Virus record (IMG/VR): IMGVR_UViG_3300028833_002727
Source of the DNA: a virus
Lineage: Duplodnaviria; Heunggongvirae; Uroviricota; Caudoviricetes
Length of the DNA stretch: 41,547 bases
Reading direction: 5' to 3' (one strand)
Part shown: positions 1-41,547 of the stretch, piece by piece
How the letters are laid out: the number at the start of each line of letters is the position of its first letter
Numbering within the stretch: the stretch's first letter is position 1
Made by a program: the position numbers and the translations under genes
Notes under the pieces: model-generated
What the model was told of the DNA's origin: nothing
What the model saw: the letters and a program-made list of their open reading frames with translations, nothing else
Database searches by the model: none

Positions 1-2
1 CG

Positions 3-626
3 AATAACAAGCCCGCAATCACATTGATTTGTATTGGTTTATTTATTCAGTTGCTATATCTCATGCAACCATCAAGTAACTTATTGTGGTATGATACAGT
101 ATCATTCACTAGTGGGTTTCTTGGTGTGTTTGCTGTTGTCTTGTGTTCAAACAGAAAACTAATCTCATATGCGTTTGGTATTGCACAAATACTTACATTC
201 CTTGTGATTGTTTGGCATGATGCCTTGTACGCGAAAATTGCTGAAAACATATTCTACCTTATTACTATGATTGTTGGTGTTTTCATTTGGAATAACCACT
301 ATGACGATGATAAGGTTGAGACAAAGCGTTTAAGCAATAAAATGTTAATTATCCTAATCACGGTAACTACAGTATTGTCGTTTATTATTGGGTATGGACT
401 TAGTTTCACGAACGACACACACCCATATATTGATGCCTTTACCACATTACCAGCCTTTGTTGCACAAATTTTGATGATACTGCGTTACCGTGAGCAATGG
501 ATATTCTGGATATTGATTGATGTCGGTTGTATTGGACTATGGATGGCTGTTGATAATAACGCAATGATAGCACAATACATGTTCTGGACTATCAATTGTG
601 TTTACGGTTGGAAAAATTGGAAGTAA
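3..626 (+). CDS. pnuC: Nicotinamide riboside transporter PnuC (5'-truncated by the window edge)
   Basis: Multi-pass hydrophobic protein with PnuC-like segments (PYIDAFTT, AQILM..RYREQWIFWILID, YGWKNWK). The frame is open back to base 3, so the true start lies upstream of the window. Confidence 0.9.
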   Translation, partial: NNKPAITLICIGLFIQLLYLMQPSSNLLWYDTVSFTSGFLGVFAVVLCSNRKLISYAFGIAQILTFLVIVWHDALYAKIAENIFYLITMIVGVFIWNNHYDDDKVETKRLSNKMLIILITVTTVLSFIIGYGLSFTNDTHPYIDAFTTLPAFVAQILMILRYREQWIFWILIDVGCIGLWMAVDNNAMIAQYMFWTINCVYGWKNWK

Positions 627-627
627 T

Positions 628-792
628 ATGAGACTTTGGGAAAAACTATACCGCAACGGTATCAAGACAAAAAAAGATTTAGATAGAGCGATTGTTTCAC
701 TCCACAGATGTAAGAATATGTCTAAGGAAGAACGCGAAAGTGAGGAATGGGCACTAATTCTTAACTGGAACTATAATAACGGATATATTTAA
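628..792 (+). CDS. Hypothetical protein (54 aa)
   Basis: ATG at 628 one base after the pnuC stop (TAATATG); start revised from the ORF track. Confidence 0.6.
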   Translation: MRLWEKLYRNGIKTKKDLDRAIVSLHRCKNMSKEERESEEWALILNWNYNNGYI

Positions 793-807
793 AAAAATTC
801 GTTATTT

Positions 808-841
808 TTTGGTTATTTGAAATAATTGTATTATCTTTGCA
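808..841 (+). promoter_or_regulatory. Bacteroidota primary-sigma promoter (-33 TTTG / -7 TAnnTTTG)
   Basis: TTTG 808-811, 20-nt spacer, TATCTTTG 832-839; full site TTTGGTTATTTGAAA...TATCTTTGCA. Confidence 0.85.
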
Positions 842-866
842 GTGGATTTAACAAAAATATAAGAAT

Positions 867-1025
867 ATGATTACAACTTTTTACCAAATTACAGTGGAGG
901 CTATGCCAGGGGCATATCGTCCAGAATTCGTTAAAGATTTACGTGCGATTTCTCGTGAATGTAAATATTGTACAGTAAAGGGAATTTTTAATGAAGAAGA
1001 AATAATAGTCAAAAATAATGAGTAA
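867..1025 (+). CDS. Small hypothetical protein (52 aa), first gene after the promoter; absent from the ORF track
   Basis: ATG 867 to TAA 1025 (MITTFYQITVEAMPGAYRPEFV...), overlapping the start of the next gene. Confidence 0.6.
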   Translation: MITTFYQITVEAMPGAYRPEFVKDLRAISRECKYCTVKGIFNEEEIIVKNNE

Positions 1026-2055
1026 TTTAATCAAGTGTCCCGAACCGATTACGGGAATTACAAAAAAGTGGAAAGTCTTTTTGGCTGGCCCAATACAAGG
1101 TGCACCAGATTGGCAATCCAAATTACCTGAAATTGAAAATGTGGTATATTTATCTCCGCGTAGAGAGTCATACCCAGTACCTAATTTCAATTATAATGAG
1201 CAGGTTGAGTGGGAAACGCAAGCATTGCGTTCAGCAAATATTGTTTTAGTTTGGATACCGAAAGAGGACGAGAGCATTGCAGGACGTTCCTATGCACAAA
1301 CTACGCGTTTCGAAGTGGGTGAAAATATGGCACGCGGTAAAAACATCATTCTTGGTATTGATGAATCATTCCCTGGGCGCCGCTATTTTGAATACAAAGC
1401 AAAAAAGTACGGTGTACTTGGTGACAAAGTATTTTCAACACTTGAAGAGTGTGTAGAACAGTTGAAAAAATGTGTTGAGATACGAACACAAAATCCAAGA
1501 ACCTATTTTACTTCGGATACTCATTTCTCCTCAGAGCGTGCGTTAACGTTATCTATGCGCCCGTTTAAGACAATTGAAGAAATGGACTGGACGATGATTG
1601 AGCGTTGGAATAACACGGTTATGCCATGTGATACTGTTTGGCATCTTGGCGATTTCGGTGAGAACTGGCCGTTGGGTTATCTATCTGGTAACATCAAATT
1701 CCTTAATGGAAACTATGAGCGTGAGGGTAAATCTACTATTGACAGGACTTTAGTTGAGGTTATTGGCAATGAAGCAACAATTGATCTCAATAGCAAAGTT
1801 TATTACTTATCACATGAGCCAGAGAGATGCAGACGCGTTATTAACTGGCACGAAAATAAACAAAAATTCCAGGTTGGACAATACAGGGTATTTGCTTTGT
1901 ATGGGCACATACATGGACGTCAACGAATTAAACCGTTTGGTATGGATGTAGGTGTTGATTGTAGTAATTTTACGCCCGTAAGTATGAATGAGGTAGCATT
2001 CTATAGGGATGCTGTAGAGAAAGGTTTTTACGACGAAAACGTTTGGGTGCAATAA
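1018..2055 (+). CDS. Fusion of a nucleoside 2-deoxyribosyltransferase-like (N-glycosidase fold) domain and a calcineurin-like phosphoesterase
   Basis: N-terminus VFLAGPI..DWQ..SPRR..EQVEWE..TRFEVG; C-terminus FTSDTHF, HLGDF, GNYE, HGHIHG-type motif (YGHIHG). Confidence 0.8.
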   Translation: MSNLIKCPEPITGITKKWKVFLAGPIQGAPDWQSKLPEIENVVYLSPRRESYPVPNFNYNEQVEWETQALRSANIVLVWIPKEDESIAGRSYAQTTRFEVGENMARGKNIILGIDESFPGRRYFEYKAKKYGVLGDKVFSTLEECVEQLKKCVEIRTQNPRTYFTSDTHFSSERALTLSMRPFKTIEEMDWTMIERWNNTVMPCDTVWHLGDFGENWPLGYLSGNIKFLNGNYEREGKSTIDRTLVEVIGNEATIDLNSKVYYLSHEPERCRRVINWHENKQKFQVGQYRVFALYGHIHGRQRIKPFGMDVGVDCSNFTPVSMNEVAFYRDAVEKGFYDENVWVQ

Positions 2056-2056
2056 C

Positions 2057-2932
2057 ATGGGAAAGTGGGTTAATTATAACGTAAACATATGCGATAATAT
2101 CTTCAACGATTTGGAAATACATTTCACAAAGGCTTGTGAGAATAACTGTCCATTTTGTATTGATAAGTTAAACGCTGGTATTGACGAATCCGCAAAACCT
2201 AACGTCAACGCTATTTTTACCACAATATTGGTATATAGCAATAAATTTGATGAAATAGGTATTGCTGGTGGAGAACCGTGTTTATACTTGGACGAGTTGC
2301 ATGAATTGTGTACACTGATTAAAAAGTACTTTCCGACTAAAAAACTGACACTGATTACATCAATACCCGAAATTTGTTTTACGAAAAAAGATACATTTTA
2401 CAAAGTACTTGAGTTGTGTGATTACGTTACAATTAGCCCACAGCACCATAATCAAGAAATAGCAGACAAAATACGTGGACGTAAATCTGGATTTGATAGA
2501 GAAGAGTTTTACAAAAATCTACCACACAAGGAAAAGATTAGTATTACAATCAATCTCATCAAAAACTATCTCGACACGTTGGATGACGTGAAAACATGTT
2601 TGTTGTACTACAATAAACTTGGTTTCAACAAAATTAAACTATGCGAGTTATCCCAACGCCCAACCATGTTCGTTAATCTTGAGGAAATTCTTGGGATTAA
2701 GTTGAAATCACCGTTTGCAAGTGGATGTGTGACAAAAAACTACAACACAAGTGAATGGTTACCTGAATTTAATGGTACATTGACATTGAAACGAACTTGT
2801 TTCTACAATAACTGCTTGCGCAAGGCTAATTTGTGGGATTTGTTGAAAGCAGGTACACGGTGGTTGTTTAGGAAAAAATATTTTTTCGGAGTCATCTATG
2901 GCAATGGTAATATTTACAAGTATTGGAAATAA
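2057..2932 (+). CDS. Radical SAM enzyme
   Basis: CxxxCxxC (CENNCPFC) and GGEP motifs. Confidence 0.9.
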   Translation: MGKWVNYNVNICDNIFNDLEIHFTKACENNCPFCIDKLNAGIDESAKPNVNAIFTTILVYSNKFDEIGIAGGEPCLYLDELHELCTLIKKYFPTKKLTLITSIPEICFTKKDTFYKVLELCDYVTISPQHHNQEIADKIRGRKSGFDREEFYKNLPHKEKISITINLIKNYLDTLDDVKTCLLYYNKLGFNKIKLCELSQRPTMFVNLEEILGIKLKSPFASGCVTKNYNTSEWLPEFNGTLTLKRTCFYNNCLRKANLWDLLKAGTRWLFRKKYFFGVIYGNGNIYKYWK

Positions 2933-3396
2933 TGCGTATATTTAAGAAAAATGGCGAAATTATGAATGATAGGATAACAAAAATTTCGAAAAAATTAGGT
3001 GACTACTTTGCAAAAAAGTTTAAAGATGGTGATAACACACTATTTGCTGAACTTTCTGAAACTGCAATTGATGGATTTATTGAGGAAATCAAAAAAGATA
3101 ATCCAGTTTTAGCCGCGTGGGTATCAGAATGGAAAGACAAAAACCTGAAAGAAACAAAAAAGAAAACAGAAACAACTTATATTTACTCTGGTAGTTGTGA
3201 TGATGATTTGGGTGGCGGATGTTACACTACTACAAAACGTAAAAAGAAAAAGAGTAGTGGCGGTTGCTATGGTAGCGATGATGGTGGCTGTGGAATAAGT
3301 TCAAGTAGTTATTCAGGCGGATGCGGAAGTTCGTCAAGCAGCACTTATGGTGGCTGTGGTAGTTCATCAAGCAGTAGTAGTTATGGAGGGTGTTAA
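2932..3396 (+). CDS. Protein with a Gly/Ser-rich C-terminus containing repeated GGC units; candidate radical SAM substrate
   Basis: ATG 2932 overlaps the rSAM stop (TAATG). The last ~68 aa contain 7 Cys, 6 of them in GGC, and the protein ends in GGC-stop. Confidence 0.75.
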   Translation: MRIFKKNGEIMNDRITKISKKLGDYFAKKFKDGDNTLFAELSETAIDGFIEEIKKDNPVLAAWVSEWKDKNLKETKKKTETTYIYSGSCDDDLGGGCYTTTKRKKKKSSGGCYGSDDGGCGISSSSYSGGCGSSSSSTYGGCGSSSSSSSYGGC

Positions 3397-3398
3397 TT

Positions 3399-3680
3399 AT
3401 GACGATTGAACAAAAACGCAAAATAGTAAGAACCATACTCACTGGTTACTATAATACAAAAGGGTTTTTATTTTACGCGACGTATTTGTGGCACTCCAAA
3501 TATAACTATTGCGTGTTCTATAGTCCGACAATGCATAAATATTACAAACACGTTAAGGGGTTAACGTTTATGTCGGATTATCAAGCAAGTGGAATTGGGG
3601 TATTATCATTTACCTCACGTGTAATAACTCTGACATACAAAGATTTAGGAATGTACAATTTAGAATTAAAAAAAGAATAA
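3399..3680 (+). CDS. Hypothetical protein
   Basis: ATG at 3399 just after the previous stop; fills the gap up to dnaJ. Confidence 0.6.
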
Positions 3681-3681
3681 A

Positions 3682-4836
3682 ATGGCAAACAAAAGGGATT
3701 ACTATGAAGTGTTAGGCGTTGATAAAAACGCAAATTCTGATGCTATTAAAAAGGCATATAGAAAATTAAGTCTAAAATGGCATCCTGACAAGCATGTAAA
3801 TGATTCAGAGAAAGAAAAGAAAGAGGCTGAAGAAAAATTCAAAGAAATTGCTGAAGCATATGCTGTACTCTCAGATGAAAAGAAGAAACAAGAGTATGAT
3901 ACGTATGGTTTCGGCGGCGGTAGTGCAGGTGATTGGGATTTCGGACATATGAATATGGATGACATCTTCAGTCAGTATTCTGATCTTTTTGGCGGTGGAA
4001 TGGGTGGAGGTTTTTCCGCACATGATTGGTTTGGAGGAATGGGTGGTAGTAGACAATACACACCACAAAACCGTCCAAGACAAGGTACGGATTTGAGAAT
4101 CCGACTAACCCTTACCATGTCTGAAACGCTTAGTGGCGTTAAAAAGAAAGTTAAGATTAAACGTTTTGTTAAGTGTGAGCATTGTCATGGTACTGGTAGC
4201 GAAGATGGTACATTAGACACATGTTTGAATTGTGGTGGTACTGGACAAGAAATTAAAACACAACGTACTGCTTTCGGCATATCTCAAGTAATAACTACAT
4301 GTCACGAATGTGGCGGCACTGGTAAAAATGTTCGTGTTAAATGTCACGAGTGCGGTGGCACTGGCTTAGTTGAGAAAGAGGAAATCCTTGAAATTGACAT
4401 TGTTCCAGGTGTAATGGAAGGCACAGTAATCACTATGCCTGGATATGGTAATTTCCCTAACCGTCCAACTGATATTGATGTTGCCGGTACATTGTTGGTT
4501 GTTATTGGTGAAGTTCTTAGCGATGAGTTCACTCATCGTGGAAACGACATTATCTATAACCTCACATTGGATGTACCAACGGCTGCATTGGGCGGAACGG
4601 TTGAAGTGCCTATACCTAATGGAACAAAAAGGAAAATAAACATCAAGCCTGGTACACAGCCTGGTGCAACTCTCCGTCTACGTGATGCAGGTATCCCAAA
4701 AATTGATGGTGCAGGTAATAAAGTTGGATGTGGTGATTATCTCATAGAGATAACTGTGCATATTCCGGAGAATATTACCGACGAAGAGAAAAAACTTTTT
4801 GAAAAACTGAAAAAATTAGAAGATTCCAAAAAATAA
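3682..4836 (+). CDS. dnaJ: Molecular chaperone DnaJ (type I, full length)
   Basis: J domain with HPD, G/F-rich linker, four CxxCxGxG zinc motifs and a C-terminal substrate-binding domain. Confidence 0.97.
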
Positions 4837-4838
4837 CC

Positions 4839-4849
4839 GTATATTTATA
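4839..4849 (+). promoter_or_regulatory. Phage motif GTATATTTATA (putative second promoter class)
   Basis: Same motif recurs in several intergenic gaps upstream of starts. Confidence 0.5.
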
Positions 4850-4860
4850 TTGTCTTTTTT

Positions 4861-6231
4861 ATGCAAATTGAATTAACAAAATGTAAATACGGTTGTTTTG
4901 AACGTAAAAGTTTTGATTTTTTCGGTAGTCAAGATGCTACACAATTCATCGTTGAGTATCGTTTCAAACGTACAAAGTCAAAACACTATGGTTTACTTGA
5001 AACACATAAAACATATACAGGTGGCACAATGTGTACCTTAAATGGAGAAATAATGTATAATTTTGGGAAAGATTGTTTAATTACTGGTTATTGCCCAATA
5101 AAAATAACAAATGACAATATGAGTAAACTAGGTGTAACATCAATGGGTTTAAAATGCCCAATTATTAAAAAAGGTGACAATATTGCAGATATTGCTCTTG
5201 AAGTTATTAAAGACTATGTAAAAAATAACGCTTTTGTAATTGACGACAACGATGTACTGTGTATCACGGAATCAATCGTTGCGCGTGCTCAAGGTAATTA
5301 TGTTACAATTGACGATATTGTAAAGTTCTTGGAGGTAAACAATTATAAAAAGAATTTAGTGCTCTATGCGCCAATCATGTCAAGAAACCGTTTCTCAATC
5401 ATCCTGAAAGGTTTCGCACGTTTCGCTAACAATATAGCAATCGTTGTAGAAGATGACTGTGACGAACAGGGTAATCCAACTATGGGTATCAATCAGTTCA
5501 CTGGTGTAGATATTCGTAAATACTATACAGAAATCTGTGAAGCAGAGAATTGTAAATTGACTTGGGTTGATGACTTTGAATATGCTAATCTCTATCCAGA
5601 ATTAGATTACATTGATTGTAAATGTCACCCAGAAAATGAAAATCACGAACACACTGTAGATAACAAATTCTCTTATCTGTATAACATCATGGATAAGTTG
5701 ATTGTTCGTGAAGATGGTACAACTTCTGGTTGGAATGAGAATTACGGAGTTCTTGGTTCAAACAAAGCCGACGAGGAAACATTGAAGTTATTTCCGCGTG
5801 ATTGTAACGAATTATGTGAGGAAATCCAGAAAAAAGTAAAGGATTGGTACAACCATGATATTCACGTTCTCGTATATGGTGATGGATGCTTCAAGGATCC
5901 TGTAGGAGGTATTTGGGAGTTCGCCGACCCTGTAACGTGCCCAGGTTACACCAAAGGACTTGAGGGTACACCAAGCGAGTTGAAACTTAAAGCATTGGCT
6001 GATGGTAAGTTCGGCGCACTAAAAGGTGACGAGTTGAAAGAGGCTATTACCAATGAGATTAAGAATAAAGAGAAGAATTTGGTTGGCTCGATGGCAAGCC
6101 AAGGAACAACACCAAGACGCTACATTGACTTACTTGCTTCATTGGCGGATTTGACATCTGGTAGTGGTGATAAGGGTACGCCTATGGTGTATATTAAGAA
6201 TTATTTCGATAATTATGCCACAGAGAAATAA
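4861..6231 (+). CDS. Coenzyme F420-0:gamma-glutamyl ligase (CofE)-like protein; family core probably starts at 5119
   Basis: GVTSMGLKCPIIKKGD, ITESIVARAQGNY, YGDGCFKDP..IWE.ADP, DLTSGSGDKGTP match the bacterial CofE-like family as recalled. Confidence 0.8.
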   Translation: MQIELTKCKYGCFERKSFDFFGSQDATQFIVEYRFKRTKSKHYGLLETHKTYTGGTMCTLNGEIMYNFGKDCLITGYCPIKITNDNMSKLGVTSMGLKCPIIKKGDNIADIALEVIKDYVKNNAFVIDDNDVLCITESIVARAQGNYVTIDDIVKFLEVNNYKKNLVLYAPIMSRNRFSIILKGFARFANNIAIVVEDDCDEQGNPTMGINQFTGVDIRKYYTEICEAENCKLTWVDDFEYANLYPELDYIDCKCHPENENHEHTVDNKFSYLYNIMDKLIVREDGTTSGWNENYGVLGSNKADEETLKLFPRDCNELCEEIQKKVKDWYNHDIHVLVYGDGCFKDPVGGIWEFADPVTCPGYTKGLEGTPSELKLKALADGKFGALKGDELKEAITNEIKNKEKNLVGSMASQGTTPRRYIDLLASLADLTSGSGDKGTPMVYIKNYFDNYATEK

Positions 6232-6234
6232 TTT

Positions 6235-6735
6235 ATGAGTGCAACAAACAGTTTACATTATCAATTGTGTTGTGAAGGTGCAAAATACCTGTTGCAACCG
6301 AGGGCAAAAGAGGCTTATCAAAGTCAAAACAAGTGGGCTACTGTAGAACTCGTATGCATGGGTGGTGAAATACCTGATGTCTGGGCAACAAATGCTAGTA
6401 CCAGCACTATAATTGAGGTGAAAACCAGTATGTCGGATTTCAGAAGGGACAAGAAAAAATATTACAGGAGTGAACAAGCTGAAAAAACAGGTATGACAGT
6501 CGGTAATTATCGTTATTATCTTGTACCAGAGGAGATGGCTGAAAAAGTTTTAGAAGAAATGCCAGAAGCATGGGGATTGTTAGTCTGGAGTAAAAACAAA
6601 ATAAACCGAATAAAAACCTCATCCTATTTTAATGCCAACAAAGATTGGGACATGTTTATCATATGCTCAATTTTAGGGAGGGAAGTTGGTTTACACAAAG
6701 TGTTTAACTATAGAAAAGAATATAAAGGAGAATAA
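6235..6735 (+). CDS. MmcB-like PD-(D/E)xK nuclease-family protein
   Basis: EIPDV...IIEVKTSMSDFRRDKKK...GNYRYY...WGLL pattern. Confidence 0.6.
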   Translation: MSATNSLHYQLCCEGAKYLLQPRAKEAYQSQNKWATVELVCMGGEIPDVWATNASTSTIIEVKTSMSDFRRDKKKYYRSEQAEKTGMTVGNYRYYLVPEEMAEKVLEEMPEAWGLLVWSKNKINRIKTSSYFNANKDWDMFIICSILGREVGLHKVFNYRKEYKGE

Positions 6736-6739
6736 GAAT

Positions 6740-7204
6740 ATGACAGAACAGGAAATTATACAAAATGCGTTAGATTATGGGGGTTGTTCAAAAGAGTGGT
6801 TCGATGATAAATCTTATATTGGTGAATCAACTGCATATAATGATGCACATGCTTTTTACGATGGTGCCCATAGTCGTGATGAAGAAGTAAACCACTGGAA
6901 AGAATCCTATGAAGAACTTGCGGAAATATCTGATAAGTTGCAGACAGAAAAACAAACATTAATAATAGAAAATGCAAGGTTATCTAATAAATGGATTAAA
7001 TGCAGTGAACAACGCCCTAAAAAACGCGATGGGAAAATTCGTTCAGACGTAGTTTTAGTTACTATTGGACAATGTTGGACTGCCGCAGAATATCATTTTG
7101 GCGATAAACGATGGATAAACTTGCTTGGTGAGAGAGAAACTATTGAACCAGAATACTGGCAAGAAGTTAATTTGCCAGAAGAAATTTTAGAGAAAGGAGA
7201 ATAA
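6740..7204 (+). CDS. Hypothetical protein with a C-terminal DUF551-like domain
   Basis: KWIKCSEQRP...VLV...YWQEVNLP; start revised to ATG 6740. Confidence 0.6.
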   Translation: MTEQEIIQNALDYGGCSKEWFDDKSYIGESTAYNDAHAFYDGAHSRDEEVNHWKESYEELAEISDKLQTEKQTLIIENARLSNKWIKCSEQRPKKRDGKIRSDVVLVTIGQCWTAAEYHFGDKRWINLLGERETIEPEYWQEVNLPEEILEKGE

Positions 7205-7208
7205 GACT

Positions 7209-7373
7209 ATGGAAAACAAACTTACTATTCATTTTAATGGTAAAGTATCATTAGATTTTAAAAAGGTAAATAGAATGTTATCTGAACGCAATAGAAAAAA
7301 TTGTGAAAAGTTTGAACATGCAATAGAAAAGTGGATAGAAAGACAAAATTATGACGGATTATTGAACCATTGA
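7209..7373 (+). CDS. Small hypothetical protein (54 aa), absent from the ORF track
   Basis: ATG 7209 to TGA 7373 fills the intergenic gap. Confidence 0.55.
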   Translation: MENKLTIHFNGKVSLDFKKVNRMLSERNRKNCEKFEHAIEKWIERQNYDGLLNH

Positions 7374-7394
7374 AAATAAAATTATTGAAATAAC

Positions 7395-7598
7395 ATGAAA
7401 GAATACATTACACAAAAAGATTCGATGGAGTTTAATCATCGAGTTATAGTTGAGCGGAAAGCTGGAGACAATGCGTTTTTAACTATTGGTTTTGCCTGGA
7501 ATAATGATGAAGATAAAGACGGAGAACTAAAGAAACACGTAGAAGCAATCATGCAGGCTGATAACGTACATATGTTTTTTATAAAATATAATTCTTAA
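7395..7598 (+). CDS. Hypothetical protein (67 aa)
   Basis: ORF track; co-oriented with an A-rich leader. Confidence 0.6.
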   Translation: MKEYITQKDSMEFNHRVIVERKAGDNAFLTIGFAWNNDEDKDGELKKHVEAIMQADNVHMFFIKYNS

Positions 7599-7656
7599 AT
7601 ATATGGAGATAACAAAAGAAATGCTTAATGAAAAACAGCAAAAATGATTTTATGAT

Positions 7657-7692
7657 ATGAGAAATTTTAAATTTAGAGGAAAAATAAAATAA
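7657..7692 (+). pseudogene. 11-codon remnant resembling a YopX-family N-terminus
   Basis: MRNFKFRGKIK-stop resembles the MREIKFRGK start of YopX proteins. Confidence 0.35.
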
Positions 7693-7697
7693 TCGGT

Positions 7698-8069
7698 ATG
7701 GATAAAAAAGAATTTGTAAAAGGAGAACGTGTCTACGTTCATTCACGTGACACACGGAATAATAGTTATGAAGCAATCGTAACGAGTGTCGGAAAAAAAT
7801 ATATCACATGTAACCAGATATGGGAAAACGGAACAGTATGTGGATATGGTGATAAATTTGATGTAGAATATCTCCGTCGTGTAGATTATGGTTCATTTTA
7901 TCTATATCATAATAAAGAAGAATATGAAGATGAGGCTCGACGTGATACAATTGCAAGGGAATTGAAAGATTCTTTCTCTTACGGAAAATATACTCTTGAA
8001 GAACTCTTGTTATTTAAAGAGATTCATGAGACAGGTATAGAAAAATGGAAAGAAGAACATTATAAATAG
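7698..8069 (+). CDS. Hypothetical protein
   Basis: ORF track, 123 aa. Confidence 0.7.
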   Translation: MDKKEFVKGERVYVHSRDTRNNSYEAIVTSVGKKYITCNQIWENGTVCGYGDKFDVEYLRRVDYGSFYLYHNKEEYEDEARRDTIARELKDSFSYGKYTLEELLLFKEIHETGIEKWKEEHYK

Positions 8070-8257
8070 TGACAGTTATGACAGTGCAAGAATTAATACA
8101 AAAATTAAATGAATTTCCTGGTGAATTTAAGGTAGGTGTTAAAATTCCATATTACGGCCCTGAAGATGAAGTGTATGATATGGAAAGTAATGGAATTGAA
8201 TCTGTTACGGCAGATTATGGCTATAAAGCGGTAAAAATAATTTCAGAAATAATATAA
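8069..8257 (+). CDS. Hypothetical protein (start GTG 8069 or ATG 8078)
   Basis: MTVQELIQKL... start typical of small phage proteins. Confidence 0.65.
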   Translation: MTVMTVQELIQKLNEFPGEFKVGVKIPYYGPEDEVYDMESNGIESVTADYGYKAVKIISEII

Positions 8258-8285
8258 CAGTATATAGATAGAACGCAGAGACTCA

Positions 8286-8372
8286 AAGGAAGTAGGTGAA
8301 AGCCCAGAGGAAAAAGGCTCAGAAAGAGCAAAAAAGAAAGGACAAAATTGAAGCGGAAGCGAAGAAAAAGGC
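8286..8372 (+). pseudogene. Frameshifted partial copy of the gene at 24160-24552
   Basis: 87 bp align to 24238-24323 with 4 substitutions and one 1-bp insertion. Confidence 0.9.
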
Positions 8373-8422
8373 AGATGAAAAATTAATATAGTGACAACAG
8401 TTCAAAAACATTTGAGTTAATT

Positions 8423-9136
8423 ATGACAAGAGAAGAATTAAAAACAGTAAAAAGAGGAGAATTTCTTTATGTTCCTATTATAACTAAACATTATGGACAC
8501 AGTGCGGGGAATAGAATAATTGGAAACTATGATTATCCTATGTATGAGTTATTCCGTTTAAAAGTTGAAGATATTTGTGTTTTTGATTATAATGAATTTT
8601 TGATTACAAACGGCGGTGGATATATAATTGAATCTATTGAAAAATCAAAAACAGAGGCATTACAACGAAGAAAAAATTTAGAGGAAAAAGGAGAGTTGGA
8701 AGATTTTGAAAAATTTCTTCCGTTAACACCATGGTGGTATGGTGTGAAAACATTAATAGTTAAATTTGATTTATCTAAGTTGGATAATGATACACAAGAA
8801 CTATTTGATGATACTTATCGTAAATACAGACCAACATTTTTTAGTGATATTGATTATTACGATCCTGTTTTTGGCGATCCTATGGATGTATATAAAAATT
8901 ACTTATCATTTCCTTTAACAGGAAGAGATGGTGTAGTAACAAGTGAAAATGGTTTTAAAGACACCTATTCATATAGAGCATTAAAATTATTTTCAAAAAC
9001 TAAAAAGAACGGGCAAAATATAGTTAAAAATGAAAATCGTGAATGGCTAAAATATATTGATGATGAAATTGAATTTCTTAAAAAAGCAAAAAACGATTTA
9101 ATTAAAATTTCTAAAAAAGATGGTGTATTAATATGA
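8423..9136 (+). CDS. Hypothetical protein
   Basis: ORF track, 237 aa, no motif recognised. Confidence 0.7.
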   Translation: MTREELKTVKRGEFLYVPIITKHYGHSAGNRIIGNYDYPMYELFRLKVEDICVFDYNEFLITNGGGYIIESIEKSKTEALQRRKNLEEKGELEDFEKFLPLTPWWYGVKTLIVKFDLSKLDNDTQELFDDTYRKYRPTFFSDIDYYDPVFGDPMDVYKNYLSFPLTGRDGVVTSENGFKDTYSYRALKLFSKTKKNGQNIVKNENREWLKYIDDEIEFLKKAKNDLIKISKKDGVLI

Positions 9137-9170
9137 TAACAAAATAAATAATAATTTGTGTATTTGAGAT

Positions 9171-10307
9171 ATGGGAAAATTAAAAACCGTAGGTTATGAA
9201 TTAAGGGATGTTGCGGTAATGCAAGCCCCAGTATCGTTTTGTAATCACAGAGGTGATGTAAATCCATTTATTGAGGTATGCAACAGAGAAGTGTATCCTA
9301 TCTTTGTTGCACCGATGGCTTCCGTAACAGATCAGAATAATTACAAGACATGGATTGATAATAAATTGACACCAGTAATTCCTCGTAGTGTGAAAAAGAG
9401 TGAGAACAATCCAAATGGCTTAACATTTGAAGAGAGAATGGAATTAGCAAAAGAGACATTTGTTTCTATTTCTCTTAAGGAGGCACAAAATGAATTATAT
9501 AATTATTTAGATGTTAGTGAATATGGTTCTCTTGCATATACCTGGTATATTTGTATAGATATTGCTCATGGAACATTGAGCGAACTTTACGATATATGTA
9601 AAAAACTTAAATCAGAATATGGAAAACATATAGTTCTTATGACTGGTAATGTCGCAAATCCAAGTGCGTATTCTTTTTATGCTGATGCTGGTGTGGACTA
9701 CTGTCGTGTTGGAATTGGAGGTGGATCTCGCTGTACGAGTAGCGCAAATGTTTCAATTCACTATGGAATGGCGACACTTTTAGACCAAATAAATGAAGAA
9801 AGAAAAGCATATGCACACTCCCACAATGGAAATGCACCAACTAAGATTATTGCTGATGGCGGAATTGGCTGGTTTGATGATATTCAAAAAGCATTAGCAC
9901 TTGGGGCAGATGCGGTTATGGCTGGAAAGATTTTTGCAGAGTGTGAAGAAGCATGTGAAGAAATCTACTGGGCTGAAAGTTTGGAAGATGCAAAACGCAA
10001 AGAATTAAGATATTATAACTGTGATGAATTACCAGAAGGAAAATGGTTTAGGTTCCGTGATTACTATGGAATGAGTAGTAAACGTGCACAACTTCAGATT
10101 TCTGATGATAAAACAAAACTGAAAACATCTGAAGGTATTGATAAACCTGTAGAAGTAAAATATCCTGTTACAAAATGGGTTGACAATATGCAGTCTTATT
10201 TAAGAAGTTGTATGACATACACCAACTCGCATACAATTAAAGAATTACGAGAGAATGCACAGGTTATTATTCTTGGAGGTTCAGGTGATGCTGCGTATAG
10301 AAAATAA
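9171..10307 (+). CDS. GMP reductase / IMP dehydrogenase family oxidoreductase (no CBS domains)
   Basis: DIAHG, GNVA, GIGGGSRCTS (catalytic Cys loop), IIADGGI, ALALGADAVMAG, YYGMSS...EG. Confidence 0.88.
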   Translation: MGKLKTVGYELRDVAVMQAPVSFCNHRGDVNPFIEVCNREVYPIFVAPMASVTDQNNYKTWIDNKLTPVIPRSVKKSENNPNGLTFEERMELAKETFVSISLKEAQNELYNYLDVSEYGSLAYTWYICIDIAHGTLSELYDICKKLKSEYGKHIVLMTGNVANPSAYSFYADAGVDYCRVGIGGGSRCTSSANVSIHYGMATLLDQINEERKAYAHSHNGNAPTKIIADGGIGWFDDIQKALALGADAVMAGKIFAECEEACEEIYWAESLEDAKRKELRYYNCDELPEGKWFRFRDYYGMSSKRAQLQISDDKTKLKTSEGIDKPVEVKYPVTKWVDNMQSYLRSCMTYTNSHTIKELRENAQVIILGGSGDAAYRK

Positions 10308-10330
10308 AGGGGACTTTGAGCCCTTTTTTT
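10305..10330 (+). terminator. Weak putative intrinsic terminator
   Basis: AAAGGG...CCCTTT stem followed by a T run; the stem is short. Confidence 0.4.
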
Positions 10331-10339
10331 GTTAATAAA

Positions 10340-10348
10340 GTATTTATT
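10340..10348 (+). promoter_or_regulatory. GTATTTATT motif (second promoter class)
   Basis: Lies between the putative terminator and ATG 10365. Confidence 0.5.
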
Positions 10349-10364
10349 ATAAAAGGCATTTAAA

Positions 10365-10820
10365 ATGAAAAATATAATTAGTGAAAAAGAAATTCGTCAA
10401 ATTGTACAAGAAACGTTAAACTCTATAGTTAAAGAAAACGATAGGCACAGGCCTGGTTATTGGGCTGAAAGATGGGCAAAACAAAAAGCACAGAAAGCAG
10501 CAGAAAATGGTGAAGAACAACAAGTTAAACCAAAAAAGCCAAAGAAAAAAGACAGGCATCGCCCTGGTTACTATAGAGAATATAACATGAAGCATCCTGA
10601 AAGACTTAATCGTGGTTATACTAAAGGATATGTTGGAGGTTGTGTTGATAATGGAAAAATAAATCAAGAGATTGGTAAAGAAATATTTCCTGGTGTTAAA
10701 ATTATTGGTTATGATGAAATTGGTAGGCCAGTAACAAACGACGATTTTTACAACCATATTTTGCACAAAAATATGGAGTGGCACGACGATGATTGGTATG
10801 AAGGCATGAATGATGATTAG
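10365..10820 (+). CDS. Hypothetical protein with a duplicated DRHRPGY motif
   Basis: DRHRPGYW and DRHRPGYY; N-terminal SEKEIRQIVQETL helix. Confidence 0.7.
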   Translation: MKNIISEKEIRQIVQETLNSIVKENDRHRPGYWAERWAKQKAQKAAENGEEQQVKPKKPKKKDRHRPGYYREYNMKHPERLNRGYTKGYVGGCVDNGKINQEIGKEIFPGVKIIGYDEIGRPVTNDDFYNHILHKNMEWHDDDWYEGMNDD

Positions 10821-10844
10821 TTATAAAAATTACACGTATAGACT

Positions 10845-11624
10845 ATGTTATTAAAAAAAGGAAGTAAAGGTGAAGCAGTAAAACAACTGCAAACCATTTT
10901 AGGCTGTAGGCCTGATGGTGATTTTGGTGCAACCACTGAACGTTTGGTTAAAGAATGGCAAAAAGAACATGGATTAGTTGCTGACGGAATTGTTGGCGAC
11001 AAAACATGGGACGCTATGATGAATGCACCACGTGTTAATAATAAAGTAATTGGTTCTGGAGTGGTATATAACCCAATAGATAAACATATCACACGTTTAA
11101 ATGATAGAAAAGTTGAATATTTGGTTATTCATTATACTGCTGGCGGAAGTTCAGCTGGTGATTCTGAGACTAAAACTCGTAATGTGTTTTTAAACCGAAA
11201 CGCAAGTGCTGATTTTGTTGTAGATGATGATACTATACTACAAGTAAATCCAGATATAAGCAATTACTATTGTTGGGCGGTTGGTGATGGAAATGGAAAA
11301 TATGGTATAACAAATAAAAACGCAGTAAGTATTGAAATTTGTTCAAACCTAAAAAAAGGTACAACAGGTAAAGTACCAAATCATGAAGGATGGTATTTTA
11401 CGGAAAGCGCTATTGATAATGCTGTTAAACTTTCAAAAATGATTATGAAAGTTTACAATATACCGTTGAATAAAGTTGTCCGCCATTATGATGCGACTAG
11501 AAAGTTATGCCCCGGTATTATAGGATGGAACCCAGGGGTTATATATGACTCGGTAACTGGTAAACCAACTAAAAATAAAAGTGATGAGAAAAAATGGCTG
11601 GATTTCAAAAAACGTTTATCATAA
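10845..11624 (+). CDS. Endolysin: peptidoglycan-binding domain plus N-acetylmuramoyl-L-alanine amidase (Amidase_2)
   Basis: LKKGSKGEAVKQLQ..DGDFG..T..WQ..DGIVG..TW; LVIHYTAG, SIEIC, VVRHYD, KLCPG. Confidence 0.92.
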   Translation: MLLKKGSKGEAVKQLQTILGCRPDGDFGATTERLVKEWQKEHGLVADGIVGDKTWDAMMNAPRVNNKVIGSGVVYNPIDKHITRLNDRKVEYLVIHYTAGGSSAGDSETKTRNVFLNRNASADFVVDDDTILQVNPDISNYYCWAVGDGNGKYGITNKNAVSIEICSNLKKGTTGKVPNHEGWYFTESAIDNAVKLSKMIMKVYNIPLNKVVRHYDATRKLCPGIIGWNPGVIYDSVTGKPTKNKSDEKKWLDFKKRLS

Positions 11625-11631
11625 CAATATG

Positions 11632-11664
11632 AGAAGGAACATGAAAGTTTCCTTCTTTTTTTTT
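11632..11664 (+). terminator. Intrinsic terminator after the endolysin gene
   Basis: AGAAGGAAC-ATGAAA-GTTTCCTTCT stem (one bulge) followed by T8. Confidence 0.8.
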
Positions 11665-11672
11665 GAAATTTA

Positions 11673-11704
11673 TTTGGTTATTTGAAAAAAATATGTATTT
11701 TACA
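11673..11704 (+). promoter_or_regulatory. Degenerate upstream copy of the Bacteroidota-type promoter
   Basis: Perfect TTTGGTTATTTGAAA, but the -7 box reads TATTTTACA. Confidence 0.45.
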
Positions 11705-11735
11705 ACGAACAAATTTCAAACAATTCCACAAAACA

Positions 11736-11769
11736 TTTGGTTATATGAAATTTTTTTCGTATCTTTGCA
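11736..11769 (+). promoter_or_regulatory. Bacteroidota primary-sigma promoter
   Basis: TTTG 11736-11739, 20-nt spacer, TATCTTTG 11760-11767. Confidence 0.85.
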
Positions 11770-11788
11770 TCGAAAATGTAAAATAACT

Positions 11789-11959
11789 ATGGTAGAATTC
11801 GATTTTGCTACCGATGCAGGTAGAGAAAAAGCAAAAAAAGACATTAAAGAAATCGTCAATAAAGAGGACAAAACAGAATTGATTGAATTGTTGTTCGGTA
11901 TGATGGATTTCATAGCAAAACATGAGGTTAATTTTGAGAATATAAAGGCTGTGCTATGA
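11789..11959 (+). CDS. Small hypothetical protein (56 aa)
   Basis: Start revised to ATG 11789, downstream of the promoter. Confidence 0.65.
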   Translation: MVEFDFATDAGREKAKKDIKEIVNKEDKTELIELLFGMMDFIAKHEVNFENIKAVL

Positions 11960-12282
11960 CTACAAAAGAGAAAATAATTAAACGTCTAAACGAGGGGTTT
12001 GGTTACAATCTACCGCTTGATACTGTGATATACACGCATCAAGCCAATGGTGGAAATAAAAAGATGAATGGTGAGTCGTTTAGTTGGTATTTAAACGATA
12101 CAAAGAACGCATTTGGTTTCCTGCTTGGTAGTTACAGTACAATGACTGAATGTTTGAAGTGGAAACGTTGGGTAATAAATCCTGATCCACACCAAGAAGA
12201 GATATTCGAGTACATTGAAGAACATGATGAGTTCTATAGACGTCCGAGATTTTATAACTATTTAATTGAAAACGAGAAATAA
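11956..12282 (+). CDS. Hypothetical protein
   Basis: ATGA overlap with the previous gene. Confidence 0.7.
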   Translation: MTTKEKIIKRLNEGFGYNLPLDTVIYTHQANGGNKKMNGESFSWYLNDTKNAFGFLLGSYSTMTECLKWKRWVINPDPHQEEIFEYIEEHDEFYRRPRFYNYLIENEK

Positions 12283-12286
12283 CAAT

Positions 12287-12766
12287 ATGGAAAAGAAAAT
12301 TAGTTGCGGTATTTTAATCTGCACGGAACATGGTTTTTTAGCGGTACATCCAACTGGGAGAAAAGAGGATTTTGGTTGTTACGACATTCCAAAAGGATGC
12401 CATGAAGGTAAAGAAACGTACTATCAAACCGCAGTACGTGAGTTGAGAGAAGAGACTGGTTTGGACTTGGACTTTGTTGAACAATTCTCAAACCTGAATA
12501 TGTACGATTTTGGTGTTAACAAATATTTGAAAGATAAGGATTTGGTTTTGTACGCGGTTGAAATACCAGACATTGACAAATACTTCAATTTCAAATGTAC
12601 ATCATTTTTTGAAAATGAACACGGTATGGAGATTCCTGAAGTAGATGGGTTTATGTGGGTTCGAGATTTGAACTACTATTTCAAGTCACTCAATAAAACC
12701 TTCAAGGAACTACGTGAACATAATTACTACTTTAGACATTTAATAGAGAAATACGAAAATGCTTGA
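12287..12766 (+). CDS. Nudix hydrolase (NudE-like)
   Basis: Nudix box KGCHEGKETYYQTAVRELREETGL; start revised to 12287. Confidence 0.9.
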   Translation: MEKKISCGILICTEHGFLAVHPTGRKEDFGCYDIPKGCHEGKETYYQTAVRELREETGLDLDFVEQFSNLNMYDFGVNKYLKDKDLVLYAVEIPDIDKYFNFKCTSFFENEHGMEIPEVDGFMWVRDLNYYFKSLNKTFKELREHNYYFRHLIEKYENA

Positions 12767-14063
12767 TGTTAAAAATGTAAAAGTAGATTTGGATTTGGGA
12801 GAAAATTCAATTCTGCTATATCGCTTCGTTCGTGGTAGCCATTCACATGGTACTGCCACTGAAACCAGTGATATTGACACAATGAGCGTATACATCAATC
12901 CGCAAGACAAGTTACTCGGTTTTACCGACAAAGACGATTTCTATGTTGCGGATGAAAAGAATGATAACGTAGCATATGAACTTGGGCGTTACCTTGAACT
13001 GCTTGTTAAGGCTAATCCTACCATGCTTGAAAGTTTGTACGTTAGCGATGACTGTGTTGTTTACAAACACCCTGTCATGGATAAGATTTTCAAAATGCGT
13101 GACAAGTTCTTGTGTAAGGATGCGTTGAAATCATTTACATCTTACGCTCTCGAACAGATACGTAAGGCAAAGGGGTATAATAAGTTGTGCGCATATCCTG
13201 AGAATATGGAACGTAAACAACCTATCGACTTCTGCTTCACGTTTAAAGGACAAGGAACAACTCAGATTAACAACTGGCTTGAAGAGAATGGTTTGAAACA
13301 AATTTATTGTGGACTAAACCATCTTCCGAATATGAACCAGATGTATGGTTTGTTCTATGACTGGGGACAACATATGCACATGGAGTGGAAAACACCTGAA
13401 GAGTTTGCTGATTTCATGTTTAGTGATGGTGGCGAAAAATTCCGTAAAACCGTTAAAAAATATGACGCAGCACTATACAAGAAGTATTTTGCTCCTCGTG
13501 ACAGATGGTGGAAACGTTTCTTCTTCGGAAGAAAATATGAAACAATTTATCCACTCATAGTACCAAAGGGTTATCACGGTATCCAGAAAGAATCTGGTAA
13601 ATCCAATGATGTGCATCTTGACAGTATTAAAAAGGGAGATACGCCTCTATGCTGGATGCACTACAATAAAGATGGTTATCAGAGTCATTGCAAACTATAT
13701 AAAAATTGGAGTGACTGGAAACGCCTACGTAATGAGGCACGTTACAAATCTAACTTCGGACAAGGATACGACGCCAAAAACATGAGTGAGGTTGTTCGTC
13801 TATTGTCAATGGGTTGTGAATTGGCTGAAGGTAAAGGTTTCATCGTTGATAGACGTATTACAGGTGATAGAGAGTATCTGCTTGACATCAAGAAGCATAA
13901 GTACACTTATGAAGATTTGATTGAGGTTGGTAACAAACTTGAAACACGTCTAAACGAAGCAATGAAAACTTGTACGCTTCCTGAACACGTTGATGAGGAA
14001 ATGGCTAACAAACTACTTATCGAAATGAGAAAAGAATTGTATAAAAAACCTAAGAAGCAATAA
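12759..14063 (+). CDS. Pol-beta superfamily nucleotidyltransferase (PF10127 RlaP / T4 NrdC.11-like)
   Basis: GSHSHGTATETSDID (GS..DxD), YELGRY..LL.KANP..LE.L, YDAKNM...RLL, LLDIK. Confidence 0.8.
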   Translation: MLDVKNVKVDLDLGENSILLYRFVRGSHSHGTATETSDIDTMSVYINPQDKLLGFTDKDDFYVADEKNDNVAYELGRYLELLVKANPTMLESLYVSDDCVVYKHPVMDKIFKMRDKFLCKDALKSFTSYALEQIRKAKGYNKLCAYPENMERKQPIDFCFTFKGQGTTQINNWLEENGLKQIYCGLNHLPNMNQMYGLFYDWGQHMHMEWKTPEEFADFMFSDGGEKFRKTVKKYDAALYKKYFAPRDRWWKRFFFGRKYETIYPLIVPKGYHGIQKESGKSNDVHLDSIKKGDTPLCWMHYNKDGYQSHCKLYKNWSDWKRLRNEARYKSNFGQGYDAKNMSEVVRLLSMGCELAEGKGFIVDRRITGDREYLLDIKKHKYTYEDLIEVGNKLETRLNEAMKTCTLPEHVDEEMANKLLIEMRKELYKKPKKQ

Positions 14064-14281
14064 TGGCAAATTATATACTTCCAGAACATATTGATAAGAT
14101 AGAAGACATCTATCGTCCTTGTCAACAGTTTGACGACTTATACATCGTTGAGTATCCCTATTCCTTTGCTTTTGGCATTGGACGGGAACTCTCAACTGAT
14201 GAGGTAGAGACAATAGACAAGTTGAGTGCATTTGTTGCAAAATATATACGTGAAAAAGGTATAACCCCAAAGTTTAAATAA
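14063..14281 (+). CDS. Hypothetical protein
   Basis: TAATG coupling to the previous gene. Confidence 0.65.
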   Translation: MANYILPEHIDKIEDIYRPCQQFDDLYIVEYPYSFAFGIGRELSTDEVETIDKLSAFVAKYIREKGITPKFK

Positions 14282-14282
14282 C

Positions 14283-14558
14283 ATGAAATATCGGATAGCG
14301 AAAAAAATCATAAAGCGGACACCGAGTATATGGCTTTGGTTAACGTCTGGAAGCCAATGGGTTAAAGCTGCTGGTACGTTAATGGAACAATGCGATAACG
14401 ATTCCGTTGGAATATGTATCAAGTTCATGGATTACGATTGGAAAATGTGTTTAACCAATGCTAACAAAATCGGTATAACATCACGTTATTTGAAAGCGTA
14501 CTATGCTGAAACGTATGCATCAAAGTATTTTTATAATCGGTATTATAAAAGAAAATGA
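14283..14558 (+). CDS. Hypothetical protein
   Basis: ORF track, co-oriented. Confidence 0.6.
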   Translation: MKYRIAKKIIKRTPSIWLWLTSGSQWVKAAGTLMEQCDNDSVGICIKFMDYDWKMCLTNANKIGITSRYLKAYYAETYASKYFYNRYYKRK

Positions 14559-15109
14559 CAGTAATATATTCAAATTTTGGAGATAATGATACGGCGATAC
14601 TGCCGCTTATCTGGGAAGGGTTGCCTAATGTTACCGTAATTGAAATAACACGGGATACTGATAATTTTGAGGAAATAGTTGATGATGCTATTTCACAGGA
14701 AACCGATACTATTTTGTTTTGCGGGCACGGCTCAACTCTTGGTTTACTGCACCCGAATTTGGACTCAGGACAATATATTCTACATGAGAATAACAGTCAT
14801 CTAATACGCGCCAATAGAGTAATAGGGATTTGGTGTTATGCATCAGAATTTGCAGAAGCACAACATTTAAACGGTTTTTTTTCATGGATGTTCATTTCTA
14901 ATTTGAATGAAGCATATGAAAATGGTTTAACGGAAGCATATGCAAGTGACATTGATATGTCCAGTCGGTTATTTGCTGAGCGGTTAAACGGACTACTATT
15001 AGCAAATGTCCCAATGAATGAGTGGGTTCAAAGATTACAAACACAAATGAATTTAGAAATACCAACTGAAGTTTTTAATTATATGGGATTAACCTATTTA
15101 AACGATTAA
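14555..15109 (+). CDS. Hypothetical protein with a possible caspase-hemoglobinase (His-Cys dyad) fold
   Basis: ILFCGHGS and VIGIWCYA motifs. The CDS is solid; the fold call is inference. Confidence 0.6.
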   Translation: MTVIYSNFGDNDTAILPLIWEGLPNVTVIEITRDTDNFEEIVDDAISQETDTILFCGHGSTLGLLHPNLDSGQYILHENNSHLIRANRVIGIWCYASEFAEAQHLNGFFSWMFISNLNEAYENGLTEAYASDIDMSSRLFAERLNGLLLANVPMNEWVQRLQTQMNLEIPTEVFNYMGLTYLND

Positions 15110-15122
15110 AAAAAATAAAAAT

Positions 15123-16622
15123 ATGAGACTAATTAAATCAGTAAAAGCAAATGATAACTACTGCGCAGTAGTAGTTGATATTAAGGATTTTGCTCCTCAC
15201 AGCAATCCTACAACGACATCATTAAAAGTAGCCAGTGTCGGTGCTTTTGATGTTGCAGTAAGCATTGATGAGCAACCAGGTAAGTTTGTATACTTTCCAG
15301 TAAGTTCACAAATCAATGGTTCTCTATTGTCATACCTATGTCTATACAGACACTCACACCTCAACGAAGATCCTAACAGAACAGGTTTCTTCGAGGATAA
15401 CGGACGTGTAAAAGGTATCAGACTTAGAGGACAAGTATCAATGGGTTTCCTTCTCAGATTTGATGATTTGAGAAACTTCGTAGTAAATAACTTCAACGAT
15501 GAAATCAACGCTGAGGATTATGACGATGGTTACGTATTTGATACACTTATTGACTACAAGGAAGGCTACGACCCAGAGAACCCGGATAAGGATTTGGTTA
15601 AGGAACTTCGCCTTGTTAAGAAATACGTGAATGTTCGTCAAGCACGCAACGAGGCAAGAAAAGCCATGACTGGTGGCGATACAAGAAAGGGTAAACGTTT
15701 CCGTACACGCGGTGAGGTTGATAGAGTTGTGCCAGGACAATGGAAACAACACTATAATACAACTATCCTTTCTAAACCAGAAAACGTATGGTTGGTTAAA
15801 CCAGACTCATTTATTCATATTTCTGATAAGTGGGATGGTACACAAGGCGTGTCTTCATACTTGCTATGTTACAAGTCTAAGGATGCAATGACATGGCGTG
15901 AGCGTATTGCTAACTTCCTTTTTGGTGAGCGTCCAACACAATACGAGTATGTATTGGCTTCACACAGAAAGATTCTTTCAAGTGATGCTACTGTTGGTGA
16001 TAGTGGTTTCCACGGCCCAGGTGAAAAGGGCGCGCGTGTAGAGGCACATAAACAACTTATCCCATTCCTCCGTAAGGGTATGACTATCTACTATGAGTTG
16101 GTTGGTTATCCAATTGATTCAGATAAGGCGTTCCAAACGCGTCAAGGACTTGCGATGGATTACGGTTGTGTACCTATGAAAGAAGGTGAAGTTTACACAC
16201 TTGGAGTACACTACAAGATTTACATCTTCCGTATCACTGTAACTAACGAGGATGGTGATGTATTTGAATTCTCACCAACTGACGTACAAAACTGGTGTAA
16301 GTACAATGGTTTAATGCCTGTAATCGAGCGTTACGTAGGACTTGCAAAAGATTTGTATCCAGATTTGGATGTAGACGATCCTGAGTGGAGCAAGCATTTC
16401 TTGAAACGTCTTGCAAACGATGAGAACTTCTTCATGGAGAAAGATTCACCTGATTGTTTGTCTGGCGCTCCACACGAGGGCGTGGTAATTCGTTTCGAGG
16501 ATATGCTACCTCACGCTGGTAAAATCAAAACATTCCGCTTCTGTAACAGGGAGCAAGCCGATGAGGATGCTGGAGTAATCGACATCGAAAACGATGATAT
16601 AGATGTTGATGAAGAAAATTGA
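15123..16622 (+). CDS. RNA ligase (Rnl2 / DRB0094-like) with an N-terminal OB-type domain
   Basis: GRVKGIRLRGQVSMG in the N-domain; ligase motifs I SDKWDGT, III YYELVG, IV EGVVI, V KIK. Confidence 0.88.
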   Translation: MRLIKSVKANDNYCAVVVDIKDFAPHSNPTTTSLKVASVGAFDVAVSIDEQPGKFVYFPVSSQINGSLLSYLCLYRHSHLNEDPNRTGFFEDNGRVKGIRLRGQVSMGFLLRFDDLRNFVVNNFNDEINAEDYDDGYVFDTLIDYKEGYDPENPDKDLVKELRLVKKYVNVRQARNEARKAMTGGDTRKGKRFRTRGEVDRVVPGQWKQHYNTTILSKPENVWLVKPDSFIHISDKWDGTQGVSSYLLCYKSKDAMTWRERIANFLFGERPTQYEYVLASHRKILSSDATVGDSGFHGPGEKGARVEAHKQLIPFLRKGMTIYYELVGYPIDSDKAFQTRQGLAMDYGCVPMKEGEVYTLGVHYKIYIFRITVTNEDGDVFEFSPTDVQNWCKYNGLMPVIERYVGLAKDLYPDLDVDDPEWSKHFLKRLANDENFFMEKDSPDCLSGAPHEGVVIRFEDMLPHAGKIKTFRFCNREQADEDAGVIDIENDDIDVDEEN

Positions 16623-16623
16623 T

Positions 16624-16662
16624 AGGAAATGTGGTTGAGATACACCACATTTCTTGTTTTTT
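16624..16662 (+). terminator. Intrinsic terminator
   Basis: Perfect 10-bp stem GAAATGTGGT / ACCACATTTC with an 8-nt loop and a T-rich tail. Confidence 0.85.
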
Positions 16663-16674
16663 ATAAAAAAAAGT

Positions 16675-16684
16675 GTATATTTAA
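16675..16684 (+). promoter_or_regulatory. GTATATTTAA motif (second promoter class)
   Basis: Directly after the terminator and upstream of ATG 16703. Confidence 0.5.
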
Positions 16685-16702
16685 TAAAAACACGGATAGA
16701 TT

Positions 16703-17320
16703 ATGGGATTTCAAATTACATTTGTGCCACCTGAAGAAAAGATGGTAACTTACAAGCCATGGAATGAGAACATGGTTAACTACAAAGAGGCTATTAAAAA
16801 CACTAAACGTGAGTTGATTTCTTACTGTTTAAAAAATCACGATAATGACGACACGCGTAAAATAGCAACCACTATTGGTTTCAATTTACGTATGTTGATT
16901 TCAAGCATTGAGTTAGATGAAAAGTTTTCAGCGTATAAGCGTTGGAAAGAAGACGCTGATCACGAGTTATGGTATTGTGGTTGGCAATTTTCACACGAAT
17001 GTGAAATTGATAAAGAAGGTATTCTTGAACAAACAACTGACGAATTAACAATTTTAGCTGATGTAGTTAATACACCTGACTATTTCGAAGATATTGACAA
17101 ATTTACAAGAAAGAGAGAAGATATTATTGAGCAACTTGATGATTTTGAATATACAATGCGTGATTTGGTTGTGTATGGGATTATTGACGAGTTGCGTGAG
17201 TTTGAAAAAAAATATGATGACGAGGATAAAGATACAGACTACATTAAACAATTAAAAGATTCCAAAATACCACTTACCGAAATTGAAAATAACGAAGATG
17301 ATAAAGAACTTTGTGAATGA
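16703..17320 (+). CDS. Acidic hypothetical protein
   Basis: ORF track, 205 aa. Confidence 0.7.
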   Translation: MGFQITFVPPEEKMVTYKPWNENMVNYKEAIKNTKRELISYCLKNHDNDDTRKIATTIGFNLRMLISSIELDEKFSAYKRWKEDADHELWYCGWQFSHECEIDKEGILEQTTDELTILADVVNTPDYFEDIDKFTRKREDIIEQLDDFEYTMRDLVVYGIIDELREFEKKYDDEDKDTDYIKQLKDSKIPLTEIENNEDDKELCE

Positions 17321-18246
17321 TGAACTACAGAATTATTGGAGATATTCATGGCAGGAAGAATTGGCGCCAATTAGTAGAACCGTTTGATGAAAATACAATA
17401 TATGTGTTTGTTGGTGATTATACCGACCCATATTATGGTTGGGAACTTGTTACCTATGAACAAATGATGGAGGAAACAAAAGCAATATTCAAATTTGCAG
17501 AGGAGCATCAAGATAACGTCAAACTATTATATGGCAATCACGATTTACAATACATAATTGGTAGGGCTGGAACAAATAGATATGACTATGAGCATGAAAT
17601 GGAAATTTCACAACTAATGGTTGAAAATGAGGATTTATTTTATGGTGTAGCATACCATGTTGGTGAGAAATATTTGATTACTCATGCTGGTGTAACAATG
17701 GACTGGTACACACGTCATTGTCAATACGATAAAGAAAATGTAGGACACGAAAAACTATTGGATGTGTGCACACACATAAACGATTTATGGTGGAATTCGA
17801 AAAAAAGTGCTTTTACTTTTTCAGTGAACGCCACACGTTACGATGATGGTTGTGGTGACGACACAACACATAGTCCATTATGGGTTCGCCCAACATCGTT
17901 ATGGCAAGGAAATTTATTTGGATTTGGTAGTGATAAAATTCAAGTTGTGGGGCACACACCGTTTGATGATTACTTTGCTAAAGATAGAAAGGAAACTGTA
18001 AACAGAATTGGCACATTTGGCACATTAAAAACTCCTGCAACTGATGAAGAAATTGATTCTGGCAGATACTTACTAGATGGAATGGACAAGTGCGGGTTAG
18101 TTTGTAATGATTATGAACATGTTGATATTATTGACGTTGACTGCTTGCGTAGAGAAACGGCGTGTGTTGACATTGACGGTGAAACGTTAGAATGGAAAAA
18201 AGTTTCTATCGGTGAAGATGTAATGAAAGTACAAGATATATTATAA
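17317..18246 (+). CDS. Calcineurin-like metallophosphoesterase
   Basis: IGDIHG, FVGDY.D, YGNHD, THAG, VGHT. Confidence 0.88.
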   Translation: MMNYRIIGDIHGRKNWRQLVEPFDENTIYVFVGDYTDPYYGWELVTYEQMMEETKAIFKFAEEHQDNVKLLYGNHDLQYIIGRAGTNRYDYEHEMEISQLMVENEDLFYGVAYHVGEKYLITHAGVTMDWYTRHCQYDKENVGHEKLLDVCTHINDLWWNSKKSAFTFSVNATRYDDGCGDDTTHSPLWVRPTSLWQGNLFGFGSDKIQVVGHTPFDDYFAKDRKETVNRIGTFGTLKTPATDEEIDSGRYLLDGMDKCGLVCNDYEHVDIIDVDCLRRETACVDIDGETLEWKKVSIGEDVMKVQDIL

Positions 18247-18248
18247 CT

Positions 18249-18758
18249 ATGGAATTATTAAGTTTACAAGACTATAAAACAAGAGTAGACGAGTTTTATC
18301 AGAAACATGATGAGTATTTACATAAACTCTCCGCAATCAATGTTGCAGAAAACAGATATTGCAATACATTGACGGAGAAAGAAGAAGATGCTTATTTTGA
18401 GGAAGATGAAAACGGCGTGCTAATCAATGAGATTGCTCGTGGTTATGAAGAACAACGTGAAGCACTAAAAGAGGGATACAAAGGTTTTGATGATTACTAT
18501 GGTACTGATTATGGTACTATACTAACAGATGAAGCCATTGATTTGTTCAAATATGGTGACACAGCTAAAAGTCTTCTTCAGAAAGCAAAAGAACATGCCG
18601 GGCAGCAATTTTCAGATAATTATGGTGAAAAAACTACAATTTATAATTTCCTTTACATAGTTATTACACCAGATGATTTTTATTGGGTTGGTGAAAACAC
18701 TGAAGGGGAAAAAATTTACTACACATGTGTTGGCAGTCCACACTGGATTGAAAAATAA
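18249..18758 (+). CDS. Hypothetical protein
   Basis: ORF track. Confidence 0.7.
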   Translation: MELLSLQDYKTRVDEFYQKHDEYLHKLSAINVAENRYCNTLTEKEEDAYFEEDENGVLINEIARGYEEQREALKEGYKGFDDYYGTDYGTILTDEAIDLFKYGDTAKSLLQKAKEHAGQQFSDNYGEKTTIYNFLYIVITPDDFYWVGENTEGEKIYYTCVGSPHWIEK

Positions 18759-18779
18759 TAGAGTGATATTTATTAGTGA

Positions 18780-19151
18780 ATGACAAAACTCGAAAAGTTG
18801 ATGGACGGTTATTACGATGCATTAACCGCACACAAGATTAAATTAGATAATGTATACAACACTCTTGCGGAAATGTGGGGCAAGAGTAAAAAACCTAAAA
18901 CAATAACACTAGCTGAAGACAAGGAATATGAAAAGGGTGTACCAATCATATTCAAACGCGAAAAATACTATGTAACTGAATTGAAACTTAGTAAAAACGA
19001 AGTGCACATTGGATTACGTAATTTCAATACTGATTATTGGTTAGTAGATGAAATACTATGGTATGGTAATCACGACTTGAAAACATTGGTAATTGATGAA
19101 GTAGCAAAACACCTCGGATATAACCTTGAAATTGGAGAAAAAAGTAAGTAA
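18780..19151 (+). CDS. Hypothetical protein
   Basis: ORF track; ATATTTATTA motif at 18766-18775 upstream. Confidence 0.7.
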   Translation: MTKLEKLMDGYYDALTAHKIKLDNVYNTLAEMWGKSKKPKTITLAEDKEYEKGVPIIFKREKYYVTELKLSKNEVHIGLRNFNTDYWLVDEILWYGNHDLKTLVIDEVAKHLGYNLEIGEKSK

Positions 19152-19153
19152 AT

Positions 19154-19435
19154 ATGGCAAAAAGTAGAGAAGTAATTGAGGAACAAGCAATCGAGATTGT
19201 TGATAAATTATTACAACATGGTTTAATACCAACAAGTGATGCGGTTATTTTAATCAGAGCAATCACGGATAAAGGCGGTAGTGCACCAGCAGTACCACAA
19301 GTATATCCAACGAATATACCAAACATGCCAGTAGTGCCAAATATACCAGGGCCTGATTACCCTTGGAAACCAGGTATTGTTTATTGTAATGGAACATGGG
19401 AAAACCCACAACAATGGAATACAACAATTTGTTAA
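19154..19435 (+). CDS. Hypothetical protein with a Pro-rich C-terminus
   Basis: ORF track. Confidence 0.65.
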   Translation: MAKSREVIEEQAIEIVDKLLQHGLIPTSDAVILIRAITDKGGSAPAVPQVYPTNIPNMPVVPNIPGPDYPWKPGIVYCNGTWENPQQWNTTIC

Positions 19436-19441
19436 GTTAAT

Positions 19442-20056
19442 ATGTCAAAATATCATTATACATTCGCTAACGGGAACGGACTATGGGTAACATCTGACAT
19501 TCACATGAGTCATAAGAATATTATCAAGTATTGCAGCCGTCCATTCCAAACAGTAGATGAGATGGATGAACAAATTATCAAAAACTGGAATGAGGTTGTT
19601 AAGAAAAACGACACAGTGTTTATTATTGGTGATGTCGGTTTTGGTAACGTAGATAAACTATGTGAGAAAATTAAACGTCTCAACGGTAAAAAAATTCTGA
19701 TTGTTGGTAATCACGACAGAGATTATCTTGCTAATGAGACGTTCACCAGTTTGTTTGAAGCAATACATGAACAGGTATATATCAAAGTAGGCGACACCAA
19801 GATTTACATTAACCATTTTCCGTTTACCTGTTTTGATGGCTCTTATGGTGGGTTATCTGCAACATGGCAATTGTTTGGGCATTGTCATTCATTCCCAGGA
19901 AGTCTTGGAATGGATATGGATAGACTTGGGCACTTATTCCCAACGCAGTATGATGTAGGTATGGATAATAACCACTATACACCAGTGTCGTTCGAGCGAA
20001 TACAAGAAATAATAAACGAACAGCAGCAAAGTTTGAATTTGATTAGAAAATGTTAA
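19442..20056 (+). CDS. Calcineurin-like phosphoesterase (same subfamily as the C-terminal domain of 1018-2055)
   Basis: TSDIHM, RPF..V.EMD..II..WN..V, IGD, GNHD, GHCH, YDVGMD. Confidence 0.88.
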   Translation: MSKYHYTFANGNGLWVTSDIHMSHKNIIKYCSRPFQTVDEMDEQIIKNWNEVVKKNDTVFIIGDVGFGNVDKLCEKIKRLNGKKILIVGNHDRDYLANETFTSLFEAIHEQVYIKVGDTKIYINHFPFTCFDGSYGGLSATWQLFGHCHSFPGSLGMDMDRLGHLFPTQYDVGMDNNHYTPVSFERIQEIINEQQQSLNLIRKC

Positions 20057-20733
20057 AAATAGAACATGTAAAAGTATATGAACTTGAAGAGTCTGTTATT
20101 GCATGTAGAAATGCAATGCGTCTGAAGGTTCCAGAATACACACAAGAAGAATTTGAGAAATCATTAGATAGAGCAAAGAAATTAGTACAGGCAAGCAAAA
20201 ACGGGGTAGTTAAATGTCACGATAATTTCCTAACTGGTATTCGTGTATCATTTGATGTTACATACCCGCAATACTGGAGTCCAGAGTTTCAGAGGTACCA
20301 TTTTGCTGACATTGTAACATCATCAAGTAAGATGCATAGGTTGTTAAAAATGAATTTAGACCAGGCTTCTAATAAATATGTGAGCAAAGATGTAATTGAC
20401 TATATAAATCGTTATATTGAATTGTACAATCATTTGTTAGAAGAAAAAGAACAAAACAGTTTTATTGGTCATAAATTCACATTAAGAGATGGTACAGTAA
20501 TCAACTGCGACAACGTAGAAGATGCATTGTACACATGTTGGATGATTATTCTTAGTAATTGTCCACTTGGATTGGAATTGTTTATGCGTGTAAGTACAAA
20601 CTATAAGCAACTACAAACAATATATTTCCAAAGAAAACATCATAAATTGAAGGAAGATTGGGGTGCATTTATCGAGTTCATTGAAAGTCTACCTTATGCA
20701 AAAGAATTTATTATTGGAGAGAATGAAAAGTAA
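20050..20733 (+). CDS. Divergent ThyX-like (flavin-dependent thymidylate synthase fold) protein
   Basis: HDNFL.GI.V.FD...P.YW..EFQRYH...SSSKMH, NYKQL..IY.QRK.HKL..W pattern; canonical RHRx7S motif not intact. Confidence 0.55.
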   Translation: MLKIEHVKVYELEESVIACRNAMRLKVPEYTQEEFEKSLDRAKKLVQASKNGVVKCHDNFLTGIRVSFDVTYPQYWSPEFQRYHFADIVTSSSKMHRLLKMNLDQASNKYVSKDVIDYINRYIELYNHLLEEKEQNSFIGHKFTLRDGTVINCDNVEDALYTCWMIILSNCPLGLELFMRVSTNYKQLQTIYFQRKHHKLKEDWGAFIEFIESLPYAKEFIIGENEK

Positions 20734-20866
20734 ATTAGCTAAATTAAAAGGTTATGTTGGTATGTGGTATCCACCAAAAGATGAAAAAAAAGATAGAAAA
20801 CATCAATTACGAACATACTTAAAAAGAGAAATAAACAATTTAATAGAAGATACAAATAATGAATAA
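20723..20866 (+). CDS. Small basic hypothetical protein (47 aa)
   Basis: Start revised to ATG 20723. Confidence 0.55.
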   Translation: MKSKLAKLKGYVGMWYPPKDEKKDRKHQLRTYLKREINNLIEDTNNE

Positions 20867-21131
20867 CGATAATCACGATAAAATTGTAGAAGAATTAATT
20901 CAAAAAATCACTGAAACTTCAAACTGGATTAATGAAAGACAAAGAGAATGCAAACCAGCAATTATTACAGATAGCAGAGGGCGTTATGTTGGTTCATATG
21001 GTACAGCATCGTTCATTGATTATCTTAAAGCTGTTGAAAATAAACAAGTAGAAATACATGACAAACAATATGCTAAGAGCATTTCAAATCTTTTAATTGA
21101 TGAACAAATAAAAAAATATACGACAAAATAA
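20859..21131 (+). CDS. Hypothetical protein
   Basis: ORF track. Confidence 0.65.
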   Translation: MNNDNHDKIVEELIQKITETSNWINERQRECKPAIITDSRGRYVGSYGTASFIDYLKAVENKQVEIHDKQYAKSISNLLIDEQIKKYTTK

Positions 21132-21133
21132 TT

Positions 21134-21889
21134 ATGGCGATACAAGACAAAACATTTTTTCAAAGTAATTGGAAAAACATACTACTGATAGTTTTTTCCT
21201 GTATCATTGTGGCATTGTTAATGTCCACTACTTGTACTAAACAGAAACTGGATATTGCAAACAACAACGTAGCAGCATTAACTGACTCTGTTCACACATA
21301 TCAATTAAAGAACGGGGAGTTGATGTATGAGAAACAGGGTTATATATTGGAAAAAGAAGAATTAGAGAAGTATTTGGAAATTAGTAAAGGCGAAGTTAAA
21401 GATTTAGAGAAAAAACTTGGCTCCGCGTTAGCAACCATTTCTAAACTTAAAGGACAAATAAGAGTTGATACTATCGTAGCACACGACAGTGTATATTTGG
21501 ATCAGGATAGTGTATATCATAACAAGTTTAAATATGAAGATAAATGGTTAGCATTGAATGGTATATCAACATTTAGTTTCAATCCGTTTAGCGCTAACAC
21601 TACTATCAATAACATTTCAATGGATGTTCCGTTGAAGGTTGGTATGAGCACTGATAATAAATGGTTTGTTACATCCGAAAATCCTTATGTTAATTTCACA
21701 AGTGTTGAGGGCGCAAACTTAGCGCCATCCAACAAAAAACGATTTACACTTGGTGTACATGTTGGTGTCGGTCCAAGTTTTGGTTACGGCATTTTGGGTA
21801 CATCTGGTGGAACCGTTTATCATGGTTGGTATTTCGGAGCTGGTGTTAATGTCAGCCTTGGCGTTACATACAAATTATTGGAATTCTAA
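21134..21889 (+). CDS. Membrane-anchored coiled-coil protein, spanin-like candidate
   Basis: N-terminal TM helix, coiled-coil middle, C-terminal amphipathic beta strands ending in Phe. Confidence 0.55.
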   Translation: MAIQDKTFFQSNWKNILLIVFSCIIVALLMSTTCTKQKLDIANNNVAALTDSVHTYQLKNGELMYEKQGYILEKEELEKYLEISKGEVKDLEKKLGSALATISKLKGQIRVDTIVAHDSVYLDQDSVYHNKFKYEDKWLALNGISTFSFNPFSANTTINNISMDVPLKVGMSTDNKWFVTSENPYVNFTSVEGANLAPSNKKRFTLGVHVGVGPSFGYGILGTSGGTVYHGWYFGAGVNVSLGVTYKLLEF

Positions 21890-21896
21890 AAAAAAC

Positions 21897-21907
21897 GTAT
21901 ATTTATA
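21897..21907 (+). promoter_or_regulatory. GTATATTTATA motif (second promoter class)
   Basis: Identical to the 4839-4849 copy; upstream of ATG 21932. Confidence 0.55.
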
Positions 21908-21931
21908 CTGGGTAAAAAAATTTATAAGAAT

Positions 21932-22414
21932 ATGGAATTTAAATACAAGAGATTTAAAGAAGAATTTAATTATTTGGAAGTTCTTCTTCCTGAAGATGAA
22001 TGGCATTTTCAAGAGTTTGAAGTAGACGGAGAAACTAGTGAAGGTTTGGATGCGTTATTTGAAAAATATCCTCAAATATTACAAGACAATGGATATGGCA
22101 AATATCTGAAGTTAATTATCGAATTAGAAACTGGACACGTAGTTAACTGGCCTACCGAATATGGCGGTTTCGATTTTCATGATGCCAAAATTGTTGACAC
22201 TGGTATTTACACATTGATGAAAACTACAAAACAAGGTGACGATGATTTAGGCTATGAAGGATATGTACCAACTTGCATCGGAGAAGGTGGTTATGGGGAT
22301 TACCTTGAATTTGAAATTGACGGAAATGGTAACATCCCTGGTTGGAATTTTGATGGTGCCGATTATCGAGAATTCTTGAGAGAACAAGACTTTGATGAAG
22401 ATGAAGATGATTAA
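21932..22414 (+). CDS. Acidic hypothetical protein
   Basis: ORF track; GYVP...GYGDY...IDGNG.I.GW. Confidence 0.7.
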   Translation: MEFKYKRFKEEFNYLEVLLPEDEWHFQEFEVDGETSEGLDALFEKYPQILQDNGYGKYLKLIIELETGHVVNWPTEYGGFDFHDAKIVDTGIYTLMKTTKQGDDDLGYEGYVPTCIGEGGYGDYLEFEIDGNGNIPGWNFDGADYREFLREQDFDEDEDD

Positions 22415-22448
22415 AAACTAACTAAAAAGAATAAAACATTTGTGTATT

Positions 22449-22658
22449 ATGAAAAATTGGACTTGGAAACAATGGACTGCACTTGGGATTATTGCAGCCG
22501 TAATTATTGCAGCAGTGGTTTGCCACTTGGTACAACCACAAGTAACCTATGCTTGGCTTGAAATGGTAGCAGGTGGTACATTCGTACTTGGCGCACTTGT
22601 TGGTTATTGGTTGAAGAAAAATGATGTTGTAAAACAAGATAGCCTTTTACTTGACTAA
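22449..22658 (+). CDS. Small two-TM membrane protein (holin-like candidate)
   Basis: Two hydrophobic helices in 69 aa and a charged tail; start revised to ATG 22449. Confidence 0.55.
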   Translation: MKNWTWKQWTALGIIAAVIIAAVVCHLVQPQVTYAWLEMVAGGTFVLGALVGYWLKKNDVVKQDSLLLD

Positions 22659-23389
22659 TGGTTAAGATTTGCGCAATATCAGATTTACACGGAACATTGC
22701 CCGAAATCGGGCAGTGTGACGTGCTTTTTATCTGTGGTGATACTTTCCCTTTAAACATTCAGAGAAGTCCTGAGAAATGCCAAAAATGGCTTACAAACGA
22801 ATTTTCAGAGTGGGCTAAGAATGTGACATGTAAAACAATATACTTTATTGCTGGTAATCACGATTTCGCTTTGGAAATATGGGGATATGATAAAACTATG
22901 GACATACTTGAAGAAGTTCCAGGTTTACACGGTAAAGTTATTTATGTACAAGACGGTTTAATTGAAATTGAGGGTGGATTAACTTTATATGGTTGTCCTT
23001 GGTGTACAGGCCCAAGAGGTTGGGCATTTGTAGATGTATTCGCCACACACTATGACAGTATCCCAGATTGCGACATTCTATTAACACACCAACCACCTTC
23101 AGTAAATAAACTAGGTTGCTCATATCCAGGTACATGGCAGGAAGAATGTTATGGTAGTTACGAATTAAAAGATGTAATCAAAGAACGTAAGATACGATAT
23201 AACTTCTGTGGACATATACATACTGGAACACACGGTGGTGAAGGGTTAATTGGTTGTGAAACAGAGTTCTACAATGTATCACTACTTGATGAAGATTACA
23301 AATTAGCGTACGAACCACTATATTTGGAGATTTCAGAAGAAGTGATTGAAACTTCAACAACAATATTTAACGATGAAAAAGAGCAATAA
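22658..23389 (+). CDS. Calcineurin-like metallophosphoesterase
   Basis: ISDLHG, CGD, AGNHD, THQPP, CGHIH. Confidence 0.9.
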   Translation: MVKICAISDLHGTLPEIGQCDVLFICGDTFPLNIQRSPEKCQKWLTNEFSEWAKNVTCKTIYFIAGNHDFALEIWGYDKTMDILEEVPGLHGKVIYVQDGLIEIEGGLTLYGCPWCTGPRGWAFVDVFATHYDSIPDCDILLTHQPPSVNKLGCSYPGTWQEECYGSYELKDVIKERKIRYNFCGHIHTGTHGGEGLIGCETEFYNVSLLDEDYKLAYEPLYLEISEEVIETSTTIFNDEKEQ

Positions 23390-23903
23390 AATAATTTTGT
23401 TTGATATTGATGATACACTCATCAAAAGCAACGCTAAAATTTACGTATTAAACGAGCAGAATCAAATTATTAAGAAATTAACACCAGCAGAGTACAATAC
23501 ATACGTACGTAATGATGGTGAACATTTCGGATATGACGAGTTTGATGATGAACAAATTTTGAATGAGGCGGAATTTACCAAGTTCTGGGATAAAATGATG
23601 GATGTTTACAATAAAGGCTACAATGTCGGTATTGTTACAGCCAGAGAAGACAAAGAAATGTTGATACGTTTCTTCCTACAACATGGTATAGACATCAATA
23701 GATATTTGATATTTGCTATAGGCGGCAAAGATTGTAAATTCAAAGGGCGTATCCAGGACAGGAAACGTCAGGTTATTGAACATCTTTCTGCAAGAGGGTA
23801 TAAGAACTTTGAGTTCTATGACGATAATGAAGAAAATTTGAATGAGGTTGCTCAGATGAGCAGAAGAATTGGAGTAGATATTAAAACAATAAAGGCTTGT
23901 TAA
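23373..23903 (+). CDS. HAD-superfamily phosphatase
   Basis: ILFDIDDTL (DxDxT), IVTAR, FYDDNEEN; start revised to ATG 23373. Confidence 0.8.
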   Translation: MKKSNKIILFDIDDTLIKSNAKIYVLNEQNQIIKKLTPAEYNTYVRNDGEHFGYDEFDDEQILNEAEFTKFWDKMMDVYNKGYNVGIVTAREDKEMLIRFFLQHGIDINRYLIFAIGGKDCKFKGRIQDRKRQVIEHLSARGYKNFEFYDDNEENLNEVAQMSRRIGVDIKTIKAC

Positions 23904-23905
23904 CT

Positions 23906-24160
23906 ATGAACGATACATTTGAAAGAGTAAAAAAAGTAGTTGCTTCATATGAGCATAACGGAGAAAATGTTATCATCCACGATTTAGATGATACATTTTA
24001 CAGCGATTTGGGTTTAGATTCCCTTGCTGTTGTTGAGTCTGTAATGTTATGTGAAGAAGAATTTGGAATTGAGTTTACCGACGATGAAATTACAAGAATG
24101 AATACCGTTGGCGATTTGGTAAATTTAATAGATAAGAAATTAGAAAATACGTTTGAGTAA
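23906..24160 (+). CDS. acpP: Acyl carrier protein
   Basis: Acidic 84-aa protein with DLGLDSLAVVE (phosphopantetheine Ser) and EEEFGIEF..D...TVGDL. Confidence 0.9.
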   Translation: MNDTFERVKKVVASYEHNGENVIIHDLDDTFYSDLGLDSLAVVESVMLCEEEFGIEFTDDEITRMNTVGDLVNLIDKKLENTFE

Positions 24161-24552
24161 TGGAAAAGAGTATTAAAGTAGAGAAAGTACAAGAGGAAGT
24201 ACAAGAAGCGGTTGGTGAAATTAGAAACATCGGCTCTAAGGAAGTAGGTGAAAGTCCAGAGGAAAAAGCTCAGAAAGAGCAAGAAAGAAAGGACAAAATT
24301 GAAGCAGAAGCAAAGAAAAAGGCTAAATTGGCTGTTTTTAAAGCATTCCAGACACAACTTTCACAGATTAGAAATGAATTAGCAAAAGGTAAAACACTTG
24401 ATGATGTTATCAACGAAATTAACGAGAAGAAGAGTACTGTATCACGTAGTACAAGAGATTTCTGTTTGAATTTCGAGAAAGATGCTATTCTTGGGTATAT
24501 CAAAGAGTTTGATGCATTAAGAGCAGAACTAAAAAAACTAAGATACCAGTAA
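24160..24552 (+). CDS. Charged helical hypothetical protein (source of the fragment at 8286-8372)
   Basis: TAATG coupling to the ACP gene. Confidence 0.75.
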   Translation: MEKSIKVEKVQEEVQEAVGEIRNIGSKEVGESPEEKAQKEQERKDKIEAEAKKKAKLAVFKAFQTQLSQIRNELAKGKTLDDVINEINEKKSTVSRSTRDFCLNFEKDAILGYIKEFDALRAELKKLRYQ

Positions 24553-24553
24553 T

Positions 24554-25054
24554 ATGACGAAGTTGAAATTTAAGAAATTAGATGAACGTGCAGTAATTCC
24601 AAGTTATGCACACGTAGGAGATATTGGGTTAGATGTAACAGCAATTAGCGTTGAATATGATGTTGAGCACGACATGTACATCTACCATACTGGATTAGCA
24701 TGTGAAATGGAACGTGGTTACGCACTTCTATGTATGCCACGTAGTAGCAATACTAAAACAGAAGGATATATTCCAAATTCCCCTGGTTTAGTGGATCCTG
24801 CAACATATCGTGGTGAAATACAGTTCAGATATAAAAATAGAGACTCATTAGACAAGGTATTAAAAAATATACCAGCATGTCTATATACAGAGGAACGTGC
24901 ACAGGAGATTGGGCTTGTATTTGCACCATACAAACCTGGTGAGCGTATCGGACAATTTGTTGTAGTAAAAACACCAGAAATTGAGGTAGAGGAAACTGAT
25001 ACTTTATCAGAGACAGAACGCGGAACTGGCGGATTTGGTAGTTCAGGAAAATAA
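24554..25054 (+). CDS. dut: Trimeric dUTPase
   Basis: GDIGLDV, PRSS, GLVD..YRGEI, RIGQ, ERGTGGFGSSG. Confidence 0.93.
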   Translation: MTKLKFKKLDERAVIPSYAHVGDIGLDVTAISVEYDVEHDMYIYHTGLACEMERGYALLCMPRSSNTKTEGYIPNSPGLVDPATYRGEIQFRYKNRDSLDKVLKNIPACLYTEERAQEIGLVFAPYKPGERIGQFVVVKTPEIEVEETDTLSETERGTGGFGSSGK

Positions 25055-25078
25055 CGGGGTAACACCTCGTTATTTTTT
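25050..25078 (+). terminator. Intrinsic terminator
   Basis: 11-bp stem AATAACGGGGT / ACCTCGTTATT (one G-U), AAC loop, T run. Confidence 0.8.
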
Positions 25079-25094
25079 GTTTCAAATATTTTCC

Positions 25095-25104
25095 GTATAT
25101 TTGT
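25095..25104 (+). promoter_or_regulatory. GTATATTTGT variant motif (second promoter class)
   Basis: Follows the terminator and precedes ATG 25124. Confidence 0.4.
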
Positions 25105-25123
25105 TGTAGATAACAATTGAATT

Positions 25124-25540
25124 ATGAAAATAGTAGATAATTATAGGATTTTCAAAAAAATCATTAGGAAGTTCAACAATCGACACTGTGTTAAACGTGT
25201 TGATTATTTTAATGGTAGGCGTTTCGTTTCCTACTGGGAGAAAGAAAATTGGCTTGGTTATCGTGTAGATAGCCTTGATAAACTCACACCACAAGTTATA
25301 AGGTATATACGTTTTATGGTTGGTGAAGACGTTATGGATGCGTTTGATATTGCGGAAAACATCAAAGAAAAACCGAATTATCTTGCAGATATGAATGACT
25401 TAGGTGATATGGAGTATCGTTTTGACGGTATTATGTTAACTAATCGTGATGCATATGCTATTTTGAAAATAGATGATTACAAATATAAAAAGTATGATTA
25501 TTTATATCCAATTTTTAAATTATTAGGTAAAAAAGTATAA
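25124..25540 (+). CDS. Hypothetical protein
   Basis: ORF track. Confidence 0.7.
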   Translation: MKIVDNYRIFKKIIRKFNNRHCVKRVDYFNGRRFVSYWEKENWLGYRVDSLDKLTPQVIRYIRFMVGEDVMDAFDIAENIKEKPNYLADMNDLGDMEYRFDGIMLTNRDAYAILKIDDYKYKKYDYLYPIFKLLGKKV

Positions 25541-25567
25541 AATAACACTGATCTAAACTAAAACATT

Positions 25568-25990
25568 ATGGGGAAAAATATAACAATAGAAGCAAGGCAA
25601 GCACATTGGAGAGATGTATGTAACGAGTATTTAGAGACGTTCTGTAAAAAACATGAATATACATACGAACCAGATATGTGGGTTGGTAGTGACCCTGGTA
25701 CTATCGCTATGATTGGTGACATGTTTGTAGCAATGCATGATATTCGCTATGACATTGACAATGATGTTGATGAAAAACTATTTGAAGCATGGTACTGGAA
25801 GAGTGTTGATGTGTATGAGTTAACACATATCAACTACATGAACTATGAGAGTTTCTGTAAAGGCGCACCAGATGAGTGGACAAAAGAGAGACTAGATACA
25901 ATTCGAGCAGCGCAGAAAAAAATTGATGATGCTAAAAAAGAATTTGAAAATTTAATCGAAGATTACAAAAAACAAGGTGAATATTTTTAA
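25568..25990 (+). CDS. Hypothetical protein
   Basis: ORF track. Confidence 0.7.
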   Translation: MGKNITIEARQAHWRDVCNEYLETFCKKHEYTYEPDMWVGSDPGTIAMIGDMFVAMHDIRYDIDNDVDEKLFEAWYWKSVDVYELTHINYMNYESFCKGAPDEWTKERLDTIRAAQKKIDDAKKEFENLIEDYKKQGEYF

Positions 25991-25997
25991 TCAAATA

Positions 25998-26031
25998 TTT
26001 GGTTATTTGAAAAAAAAGTGTTACCTTTGCG
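25998..26031 (+). promoter_or_regulatory. Bacteroidota primary-sigma promoter
   Basis: TTTG 25998-26001, 20-nt spacer, TACCTTTG 26022-26029. Confidence 0.85.
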
Positions 26032-26045
26032 ACAGATTTGAAAAT

Positions 26046-26146
26046 AAGTCCCAGGTGGAAAGTAATTCTCAACCAGTCTCCGGACAACATATATTGTGGG
26101 GGAGAAGCATTATATCACGGGAAGTCAACCCCACCTCGGACTTTTT
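26046..26146 (+). ncRNA. Candidate structured RNA or leader (family unknown)
   Basis: AAGTCCCAGGTGG (26046-26058) pairs with CCACCTCGGACTT (26131-26143), 12 of 13 bp; internal hairpin; U-tract; immediately downstream of a promoter. Confidence 0.65.
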
Positions 26147-26160
26147 AGTTTGAAACAACT

Positions 26161-26583
26161 ATGGATAAGAAGTGGATATATTACGGTGTATTTTTCTCTG
26201 ATGTGACAAAAAGAGCGTTGTTTGATTACACAGCAAAATTATCAGTGGAAAAGGGTTTTGTTATTCCAGATGATTGGAAGTTATATGGTGACCACATGAC
26301 GCTTGTTTTCAATGATAGATCAGAGAAAGCACAGGAAGACGCTGAATTTTATGAGGAACAGTTAGTAGGTAAAGATGTTAGCCTACGAGTTACACACGTT
26401 GGTGTATCGGATAGAGCAGTTGCTCTCGGAGTGGATTACCAAACAGCAAACGAACATTCACATATTACCATTGCCATTGCTCCAGATGCGAAACCAGTTG
26501 AAAGTAACGATATTACTAATTGGATGGAAACTAACGGTAGTTTCTATGTTACTGGTAAAGTCAATAAGTTTGTAAAACACTAA
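26161..26583 (+). CDS. 2H phosphoesterase (tRNA-ligase CPDase-like)
   Basis: Two HxT motifs (DHMTL, SHITI) and AKPVESN. Confidence 0.8.
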   Translation: MDKKWIYYGVFFSDVTKRALFDYTAKLSVEKGFVIPDDWKLYGDHMTLVFNDRSEKAQEDAEFYEEQLVGKDVSLRVTHVGVSDRAVALGVDYQTANEHSHITIAIAPDAKPVESNDITNWMETNGSFYVTGKVNKFVKH

Positions 26584-26587
26584 CGAT

Positions 26588-27316
26588 ATGGGAAGATTAA
26601 ATACAAAAATAACAAAAGAATACGATGTTAAGGGTGAACATCCTTTCAGTACTGTATTCGATATGCGAAGAGAGAATGAGACGAAATGGAAGAAAATCCA
26701 ACGTTGGTTCTCTGTTCGCTGGTATGCTTTGGACATAAAGTACCACGAGGTTAAGAAATACTTCAAAAACCTTGTTCGCTTCAATAAAGCAATGTGGAAC
26801 TATTGTCCTTGGGACTACCATTGTCAAGTAGAGTTGTTTGCATATGGGCTTGAAATACTTGCCAATCATATGGATAGATATGGTAACGAAATTGATACTC
26901 CACGTAAGAAGAAAATTGCTGCAATTCGTGAGTTGATTACGTTACTCCGTAATGGTTATGAGGATGAAGTGAACGACAAATATCTTGGCGCTGGTGAAGA
27001 AAACGTTATTACTCATGTAACAGAATATGAGGATGGCAGCATTGGTTTTGAAACTGTGGATGATGAAAGTAAAAAAATTCAAGAGGCGTCAAACAAAGTA
27101 TATAGAGAGGAATATCAAAAAGCGCGTAACGCTTATTATGATAGAATCTTTGCAATTCTTCGTGGACAAGACGACCCTTATGGATTAGCCGAACAAATAC
27201 AAACAAAAATCGGTGAAAAACGCGAAGATGAAACGTATGATGAATATCAAAAACGATATGACGACTGTTACTATGAATTCTTCGACGGCACAGGTATTGA
27301 AGGTTGGTGGGATTAA
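26588..27316 (+). CDS. Hypothetical protein
   Basis: ORF track, 242 aa. Confidence 0.7.
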   Translation: MGRLNTKITKEYDVKGEHPFSTVFDMRRENETKWKKIQRWFSVRWYALDIKYHEVKKYFKNLVRFNKAMWNYCPWDYHCQVELFAYGLEILANHMDRYGNEIDTPRKKKIAAIRELITLLRNGYEDEVNDKYLGAGEENVITHVTEYEDGSIGFETVDDESKKIQEASNKVYREEYQKARNAYYDRIFAILRGQDDPYGLAEQIQTKIGEKREDETYDEYQKRYDDCYYEFFDGTGIEGWWD

Positions 27317-27341
27317 CCATAAAATACAAAAACTAAATGTT

Positions 27342-27470
27342 ATGGATGCTACATACTTAAATAAGTTTCGAAAGAAGAAAAAGAAATTCAGACGGATTAC
27401 TCAGGAAGAGTATGATAGTTTCCATAACTATAACATTGAGTCTAATTCAATAGACAGAGATAGAGAGTAA
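27342..27470 (+). CDS. Small basic hypothetical protein (42 aa)
   Basis: Start revised to ATG 27342. Confidence 0.5.
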   Translation: MDATYLNKFRKKKKKFRRITQEEYDSFHNYNIESNSIDRDRE

Positions 27471-27480
27471 ACATTGTTTA

Positions 27481-28830
27481 ATGGCTACAACATCAAAAAA
27501 TAGGATGGATTATAATAATTATGATTTTTCTGTTGCGTCAACATCACGTAGCAAAAATGAAATAGGAAAACGTGTAGGTATTTTTGGTGGTTCATTCAAT
27601 CCAATTCACATTGGGCATTTTAAAACCGCAGAGTATTTACTTGACAAGGGTTATTTGGATGAGGTTCGCTTCTTACTTAACCCATGTTCTCCGTTCAAAG
27701 TCAAAAACTACATGCCTGACGCTTATTTCAGGTCTATGGCTATCTTGTATGGAATTAACTCACTGCCAGCAAAACAGAAAGCAAAGATGGATTTGGATAC
27801 AACAGAAATGTTGGACTCTATTCAAAACCATGTTTGTTACACCGTAAATACTTTGAAAAAAATCCTATACACGGATATTGAAAACAAAACATTCAATGAG
27901 TATTTCCTTATTGTTGGTGCTGATGTATTCAATAGTATCAAACGTTTCAAGAATTGGAAATGGTTCGTTGATGAAAAACTCGTTAAGTTCATTGTTTTAC
28001 CAAGAGGTGGATACGAAATTGACGAAACATTGCGTGAAGATTTCAAAGATTTAATTGTAGATACAGATTACACTGGATTCAACCCGATTGAACTGTCTTC
28101 TACGGCAGTACGTGAGTGGATTACAAATGGCAACGACACTAAATTAAAAGAAGTACTCGCGCCTGGCACATACAAATACATCACATCCACGAAATTATAT
28201 GGCTATCCGAATAACAACACAATGGAGTTAGCATTACCTGTGAAAGGTAAAAAAACCACAAAACGTGATGTTTATAAACCCCAAGTTTATACGAGGGATG
28301 AATGTAAACAGATGTTGAAATCAGGACGTTATGATTTTGGTTCATCATATGACATTTACATTGATAACGCATTTGGTGTTGTTAAAACAACTATGAACGG
28401 CGGATATACACGATACAACGTGTATGACTATTCAACTGGCGAAGTTGTATGTGACGAGTGGTTCAAGAGTGTTGGTAAGCCAAGAACGTTCGATGAACGT
28501 AAAATGGCACCTGATAATAATTTCAATTTCCAACACGATTACGAACGATTCAATACAAAAATGTTTGAAACTGATAATTCAACTTATTATTGTATTGTGG
28601 ATACAAATTTGAAAGTGACAGTTGGACGTGACCAGGTTGAAACTGCAAAGAATGTACTTGTATTCAACCATGATTCATGTTACTATCTATTCAAAGATTG
28701 TGTAATTGGTAACAATTTCATCACAAGGATAGAAAATAGTGGTGTATATGGCGTTGTTTTCATTACATTGAATAATGGAACGCAAATAGAATATAACCTT
28801 ATAAAAGGTACAAACAAAATAGTAAAATAA
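27481..28830 (+). CDS. nadD: Nicotinate/nicotinamide mononucleotide adenylyltransferase with a ~200-aa C-terminal extension
   Basis: GIFGGSFNPIHIGH (HIGH motif), IVGAD, LPRGGY, ELSSTAVRE. Confidence 0.88.
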   Translation: MATTSKNRMDYNNYDFSVASTSRSKNEIGKRVGIFGGSFNPIHIGHFKTAEYLLDKGYLDEVRFLLNPCSPFKVKNYMPDAYFRSMAILYGINSLPAKQKAKMDLDTTEMLDSIQNHVCYTVNTLKKILYTDIENKTFNEYFLIVGADVFNSIKRFKNWKWFVDEKLVKFIVLPRGGYEIDETLREDFKDLIVDTDYTGFNPIELSSTAVREWITNGNDTKLKEVLAPGTYKYITSTKLYGYPNNNTMELALPVKGKKTTKRDVYKPQVYTRDECKQMLKSGRYDFGSSYDIYIDNAFGVVKTTMNGGYTRYNVYDYSTGEVVCDEWFKSVGKPRTFDERKMAPDNNFNFQHDYERFNTKMFETDNSTYYCIVDTNLKVTVGRDQVETAKNVLVFNHDSCYYLFKDCVIGNNFITRIENSGVYGVVFITLNNGTQIEYNLIKGTNKIVK

Positions 28831-28844
28831 ATACAACAGAGAAT

Positions 28845-29594
28845 ATGGATAAATTTGACGCAAAAAAAGTAACCGAACAACTCATACAAGGTATAAGAGA
28901 TTGGTTCGAAAGAAATGGTAATGGATGTAATGCGTGCGTTGGAATGTCTGGTGGTAAAGATAGTACAATTGTTGCAGCATTGTGTGTTAAAGCGTTAGGC
29001 GCCGATAGAGTAATCGGCGTTGGTATTCCAGACAAAGGACAAGATTTACATGAGGCAGATGAAATTGCTAAACATTTTGGAATACAATTTCATGTGGTAA
29101 ATATTGGAAGTATCACCGACGCAATTAAGCAAGAAACATATTATGGCGGTAATGTACGATTGTCCGAACAAGCAGAACAAAATATTCCGCCACGTGTGCG
29201 TATGCTAATTTTGTATGCAATTTCGCAATCTAACAACGGACGTGTTGTTGGTACATGTAATGCAAGTGAGAACTACATTGGTTATTTCACTAAATATGGT
29301 GATGGCGCATCCGACTTCGAGCCTATCGCTGAATTGACGGTACATGAGTTGTACCAGGTTGGTGATGAGTTGGGTATTCCGAAAAAATGGACGTACAAGA
29401 CTCCTGATGACGGACTACCTCACAGTATGCCAGATGATGAGAAGTTTGAAAAGAAAGGTTTCAACTATGAGAAGTTAGATAAATATATCCGCTTGGGAAC
29501 CAGTGGTGATGCTGTTGCTGATGCTGCTATCGAGAAAATGCACGCTCAGAACGCATTCAAAATGAAACCTGTAGAGGTAATAAAATTCAATTAA
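28845..29594 (+). CDS. nadE: NH3-dependent NAD+ synthetase
   Basis: VGMSGGKDS, RVRM..LYA, GTCNASE.YIGYFTKYGDG; no glutaminase domain. Confidence 0.95.
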   Translation: MDKFDAKKVTEQLIQGIRDWFERNGNGCNACVGMSGGKDSTIVAALCVKALGADRVIGVGIPDKGQDLHEADEIAKHFGIQFHVVNIGSITDAIKQETYYGGNVRLSEQAEQNIPPRVRMLILYAISQSNNGRVVGTCNASENYIGYFTKYGDGASDFEPIAELTVHELYQVGDELGIPKKWTYKTPDDGLPHSMPDDEKFEKKGFNYEKLDKYIRLGTSGDAVADAAIEKMHAQNAFKMKPVEVIKFN

Positions 29595-29599
29595 GATAT

Positions 29600-30499
29600 A
29601 TGAAGAAATTATTTATACTTTCCGGAGTACCTTGCTCAGGAAAATCAACTTGGGCGAAAGAATATAAACAAAACGTTGACACAAATGTTGTTATTGGCAA
29701 CCGTGATACTATCCGTTACGAACTTGGTAACGGTAAATACGTGCAGGATCAGGAAGATGAAGTAACACGTATCGAAACTGAACGTGTTGAGAATGGTATG
29801 AAGGCTGGTTTAACAGTCATCCTTGATGATACCAACCTTAATCCTAAATACATTAAGCCGTGGTATGATATGGCTGAAAAGTATGGGTATGAGGTTGAGG
29901 AAAAAGAGTTCTACATTCCATACCAGCAAGCAATGAAACGTTCCAAAGCGCGTAAGGCTGAGGGTGGTTTATACATACCGAAAGAAGTAATGCAGAGGTT
30001 CTACAAACGTTACTACAAAGAAGAGTTTGAAAAAGAACTTACCGATTACCGTGTATTCAACACTGTAAAATGGGAAGATGATTTACCAACCTGCATTATT
30101 TGTGACTTGGATGGTACATTAGCAATGCACACCGGGCGTACACCATTTGAGTGGGATAGGTTAGATGAAGACAAAATTGATAAGCGTCTTGCATTAATGT
30201 TGGAAATTTACGTTAACAATATTGATGACTGTGAGGTTATATTCCTAACGGGGCGTCCAGATAGTGCGCGTGAAGCAACTGAAAACTGGCTTAAAAAGAA
30301 TTTTAATGCACCTTATACATTACTCATGCGCGATAGTAGCGACTACAGTCATGGATATGATGCAAAAAAGAAAATCTACGAAGACTACATCAAAGGAAAG
30401 TACAATGTCCTATGTGTTTTCGAAGATTCTAACAAGTGTGTAGACATGTGGAGGGAGCAAGGACTCTTAACACTGCAAGTTCAAAATGGGGATTACTAA
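29600..30499 (+). CDS. pseT: Polynucleotide 5'-kinase / 3'-phosphatase (T4 PseT-like)
   Basis: P-loop GVPCSGKST, RD, DDTNL; HAD domain DLDGT, TGR, FED...VDMWR. Confidence 0.92.
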   Translation: MKKLFILSGVPCSGKSTWAKEYKQNVDTNVVIGNRDTIRYELGNGKYVQDQEDEVTRIETERVENGMKAGLTVILDDTNLNPKYIKPWYDMAEKYGYEVEEKEFYIPYQQAMKRSKARKAEGGLYIPKEVMQRFYKRYYKEEFEKELTDYRVFNTVKWEDDLPTCIICDLDGTLAMHTGRTPFEWDRLDEDKIDKRLALMLEIYVNNIDDCEVIFLTGRPDSAREATENWLKKNFNAPYTLLMRDSSDYSHGYDAKKKIYEDYIKGKYNVLCVFEDSNKCVDMWREQGLLTLQVQNGDY

Positions 30500-30517
30500 C
30501 AATCTCCATTTTTTTTT
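30485..30517 (+). terminator. Intrinsic terminator overlapping the pseT stop
   Basis: 10-bp stem AATGGGGATT / AATCTCCATT (one G-U), loop ACTAAC, T7. Confidence 0.75.
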
Positions 30518-30527
30518 GTATATTTAC
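30518..30527 (+). promoter_or_regulatory. GTATATTTAC motif (second promoter class)
   Basis: Abuts the terminator and precedes ATG 30563. Confidence 0.45.
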
Positions 30528-30562
30528 GTAGAAGAATAATTTGAGTAAAATAAAAATAGAAA

Positions 30563-30763
30563 ATGTTAACAACCGCAGTTAATTACAAAGTACAAAGTTT
30601 AAGAAAAGAAGAGATTATTGCTGAATTTGATAACCTTATGTCATATGAACAAATTGAAGTGCTGGACGAACTTAACCGCAAGACAAAGTATAGTCGCGCA
30701 CTATCAAGATGCTCAACTAACGAATTACTAAATGAATTGGAAAGAAGAGGCGAAGTATGTTAA
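30563..30763 (+). CDS. Hypothetical protein
   Basis: ORF track. Confidence 0.6.
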   Translation: MLTTAVNYKVQSLRKEEIIAEFDNLMSYEQIEVLDELNRKTKYSRALSRCSTNELLNELERRGEVC

Positions 30764-31671
30764 AAGAATACAAAAAAGTAAAACATATATTTAAGCGTCC
30801 GAAAGCACATATCTATTTTGGTTTTTGGGCTACACCGACATGGTTAATAAACCTTGAACAGTGGATACTTAATTATATGAACACGCATGAAGATGATGAT
30901 AAATCGTGGAAGTTCCGCCTTGCAACGTTTGTTGATAAACTATTTAATAAGAGTTCAAATCCATTTCTACCTGTTTGGAGAAGAGGGCACTCATTTCGTA
31001 TCTTTAAGAAACATCAAACATATCATTACGATCAGAGTTCAAGAGGGTATGTTTGGAATGAAGAATTTGCTAACAAATTGAAAAAGTGGCATTTATCTTG
31101 GTTAAAGCCGGAATATGAATTACCACTTTGGCTAACATTTTACATTTTCAGTTTCGATATGATATGGAAATGGAAGTTTGATGATGTGCGTTATGAGTAT
31201 CCACCACAATGGACTATTGTATTATTCAATATTTCATTTTCTATATGTTGGACACAACCAAAATCAAAAGATGGTTGGGATTTAACTTATTGGGAAGGTA
31301 TTCTTAACTACACATACAAATATCTTGAGAAACTTGATGGTAAACAAGTAGATACTTTATCACAGATTATAGGTTTGAGTGATTATTGTGGTTACTGGGG
31401 TGGATGTGCTGACGATAAATTTACATGGGTAATACAGCCTGACTATATACGTAATAAGTATTTTGCTGAACAATTGAAAAAACACCAGGATATGAAAGAG
31501 AAGGATATATGCGACAGAAAGGCTAAAATAACATGTCCAAAATGTGGCGCAAAAATGAAATGTGATGAAACGAAAGTGTTAACATCGCTTCCACCAAAAT
31601 ATGAATACACATGCCCTAAATGTGGAGAAATTAAATATTTAGACGAAAAAATTGAAACTTGGTATCTTTAA
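30757..31671 (+). CDS. Trp-rich hypothetical protein with a C-terminal zinc ribbon
   Basis: CPKCG...LTSLPP.Y.Y.CPKCG. Confidence 0.7.
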   Translation: MLKEYKKVKHIFKRPKAHIYFGFWATPTWLINLEQWILNYMNTHEDDDKSWKFRLATFVDKLFNKSSNPFLPVWRRGHSFRIFKKHQTYHYDQSSRGYVWNEEFANKLKKWHLSWLKPEYELPLWLTFYIFSFDMIWKWKFDDVRYEYPPQWTIVLFNISFSICWTQPKSKDGWDLTYWEGILNYTYKYLEKLDGKQVDTLSQIIGLSDYCGYWGGCADDKFTWVIQPDYIRNKYFAEQLKKHQDMKEKDICDRKAKITCPKCGAKMKCDETKVLTSLPPKYEYTCPKCGEIKYLDEKIETWYL

Positions 31672-31684
31672 AATTTGAAATGTT

Positions 31685-32020
31685 ATGATAGAAACAGAAT
31701 TAGACAAAATTAAGTTAACTCAGAAAATCATTAAAGACCCAAGAAACAAATTTGGGTATCAACCAGATTCATTATGGATTAACGAAGATAATGAATTTGA
31801 GTATGAAACGCATATTGTAATCTGGGGCACAGATAAACGAGGTGTACATGATTCAAATAAACACGAAGTTCTTTATTTAACCGAAGAAAAACTGGCTAAT
31901 GGGCATATCATATATTGGTTTAGAGTTGCGCCAGGTGATTGGAAAATCAGAGTAAGAACTGCTGGTGATTTACAAAGGCTCATGGATGTGTTTAGAATTG
32001 GAAGAGATTTAATTGTATAA
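31685..32020 (+). CDS. Hypothetical protein
   Basis: ORF track. Confidence 0.7.
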   Translation: MIETELDKIKLTQKIIKDPRNKFGYQPDSLWINEDNEFEYETHIVIWGTDKRGVHDSNKHEVLYLTEEKLANGHIIYWFRVAPGDWKIRVRTAGDLQRLMDVFRIGRDLIV

Positions 32021-32025
32021 TTGAT

Positions 32026-32466
32026 ATGGTAAACGAAGAATTAAGACAGAAAATAGCAGATGCTGGATTTACGAATAGCATTGTGTATGATGAGCCATCA
32101 TTTGATAATTCAATCATTGGCGTTGACGATAATGGTAAAGTGGTTTACTCTGTTGAACTTATGATGACTGAGTTTGTTAGAGAAGATGAAGGTGATAAAT
32201 ATGATAATTTTGAATCTTTATCTGCGGAAGAACAAACAGAGTATATCGACAAACGAGTTGAAGCACTTGAGTTTATTGAATACAATACAGTGAGAGCAAC
32301 ACCGTATATGGCGACATATGGTATAACTCCAGTTATTCTTGATTATAATCCATCAGAGGATTGTTATTACGATAAAGTGTCTGGAGAAAACTATGATTTA
32401 GATAAGATTGATTGGAAAATTGATGAGAAGTATGAAGAATTTTTGGACTATGGATGGTCTGAGTAA
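32026..32466 (+). CDS. Acidic hypothetical protein
   Basis: ORF track. Confidence 0.7.
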   Translation: MVNEELRQKIADAGFTNSIVYDEPSFDNSIIGVDDNGKVVYSVELMMTEFVREDEGDKYDNFESLSAEEQTEYIDKRVEALEFIEYNTVRATPYMATYGITPVILDYNPSEDCYYDKVSGENYDLDKIDWKIDEKYEEFLDYGWSE

Positions 32467-32716
32467 GTGCTACAATAAGATATGTGACTGGTTTCTGTTA
32501 GCCAGCAAGAAATACAGGTTTGTACTTAACCGAATTTTTTTGGCTATTATAGCATCAGCCGCATTGGTTAGAATACTATTCATATCATACAATGAGTGGG
32601 TATTATGCACGTTCCTATTATCGTGTATTTGTATTCTACTTATCAATGAGATTGAAAAAAAAGGTAAAATTTTTGGTTATTTGAAAAAAAATTACTACTT
32701 TTGCACTGTAATTTAA
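32450..32716 (+). CDS. Small two-TM membrane protein
   Basis: Two hydrophobic segments; start revised to ATG 32450; 3' end contains a promoter. Confidence 0.5.
   Translation: MDGLSKCYNKICDWFLLASKKYRFVLNRIFLAIIASAALVRILFISYNEWVLCTFLLSCICILLINEIEKKGKIFGYLKKNYYFCTVI
32672..32705 (+). promoter_or_regulatory. Bacteroidota primary-sigma promoter
   Basis: TTTG 32672-32675, 20-nt spacer, TACTTTTG 32696-32703. Confidence 0.85.
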
Positions 32717-32729
32717 AAAAATAAAAAAT

Positions 32730-32969
32730 ATGGATGCAAAAACCAAAAAAGAAATTTACGATTTACTTTGTGAGTTAAAAGAAAAAGGCAAGGTATTTAA
32801 CATGATGAACGGTTCATTATATTCAAGCATATGTGCAGATGAAATGACTGACATCACATATAAACTACAAAGCATACACTCTGTTCATGTAGATTTTTAT
32901 CAACCGTGTGAGGGTAGAGTAGTATTTCTTAATCTCGATAAATTGATAGATGAATATAAATGTAAATAG
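32730..32969 (+). CDS. Hypothetical protein
   Basis: First gene after the promoter. Confidence 0.7.
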   Translation: MDAKTKKEIYDLLCELKEKGKVFNMMNGSLYSSICADEMTDITYKLQSIHSVHVDFYQPCEGRVVFLNLDKLIDEYKCK

Positions 32970-32975
32970 TTCACT

Positions 32976-32991
32976 ATGGATAAGATGTGGG
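32976..32991 (+). pseudogene. 5' fragment (MDKMW-G) of the gene interrupted by the IS607 element
   Basis: Joins in frame to 36067-36272 across the GG core. Confidence 0.75.
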
Positions 32992-33069
32992 ATTAACACT
33001 GTAATTCAATAAAATAATCAAAAAAAGTTAAAAATGTTCAAAAATATGCAACTTTTTCAAAAATTGAAA

Positions 33070-33078
33070 GTATTTATA
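33070..33078 (+). promoter_or_regulatory. GTATTTATA motif inside the IS left end
   Basis: Same motif class as at phage genes; abuts ATG 33080. Confidence 0.45.
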
Positions 33079-33079
33079 T

Positions 33080-33310
33080 ATGAAAAATAAGATAAATATA
33101 AAAAAGACAATTGAGACAATGAAAGAACAAAACCTACAAGTTCTGTCTATTGATAAGGAAAATATGGTATACACATGCAGTGATGGAAACGAATATCCAC
33201 TTATGGATGGTATGGAGAATTTAACCGTAGACGAGTTGCAGAAACAATTGGATAATGCAAAACAAACAACCTATAATATACTAAAACAAATTGAAGAAGA
33301 TAATGGATAA
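33080..33310 (+). CDS. Small hypothetical protein (76 aa) inside the IS607 element
   Basis: Lies between the inferred left end and tnpA and overlaps the tnpA start. Confidence 0.7.
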   Translation: MKNKINIKKTIETMKEQNLQVLSIDKENMVYTCSDGNEYPLMDGMENLTVDELQKQLDNAKQTTYNILKQIEEDNG

Positions 33311-33941
33311 ACTATTAACATTAGAGGAAACCAAACACATCCTTAATGTTAGTAAATCCACGCTTCAACGATGGGATAACTCAGGGAAGTTAGTTGCATT
33401 AAGGACTGAAGGCGGGCATAGACGATGGAAACAAAGTGATATTGATAAACTAATTGGTAAGAAAAACGAAGCACCCGAACCATCTAAAAAAGAATATATC
33501 GTGGCTACTTATGCAAGATGTTCAACTCCTGACCAGAAAGCACATGGTGATATTGAAAGACAATCTGATAGAATATTTGAATACTGTGTAAAGCATAAAT
33601 ATCGAGTCGAACACATTATAAAAGACATGGGTAGTGGACTTAATGATAAAAGAAAAGGTTTTGTAAAATTATGTAAACTCGTTATTGACAGAAAAATAGA
33701 CAAGGTAGTTATTGAACACAAAGATGGGTTGACTCGATTTCAGTATAATCTCATTGAATTGTTTTTCAATAGTTACGGAGTTGAAATCGAACTGCTTGAT
33801 AAAACAGAGTACACTGAACAACAGGAATTAGTGAATGACATGATGATGCTGATTGCGAGTTTCAGTGGAAAGGTATACAGTCTTAGGGCGAAGGAGAATG
33901 CTAAAAAGAGAAAAGAAATAAAAAACAAAAACGAAGAATAA
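33303..33941 (+). CDS. tnpA: IS607 transposase TnpA (MerR-like HTH plus serine recombinase), possibly impaired
   Basis: TLQRWD..GKL...RTEGGHRR; YARCST, GSGLN.KRKG, EHKDGLTRF (G in place of the R of DRLxR). Confidence 0.92.
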   Translation: MDKLLTLEETKHILNVSKSTLQRWDNSGKLVALRTEGGHRRWKQSDIDKLIGKKNEAPEPSKKEYIVATYARCSTPDQKAHGDIERQSDRIFEYCVKHKYRVEHIIKDMGSGLNDKRKGFVKLCKLVIDRKIDKVVIEHKDGLTRFQYNLIELFFNSYGVEIELLDKTEYTEQQELVNDMMMLIASFSGKVYSLRAKENAKKRKEIKNKNEE

Positions 33942-33942
33942 T

Positions 33943-34416
33943 ATGAATACAACAGTAAGTAATGTAAAGAAAGAAATTGTAGTTTCTTTTAGTAAGAATG
34001 AGGTAGAAAAGAAAATGAAGTATTTGTGTGCTCATAGTGAGTATTACAAATCTTTTGACGAAAGTGAAAAATTGCTTGGACTTTACAAGTATCACTTTAA
34101 AAAACCTATTAGTGGGCTTGTTGATGTTGGCATGCAAGTACACATTACATTGTTTGAAGAAGGTGAAAATAAAACTAAAATCACAATTGAAGTTGTTGAC
34201 AACTGGAATGGAACAGATGAGTTTGACATTGATAGTTCAAACATCTTAATTGGTGAAGTAACAAAAAGTTTAACACACATCTTAGAAACAAATGTAAACG
34301 ATTTAGAGAATGAAAGACAAACCACAAAAAAGAAAATGAATGGGTGTTTAAAAGCATTCTTAATTGGTATTGGAATTTTTGTAGCCATAAGTGTGATAGT
34401 TGCAATATGTTCATAA
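33943..34416 (+). CDS. Cargo protein with a C-terminal TM anchor, located between tnpA and tnpB
   Basis: 157 aa; hydrophobic C-terminus FLIGIGIFVAISVIVAIC; TAATATG junctions on both sides. Confidence 0.75.
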   Translation: MNTTVSNVKKEIVVSFSKNEVEKKMKYLCAHSEYYKSFDESEKLLGLYKYHFKKPISGLVDVGMQVHITLFEEGENKTKITIEVVDNWNGTDEFDIDSSNILIGEVTKSLTHILETNVNDLENERQTTKKKMNGCLKAFLIGIGIFVAISVIVAICS

Positions 34417-34417
34417 T

Positions 34418-36058
34418 ATGATTACACAGAGTAAATATGGCAAGGGATTTGTGTCACATGACATGACTCGTCAGAAATATGGTGAGTTATATTCCTTTGC
34501 TGTATCTATTCGTAATCACAAAAACAAAGTATCACAATACGTATGCAATAACCTGTTACATTTCTTAGAATATAATAGGTATCAATTCCTAAAAGAAATG
34601 CGAACCGCATTTAATGGTGATATACCTAGTTCATTCGATGCACAAGCATATCAACAAGTATTCGATGCTTATCAAAATAAATTCGATGGTATACAACGAA
34701 AACTGAAATTTGAAAACATATTATTTGTCGGATTTGAATTTTACAAGCGTGATACCAAGAAAAATAAGAAAGGTGGTTTAAAGAAAGTTGTAACTAAGCA
34801 CAGCGATACTCCACTATCTACCTGTCTAACCTATCTCGCAAGATATGGAAATGAGAATATTGTAGAGTATATCACGAATCAACTACCAACGTGTGACAAT
34901 AAGAAACGGACGTTCTATGAAAATATACTGAGATGCTGTGATAAATTCAGTTTTAATAGACTCTATAAGTTAGCATTATCTAAACGAAATAGAACAATAT
35001 CGCATTATGCAGAACATCCAATAGAATTCAAATCCTTAACATTTAGTGGTAGAAGTAGGAAAACTAAGATAGTTGATTATAACTCGCATTACGGGTCTGT
35101 GATAAACAGTTATATTTCACTATCAGGAATTGGTAGGAAATCATTTGATATACCAGTTAAGTTTAGTAAGGAATACCATGGCAGCATGAAAGACTACTTC
35201 AAATCTAACCCTGATTATGAATACACATTGACGTTTAACGAGAAATATAAACAAATTTGTGTATATTTGTGTAAGGACGGCGAACGATACATACCACAAG
35301 CAGGAGATAACGTAATTGGTATAGACGTTAATTGCAAACACAATCTTTTCAGCCTATCTGACGAAACCACATATGATTATGATAGGAAACTCGTTAACGA
35401 CTATTGTAAATTCTGTTTGGAGGTGGATAAACTAAAAGAGAACAAAGGATACAAAGTAGGCAAACGTAAACAACAGAAACTCGATACACTAAAGGTTAAA
35501 ATTGTTAAGTCCGAACAACAACTTATCGCAAACATGTGTAAAGAACTACAAGCACAAGGTGTAAACCACATAGTGATGGAGGATTTGGATAATGGATTTG
35601 GAAAGTGTTATGTAAAAGACGCAGACAATGAGGATATAAACTATAATAGAAAGGTTAAATTCCTTGGTTTAAGCAGTTTAAAACAAGAGGTAGAACATAT
35701 TGCAAGAAAATACGATATTGCAGTATCCACTGTGCAAGCAAGTTACACAAGTAAGATGTGTCCTATTTGTGGGTGCATAGAGGACGAAAATCGTCCAAAT
35801 CAGGAAACATTTAAATGCATTGAGTGTGGATATGAATCAAACGCAGATTTCAATGCTGCAACTAATATAAAAAATAGAGTGTGTGAAGCCGTGCTTCGCA
35901 ATATGCTCTTAAAACAACTTGATAATGGTGCTTATGAACCGAGGAAACTTAAACGTGAAAAGGTAAAAGAGGTACTATTATCGTTTCGAAGAAGCCTACA
36001 GAAAAATATGGGTAGTGAATGTAGAGAATGTATTGTGAATACATTTGAATATGTTTAG
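34418..36058 (+). CDS. tnpB: TnpB RNA-guided nuclease (546 aa, long form)
   Basis: RuvC-I IGIDVN, RuvC-II IVMEDL, zinc finger CPICG...CIECG, RuvC-III NADFNAATNI; start revised to ATG 34418. Confidence 0.92.
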   Translation: MITQSKYGKGFVSHDMTRQKYGELYSFAVSIRNHKNKVSQYVCNNLLHFLEYNRYQFLKEMRTAFNGDIPSSFDAQAYQQVFDAYQNKFDGIQRKLKFENILFVGFEFYKRDTKKNKKGGLKKVVTKHSDTPLSTCLTYLARYGNENIVEYITNQLPTCDNKKRTFYENILRCCDKFSFNRLYKLALSKRNRTISHYAEHPIEFKSLTFSGRSRKTKIVDYNSHYGSVINSYISLSGIGRKSFDIPVKFSKEYHGSMKDYFKSNPDYEYTLTFNEKYKQICVYLCKDGERYIPQAGDNVIGIDVNCKHNLFSLSDETTYDYDRKLVNDYCKFCLEVDKLKENKGYKVGKRKQQKLDTLKVKIVKSEQQLIANMCKELQAQGVNHIVMEDLDNGFGKCYVKDADNEDINYNRKVKFLGLSSLKQEVEHIARKYDIAVSTVQASYTSKMCPICGCIEDENRPNQETFKCIECGYESNADFNAATNIKNRVCEAVLRNMLLKQLDNGAYEPRKLKREKVKEVLLSFRRSLQKNMGSECRECIVNTFEYV

Positions 36059-36086
36059 TTCTTCGGACATATTAGCAAGTTTGTAT
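35870..36086 (+). ncRNA. Predicted TnpB omega/reRNA (scaffold in the tnpB 3' end, guide from the right flank)
   Basis: Position inferred from TnpB biology; hairpin TGTGAAGC-CGT-GCTTCGCA at 35882-35900. The 5' boundary is a guess. Confidence 0.5.
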
Positions 36087-36272
36087 TATGGTAAATGTAC
36101 ATTCCAAGAGTTATGCGAACGTGATTTCTTAAAGGGAACATGTGAGTATGGCGTTGATACATTCTTGCGACTTTTGTTGAAACGTGGTTTGGTTAGGGAA
36201 AGCAGCAAAGGCGTTTGGAGTGCAACCAAAGAGGCAAAGAAAGAGTTAGTAAATAGAGGATATTTCGCATAA
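36051..36272 (+). CDS. 3' part of the IS-interrupted gene, with an in-frame ATG supplied by the IS right end
   Basis: MFSSS-DILASLYYGKCTFQELCER...; native N-terminus is MDKMW at 32976. Confidence 0.65.
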   Translation: MFSSSDILASLYYGKCTFQELCERDFLKGTCEYGVDTFLRLLLKRGLVRESSKGVWSATKEAKKELVNRGYFA

Positions 36273-36276
36273 GATT

Positions 36277-36447
36277 ATGAAATTATATGTAGCAAAAGAT
36301 AGTGATGGCACAGTGTGTTTATACACAAAAAAACCAGTTAGGCGCAATTACGAGACTGGCCATTATGAATACGATCCTGATGGAGGACAGTACGCAGAAG
36401 TCCCCGAATTAGTTGACGGTGAAGTTTATGAATTAAATTTTGTTTGA
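36277..36447 (+). CDS. Small hypothetical protein (56 aa), absent from the ORF track
   Basis: MKLYVAKDSDGTVCLY...; ATG 36277 to TGA 36447. Confidence 0.65.
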   Translation: MKLYVAKDSDGTVCLYTKKPVRRNYETGHYEYDPDGGQYAEVPELVDGEVYELNFV

Positions 36448-36449
36448 TT

Positions 36450-36731
36450 ATGAAAATACGACATTTAACAAAAGCACAAAAAAATAAAGTTGATAAGATT
36501 GATGCTTTATTAACACAACTACGTGTTGAGGGTGTATATCCGTATATGGAATCCGGTGCAGGTGGTGCAGGACTAACATTCATTCGTTCCAATGACGATG
36601 ATAGATGGGAGATAGGTGATGTTATCCTTTCGCCATATACCAACCGCAATTTATACGAGGAAATACAAGATAAAAAGTATCAAACTGAAGATGCCGATTT
36701 TAATAATCCGATAGATGTGTTAGGAGTGTAA
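36450..36731 (+). CDS. Hypothetical protein
   Basis: Start revised to ATG 36450. Confidence 0.7.
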   Translation: MKIRHLTKAQKNKVDKIDALLTQLRVEGVYPYMESGAGGAGLTFIRSNDDDRWEIGDVILSPYTNRNLYEEIQDKKYQTEDADFNNPIDVLGV

Positions 36732-36733
36732 TT

Positions 36734-37273
36734 ATGGATAAGGTAATTGAAAAAGGAAAAGAGTTAGCCTTTCTGTTACGTCACGATACTGACAGTTTTG
36801 AAAAAGGCTTGATAGATAAAAATGGTTGGCGCCAAGTTAGTGAGTTGGTGAAACATCACGACTACACCAAAGCGCTGCTCGACGAGATTGTTGAGACAAA
36901 TAATAAACAACGCTACGAATACGATGAACACAAAATGCGTATCCGTGCAAGACAAGGACATTCGATTCCTGTTGAAGTAGATTTAACAGAAGTTACAGAA
37001 TGTGATTTTTTGTGGCACGGTACGAGCAACAGATTCTTCGATGACATTATGCGCGATGGTTTGAAACCACAGAGCCGCTTATATGTTCACCTTTCTGGAG
37101 ATCAGGAAACAGCAAAGAACGTTGGTGAGCGTCACGGTGGTAAATTGAGAATCATCAAGATTGATGCCGCTAAGATGATTGAAGATGGTGAGAAAATTTG
37201 GATTTCAAATAATGGTGTGTATCTCGCTAAGAGCGTTGATCCAAAATATTTTATAGAAACAATTTATGGATAA
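36734..37273 (+). CDS. kptA: RNA 2'-phosphotransferase (Tpt1/KptA)
   Basis: LLRH, NNKQRY, IRARQGHS, LWHGT, YVHLS, VGERHG. Confidence 0.95.
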   Translation: MDKVIEKGKELAFLLRHDTDSFEKGLIDKNGWRQVSELVKHHDYTKALLDEIVETNNKQRYEYDEHKMRIRARQGHSIPVEVDLTEVTECDFLWHGTSNRFFDDIMRDGLKPQSRLYVHLSGDQETAKNVGERHGGKLRIIKIDAAKMIEDGEKIWISNNGVYLAKSVDPKYFIETIYG

Positions 37274-37889
37274 AAAAAATAGAAAAATGGACAAAAAAAT
37301 TCGTGTTTTGATTTTGATTGATATGCAGAATGATTTCATATCTGGTAGTTTAGCAAATCAGGAGGCACAGGCTGCAATTCCTGCAATTCTTGAAAAGATT
37401 AAAAACTTTGATGGTGACGCCATCTATTTGACTATGGATACGCATCAAAAAAATTATCTTCAAACACCTGAAGGTGAGAAATTACCTGTAGAACATTGTA
37501 TTTACGGTACGAAAGGATGGGAAATTAATGAACAGGTAAGGGATGCTGTAGAAGCACGCGAATTACTTGGCATGAAAGTGGAATATATAACAAAGCCAAC
37601 ATTTGGTTCGGTTGAACCAACTTGGGGATGTGATAAATCTCTTATAGAGTTAATTCTTGACATGGAATTGAAAGCTACGCGCGAAGATGGTAAGAAAGTT
37701 CCTATGAAGATAGAAATTTGCGGTTTCTGTACCGACATATGTACTATCTCTAATGCTTTGATTCTTAAAGCATATACATATGATTTCGCTGAAATCACCG
37801 TAGATAGCACATGTTGCGCAGGTGTTACGCCAGAGAAGCACAATGCTGCATTGGAGGTAATGAAATCTTGTCAAATTAACGTAATCTAA
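37266..37889 (+). CDS. pncA: Nicotinamidase (isochorismatase family)
   Basis: IDMQNDFISGSL, DTH, EHCIYGT.GW, KPTFGS, GFCTDIC. Confidence 0.88.
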   Translation: MDKKNRKMDKKIRVLILIDMQNDFISGSLANQEAQAAIPAILEKIKNFDGDAIYLTMDTHQKNYLQTPEGEKLPVEHCIYGTKGWEINEQVRDAVEARELLGMKVEYITKPTFGSVEPTWGCDKSLIELILDMELKATREDGKKVPMKIEICGFCTDICTISNALILKAYTYDFAEITVDSTCCAGVTPEKHNAALEVMKSCQINVI

Positions 37890-37895
37890 AAAGGT

Positions 37896-38432
37896 ATGAC
37901 AAAGGAGGAAATATCAAAAGTTCTAAAGAAAAACAACCAGGTTGTTGAAATCATAGAAGGTGGACGTTGTAATCAAATTATATACGACGTGTATATATAC
38001 AAACGTGTTCCATTTTTCTTTGGTTTGTTTAGTAGGATTAAGAAAACAACATTCCCATTCTACTTTGAAACAAAAGAGTTGGCGGAAGAGTTTTTGACTT
38101 TTTATCCTGAAATTTATCATACCGACGGCTCATATTGGGATGGCAATGACATTGATTGTTATTTTTTGACAACAGACTATTGTGAGCATGATTACGCTAT
38201 GGTAGATGCGTTTAAACAAAAAGGATATACACCGAGGCATAGTGATAAATACTTTTTGCGAACAAACGGTGTTTGGGGCGGCGTAATATGTAAAAACGCT
38301 GAATACCATACATTCGACTCATGTTGTATGGACTACAAAAAAATCTTTGATTTAGAAGGTAGTTTTAATTCAAAAGAGACTGGTAATAGGTATTACTATG
38401 AACTCACCCCGAAACAAATAACAGCAAAATAA
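37896..38432 (+). CDS. Hypothetical protein
   Basis: ORF track. Confidence 0.7.
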   Translation: MTKEEISKVLKKNNQVVEIIEGGRCNQIIYDVYIYKRVPFFFGLFSRIKKTTFPFYFETKELAEEFLTFYPEIYHTDGSYWDGNDIDCYFLTTDYCEHDYAMVDAFKQKGYTPRHSDKYFLRTNGVWGGVICKNAEYHTFDSCCMDYKKIFDLEGSFNSKETGNRYYYELTPKQITAK

Positions 38433-38445
38433 ACTTAATAATACT

Positions 38446-38868
38446 ATGGAAAAGAAATACGTAGTTTTAGTACTTAACAACCCATATGGACGTGATGATG
38501 GATTCCAGATACATCCAGCGACTGGTACTGTGTTGAACAATAAGATGTATGACACCAAGGAAGATGCTGAGAAAGCTGCTGAGGAATTACGCAAACAAGT
38601 GTCACACAGCGAGATCAGAAAACAGTTCACTATTGCTGAAGATGTATTTTGTGAATTGAGAGATTTTGTTTTACAGAATAGTTACATCAATGTGGATGGT
38701 GAAACAATCCAGTGTATCTATTCAGAGGATAAACTCATTGCCACATTCATGGAAATGTATGGGTTTACCGATAAATATACGGCTGATGATTTCAAACACG
38801 ACGAAAAACTATATCAACGCTTAATAGGCGAGGAGCCTAAAATTAGTGTTGTAGAAGTTGGTGCGTGA
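38446..38868 (+). CDS. Hypothetical protein
   Basis: ORF track. Confidence 0.7.
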   Translation: MEKKYVVLVLNNPYGRDDGFQIHPATGTVLNNKMYDTKEDAEKAAEELRKQVSHSEIRKQFTIAEDVFCELRDFVLQNSYINVDGETIQCIYSEDKLIATFMEMYGFTDKYTADDFKHDEKLYQRLIGEEPKISVVEVGA

Positions 38869-39149
38869 TGGAAAACATACGTAACTATATTATTCTCACC
38901 GCTCCGTATCTGACAATGTACGATACGGAGTTGTCAGAGATAGCAAAGAAATGGGATATTGATTGGTGTACTTTTGAAGAGTTCAAATTGCACGCGTATA
39001 AAATGTGGAAATTGAACCAGGAAAATTTCAAACCTGGTTGTGGTATGAATTTCCAACGTTTTTTCAATATGCAAATGGTACTACTTAGAGAGACACCAAT
39101 ATATTTCAAATTCGCTATGAAGAAAGTAAAACAAAAAAAATATGAGTAG
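38868..39149 (+). CDS. Hypothetical protein
   Basis: TGATG coupling to the previous gene. Confidence 0.65.
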   Translation: MENIRNYIILTAPYLTMYDTELSEIAKKWDIDWCTFEEFKLHAYKMWKLNQENFKPGCGMNFQRFFNMQMVLLRETPIYFKFAMKKVKQKKYE

Positions 39150-39462
39150 AAGAGAGCCAAAACATCTTCATGTTGATAGAAGTACAGTACATTGTAGAGA
39201 ATTTAACGATTTTATTATTCTACATACAGAAACGAGCACTGATGTCACACCAGATGGTGATTTCATGTATGAAACACGAGAAATAGCGGTGTTAGCAAAA
39301 AATATTTACAAAGTATGTTGTTGTGAAGACAATGTGAAAATATATCATGTACAAAATTCGGCTTCTGACTACATATACGTAATTGACGATTTTTATGAAA
39401 TCCTAAGTACGGTGCATCAAATTGTTCATAAACAAAATAATGAAAATAATCAGACAACATAA
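39142..39462 (+). CDS. Hypothetical protein
   Basis: ORF track. Confidence 0.65.
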   Translation: MSRREPKHLHVDRSTVHCREFNDFIILHTETSTDVTPDGDFMYETREIAVLAKNIYKVCCCEDNVKIYHVQNSASDYIYVIDDFYEILSTVHQIVHKQNNENNQTT

Positions 39463-39476
39463 ACACTATGTGAGAA

Positions 39477-40250
39477 ATGAAAGTAAACAACGAACATTAT
39501 GTATCATGCGAAATAGGTAAATACCTACAAGAACTTGGTTTTGCATGGGAATGCAGATACTACTATATTCCAGGTAACGATAAATTATTGGAATATAAAG
39601 ATACTGAAAAAGAGCACATTTTAGTGCTGCGTAACAAATTCAAACATATTCTTATACCAACTTTGTCTATGGCGCAAGCATGGTTAAGGGATGTGAAGAA
39701 ATGTGATATTACCGTATATCACGATATTAAAATTGGTGGATACACTGTTACGTTGTATATTGCTGGCAACACGTTCGAACGCGTATATGATGGAGAACAT
39801 TACAATGGTGAGAATGATATAGTATTCAAAACCTATGAAGATGCACAAGAGGCTGGTATTGCTAAAACAATTGGTGTGTTGCTTGAAATAGAGAGAATGA
39901 AAAAAAATCCGATTGATACTCGCAAGTGCCCACAAAATGATTTTGTGACATTCTACTACCCGGACGGAAGTGAGATTATCAAAACTAATGATGACATCAT
40001 GTTCAACTACGTACGAAATGAAATTCGTAAAAAGAAATATTCGGGTTGTTATCTTATCACCCAACGTGGATTGAATAAGATTAAAATTGATAGGTATGGT
40101 AATTTAGAGTCCTGGCCTGAGCACCTGTTTAGCGCAAATTTGAAAATCCTCGAAGAGTTAACAGGTGATGAGCAAATGAAAAAACAAAAACAAGACGATC
40201 TTGATTGGTTGCTTGGTGATAAACGTACACCATGTCCGGCTTATTTGTAA
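39477..40250 (+). CDS. Hypothetical protein (probably two domains)
   Basis: ORF track; PTLSMAQAWLR and YEDAQEAGI pattern of small Bacteroidota-phage proteins (recalled, unverified). Confidence 0.7.
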   Translation: MKVNNEHYVSCEIGKYLQELGFAWECRYYYIPGNDKLLEYKDTEKEHILVLRNKFKHILIPTLSMAQAWLRDVKKCDITVYHDIKIGGYTVTLYIAGNTFERVYDGEHYNGENDIVFKTYEDAQEAGIAKTIGVLLEIERMKKNPIDTRKCPQNDFVTFYYPDGSEIIKTNDDIMFNYVRNEIRKKKYSGCYLITQRGLNKIKIDRYGNLESWPEHLFSANLKILEELTGDEQMKKQKQDDLDWLLGDKRTPCPAYL

Positions 40251-40252
40251 TT

Positions 40253-40402
40253 ATGGCAAGTCAAAACAAAAAAAATAAACAAGTAAACGCCTATGCTTAT
40301 AAAACAGTGTTAAAGCATAAAGGTGGACATTTAAAAGGTTTATTGTTCTTTACATCATCGCAAAGACAAGCAAACAAAAAATTTGGTGTTGAAGAAGAAT
40401 AA
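40253..40402 (+). CDS. Small basic hypothetical protein (49 aa), absent from the ORF track
   Basis: ATG 40253 to TAA 40402. Confidence 0.5.
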   Translation: MASQNKKNKQVNAYAYKTVLKHKGGHLKGLLFFTSSQRQANKKFGVEEE

Positions 40403-40413
40403 TTTGCGAAATA

Positions 40414-40447
40414 TTTGGTTATTTGAAAAATTATTACTACCTTTGCA
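40414..40447 (+). promoter_or_regulatory. Bacteroidota primary-sigma promoter
   Basis: TTTG 40414-40417, 20-nt spacer, TACCTTTG 40438-40445. Confidence 0.85.
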
Positions 40448-40472
40448 CCAGATTTACAAAAAGGAGATTGAT

Positions 40473-40733
40473 ATGAGACTACAACGAATGTTATTTCAAA
40501 ACCCATCGTTTGTACCAGGGTACGATGATGAGCCTGAAGTATTTAGCCACGTGTGTGTTGTAAATGAAGTACAAGCAGGTGGTGAATATACATTATGTGG
40601 ATGTGCAATACCAGACTCAAATTTGGATATTGAATGTTGGGAGGCAGATGGTGATGAATTTGACGGGAAACTGAAAGATGTTACCTGTCCGGCATGTCAA
40701 AGATTTATTAAATATGTTAAATCATTAAAATAA
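40473..40733 (+). CDS. Small Cys-rich putative zinc-binding protein
   Basis: HVC, TLCGC, VTCPAC; start revised to ATG 40473. Confidence 0.7.
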   Translation: MRLQRMLFQNPSFVPGYDDEPEVFSHVCVVNEVQAGGEYTLCGCAIPDSNLDIECWEADGDEFDGKLKDVTCPACQRFIKYVKSLK

Positions 40734-40740
40734 TAACAAT

Positions 40741-40935
40741 ATGAAGTTACAATTTTCCGATACACTATCTGAATGTAGAGGTGGCGAATTGTTAGGTGTT
40801 ATACAAACATCAAGAAATGCAACACACCTTGTAGTACTCAAAGAGAATGGAGATATTGAAACATTCGATATTGATTACATTCACAAATGCAAGGTTGTCA
40901 CTGAAGAGCCAACCCAGGAGAAAAAACATAGATAA
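40741..40935 (+). CDS. Hypothetical protein
   Basis: ORF track. Confidence 0.65.
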   Translation: MKLQFSDTLSECRGGELLGVIQTSRNATHLVVLKENGDIETFDIDYIHKCKVVTEEPTQEKKHR

Positions 40936-40938
40936 TTT

Positions 40939-41427
40939 ATGAGTAGAGAAGACGAAATGAAAGTAGGCGAATTTACATTATGTAAGTTTAATGTGTTCTG
41001 CGGGCAAAACGTACATAAGTTCAATGAGTTTATCCGGTCACTTAATGAGCGTGGTAATTGTTTCGTGCTCAGCGGAATGTTTACGTCGCTGGATGACCTG
41101 GTGCGCAAGTTGGAAAAGCACCGCGTGAACAGGTATCTCCATGAGAACCGAAACCCAGAAATTCTTCAAGTTATTGTTATCAAACATTTCATGGAGAATA
41201 TAAGTCGGCATGACTTTCCGAAAATTCTTGAATATCTCCATAATAAATTCCCGGAGATAACGTTCGTCGTATGGACGCAGAACGAACACGCTATACAGGC
41301 GTGCGCGGCATACTATCAAGATGATATGCGGCTGTTCCGACTCGACATTACAGGGAAAGAGGTTACGGAGTATATAAATTTCAAAAGCATTTGCTTTGCT
41401 GTTGAAAATAATTTGTGGCTGAGCTAG
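40939..41427 (+). CDS. Hypothetical protein resembling a miniaturised, degenerate ABC/AAA_15-type ATPase
   Basis: FNVFCGQNVHK near the N-terminus and FPEITFVVWTQN near the C-terminus. The CDS is solid; the family call is inference. Confidence 0.6.
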   Translation: MSREDEMKVGEFTLCKFNVFCGQNVHKFNEFIRSLNERGNCFVLSGMFTSLDDLVRKLEKHRVNRYLHENRNPEILQVIVIKHFMENISRHDFPKILEYLHNKFPEITFVVWTQNEHAIQACAAYYQDDMRLFRLDITGKEVTEYINFKSICFAVENNLWLS

Positions 41428-41481
41428 GTTTGACACATTTTTTGTAGTAGTAAAAGTGTAGCCAATAAAAAATTGAATAAT

Positions 41482-41547
41482 ATGGCAAAGATTAAAGTAA
41501 CAAGCCCAATATTGAAAATCGGTGCACCAATGTCGAATGGTTTGATT
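41482..41547 (+). CDS. Hypothetical protein, 3'-truncated by the window edge
   Basis: ATG 41482 is open to the end of the window (MAKIKVTSPILKIG...). Confidence 0.5.
   Translation, partial: MAKIKVTSPILKIGAPMSNGLI

Follow-up and report, generated by a model that had tools for sequence, protein, structure and literature searches.

The gene pair described here, a compact radical SAM (rSAM) enzyme followed by a protein with a Cys-rich C-terminal tail, recurs in about 70 phage genomes and is best read as an undescribed, phage-restricted system in which a SPASM-less peptide-modifying rSAM acts on the G-x-C units of its partner. That the two proteins are an enzyme and its modified substrate is in our view probable, if not by a wide measure; this judgement builds on the conserved linkage of the two genes, their co-diversification, the existence of natural fusions, the tail motif and the features of the enzyme. 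The window, by which we mean the entire 41,547-nucleotide stretch of DNA that was analysed, stems from a giant gut phage and contains the following features of the pair.

2057..2932, + strand: rSAM enzyme gene, an ORF of 291 aa (Pfam PF04055, 3.2e-9; AlphaFold2 mean pLDDT 95.6)
2932..3396, + strand: partner gene, the presumed substrate, an ORF of 154 aa from ATG 2932 or 144 aa from ATG 2962
2962..3177, + strand: charged N-terminal part of the partner (MNDRITKISKKLGDYF...), helical in the AlphaFold2 model, presumed recognition ("leader") part
3190..3393, + strand: disordered Ser/Gly/Tyr-rich tail of the partner, presumed modified region, with 7 Cys, six of them in GGC units, and a GGC-stop end
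2135..2158, + strand: CX3CX2C (C27, C31, C34; sequence CENNCPFC), SAM-binding [4Fe-4S] cluster motif, invariant in 62 family members
2267..2278, + strand: GGEP (residues 71-74), SAM-binding "GGE" element, invariant columns G71, G72, E73 and P74
2090..2092, + strand: Cys12, candidate auxiliary-cluster ligand, invariant in 62 sequences with 23-49% identity to the window enzyme
2726..2728, + strand: Cys224, candidate auxiliary-cluster ligand, invariant, in a G-C just ahead of a beta-hairpin (model strand 225-229)
2798..2800, + strand: Cys248, candidate auxiliary-cluster ligand, invariant, in an LKRSCF motif past the hairpin (model strand 241-245)

The two reading frames touch as the earlier note had reported, with the TAA stop codon of the rSAM gene (2930-2932) running into an ATG at 2932-2934. 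Since nine of ten partner homologues begin with MND, MMN or MDD, the real start of the partner may instead be ATG 2962, positioned 29 nt past the rSAM stop codon; the linkage of the two genes is tight whichever start applies. A scan for sigma-70 promoters and terminators found 11 promoter-like sites where 15.9 were expected.

The window enzyme is a member of the radical SAM superfamily: it possesses the CX3CX2C motif, a GGE-type motif, which we take from general knowledge of radical SAM enzymes to serve in SAM binding, and a barrel core, and its PF04055 (Radical_SAM) score of 37.6 bits lies above the gathering cut-off of 29.5. The AlphaFold2 model (pLDDT 95.6) is a confident rSAM barrel with an alternating strand/helix core. 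In the family alignment of 62 sequences, C27/C31/C34, GGEP, C12, C224 and C248 are invariant; C224 and C248 are the only invariant Cys residues of the C-terminal domain. This pattern of conservation suggests that C12, C224 and C248 form a three-Cys auxiliary Fe-S cluster. The enzyme had been described at the outset as short and devoid of clear SPASM or RRE domains, and this description is accurate: none of 20 C-terminal domains matched the SPASM models, even at E<=10, and an RRE is absent because the first core strand already begins at residue 18, leaving 17 residues ahead of it, and no extra Pfam domain was found.

The enzyme family is discrete; it comprises 262 clusters (50% identity) at E<=1e-3 and 114 at E<=1e-10, and its members were found solely on contigs from phages or on MAG contigs resembling phages. 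The window enzyme passes no curated family cut-off. Its best NCBIfam matches were to HxsC (40 vs 268 bits) and prokaryotic viperin (38 vs 180 bits), with NrdG, PflA and MoaA ranking below these. The nearest solved folds of the core, as judged by Foldseek and profile searches, include the peptide maturases SuiB, CteB and YydG together with viperin and MoaA. Since all NCBIfam matches score far under cut-off and the structure matches cover the common core only, the enzyme lies outside the known small-molecule clades, membership in which the earlier note had named as grounds for refutation. Membership in the viperin, PflA/NrdG, QueE, MoaA, HxsC, TIGR04100 and CXXX-repeat maturase families was ruled out on these scores; QueE did not appear among the NCBIfam matches at all, and the PDB QueE chain 5tgs reached only 2.5e-4 over residues 17-95.

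The tail of the partner (3190-3393) contains 7 Cys residues, as counted before, namely one SGSC and six GGC units. The last three units are encoded by GGC GGA TGC, GGT GGC TGT and GGA GGG TGT, exactly as first read, and Tandem Repeats Finder, even at a score of 30, detected no repetition of the DNA in 2900-3450. It is thus at the protein level that the repeat is maintained, as the differing synonymous codons had been taken to mean, and recent DNA slippage as its origin was rejected. The proposed helical N-terminal part is seen in the AlphaFold2 model as helices over partner residues 4-82, albeit with modest confidence (block-mean pLDDT 47-75), and the tail (residues 83-154) is unstructured there (pLDDT below 45). 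Among ten partner homologues, the N-terminal ~65 aa are near-invariant and all proteins end in GGC; the number of GGC units varies from 1 to 6 among aligned homologues with 63-86% identity to the window partner. The partner is the sole ORF with a GGC tail in 184 kb of the genome of the window phage. A tblastn search of phages with the partner gave no match, because its counterparts in the Lak megaphages are too divergent and low in complexity; these were located by position and not by sequence similarity. Likewise, megablast of 6 kb of the window against GenBank phages gave no match.

The postulated pairing of the enzyme with a Cys-repeat neighbour holds across the family. In a search for related loci with an 11-sequence alignment, a partner adjoining or fused to the enzyme gene was present at 70 of 73 family loci, a count that was reached after inspection of the loci. 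At 63 of these the partner lies within 72 nt downstream, at three further downstream, at two upstream, and at two it is fused to the enzyme; three loci (L053, L086 and L087) have no partner within 3 kb. The fused loci are L034 and L060, and a database protein of 346 aa (P0020) likewise joins an rSAM to a tail ending in ...HDCHSGRGSRTGHC. The strict tail motif, tested at 60 loci, was found at 47 of them and in 3 of 7,274 background frames. The pairing is not due to chance. In one 410-kb phage, the gene directly upstream of the pair encodes a flavodoxin-like FMN reductase, which could plausibly serve as electron donor.

One may ask whether the two genes are simply inherited together without functional coupling, the partner being an independent Cys-rich metal-binding or structural protein. 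Many of the loci do come from related phages, and in loci L004-L015 a gp25 baseplate gene follows 3' of the partner. However, the partner persists down to 23-28% enzyme identity, with Lak megaphages carrying the pair at 44% and a 635-kb phage at 28%, and over the range of 23-50% identity the pair is found in phages of 25-550 kb whose neighbouring genes are otherwise unrelated. It has, moreover, survived a flip in gene order (L003 and L057), fusions occur, and the tail motif is rare in background frames. Inherited synteny is thus already disfavoured, and we give it hardly any credence. Taken with the position of the enzyme outside the known small-molecule clades, the linkage at 70 of 73 loci lends support to the enzyme-substrate pair that had been proposed from the window sequence.

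The partners fall into two types. The GGC type, found in the clade of the window enzyme and including those of the Lak megaphages, consists of 84-170-aa proteins with G-G/R/S-C repeats that are always Cys-terminal, while the GHC type consists of 25-62-aa leader-core peptides that typically read M-Y/F/W-T-K-L-L-R-K-I-V ... GHC ... GHC-x. By eye, the opening of the window partner (I-T-K-I-S-K-K-L) resembles the M-Y-T-K-L-L-R-K-I-V with which the short GHC peptides start. In one clade (SH-aLRT 100), each of the 20 rSAMs is paired with a GGC-type protein, and the partners in the other clades are GHC peptides; when the labels were shuffled on the enzyme tree, none of 500 shuffles was as clustered as the observed partner types. 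Partner type therefore tracks the enzyme tree, and the two genes have co-diversified. The short partners are classic leader-core peptides, and their anatomy, as read from their sequences, is substrate-like.

Within the tails, the Cys residues are mostly spaced 7-13 residues apart and stand in a narrow context. In 21 unique GGC-type tails, 65% of the Cys residues have G at -2, 69% have G at -1 and 92% have G or the stop at +1. Among the 68 Cys residues of the GHC type, 91% have G at -2 and 96% have H at -1, and most tails possess exactly two Cys. Apart from Cys itself, no residue is more conserved than the Gly at -2, a finding that would suit a glycyl-radical-type activase, in which a backbone radical would be placed on the conserved Gly of GxC and the partner would bear this radical instead of being cross-linked; weak matches to the NrdG, PflA and YjjW activases and to PFL-AE structures point the same way. 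These matches to glycyl-radical activases (PflA, NrdG, YjjW) amount to 22-27 bits, far under the cut-offs of 131-250, the additional invariant Cys triads of our family are absent from known activases, and the tail is disordered in the AlphaFold2 model, while a glycyl radical is stable only when buried in a fold. The partner with its disordered Cys tail produced no Pfam match at all, and hence no sign of a glycyl-radical domain. We consider such an activase very improbable.

The position of the motif at the very end of the protein raises a further possibility, namely that the C-terminal Cys, borne on a flexible arm rich in Gly, is the building block or carrier for a small molecule (e.g., a cofactor, metallophore or antimetabolite) that the rSAM tailors on the peptide and that is later released, a logic analogous to that of the mycofactocin and PQQ precursors or of the C-terminal-Cys arm of HypE. 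Cys is the final residue in 21 of 21 unique GGC-type tails, and GHC-type tails extend just 0-3 residues, usually one, beyond their last Cys. Tyr or other aromatic residues often stand ahead of the units, GHC...GHC offers a His2Cys2 metal site, and a TonB-dependent receptor-like gene is linked to the pair at nine loci. Internal repeats that bring the tail up to 6-7 Cys would nevertheless be unexpected if the C-terminus alone mattered, and no conserved releasing peptidase was found at the family loci. A carrier role for the partner is, in our estimation, quite unlikely.

The genomic neighbourhood of the GGC-type clade bears on what the enzyme might act upon. Its neighbours include PnuC (18 loci), NadR-like (14 loci) and TonB-receptor-like (9 loci) genes, and the linkage to NAD salvage is persistent in this clade; such neighbours are present also at the deep-branching loci L003 and L057 with their different gene order. 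Genes of early type likewise belong to the setting of the pair. Directly upstream of the pair in the window is a gene for an NDT-like/phosphoesterase fusion, and a PRTase-domain gene lies directly upstream of the Lak pair. This NAD-salvage linkage could point to a nucleotide-related role. The enzyme would then be a viperin/MoaA-like catalyst of a small molecule, for instance a nucleotide, possibly tied to the NAD-salvage genes, and the Cys-tail peptide its obligate accessory subunit, maybe as fourth cluster ligand, regulator or chaperone. The best matches among solved structures and in the defence library are indeed viperin-like (profile of the core 4.6e-16; Foldseek ranks 1-9; pVip 1.1e-10). 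Yet the alignment to viperins ends at about residue 190, full-length viperin models are matched at 38 vs 180 and 19 vs 450 bits, and the GHC-type loci, which are the majority, have no NAD genes. Peptides of 25-35 aa in all that combine a leader with two repeated motifs, and a freely varying number of repeats, also suit a substrate better than a subunit. Overall, a small-molecule enzyme with an accessory peptide is unlikely. At the family loci, no protease, exporter or immunity gene was found to be conserved next to the pair, which is therefore not a typical RiPP antibiotic cluster; given that neither a conserved protease nor a conserved exporter turned up, its site of action may be the interior of the infected cell.

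We therefore return to the reading of the pair as a modifying enzyme and its substrate, for which the following course of events can be envisaged. The [4Fe-4S] cluster held by CX3CX2C would, together with SAM, generate the 5'-deoxyadenosyl radical; the enzyme would recognise its neighbour by the helical N-terminal part, which would act as a leader; and the repeated G-x-C units of the disordered C-terminal tail would be the targets of modification. Since close relatives differ freely in their number of units, each unit is probably a site in its own right. C12, C224 and C248 are most likely the ligands of an auxiliary Fe-S cluster in which one iron is left open, and the thiolate of a substrate Cys could bind to this iron. 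Our leading guess for the chemistry is the oxidative formation of a C-S (thioether) bond from the Cys sulfur to a nearby carbon, e.g., C-alpha of the Gly two residues upstream; thioether chemistry in particular is, however, doubtful. Against this reading stands the fact that the enzyme is without the SPASM/twitch Cys motifs, which are present, to our knowledge, in every characterised thioether-forming rSAM, and that the closest relatives of its core in sequence and structure are viperin-like nucleotide enzymes. When the two proteins were co-folded together with SAM and two 4Fe-4S clusters, the score was 0.01 and the partner pLDDT 38, a result that speaks neither for nor against binding.

In its fullest form, our proposal is that of a phage-exclusive maturase class without SPASM and RRE, with a three-Cys auxiliary cluster, that modifies G-x-C units of GHC...GHC peptides and of the tails of 84-170-aa proteins (Lak-like megaphages) to yield an intracellular product, e.g., a factor that bears a metal or cofactor or that acts against defence, possibly with a link to NAD salvage, and not a secreted antibiotic. 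We advance it tentatively, with a slightly less than even chance of being correct. In the literature that we searched, no description of the enzyme family or of the pair was found, and the papers on Lak and other huge phages make no mention of radical SAM.

Much new chemistry comes from rSAM enzymes that modify ribosomal peptides; nearly all characterised peptide-modifying members that we know of come from bacteria and depend on SPASM/twitch and RRE domains. The family described here would offer a compact enzyme of ~290 aa without SPASM/twitch or RRE and with a simple, strongly conserved G-x-C target. For enzymology, this is a minimal, easily expressed two-gene system whose natural substrate variants range from 25-aa peptides to 150-aa proteins and fusions. 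For phage biology, the pair represents a function that is conserved but unexplained in some of the largest phages known, including the Lak megaphages of human and animal guts, and the NAD-salvage linkage in one clade is a testable lead to its role.

Viperin, pVip and fungal viperin-like enzymes are the closest solved relatives of the core (profile 4.6e-16; TM 0.5-0.6) and provided the best PADLOC match, but they align with the window enzyme only over residues ~18-190, and the viperin models NF038283 (37.7 vs 180 bits) and TIGR04278 (19 vs 450 bits) do not describe it at full length. The nucleotide-binding C-terminal domain of viperin is unrelated to that of our family, which carries the invariant Cys residues, and viperins, unlike our family, are not known to have a peptide partner. 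Similar in genetic organisation are HxsC (TIGR03977) and the TIGR04100 "rSAM_pair_X" enzymes, small rSAMs of ~200-290 aa that curators defined by the repeat-motif peptides they are paired with. Among the NCBIfam models, HxsC matches the window enzyme best (1.9e-10), yet at 40.1 vs 267.9 bits, and TIGR04100 scores 27-35 vs 262 bits on our family; the HxsC partner carries His-Xaa-Ser repeats in place of G-x-C units, and both systems are cellular, not viral, and themselves uncharacterised. In the CXXX-repeat system (enzyme TIGR04115; target TIGR04114/PF27846), Cys occurs at every fourth residue, whereas the G-x-C units are 7-13 residues apart, and the TIGR04114, TIGR04115 and PF27846 models gave no matches to the window proteins and their relatives.

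A further comparison is with the sactipeptide and ranthipeptide maturases (CteB-SCIFF, AlbA, PapB-freyrasin, StsB), which, like our pair, combine an rSAM with an adjacent leader-core precursor carrying repeated Cys motifs, an arrangement present at 70 of 73 loci of the window family. Structures of CteB and SuiB are among the Foldseek matches of the window enzyme's core, and the auxiliary cluster of CteB binds a substrate Cys through its open iron. SPASM/twitch maturases possess an N-terminal RRE, which the window enzyme lacks, and a C-terminal SPASM (7-8 Cys, CX2CX5CX3C) or twitch domain, in place of which our family has two invariant C-terminal Cys residues. The window enzyme is also smaller, with about 290 aa as compared with about 330-470 for sacti- and ranthipeptide maturases, and the PapB and StsB models reach 16-19 bits on our family against cut-offs of 340-625. 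In contrast to the sacti- and ranthipeptide systems, the family is restricted to phages, its G-x-C motif is new, and the presumed substrate in the window is a protein of 144-154 aa.

The radical SAM enzyme gene and the Cys-tail gene that follows it belong to a run of genes (1018-4836) in which neighbouring reading frames either overlap or are only 1-3 nt apart. Every long ORF in the window lies on the same strand.

24-626: PnuC gene, whose presence in the window was confirmed
1018-2055, + strand: nucleoside-deoxyribosyltransferase (NDT)-like/phosphoesterase fusion gene
2057-2932, + strand: radical SAM enzyme gene (291 aa)
2932-3396, + strand: Cys-tail partner gene
3399-3680, + strand: gene for a 93-aa protein without a family match, 2 nt after the partner gene
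3682-4836, + strand: full-length DnaJ gene (J domain, CXXCXGXG zinc finger, C-terminal domain), after a 1-nt gap

The genes for the 93-aa protein and DnaJ probably share the operon of the partner. Further along, a 456-aa protein (4861-6231) matches the Pfam family of the F420-0:gamma-glutamyl ligase CofE (6e-45) and scores far under the NCBIfam equivalog cut-offs; a profile of 218 positions is matched over residues 96-447, so that long insertions must be present, and such a gene is unusual for a phage. Genome GC content is 34% (over 184 kb), and the partner's own protein cluster is located on a 317,841-bp contig.

The enzyme passes the Pfam Radical_SAM cut-off with the motif CENNCPFC (C27/C31/C34). 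An earlier note on this DNA had described an overlap of the enzyme's stop codon (TAA, 2930-2932) with an ATG (2932-2934), a partner tail with seven Cys residues, six of them in GGC units, and the use of different synonymous codons in these units; all of this was borne out, and Tandem Repeats Finder detected no DNA repeat. The C-terminal order of the tail is ...SGSC...GGGC...GGC...GGCGISSSSYSGGCGSSSSSTYGGCGSSSSSSSYGGC-stop. Since nine of ten homologues start at the corresponding Met, translation of the partner may begin at ATG 2962, 29 nt past the stop codon of the enzyme gene, instead of overlapping it. AlphaFold2 predicts residues 4-82 of the partner to be helical at modest confidence and gives no structure for residues 83-154.

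Loci were collected from IMG/VR (57, each matching the enzyme over nearly its full length), from metagenome-assembled genomes (MAGs; 12) and from GenBank phages (three). Under a strict tail motif (at least two G-x-C units, with the protein ending no more than three residues from a G-x-C), 47 of 60 loci have a partner beside the enzyme, versus 3 of 7,274 background frames. Inspection raised this number to 70 of 73 loci, and a Cys-repeat neighbour is hence usual beside homologues of the enzyme, in keeping with the pairing proposed in the earlier note. The motif had missed variant tails (...PGGRC in L046, GCH...GCH in L047 and its relatives, SHC...GHC in L055), partners displaced downstream by one or two genes (L008, L016, L080), upstream partners ending in ...SSC (L003, L057) and enzyme-partner fusions (L034, L060). 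A further natural fusion, the representative-library protein P0020, has a tail ending in ...HDCHSGRGSRTGHC. Only L053, L086 and L087 had no partner within 3 kb. In the Lak megaphages Lak-B1 and Lak-C1, read with TAG as Gln, an enzyme 44-45% identical to that of the window is directly followed by proteins of 153-166 aa that end in ...YSSGGCGNTYGSPYHHWSGGC and ...YSGGCGNTYSGFSRSGGC.

The partners fall into two main types, named after the Cys units in their tails. Those of the GGC type (84-170 aa) possess a helical N-terminal part and a tail rich in G, S, Y and D; among 88 Cys residues from 21 unique tails, position -2 is Gly in 65%, position -1 is Gly (69%), Arg or Ser, and position +1 is either Gly (68%) or the stop codon (24%), with a terminal Cys in all 21 tails. 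This C-terminal Cys might alternatively serve as a scaffold or carrier. HC-type partners are much shorter peptides (25-62 aa) with the typical sequence M-(Y/F/W)-T-K-(L/I)-L-R-K-(I/V)-V ... G-H-C-(4-15 G/S/D-rich residues)-G-H-C-(Y/S/G); over 33 unique tails, Gly occupies position -2 in 91% and His position -1 in 96%, with exactly two Cys in 28 of these tails. By eye, the N-termini of the partners from the window (MNDRITKISKKLGDYF) and from Lak (...ITKYVGDYIA) look similar to the pattern T-K-h-h-R/K-K-h with which the short peptides begin. Homologues close to the window's partner share an almost invariant N-terminal stretch of 65 residues and carry from one to six GGC units, as would be expected were every unit a target in its own right. 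A third style was seen in L088 and L089 (Clostridia MAG contigs), whose 84-85-aa proteins contain four N/G-H-C-G units separated by Pro-rich linkers (...NHCG...GGHCG...NHCG...RGHC); L086 and L087, without a visible partner, encode sister enzymes.

A quick maximum-likelihood phylogeny of 64 enzymes contains one clade (SH-aLRT 100) whose 20 members all have GGC-type partners; HC-type partners belong to the other well-placed clades, and none of 500 label shuffles was as clustered. The placement of L003, L057 and L060 is unsafe because of their very long branches. Synteny alone is an unlikely explanation of the pairing. We consider a functional coupling of enzyme and partner very likely, because their adjacency is kept at enzyme identities of 23-50% and in phage contexts that are otherwise unrelated, persists through a flip in gene order, was converted into a fusion three times independently, and is accompanied by co-diversification.

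An exhaustive HMMER search over 1.84 billion representatives delineated an enzyme family that numbers 262 clusters at a threshold of E<=1e-3, of which 114 remain at E<=1e-10; most are 280-320 aa long and align over their whole length. It is viral by every available measure: the closest clusters in ESM-Atlas are assigned entirely (100%) to Viruses, GenBank phage matches comprise 15 Lak megaphage records and three huge-phage records, and one genome from each of 185,579 prokaryotic species yielded no more than 12 near-full-length copies plus a short fragment, every one on a MAG contig, one of which (410 kb) is classed as viral in IMG/VR. Four multi-domain proteins, P0059 (695 aa), P0146 (1318 aa), P0153 (1028 aa) and P0154 (621 aa), contain two to four radical SAM domains, one of them related to this family (in P0059, the C-terminal half). 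In an alignment of 62 members (23-49% identical to the enzyme of the window), no variation occurs at C12, C27, C31, C34, G71-G72-E73-P74, P104, E197, C224 and C248. The C-terminal domain retains the pattern G-C224 ... beta-hairpin ... L-K-R-S-C248-F.

Across the family loci, the pair is not accompanied by a conserved gene for a protease, an exporter or immunity. Other neighbours are present:

Window 24-626; L003 (635-kb phage) 74-3590; L004-L016, L054, L057, L080: NAD-salvage-type neighbours
L020 (410-kb phage contig, also L090) 2254-2970: NADPH-dependent FMN reductase/flavodoxin-like gene (PF03358, 2.8e-18), directly upstream of the enzyme gene
L001 (Lak-B1) 3072-3998: 308-aa protein with a phosphoribosyltransferase domain scoring slightly below the Pfam cut-off, directly upstream of the enzyme gene
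L024 3987-5231: another radical SAM gene, of larger size (414 aa; PF04055, 2.2e-23), directly downstream of the GHC peptide
L004 4311-4700 and relatives L005-L015: gp25 baseplate-wedge gene, downstream of the GGC-tail gene

Within the GGC-type clade, PnuC (18 loci), NadR-like (14) and TonB-receptor-like (9) genes repeatedly adjoin the pair, the latter two named from sequence motifs, and this linkage extends to the deep-branching L003 and L057, both with the partner upstream. It may reflect a shared function, with a tie to NAD salvage, or merely a shared conserved gene island. The slot upstream of the enzyme is taken by the phosphoribosyltransferase-domain gene in Lak and by the NDT-like/phosphoesterase fusion in the window. 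The flavodoxin-like protein of L020 is a plausible dedicated electron donor. In L004-L015, a conserved 670-aa protein and gp25 directly follow the GGC-tail gene, and the pair borders a virion module.

Enzyme and substrate is the most economical reading of the pair, and one we hold to be somewhat probable, because the short partners are built like RiPP precursors. The three invariant Cys beyond C27/C31/C34 would most simply ligate a second Fe-S cluster and leave one of its irons free. MoaA binds its substrate, and CteB a substrate Cys, at the open iron of such a cluster. Since a free-iron site would suit a substrate bearing a thiolate, our leading, if tentative, guess is that a thioether is formed at the conserved Gly(-2) or close to it.

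No member of the family scores above a cut-off in NCBIfam. The best matches are HxsC (40 bits versus a cut-off of 268) and prokaryotic viperin (38 versus 180); TatD-linked radical SAM proteins, TIGR04100, NrdG, PflA and MoaA also stay below their cut-offs, and all matches are confined to the common core, which places the enzyme outside known small-molecule clades such as NrdG and PflA. A glycyl-radical type reaction is a less likely alternative. The AlphaFold2 model is confident (pLDDT 95.6), and in the PDB Foldseek finds viperins, MoaA, SuiB, CteB, BlsE, DesII, NifB, PFL-AE and anSME, all at TM 0.4-0.6. A profile search of PDB sequences ranks viperin-like enzymes first (4.6e-16, residues 18-190), then SuiB, YydG and MoaA; the partner could accordingly be read as an accessory subunit of a viperin-like nucleotide enzyme. 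The C-terminal ~100 residues have no match, and the C-terminal domains of 20 members gave no consistent SPASM or other Pfam match up to E<=10. SPASM is thus absent, as had been claimed from the sequence (0 of 20 members), and so is an RRE, for which the 17 residues ahead of the first core strand leave no space. Neither enzyme nor partner has a specific model in Pfam, NCBIfam, PHROGs or PADLOC, and a full-text literature search, with many subscription papers outside its reach, returned no description of the pair.

To our knowledge, the thioether-forming radical SAM enzymes characterised so far all carry SPASM or twitch domains, whereas the family studied here is without such motifs. A radical SAM enzyme with a ribosomal peptide as its substrate is a known kind of system; there is a real chance that the chemistry itself is new.

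Follow-up and report, generated by a model that had tools for sequence, protein, structure and literature searches.

An extremely conserved leader, very likely a functional RNA, before the RNA-repair and NAD-synthesis operon of a Bacteroidota jumbo phage

Introduction

At the entry of a repair/NAD operon of a Bacteroidota jumbo phage we found a single-copy, non-coding element that is very likely functional and tied to that position. It is a leader of about 100 bases and, judging from its conservation, it is very likely an RNA of an undescribed kind. Our preferred reading, to which we give a probability of about 0.35, is that it acts in cis as a conditional (leaky or regulated) intrinsic terminator that gates an operon coding for a 2H phosphodiesterase, a NadD-like protein, NadE and a polynucleotide kinase-phosphatase (PNK).

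RNA-repair and NAD-replenishing genes are found in jumbo phages, where they are thought to counter host abortive-infection systems (PMC7824862). The same paper treats, in jumbo phages, the pairing of a fungal-type healing and sealing pathway with NAD supply. The element outconserves the enzymes that it precedes, stands at the entry of their operon and belongs to no described family, which makes it a concrete candidate for the control of the repair and NAD genes. Binding of a small molecule or of damaged RNA would make the leader a sensor, carried by the phage, of the activity of host defences; as a small RNA acting in trans, it would add to a set of non-coding RNAs that is unusually rich in this group of phages. 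Either way, the size of the element puts direct biochemical tests within reach.

The DNA that was analysed, referred to as the window, is a stretch of 41,547 nucleotides. It is part of the IMG/VR record IMGVR_UViG_3300028833_002727, which has a length of 183.6 kb and is estimated to be 54% complete, so that the phage genome would measure about 340 kb.

Results

Promoter and genes around the leader

The genes near the leader RNA all lie on the + strand. The features on either side of the conserved element are as follows.

25998-26030, + strand: Bacteroidota-type promoter with -33 TTTG and -7 TACCTTTG (26022-26029), one of five near-identical copies in the window
26034-26045, + strand: short variable 5′ leader ahead of the element and site of an indel (from the alignment and from the L031 sequence and ORFs)
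26147-26160, + strand: variable A/T-rich spacer to the start codon, outside the conserved element (haplotype alignment)
26161-26583, + strand: 2H/cyclic-phosphodiesterase gene, 140 aa, the first gene of the unit (PF08302, E 3e-07)
26588-30499, + strand: gene of a 242-aa protein and the rest of the unit through PNK (profile searches)
27481-28830, + strand: gene of a 449-aa protein with a NadD-like adenylyltransferase domain (profile search)
28845-29594, + strand: NadE gene (E 3e-49)
29600-30499, + strand: PNK gene (phrog_505, E 3e-80)
30483-30522, + strand: strong canonical terminator closing the unit, with a 12-bp stem and then a long T-run, overlapping the PNK stop codon

The primary-sigma promoters of Bacteroidota have the layout -33 TTTG / -7 TAnnTTTG, and the five copies in the window share a box of about 50 nt, made up of TTTGGTTATTTGAAA, a spacer and TAnnTTTGC. 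The promoter ahead of the leader is kept by every relative whose contig extends there and, from the known geometry of the -7 box, transcription would start at about 26034-26036. An earlier note on this DNA had pointed to an unusually long gap between this promoter and its gene and to a GC-richer composition of the extra DNA, and both were borne out. Here 132 nt separate the end of the -7 box from the first credible ATG, compared to 28, 22, 27 and 28 nt at the four sister promoters, and the GC content is 0.47 at 26050-26149, compared to about 0.23-0.39 in the flanks.

The close relatives of the phage (contigs labelled L) come from pig-gut and rumen assemblies. The distance from the leader element to the ATG of the 2H gene is 14-17 nt in every haplotype, whether or not the promoter is adjacent, and the spacer itself is divergent throughout in L006 and L027, which also have a 3-nt insertion in it. 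Since an 89-aa ORF separates the promoter from the leader RNA in L031, the constant neighbour of the RNA is the 2H gene and not the promoter. The earlier note had described the leader as promoter-proximal, which is correct for the window but is not a constant property of the element.

The 89-aa ORF (L031:1422-1691, - strand) is without a Pfam or NCBIfam match. In the L015 group its remnant at L015:1340-1385 consists only of ATGAAAGAAAAATAG, a 31-nt insert with the first four codons and the stop, and there is no trace of the ORF in the window and in three other haplotypes; L031, the L015 group and the window appear to capture a single loss (or gain) of this gene at one site in three stages. The L015 group also has an extra gene, missing from the window, inserted between the upstream 140-aa gene and the promoter. 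It encodes a 342-aa BspA-type leucine-rich-repeat (LRR) protein (L015:273-1301; PF13306, E 1.5e-74, plus DUF7666). The relatives that were found of the upstream 140-aa gene are not syntenic.

Within the unit, both H-x-T motifs of the 2H protein are invariant in an alignment of 30 homologs, and the 242-aa protein (26588-27316) is conserved in close relatives and has no match to any family. The first 240 residues of the 449-aa protein resemble nicotinate-nucleotide adenylyltransferase with an E-value of 2e-26, which is under the curated cut-off, and the C-terminal residues, about 200 in number, match no family and are conserved in close relatives. No IMG/VR relatives were found of the 2H protein alone or of the 449-aa protein, and a scan of GTDB genomes for NadE gave only Mycoplasmataceae and Pacearchaeota MAGs. 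In a 51-kb relative (L008:2652-5796), the 2H homolog is flanked by genes for an HD-domain polynucleotide kinase and a CCA-adding (PolyA_pol) enzyme, an RlaP nucleotidyltransferase being encoded close by, and this locus is a different tRNA-repair neighbourhood of the same 2H family.

Conservation of the leader

The leader was compared across contigs of the 2H protein clusters of a large protein collection (72 members at at least 90% identity, and a second cluster at 88%) and two JGI/GenBank metagenome contigs found by DNA pattern. This gave seven distinct leader haplotypes from pig gut and rumen, which may amount to five or six lineages within a single narrow clade. Their alignment defines the following feature.

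26055-26136, + strand: ultra-conserved core of 82 nt (seven-haplotype alignment)

The core has one substitution in the seven haplotypes, T26090C in L031, which sits in the loop of the inner hairpin described below, and its only length change is in the G-run at 26098-26102, which has 5, 6 or 7 G. In the adjacent 2H coding sequence, 93 of the 423 sites segregate across the same haplotypes, 65 of the 141 third positions are variable and every 81-nt segment contains at least 10 segregating sites; its DNA divergence from the window is 9.5% in L005 and 15.4% in L006. At the rate of the coding sequence (0.22 per site), finding at most one variable position in 82 has a probability of about 3e-8, by our own arithmetic, which ignores the tree. 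The predicted single-stranded stretches of the core are invariant too, as are AAGT (26046-49), GTGG (26055-58) and GACTTTTTA (26139-47), and the sequence beyond the element is freely variable on both sides.

This constraint is not protein-coding, because the G-runs of 5, 6 and 7 shift every frame. The only ORF that spans the core is 36 aa long with a TTG start, and the changes at its ends are all non-synonymous, with an unchanged middle. A small protein-coding gene was rejected on both these grounds. The leader is evidently under much stronger purifying selection than the adjoining gene, which makes a functional RNA, either a small RNA or an attenuator, a reasonable reading. The earlier note had proposed such an RNA, and the element is real and non-coding, with one substitution in 82 nt against 93 variable sites in the 423 of the coding sequence.

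The identity of the core could instead result from recent spread, either as a mobile, MITE-like insertion bounded by terminal inverted repeats of 13 bp, which the two arms of the stem described below resemble, or as a recently exchanged recombination patch, and the more distant relatives do lack the element. However, variation returns 1-2 nt past the core edges (26054 and 26137) in several independent haplotypes, and edges as sharp as these favour selection over a recombination patch. The element has no target-site duplication and occupies the orthologous position in all seven haplotypes, and the putative repeats are its only variable part around an invariant interior, which is the reverse of what is seen in MITEs. 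It is single-copy in the 183.6-kb record and absent from IMG/VR, from JGI metagenomes outside the clade and from GTDB genomes. Recent spread is thus already largely refuted, and we consider it highly improbable; a repeat or MITE-like insertion, which the earlier note had named as a possible objection, does not describe an element that is single-copy in its record and missing outside the clade from the collections searched.

Pairing possibilities of the leader

The helices that the leader sequence allows are built from the following parts.

26046-26058, + strand: 5′ arm of the long stem, AAGTCCCAGGTGG, with positions 26050, 26051 and 26054 variable
26131-26146, + strand: 3′ arm of the long stem, CCACCTCGGACTT (26131-26143), running into the T-run at 26142-26146, with 26137-26138 variable
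26077-26105, + strand: inner hairpin, TCTCC (26077-81) with GGAGA (26101-05) and ACAA (26084-87) with TTGT (26094-97), loop CATATA
26115-26122, + strand: internal alternative partner of the 5′ arm, TCACGGGA, forming helix i (from prefix folds and haplotype variation)

The 12/13 stem, the U-tract and the inner hairpin to which the earlier note had drawn attention are all present. The long stem pairs 12 of 13 positions, with a mismatch between C26052 and C26137, and encloses 72 nt. It is part of the MFE structure of all seven haplotypes (-25 to -31 kcal/mol), with a pair probability above 0.9. For the inner hairpin, the MFE favours a register-shifted rival, TTCTC (26066-70) with GAGAA (26102-06). 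An ungapped 12/13 stem anywhere in the 127-nt leader was obtained in 3 of 400 dinucleotide shuffles, and the MFE z-score was -2.6 for exactly 26046-26147 (1 of 200 shuffles) and -1.2 to -1.6 at other boundaries. Such a stem is uncommon by chance and the folding energy is only moderately unusual, and the structure signal is therefore modest; the strong signal is the conservation.

The relatives were also examined for covariation, a check that the earlier note had proposed, and no compensatory pair (0) was found in any helix across the seven haplotypes. Covariation is absent because the core barely varies, and without a compensatory change no helix is proven. In the long-stem structure, 143 of 147 cells pair across the haplotypes: C26050U and C26051U lead to U.G wobbles, and G26054A, G26054C, G26138U and G26138A break pairs, so that the middle of the stem loses one or two pairs in four of the seven haplotypes. 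There are three U.G wobble cells, which are valid on the + strand only. The middle of the long stem is evidently the sole part of the element that is free to change.

The earlier note had also proposed mutually exclusive folds, and this proposal holds in part. The second partners that it named exist in the sequence, GTGGGG (26096-101) with CCCCAC (26129-34) and AAGTC (26122-26) with GACTT (26139-43). However, the two alternatives have energies of -24.6 and -21.7 kcal/mol, compared to -32.3 kcal/mol for the long stem, and a pair probability of about 0, and so they are not competitive at equilibrium. The two-state idea survives in an altered form, in which the 5′ arm pairs with 26115-26122. In this helix i, 26049-52 and 26055-58 pair with 26115-26122, and A26053 and N26054 are bulged. 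Helix i forms in prefix folds ahead of the synthesis of the 3′ arm, and the arrangement includes a small hairpin (26122-26 with 26139-43) just 5′ of the U-run. All of its cells are paired (147/147), the variable sites being without exception wobble-compatible, bulged or looped, and the helix-i arrangement thus accommodates the variation among the haplotypes better than the long stem; this preference is only mild, since it is based on four mutational events. In stability, the alternative state falls short of the long stem by about 10 kcal/mol. With alternatives that are 8-10 kcal/mol weaker and have a probability near zero, any switching would require either kinetic control or the binding of a factor.

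These energetically poor alternative folds, together with the tolerated mismatches in the middle of the stem, would also fit a passive mRNA structure that senses nothing: a 5′ stabiliser, an RNase processing site between ORF89 and the 2H message, or a vestigial terminator. In L031 the leader does lie between two genes, like an intercistronic element. Nevertheless, a hairpin needs pairing and not a particular sequence, and a passive structure leaves unexplained why 82 nt are invariant, loops and joining regions included, when synonymous sites next door vary (65/141 third positions). We consider a passive structure unlikely.

We also weighed a constraint at the level of the DNA, such as an array of operators or some other site for protein binding or recombination immediately after the promoter. 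The inner hairpin doubles as an inverted repeat in the DNA, the fold energy is equal on both strands (the minus strand has an equally good MFE z-score of -2.6), and the locus is an indel hot spot, in which ORF89 is present, a remnant or absent and the L015 group has its LRR gene upstream. Operators, however, cover 15-30 bp and not 82, the element stays beside the 2H gene and not beside the promoter once the two are separated, and the wobble-type changes fit the pairing of an RNA made from the + strand. A DNA site is improbable, and less probable than a passive structure.

Searches for related RNAs

A search of the whole window with Rfam 15 (4227 models) at gathering thresholds gave 0 matches, and at E-values up to 10 the only matches in 25900-26300 lay outside the element and were at chance level. 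The Rfam search suggested in the earlier note therefore assigned no family to the leader element. The nadA motif NAD+ riboswitch (RF03013) had no match at E up to 10 in the whole 183.6-kb record, and a nadA-type identity was rejected on this basis; a tRNA or tmRNA identity was rejected because ARAGORN called 0 of either in the window. In an informal hand comparison, the leader showed no convincing fit to SRP RNA domain IV, an HDV-like fold, the hammerhead core, a Cas13b repeat or the 3′ half of a tRNA.

Neither BLAST nor a covariance model detected a second copy of the leader in the 183.6-kb record. The leader does not resemble the other small RNAs of the record in sequence, and its complementarity to the phage tRNAs and tmRNA is no better than that of shuffled sequence. 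GenBank phages gave no DNA match to the locus, and four DNA patterns (the stem, both core halves and the 5′ joining region) returned from IMG/VR either nothing or three chance matches in ATP-grasp-like coding regions. A DNA pattern search of JGI metagenomes yielded two further members of the same clade only, and the core pattern had no match in GTDB genomes. When the covariance model R1 was run on 18 related jumbo-phage records, it found only noise, with a best score of 20.7 bits, and the E-values of this home-made model are rough; the noise matches fell within coding sequence, tRNA arrays or an ordinary terminator hairpin. Relatives whose 2H protein is 50-65% identical have no leader, and their 2H gene overlaps or abuts the preceding gene. 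As far as the searched sequences go, the leader is without a homolog outside one narrow clade.

Discussion

A proposed conditional terminator in cis

No second promoter is found between the leader element and the 2H gene. The expression of the operon must therefore cross the U-run, and this excludes a strong constitutive terminator. In the conditional terminator that we prefer, an RNA is presumably made from the upstream promoter, with transcription beginning about 12 nt ahead of the element. The 5′ arm (26046-58) would first pair with the internal segment 26115-26122 and close a rod-like core of 74 nt. Alternatively, the 3′ arm (26131-43) would capture the 5′ arm, which would give the 12-bp stem ending in the U-run (26142-46), and RNA polymerase would stop at the U-run, 15 nt short of the 2H start codon. 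The balance between the two states would depend on a factor (a metabolite, a protein of the phage or host, or a further RNA) that recognises the invariant core, and this balance would determine the dose of the RNA-repair and NAD-synthesis enzymes.

We rank the conditional terminator first because the operon is without another promoter, because the stem and the U-run are invariant and because the 5′ arm has two exclusive partners in a sensible order of transcription. The stem (12/13, probability >0.9) runs into 5 U but encloses 72 nt. Several findings argue against this reading. The U-run has just five U, two of which are inside the stem, and a simple terminator scan makes no call. There is no compensatory change, and mid-stem pairs are broken in four of the seven haplotypes; the folding signal is modest and equal on both strands, and the alternative state is weaker by about 10 kcal/mol. 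Lastly, no homolog occurs outside the narrow clade, and 2H genes at 50-65% identity are leaderless. The phage's own intrinsic terminator at 30483-30522 likewise has a stem and then a T-run on the coding strand; it differs from the leader stem in its loop (3-8 nt, compared to 72 nt enclosed), its T-run (about 9, compared to 5) and its place after and not before the operon.

Leaders of the riboswitch or attenuator type, and in particular those of the NAD+ class I (nadA, RF03013), resemble this one in that they are 5′ leaders directly upstream of NAD-synthesis genes, with a GC-richer conserved core, a stem that leads into a U-run and a 5′ arm that can pair with either of two mutually exclusive partners. 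The leader differs from the NAD+ class I riboswitch in having no RF03013 match and no covariation and in being limited to one narrow phage clade. It also differs from riboswitches in that its conservation spans almost every base and not just a binding pocket; conservation is extreme, and the number of compensatory pairs is 0. An NAD-related ligand, which the earlier note had suggested, is reasonable from the context and is pure inference. More specifically, the core may be the sensor domain of a new riboswitch-like class, gating a counter-defence operon (tRNA/RNA end-healing and renewed synthesis of NAD+) on a signal that the host is attacking; NAD-pathway metabolites, ADP-ribose derivatives, 2′,3′-cyclic nucleotides and damaged tRNA are candidates for this signal. 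We give this extension long odds, between those of a passive structure and those of a DNA site.

The processive antitermination RNAs HK022 put and Bacillus EAR are conserved and structured and act in cis early in a long transcript of a phage or operon, as the leader would. They differ from it in that neither architecture is evident in the leader, that there is no Rfam match and that the element is present at only one of the five sister promoters.

A discrete small RNA as a possible alternative

The second possibility, which we rank just behind the conditional terminator and regard as nearly as likely, is that the leader constitutes a separate gene for a small RNA of about 110-115 nt that acts in trans, for example as a decoy, as a sponge or with a host or phage protein partner, and that read-through expresses the operon. 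Such an RNA would have its 5′ and 3′ ends in the closing stem, with a weak terminator after it, and would arise from the early host-type promoter or, in L031-type genomes, be processed out of the 3′ end of the transcript of ORF89. Stable small RNAs usually have a closing stem with a U-run, the invariant single-stranded stretches would suit recognition by a protein or RNA partner, and the record encodes 33 tRNAs and a tmRNA. On the other hand, the element lies 14-17 nt from the start codon with no promoter between, and a good terminator at this position would silence an operon that is presumably needed. Also, the leader has no likeness to the other small RNAs of the record and no Rfam family match, and no partner gene was identified.

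Y RNAs of the YrlA type and other stable small RNAs share with the leader a length of about 100 nt, a stem closing the 5′ and 3′ ends and a phage rich in RNA-repair genes and tRNA-like RNAs. In contrast to YrlA Y RNAs, however, the leader is without a T-arm-like module and an Rfam YrlA match and is not beside a Ro60/TROVE gene. A search of the record for Ro60/TROVE (PF05731) gave no match. A Y RNA of the YrlA type was rejected, given no Rfam match, the absence of PF05731 from the record and neighbours that encode the 2H, NadD-like, NadE and PNK proteins.

Other small RNAs and repeats of the phage

The 33 tRNAs and 1 tmRNA that ARAGORN called elsewhere in the record, the latter with the tag GERTYALAA, lie outside the window in a single island of 22 kb (G000:C1:54155-76766). 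A related 380-kb record has, at L057:1600-1700 within a tRNA array, a tRNA-like 3′ end with the T-arm GGGGGTTCGAGTCCC and CCA, not called by ARAGORN, which may belong to an interrupted or unusual tRNA. Finally, in the window, a segment of about 92 nt in the gap between two genes (8282-8373) is 93-94% identical, with one 1-nt indel, to 24234-24324, which is part of the coding sequence 24160-24552; judging by this match, the segment at 8282-8373 seems to be a fragment of a gene that was displaced, or a scar left by recombination.

Follow-up and report, generated by a model that had tools for sequence, protein, structure and literature searches.

A probable autonomous IS607-family transposon of four genes inserted in a jumbo-phage gene

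The elements of the IS607 family have neither inverted repeats nor target duplication, so their boundaries are hard to define. The described members excise scarlessly, have a strict GG core, use as target TGGG, which is also the TAM, and are retained through TnpB (10.1101/2023.11.20.567912; PMC13565253), TGGG being the published target of the IS607 TnpA as well as the TAM of TnpB (bioRxiv 10.1101/2023.11.20.567912). The locus described here lies in the window, which is the whole stretch of viral DNA that was analysed (41,547 nucleotides). Four co-directional and tightly packed ORFs (orf76, tnpA, orf157, and tnpB) are contained in the mobile unit, and having four ORFs instead of tnpA and tnpB only, it is a variant and not a canonical member of the family. 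Taking TnpA, TnpB, orf76, orf157, and the start codon of the right end in one joint account, we consider it highly likely that the segment from 32990/32993 to 36064/36067 is an autonomous IS607-family transposon of 3,075 bp, its four ORFs forming one operon, inserted at a TGGG|A site in codon 5 of a jumbo-phage gene for a 73-aa protein. The features, in positions of the window, are as follows.

32976–32990, plus strand: orphaned first five codons (MDKMW) of the 73-aa host gene, from the translation and from uninterrupted homologues
32988–32991, plus strand: TGGG target motif in the left flank, predicted TnpB TAM, from left-junction reads and the published IS607 motif
32990–32992, plus strand: left copy of the GGA crossover core, from the 3-nt overlap of the blastn flanks on L020
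32993–33079 (87 nt), plus strand: left end (LE), with no coding sequence and three TCAAAAA(T) repeats
33080–33310, plus strand: orf76, conserved small accessory gene of the IS607 subfamily, its stop overlapping the tnpA ATG
33303–33941, plus strand: tnpA, IS607-type serine transposase with a MerR-like N-terminal HTH, a resolvase C-terminal part, and the YARCST serine motif, from Pfam, NCBIfam, and alignment
33938–33951, plus strand: left copy of a 13/14 direct repeat
33943–34416, plus strand: orf157, taken as a captured passenger for a tail-anchored membrane protein, since it is missing from sister elements and has free-standing homologues
34413–34426, plus strand: right copy of the 13/14 direct repeat, including the native tnpB start ATGATTACA
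34418–36058, plus strand: tnpB, 546 aa from ATG, with RuvC D/E/D motifs and zinc finger intact, from PF07282 and motif alignment
35820–36066, plus strand: ωRNA-like conserved RNA structure over the tnpB 3′ end, stopping at the right end (RE), from RNAalifold
36051–36272, plus strand: interrupted host gene, now MFSSS-DILASLYY..., from an ATG inside the RE that overlaps the tnpB stop (ATGTTTAG)
36065–36067, plus strand: right copy of the GGA crossover core, where homology among all copies stops
36067–36086, plus strand: predicted target matching the ωRNA guide, adjoining the RE on its 3′ side, as expected from the published TnpB mechanism

Both junctions were read letter by letter. At the left, ATGTG (32985–32989) is followed by GG (32990–32991) and ATTAAC (32992–32997); at the right, the tnpB stop TAG (36056–36058) is followed by TTCTTC (36059–36064), GG (36065–36066), and ACATAT (36067–36072). 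The exact empty site ATGTG-GGA-CATATTAG was found in three syntenic relatives (L019, L020, and L021), all without the four ORFs; at the insertion locus they read ATGTGGGACATATTAG, that is, left flank, GGA, and right flank, with no target duplication. An earlier note, made from the letters of this DNA, had described the GG-bounded junctions and the four ORFs, and both were recovered on reading, with the relatives joining at those bases. The same relatives, which lack tnpA and tnpB, also lack 32992–33310 and the cargo gene and carry the empty site that the note had predicted. Its claim of base-resolved ends held as regards the exact empty site and was widened by one letter: the shared core is GGA (3 nt) and not GG alone. 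The blastn alignments of the flanks to the empty site of L020 overlap by 3 nt, and since GGA (32990–32992 and 36065–36067) is common to both junctions and to the empty site, the boundary is resolved within 3 nt and not 2. A look for other copies elsewhere, with the same ends and genes, had also been suggested; L030, an 89%-identical copy in unrelated flanking DNA, agrees in the left end, the first three genes, and the tnpB start, and its contig stops inside tnpB, with the right end beyond the contig.

The 12/12 distinct sister copies end ...TTCTTCGGA and their sequences diverge beyond it, while on the left the homology to L016 and L030 starts at 32988. TG precedes GGA at 10/12 left junctions read in close copies; the three most distant copies have AG, CG, and GG in this place. 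No inverted repeat between LE and RE was detected at k ≥ 7, and a motif derived from the LE had 3 matches in the window, a count reached by 4/100 shuffles, which is no clear enrichment. The canonical three-gene elements measure 2,576–2,592 bp, and 3,075 bp minus the 475-bp cargo gives 2,600. Searches of the INPHARED phage collection (megablast, blastn, and tblastn) gave no match to the locus, the left flank, or the host gene. A scan for sigma-70-like promoters and terminators showed no signal above the shuffled expectation, so the expression would rest on read-through. The neighbouring genes are RNA-repair and NAD-metabolism genes.

A key aspect of the insertion is its effect on the host gene. 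The uninterrupted homologues P0002 and P0003 begin MDKMWDILASLYY and MNKMWDILASLYF, and in the window MFSSS stands in place of MDKMW at the N-terminus of the host protein. Considering that the right end has an ATG in the frame of the host gene, at the overlap with the tnpB stop, this protein can probably still be made, with MFSSS at its start. The remaining host gene (36066–36272, 207 nt) has 1 nt different from L020, and this 99.5% identity gives no evidence on selection after the insertion. No loci related to the host gene piece were found in viral contigs, and it is missing from five sister jumbo-phage records. For 4 of the 10 reconstructed insertions, the site falls among the first 11 codons of a co-directional host ORF and in the frame that the RE ATG serves, against a background of 3/85 same-phase TGGGA sites within the first 11 codons by position (about 4–8% expected); this 5′-end enrichment, based on 10 partly related insertions and heuristic gene starts, is suggestive. 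The distant copies are off the pattern, L034 being at codon 138/177 of its host ORF in other phase and L031 among opposite-strand genes. For the host gene of L018 the reconstructed start was unsupported, as the N-terminus of its only relatives (62% identity) is longer and different.

The alternative that survives best, to which we give a little less than an even chance, is that the swap of the N-terminus is accidental, with a host gene that is dispensable or dead and an RE ATG that results only from the coding of the TnpB C-terminus (..EYV*) and of the ωRNA. The RE sequence is indeed constrained by tnpB coding and by RNA pairing, two copies have ATA at the position of the ATG, 60% of the in-ORF TGGGA sites are in the TGG|GAx phase anyway, and the distant copies are mid-gene or in other phase. 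An accident accounts less well for the excess of insertions at ≤11 codons from the gene start over the expectation by position, for an ATG that is kept in 5/5 copies that have an evident host ORF in frame downstream (the window, L004, L008, L016, and L018), and for the overlap of this ATG with the tnpB stop (ATGTTTAG), which is a classic coupling arrangement. As a tentative proposal, which we regard as possible but doubtful when taken whole, the lineage would limit its cost by translation: the RE start codon, coupled to the tnpB stop, would re-initiate the host gene and insertions in the first codons would be the ones that survive best, orf76 would be a new partner or regulator of the transposase, and TnpB with its ωRNA would drive the element and its membrane-protein cargo among co-infecting jumbo phages. 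If this were true, the restart in the right end would be the protein-level counterpart of IStron splicing.

The transposase was assigned with Pfam, with PF12728 and PF00376 at residues 8–55 and PF00239 at 72–208, and with NCBIfam NF033518 transpos_IS607, which scored 179.9 bits (cut-off 110). The start was placed at the ATG in 33303, the ORF list giving a TTG start in 33291; tnpA is full length in the window and the YARCST motif is conserved. By analogy with the family, TnpA, a serine recombinase with N-terminal HTH, would excise the element as a double-stranded circle, and the donor would be resealed scarlessly by crossover at the GG core. The predicted junction of the circle is the RE ...TTCTTCGG joined to ATTAACAC... 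of the LE.

In TnpB, the motifs GIDVN, MEDLD, and NADFNAA (RuvC D-E-D triad) are kept in 15 copies, and so is the zinc finger CPICG...CIECG, except in the distant L036 (CPICW, with a zinc cysteine lost). The TNB domain PF07282 was detected with 58.7 bits and NCBIfam guided_TnpB with 92.7 bits, slightly below the cut-off of 100; with phmmer against the PDB, the C-terminal region (RuvC and zinc finger) matches Cas12f/TnpB-like chains with E ~1e-12. The last ~250 nt of tnpB adopt a covarying fold, in which RNAalifold gave 70 pairs and compensatory changes in 21 of these. Paired cells were 96.4% versus 36–48% in slid controls, and the observed value was attained by 0/500 shuffles. It was also possible to see that the terminal TTCTTCGG pairs with TCGAAGAA located ~75 nt upstream. 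With an ωRNA transcribed from the 3′ end of its own gene and extending into the flank, TnpB would cleave sites that are empty (TAM TGGG, then ACATATTAG...), and recombination with an occupied genome would then restore or spread the element; in a phage, this would act as a homing drive from one replicating or co-infecting genome to another. The sister copies in jumbo phages are mostly tnpA-less LE-tnpB-RE minis with intact nuclease motifs, a predominance that such a TnpB homing drive would explain.

It could be argued from these minis that transposition has ceased and that the element persists and spreads through recombination alone, either TnpB-guided or general homologous, between related phages, with tnpA as a decaying passenger. 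Most sister copies have no tnpA or only remnants of it, one record carries two solo copies without a cognate tnpA and with only a serine recombinase at 29% identity, and a single copy of the element is present in the genome record of the window, which is 54% complete. We nevertheless regard this loss as unlikely: the tnpA of the window is full length, has the serine motif, and passes the equivalog cut-off, and the ≥12 different exact-ended insertion sites, together with L030 in unrelated DNA, require recent real transposition. Far less probable still is an IStron-like behaviour, in which a group I intron would splice the element out of the host transcript. Such IStrons are known in the IS607 family, where they use TGGG sites and lie inside genes (10.1101/2023.11.20.567912), but in a permissive Rfam scan of 32700–36400 (E ≤ 1) neither a group I intron nor any other family came up, and the non-coding LE has only 87 nt. 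That orf76 and/or orf157 are phage backbone and the real IS is tnpA-tnpB only has nothing in its favour beyond the textbook two-gene layout, and it is refuted by the empty-site relatives, where both ORFs are missing, and by L030, which has both in unrelated flanking DNA, the homology with other copies beginning at 32988, upstream of orf76.

Within the four-gene transposon, the two additional ORFs have a different status. The earlier note had counted both as extra genes of a cargo-carrying element; cargo holds for orf157, a captured passenger, and not for orf76, which is a conserved core gene of this IS607 subfamily. That IS607 elements never carry cargo is too strong as a universal rule, given that serine-recombinase TnpB transposons of the Ser-3 branch are reported to carry it in rare cases (PMC10691335). 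In every context examined, the gene next after orf76 is tnpA (a tnpA remnant in one degenerate copy), and then comes a TnpB of 540–555 aa. Copies with 58–91% identity stand upstream of tnpA in L004, L006, and L030. A profile search extended the family to 43 cluster representatives, including three distant members, each followed by an IS607 tnpA and a long tnpB, and a scan of genome contigs with the orf76 alignment added a single degenerate copy, on a contig of 360 kb labelled Bacilli MAG. A 2,569-aa match to the profile, a repetitive Ig-domain protein, was taken as spurious. Neither orf76 nor orf157 nor the passengers of other copies (L004 orf92 and L013 orf139) had a match in PHROGs, PADLOC, Pfam, or NCBIfam, and Foldseek with the AF2 model of orf76 (pLDDT 86) found nothing in the PDB at E ≤ 0.001. 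The predicted TnpA-orf76 complex scored 0.39, with 0.01 for the best control, a mark attained by 58/80 solved complexes and 2/110 mismatched pairs, passes at ≤0.60 being more often wrong than right. The contact agreement across runs was ≥59% and the partner pLDDT ≥68; the modelled complex weakly supports an association. We take orf76 as a translationally coupled accessory gene and infer that its product may be a TnpA-associated regulator.

Regarding orf157, free-standing homologues with 64–67% identity are found in phage-like contigs (L022–L029), and its slot in the sister elements is empty or occupied by unrelated ORFs; a search of viral contigs for related loci found none. The 13/14 direct repeat ATAATATGA[A/T]TACA flanks the cargo on both sides. 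The native start of the free-standing homologues is ATGAATACA in L022 and ATGAACACA in L026, and the tnpB start in copies with no cargo or other cargo (L006 and L013) is ATGATTATACA. Judged by these sequences, orf157 is of phage origin and was taken up between tnpA and tnpB as an exact ORF, probably through microhomology at ATGA(A/T)TACA. Its C-terminus has a hydrophobic anchor, and the N-terminal alpha/beta domain shows a weak likeness to the helix-grip (START / Bet v 1) fold. The best matches of the AF2 model (pLDDT 75) had Z 8–9.6 and were helix-grip, BamC, and KA1-like structures; these are only middling (Z up to 9.6), so no function was assigned. In the ESM Atlas, only hypothetical clusters were retrieved.

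The value of the locus lies in the matched filled and empty sites at base resolution, with a panel of ~15 related copies. They show that a phage gene can become a passenger of exact ORF size in an IS607 lineage and be moved with it from locus to locus, and that orf76 represents a small protein family that always accompanies the transposase and may regulate serine transposition. With their intact nuclease motifs, the numerous tnpA-less copies of giant phages may offer a natural system for the question of whether RNA-guided TnpB acts as a homing drive between viruses, and the long TnpB, the guide scaffold embedded in coding sequence, and the TGGG TAM may interest genome-editing work.

By comparison with known systems, the element is like IS607 of H. 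pylori, IS1535, and the Clostridium IS607 elements studied alongside CboIStron in its serine transposase with MerR-like HTH and downstream tnpB, and it shares with the family the absence of terminal inverted repeats and target duplication, the GG core, the scarless empty site, and the TGGG target that equals the predicted TAM. It differs from the family in having four genes and not two, with a 76-aa gene upstream and a passenger between tnpA and tnpB, in its long TnpB (546 aa), and in its location in jumbo-phage genomes. With the ISFba1-type IS607 TnpB and its RAGATH-18 reRNA (PMC11061315) it has in common the RNA-guided TnpB, here predicted, next to a serine transposase and the logic of a 5-nt G-rich TAM; the guide-RNA scaffold overlaps the coding end of tnpB here, whereas there it lies in a non-coding tail, and here the protein is ~160 aa longer and the flank motif is TGGG, not AGGAG or GAGGG. 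RAGATH-18 had no Rfam match at E ≤ 1 in 32700–36400, and NCBIfam NF038280 IS607_TnpB gave 33.9 bits, under its cut-off of 350. The IS607-family IStrons (10.1101/2023.11.20.567912; PMC13521648) are similar in the TGGG insertion inside genes and in the set of TnpA_S, TnpB, and ωRNA, and both face the need to limit the cost to the interrupted gene; the group I intron is missing here, and any mitigation would be translational, through the right-end start codon, and not by RNA splicing. Compared with the Ser-3 cargo transposons (PMC10691335), what is resolved here is the origin of the cargo in a free-standing phage gene family, its ORF-sized boundaries with the 13/14 repeat, and the ends at base level. 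Finally, the free-standing homing endonuclease genes Seg/Mob of T-even phages are also selfish phage nuclease genes, and like them the element could spread through cleavage of the empty allele of a relative that infects the same cell (PMC13565253); in this putative homing between phages an RNA guide would provide the recognition, and a transposase is part of the element as well.

Reading the window directly, the left end of the element was found at ATGTG-GG-ATTAAC (GG 32990-32991) and the right end at TTCTTC-GG-ACATAT (GG 36065-36066), with the tnpB stop TAG (36056-36058) six bases before the GG, which confirmed to the base the ends proposed in the earlier note. The four genes that it had placed between them were all found, in a single packed operon where the tnpA ATG is overlapped by the orf76 stop and both sides of orf157 are TAA-T-ATG junctions, one base apart:

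33080-33310, co-directional with the other three, orf76
33303-33941, co-directional, tnpA (Pfam MerR-type HTH, then resolvase domain)
33943-34416, co-directional, orf157
34418-36058, co-directional, tnpB (Pfam TNB domain)

TnpA passed the NCBIfam equivalog for the IS607 transposase (179.9 bits, cut-off 110). The whole virus record in IMG/VR has 183.6 kb and is ~54% complete by estimate, which implies that the host virus is a jumbo phage; the window's own copy of the element is the only one in the record.

Excision at the proposed bases would join ATG GAT AAG ATG TGG to GAC ATA TTA..., and the resulting ORF would have 73 aa and begin MDKMWDILASLYY. With the downstream piece of the host gene alone as query, the protein search gave two 73-aa matches starting exactly as predicted, P0002 (99% identical to the piece) and P0003 (87%). 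Their contigs, L020 (100.6 kb), L021, and L019, are syntenic with the window (86-98% nucleotide identity) and match the predicted empty site exactly: orf76, tnpA, orf157, and tnpB are all absent from the locus and the 78/81-aa upstream ORF adjoins the 73-aa gene directly, so neither retained genes nor a join at different bases, either of which would have spoken against the earlier note, was observed. The relatives read ...ACTATGGATAAGATGTG-GGA-CATATTAGCAAG... at the site, and the left and right flank alignments share these three bases. Considering this overlap and the empty-site sequence, the element measures 3,075 bp, there is no target duplication, and the boundary ambiguity is GGA; the ends had been located rightly at GG, the shared core being one base longer. 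The ends and mechanism of the element are those of IS607 (PMC6188088, PMC4058570, PMC13565253).

The element sits in an RNA-repair and NAD gene block (window 26500-30500 and 36734-37889), whose genes, by Pfam matches in the relatives, are a tRNA-ligase CPD-like, a cytidylyltransferase-like, an NAD synthase, a PNKP-like kinase/phosphatase, an RNA 2'-phosphotransferase, and an isochorismatase-family gene. In L020 the isochorismatase-like gene is separated from the following ORF by an extra ~1.4-kb segment (7887-9311; window 37889/37890, without the segment) that has a 473-aa DUF723 gene and may be another mobile insertion. Window 31676-32024, containing orf111 (31685-32020), is another indel between these close relatives; by the blastn breakpoints, L020 lacks it and has the two neighbouring genes side by side. 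The 207 nt right of the insertion (window 36066-36272) differ from L020 in 1 base while the surrounding flanks are ~87-94% identical, which indicates a recent local exchange or a mosaic segment at the insertion site.

A copy with the same gene set at another locus, which the earlier note had proposed to look for, was found in contig L030. It is 89% identical to window 32988-34929, its homology starts exactly at the TGGGATTAAC junction, it has orf76, tnpA, orf157, and the tnpB start, and the 1.58 kb to its left are unrelated to the window. The same left end and genes in an unrelated flank indicate, at the sequence level, that the four-gene unit has probably moved as one; the contig stops inside tnpB and the right end lies outside it.

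Among the sister elements orf157 is present only in L030; the slot is empty in L006 and occupied by unrelated ORFs in L004 and L013. Its homologues (64-67% identity) are free-standing genes, in L026-L029 within phage-like arrays, and the homology begins at the ATG. The insert is bracketed by ATAATATGAATACA and ATAATATGATTACA, repeats that hold the native starts of the cargo and of tnpB, respectively, and this arrangement fits a putative microhomology-mediated capture. The protein has a membrane anchor at the C-terminus and an alpha/beta domain with weak likeness to helix-grip (START) folds (Z 8-9.6, middling). The other free-standing homologues (L022-L025; e.g., L022 6001-7436) lie tail-to-tail with an IS1595-family DDE transposase gene, with a 4-nt overlap, so the family also has a transposase of a second type as neighbour.

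The earlier note had counted two extra genes. Both are inside the element and orf157 fits capture, but orf76 is a core gene of this IS607 subfamily. A profile search against 1.84 billion representatives gave a family of 43, mostly 60-90 aa, with the conserved core ...SIDxEN..C.DGNEYPL...EELQ..D.AK. In all three distant members examined, the gene stands directly before an IS607 tnpA, next to which comes a tnpB of 540-555 aa without any intervening gene, and these three-gene elements measure 2,576-2,592 bp, close to the 2,600 bp of the window's element (3,075) less its 475-bp cargo; its core status follows from this position and size match. The AF2 model (pLDDT 86) combines a three-stranded meander with a short helix and a long C-terminal one, and matched nothing in the PDB at E <= 0.001. 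Co-folding weakly supported a contact with TnpA: the score was 0.39 against 0.01 for the best control (runs agreeing in at least 59% of contacts, partner pLDDT at least 68). Of 80 solved complexes 58 attained this level, as did 2 of 110 mismatched pairs, but a pass at 0.60 or lower is wrong more often than it is right. Taking into account the translational coupling and strict co-occurrence with tnpA, our guess is that orf76 is a TnpA-linked regulator.

Searching IMG/VR contigs up to 363 kb with TnpB gave 16 loci, corresponding to 12 distinct insertions (71-77% protein identity).

Layouts of the sister copies
L004/L005, L006: orf76 and tnpA upstream of tnpB
L012/L013: tnpA, cut by the contig ends, then an unrelated 139-aa ORF; orf76 position beyond the contig
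L003, L016: left end, first orf76 bases, and N-terminal tnpA remnant kept
L008, L009/L010, L011, L014/L015, L018: minis, ~130-230 nt of left-end sequence directly before tnpB
L007: mini layout, outermost left end not alignable

TnpB is full length in all copies with GIDVN, MEDLD, and NADFNAA conserved, as are the zinc cysteines except in the distant L036. Every right end reads ...TTTGAxTATGTTTAR-TTCTTCGGA and diverges completely beyond it; the left junction is TG|GGA in 10 of 12 readable copies, the other two being CG|GGA and AA|GGA. The sister phage record G003 has, apart from its full copy, an isolated fragment (C1:33614-33838) matching only the last 75 TnpB residues (65% identity), a solo right-end or ωRNA-region remnant. 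L040, a 360-kb contig labelled Bacilli MAG, has a degenerate copy (3911-6172; orf76 intact, tnpA N-terminal remnant, tnpB frameshifted) and, ~160 nt before the left end of this copy, a second TTCTTCGGA motif (3746-3754), which suggests adjacent or nested insertions.

The last 267 nt up to the GG were aligned as RNA for 12 distinct copies. The consensus structure has 70 pairs, 21 with compensatory changes; 96.4% of cells were paired against 36-48% with partners slid 1-3 columns, and none of 500 shuffles reached the observed covariation. The terminal TTCTTCGG pairs with TCGAAGAA ~75 nt upstream. This region also codes for TnpB and its conservation is thus partly protein-driven; despite the overlap, the compensatory changes argue for an RNA at the tnpB 3' end. 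No Rfam family matched it, RAGATH-18 included, and TnpB failed the NCBIfam IS607_TnpB model; an ISFba1-type TnpB (PMC11061315) was therefore rejected. Going by published TnpB systems, TGGG would serve as the TAM and the flank starting at 36067 as the guide; an occupied site would be spared because left-end sequence follows the TAM there.

With the element inserted, the host ORF begins at an ATG (36051) that lies within the right end and overlaps the tnpB stop (ATGTTTAG), and the N-terminus MFSSS-DILASLYY... replaces MDKMW-DILASLYY.... The empty site was reconstructed for 10 sister insertions. In 8 a co-directional ORF crosses the junction and shares the TGG|GAx phase, which is unremarkable since 60% of background in-ORF TGGGA sites have this phase and 74% of TGGGA motifs are on the coding strand. 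Four insertions (window, L018, L006, L008) lie 4-11 codons from the ORF start; 4 of 8 against 3 of 85 same-phase background sites within 12 codons is unlikely by chance (~1e-4, a binomial estimate from a small, partly related sample with heuristic gene starts). Distant copies depart from this pattern, and coding for the TnpB C-terminus puts a constraint of its own on the ATG. That the right-end start codon serves the interrupted host gene, as a translational patch, is a tentative idea, somewhat on the doubtful side.

IS607-like elements are known in viruses. In the literature we found no description of orf76 for IS607, of a captured phage gene whose junctions are resolved and which is documented at a second site, of jumbo phages having many tnpA-less minis whose nuclease motifs are intact, or of a start codon carried in an IS607 right end. 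Serine-recombinase TnpB transposons have already been reported to carry cargo genes in rare cases (PMC10691335). The TGGG of the left junction is the same as the experimentally determined target and TAM, 5'-TGGG-3', of a Clostridium IS607 TnpA_S/TnpB pair (10.1101/2023.11.20.567912).
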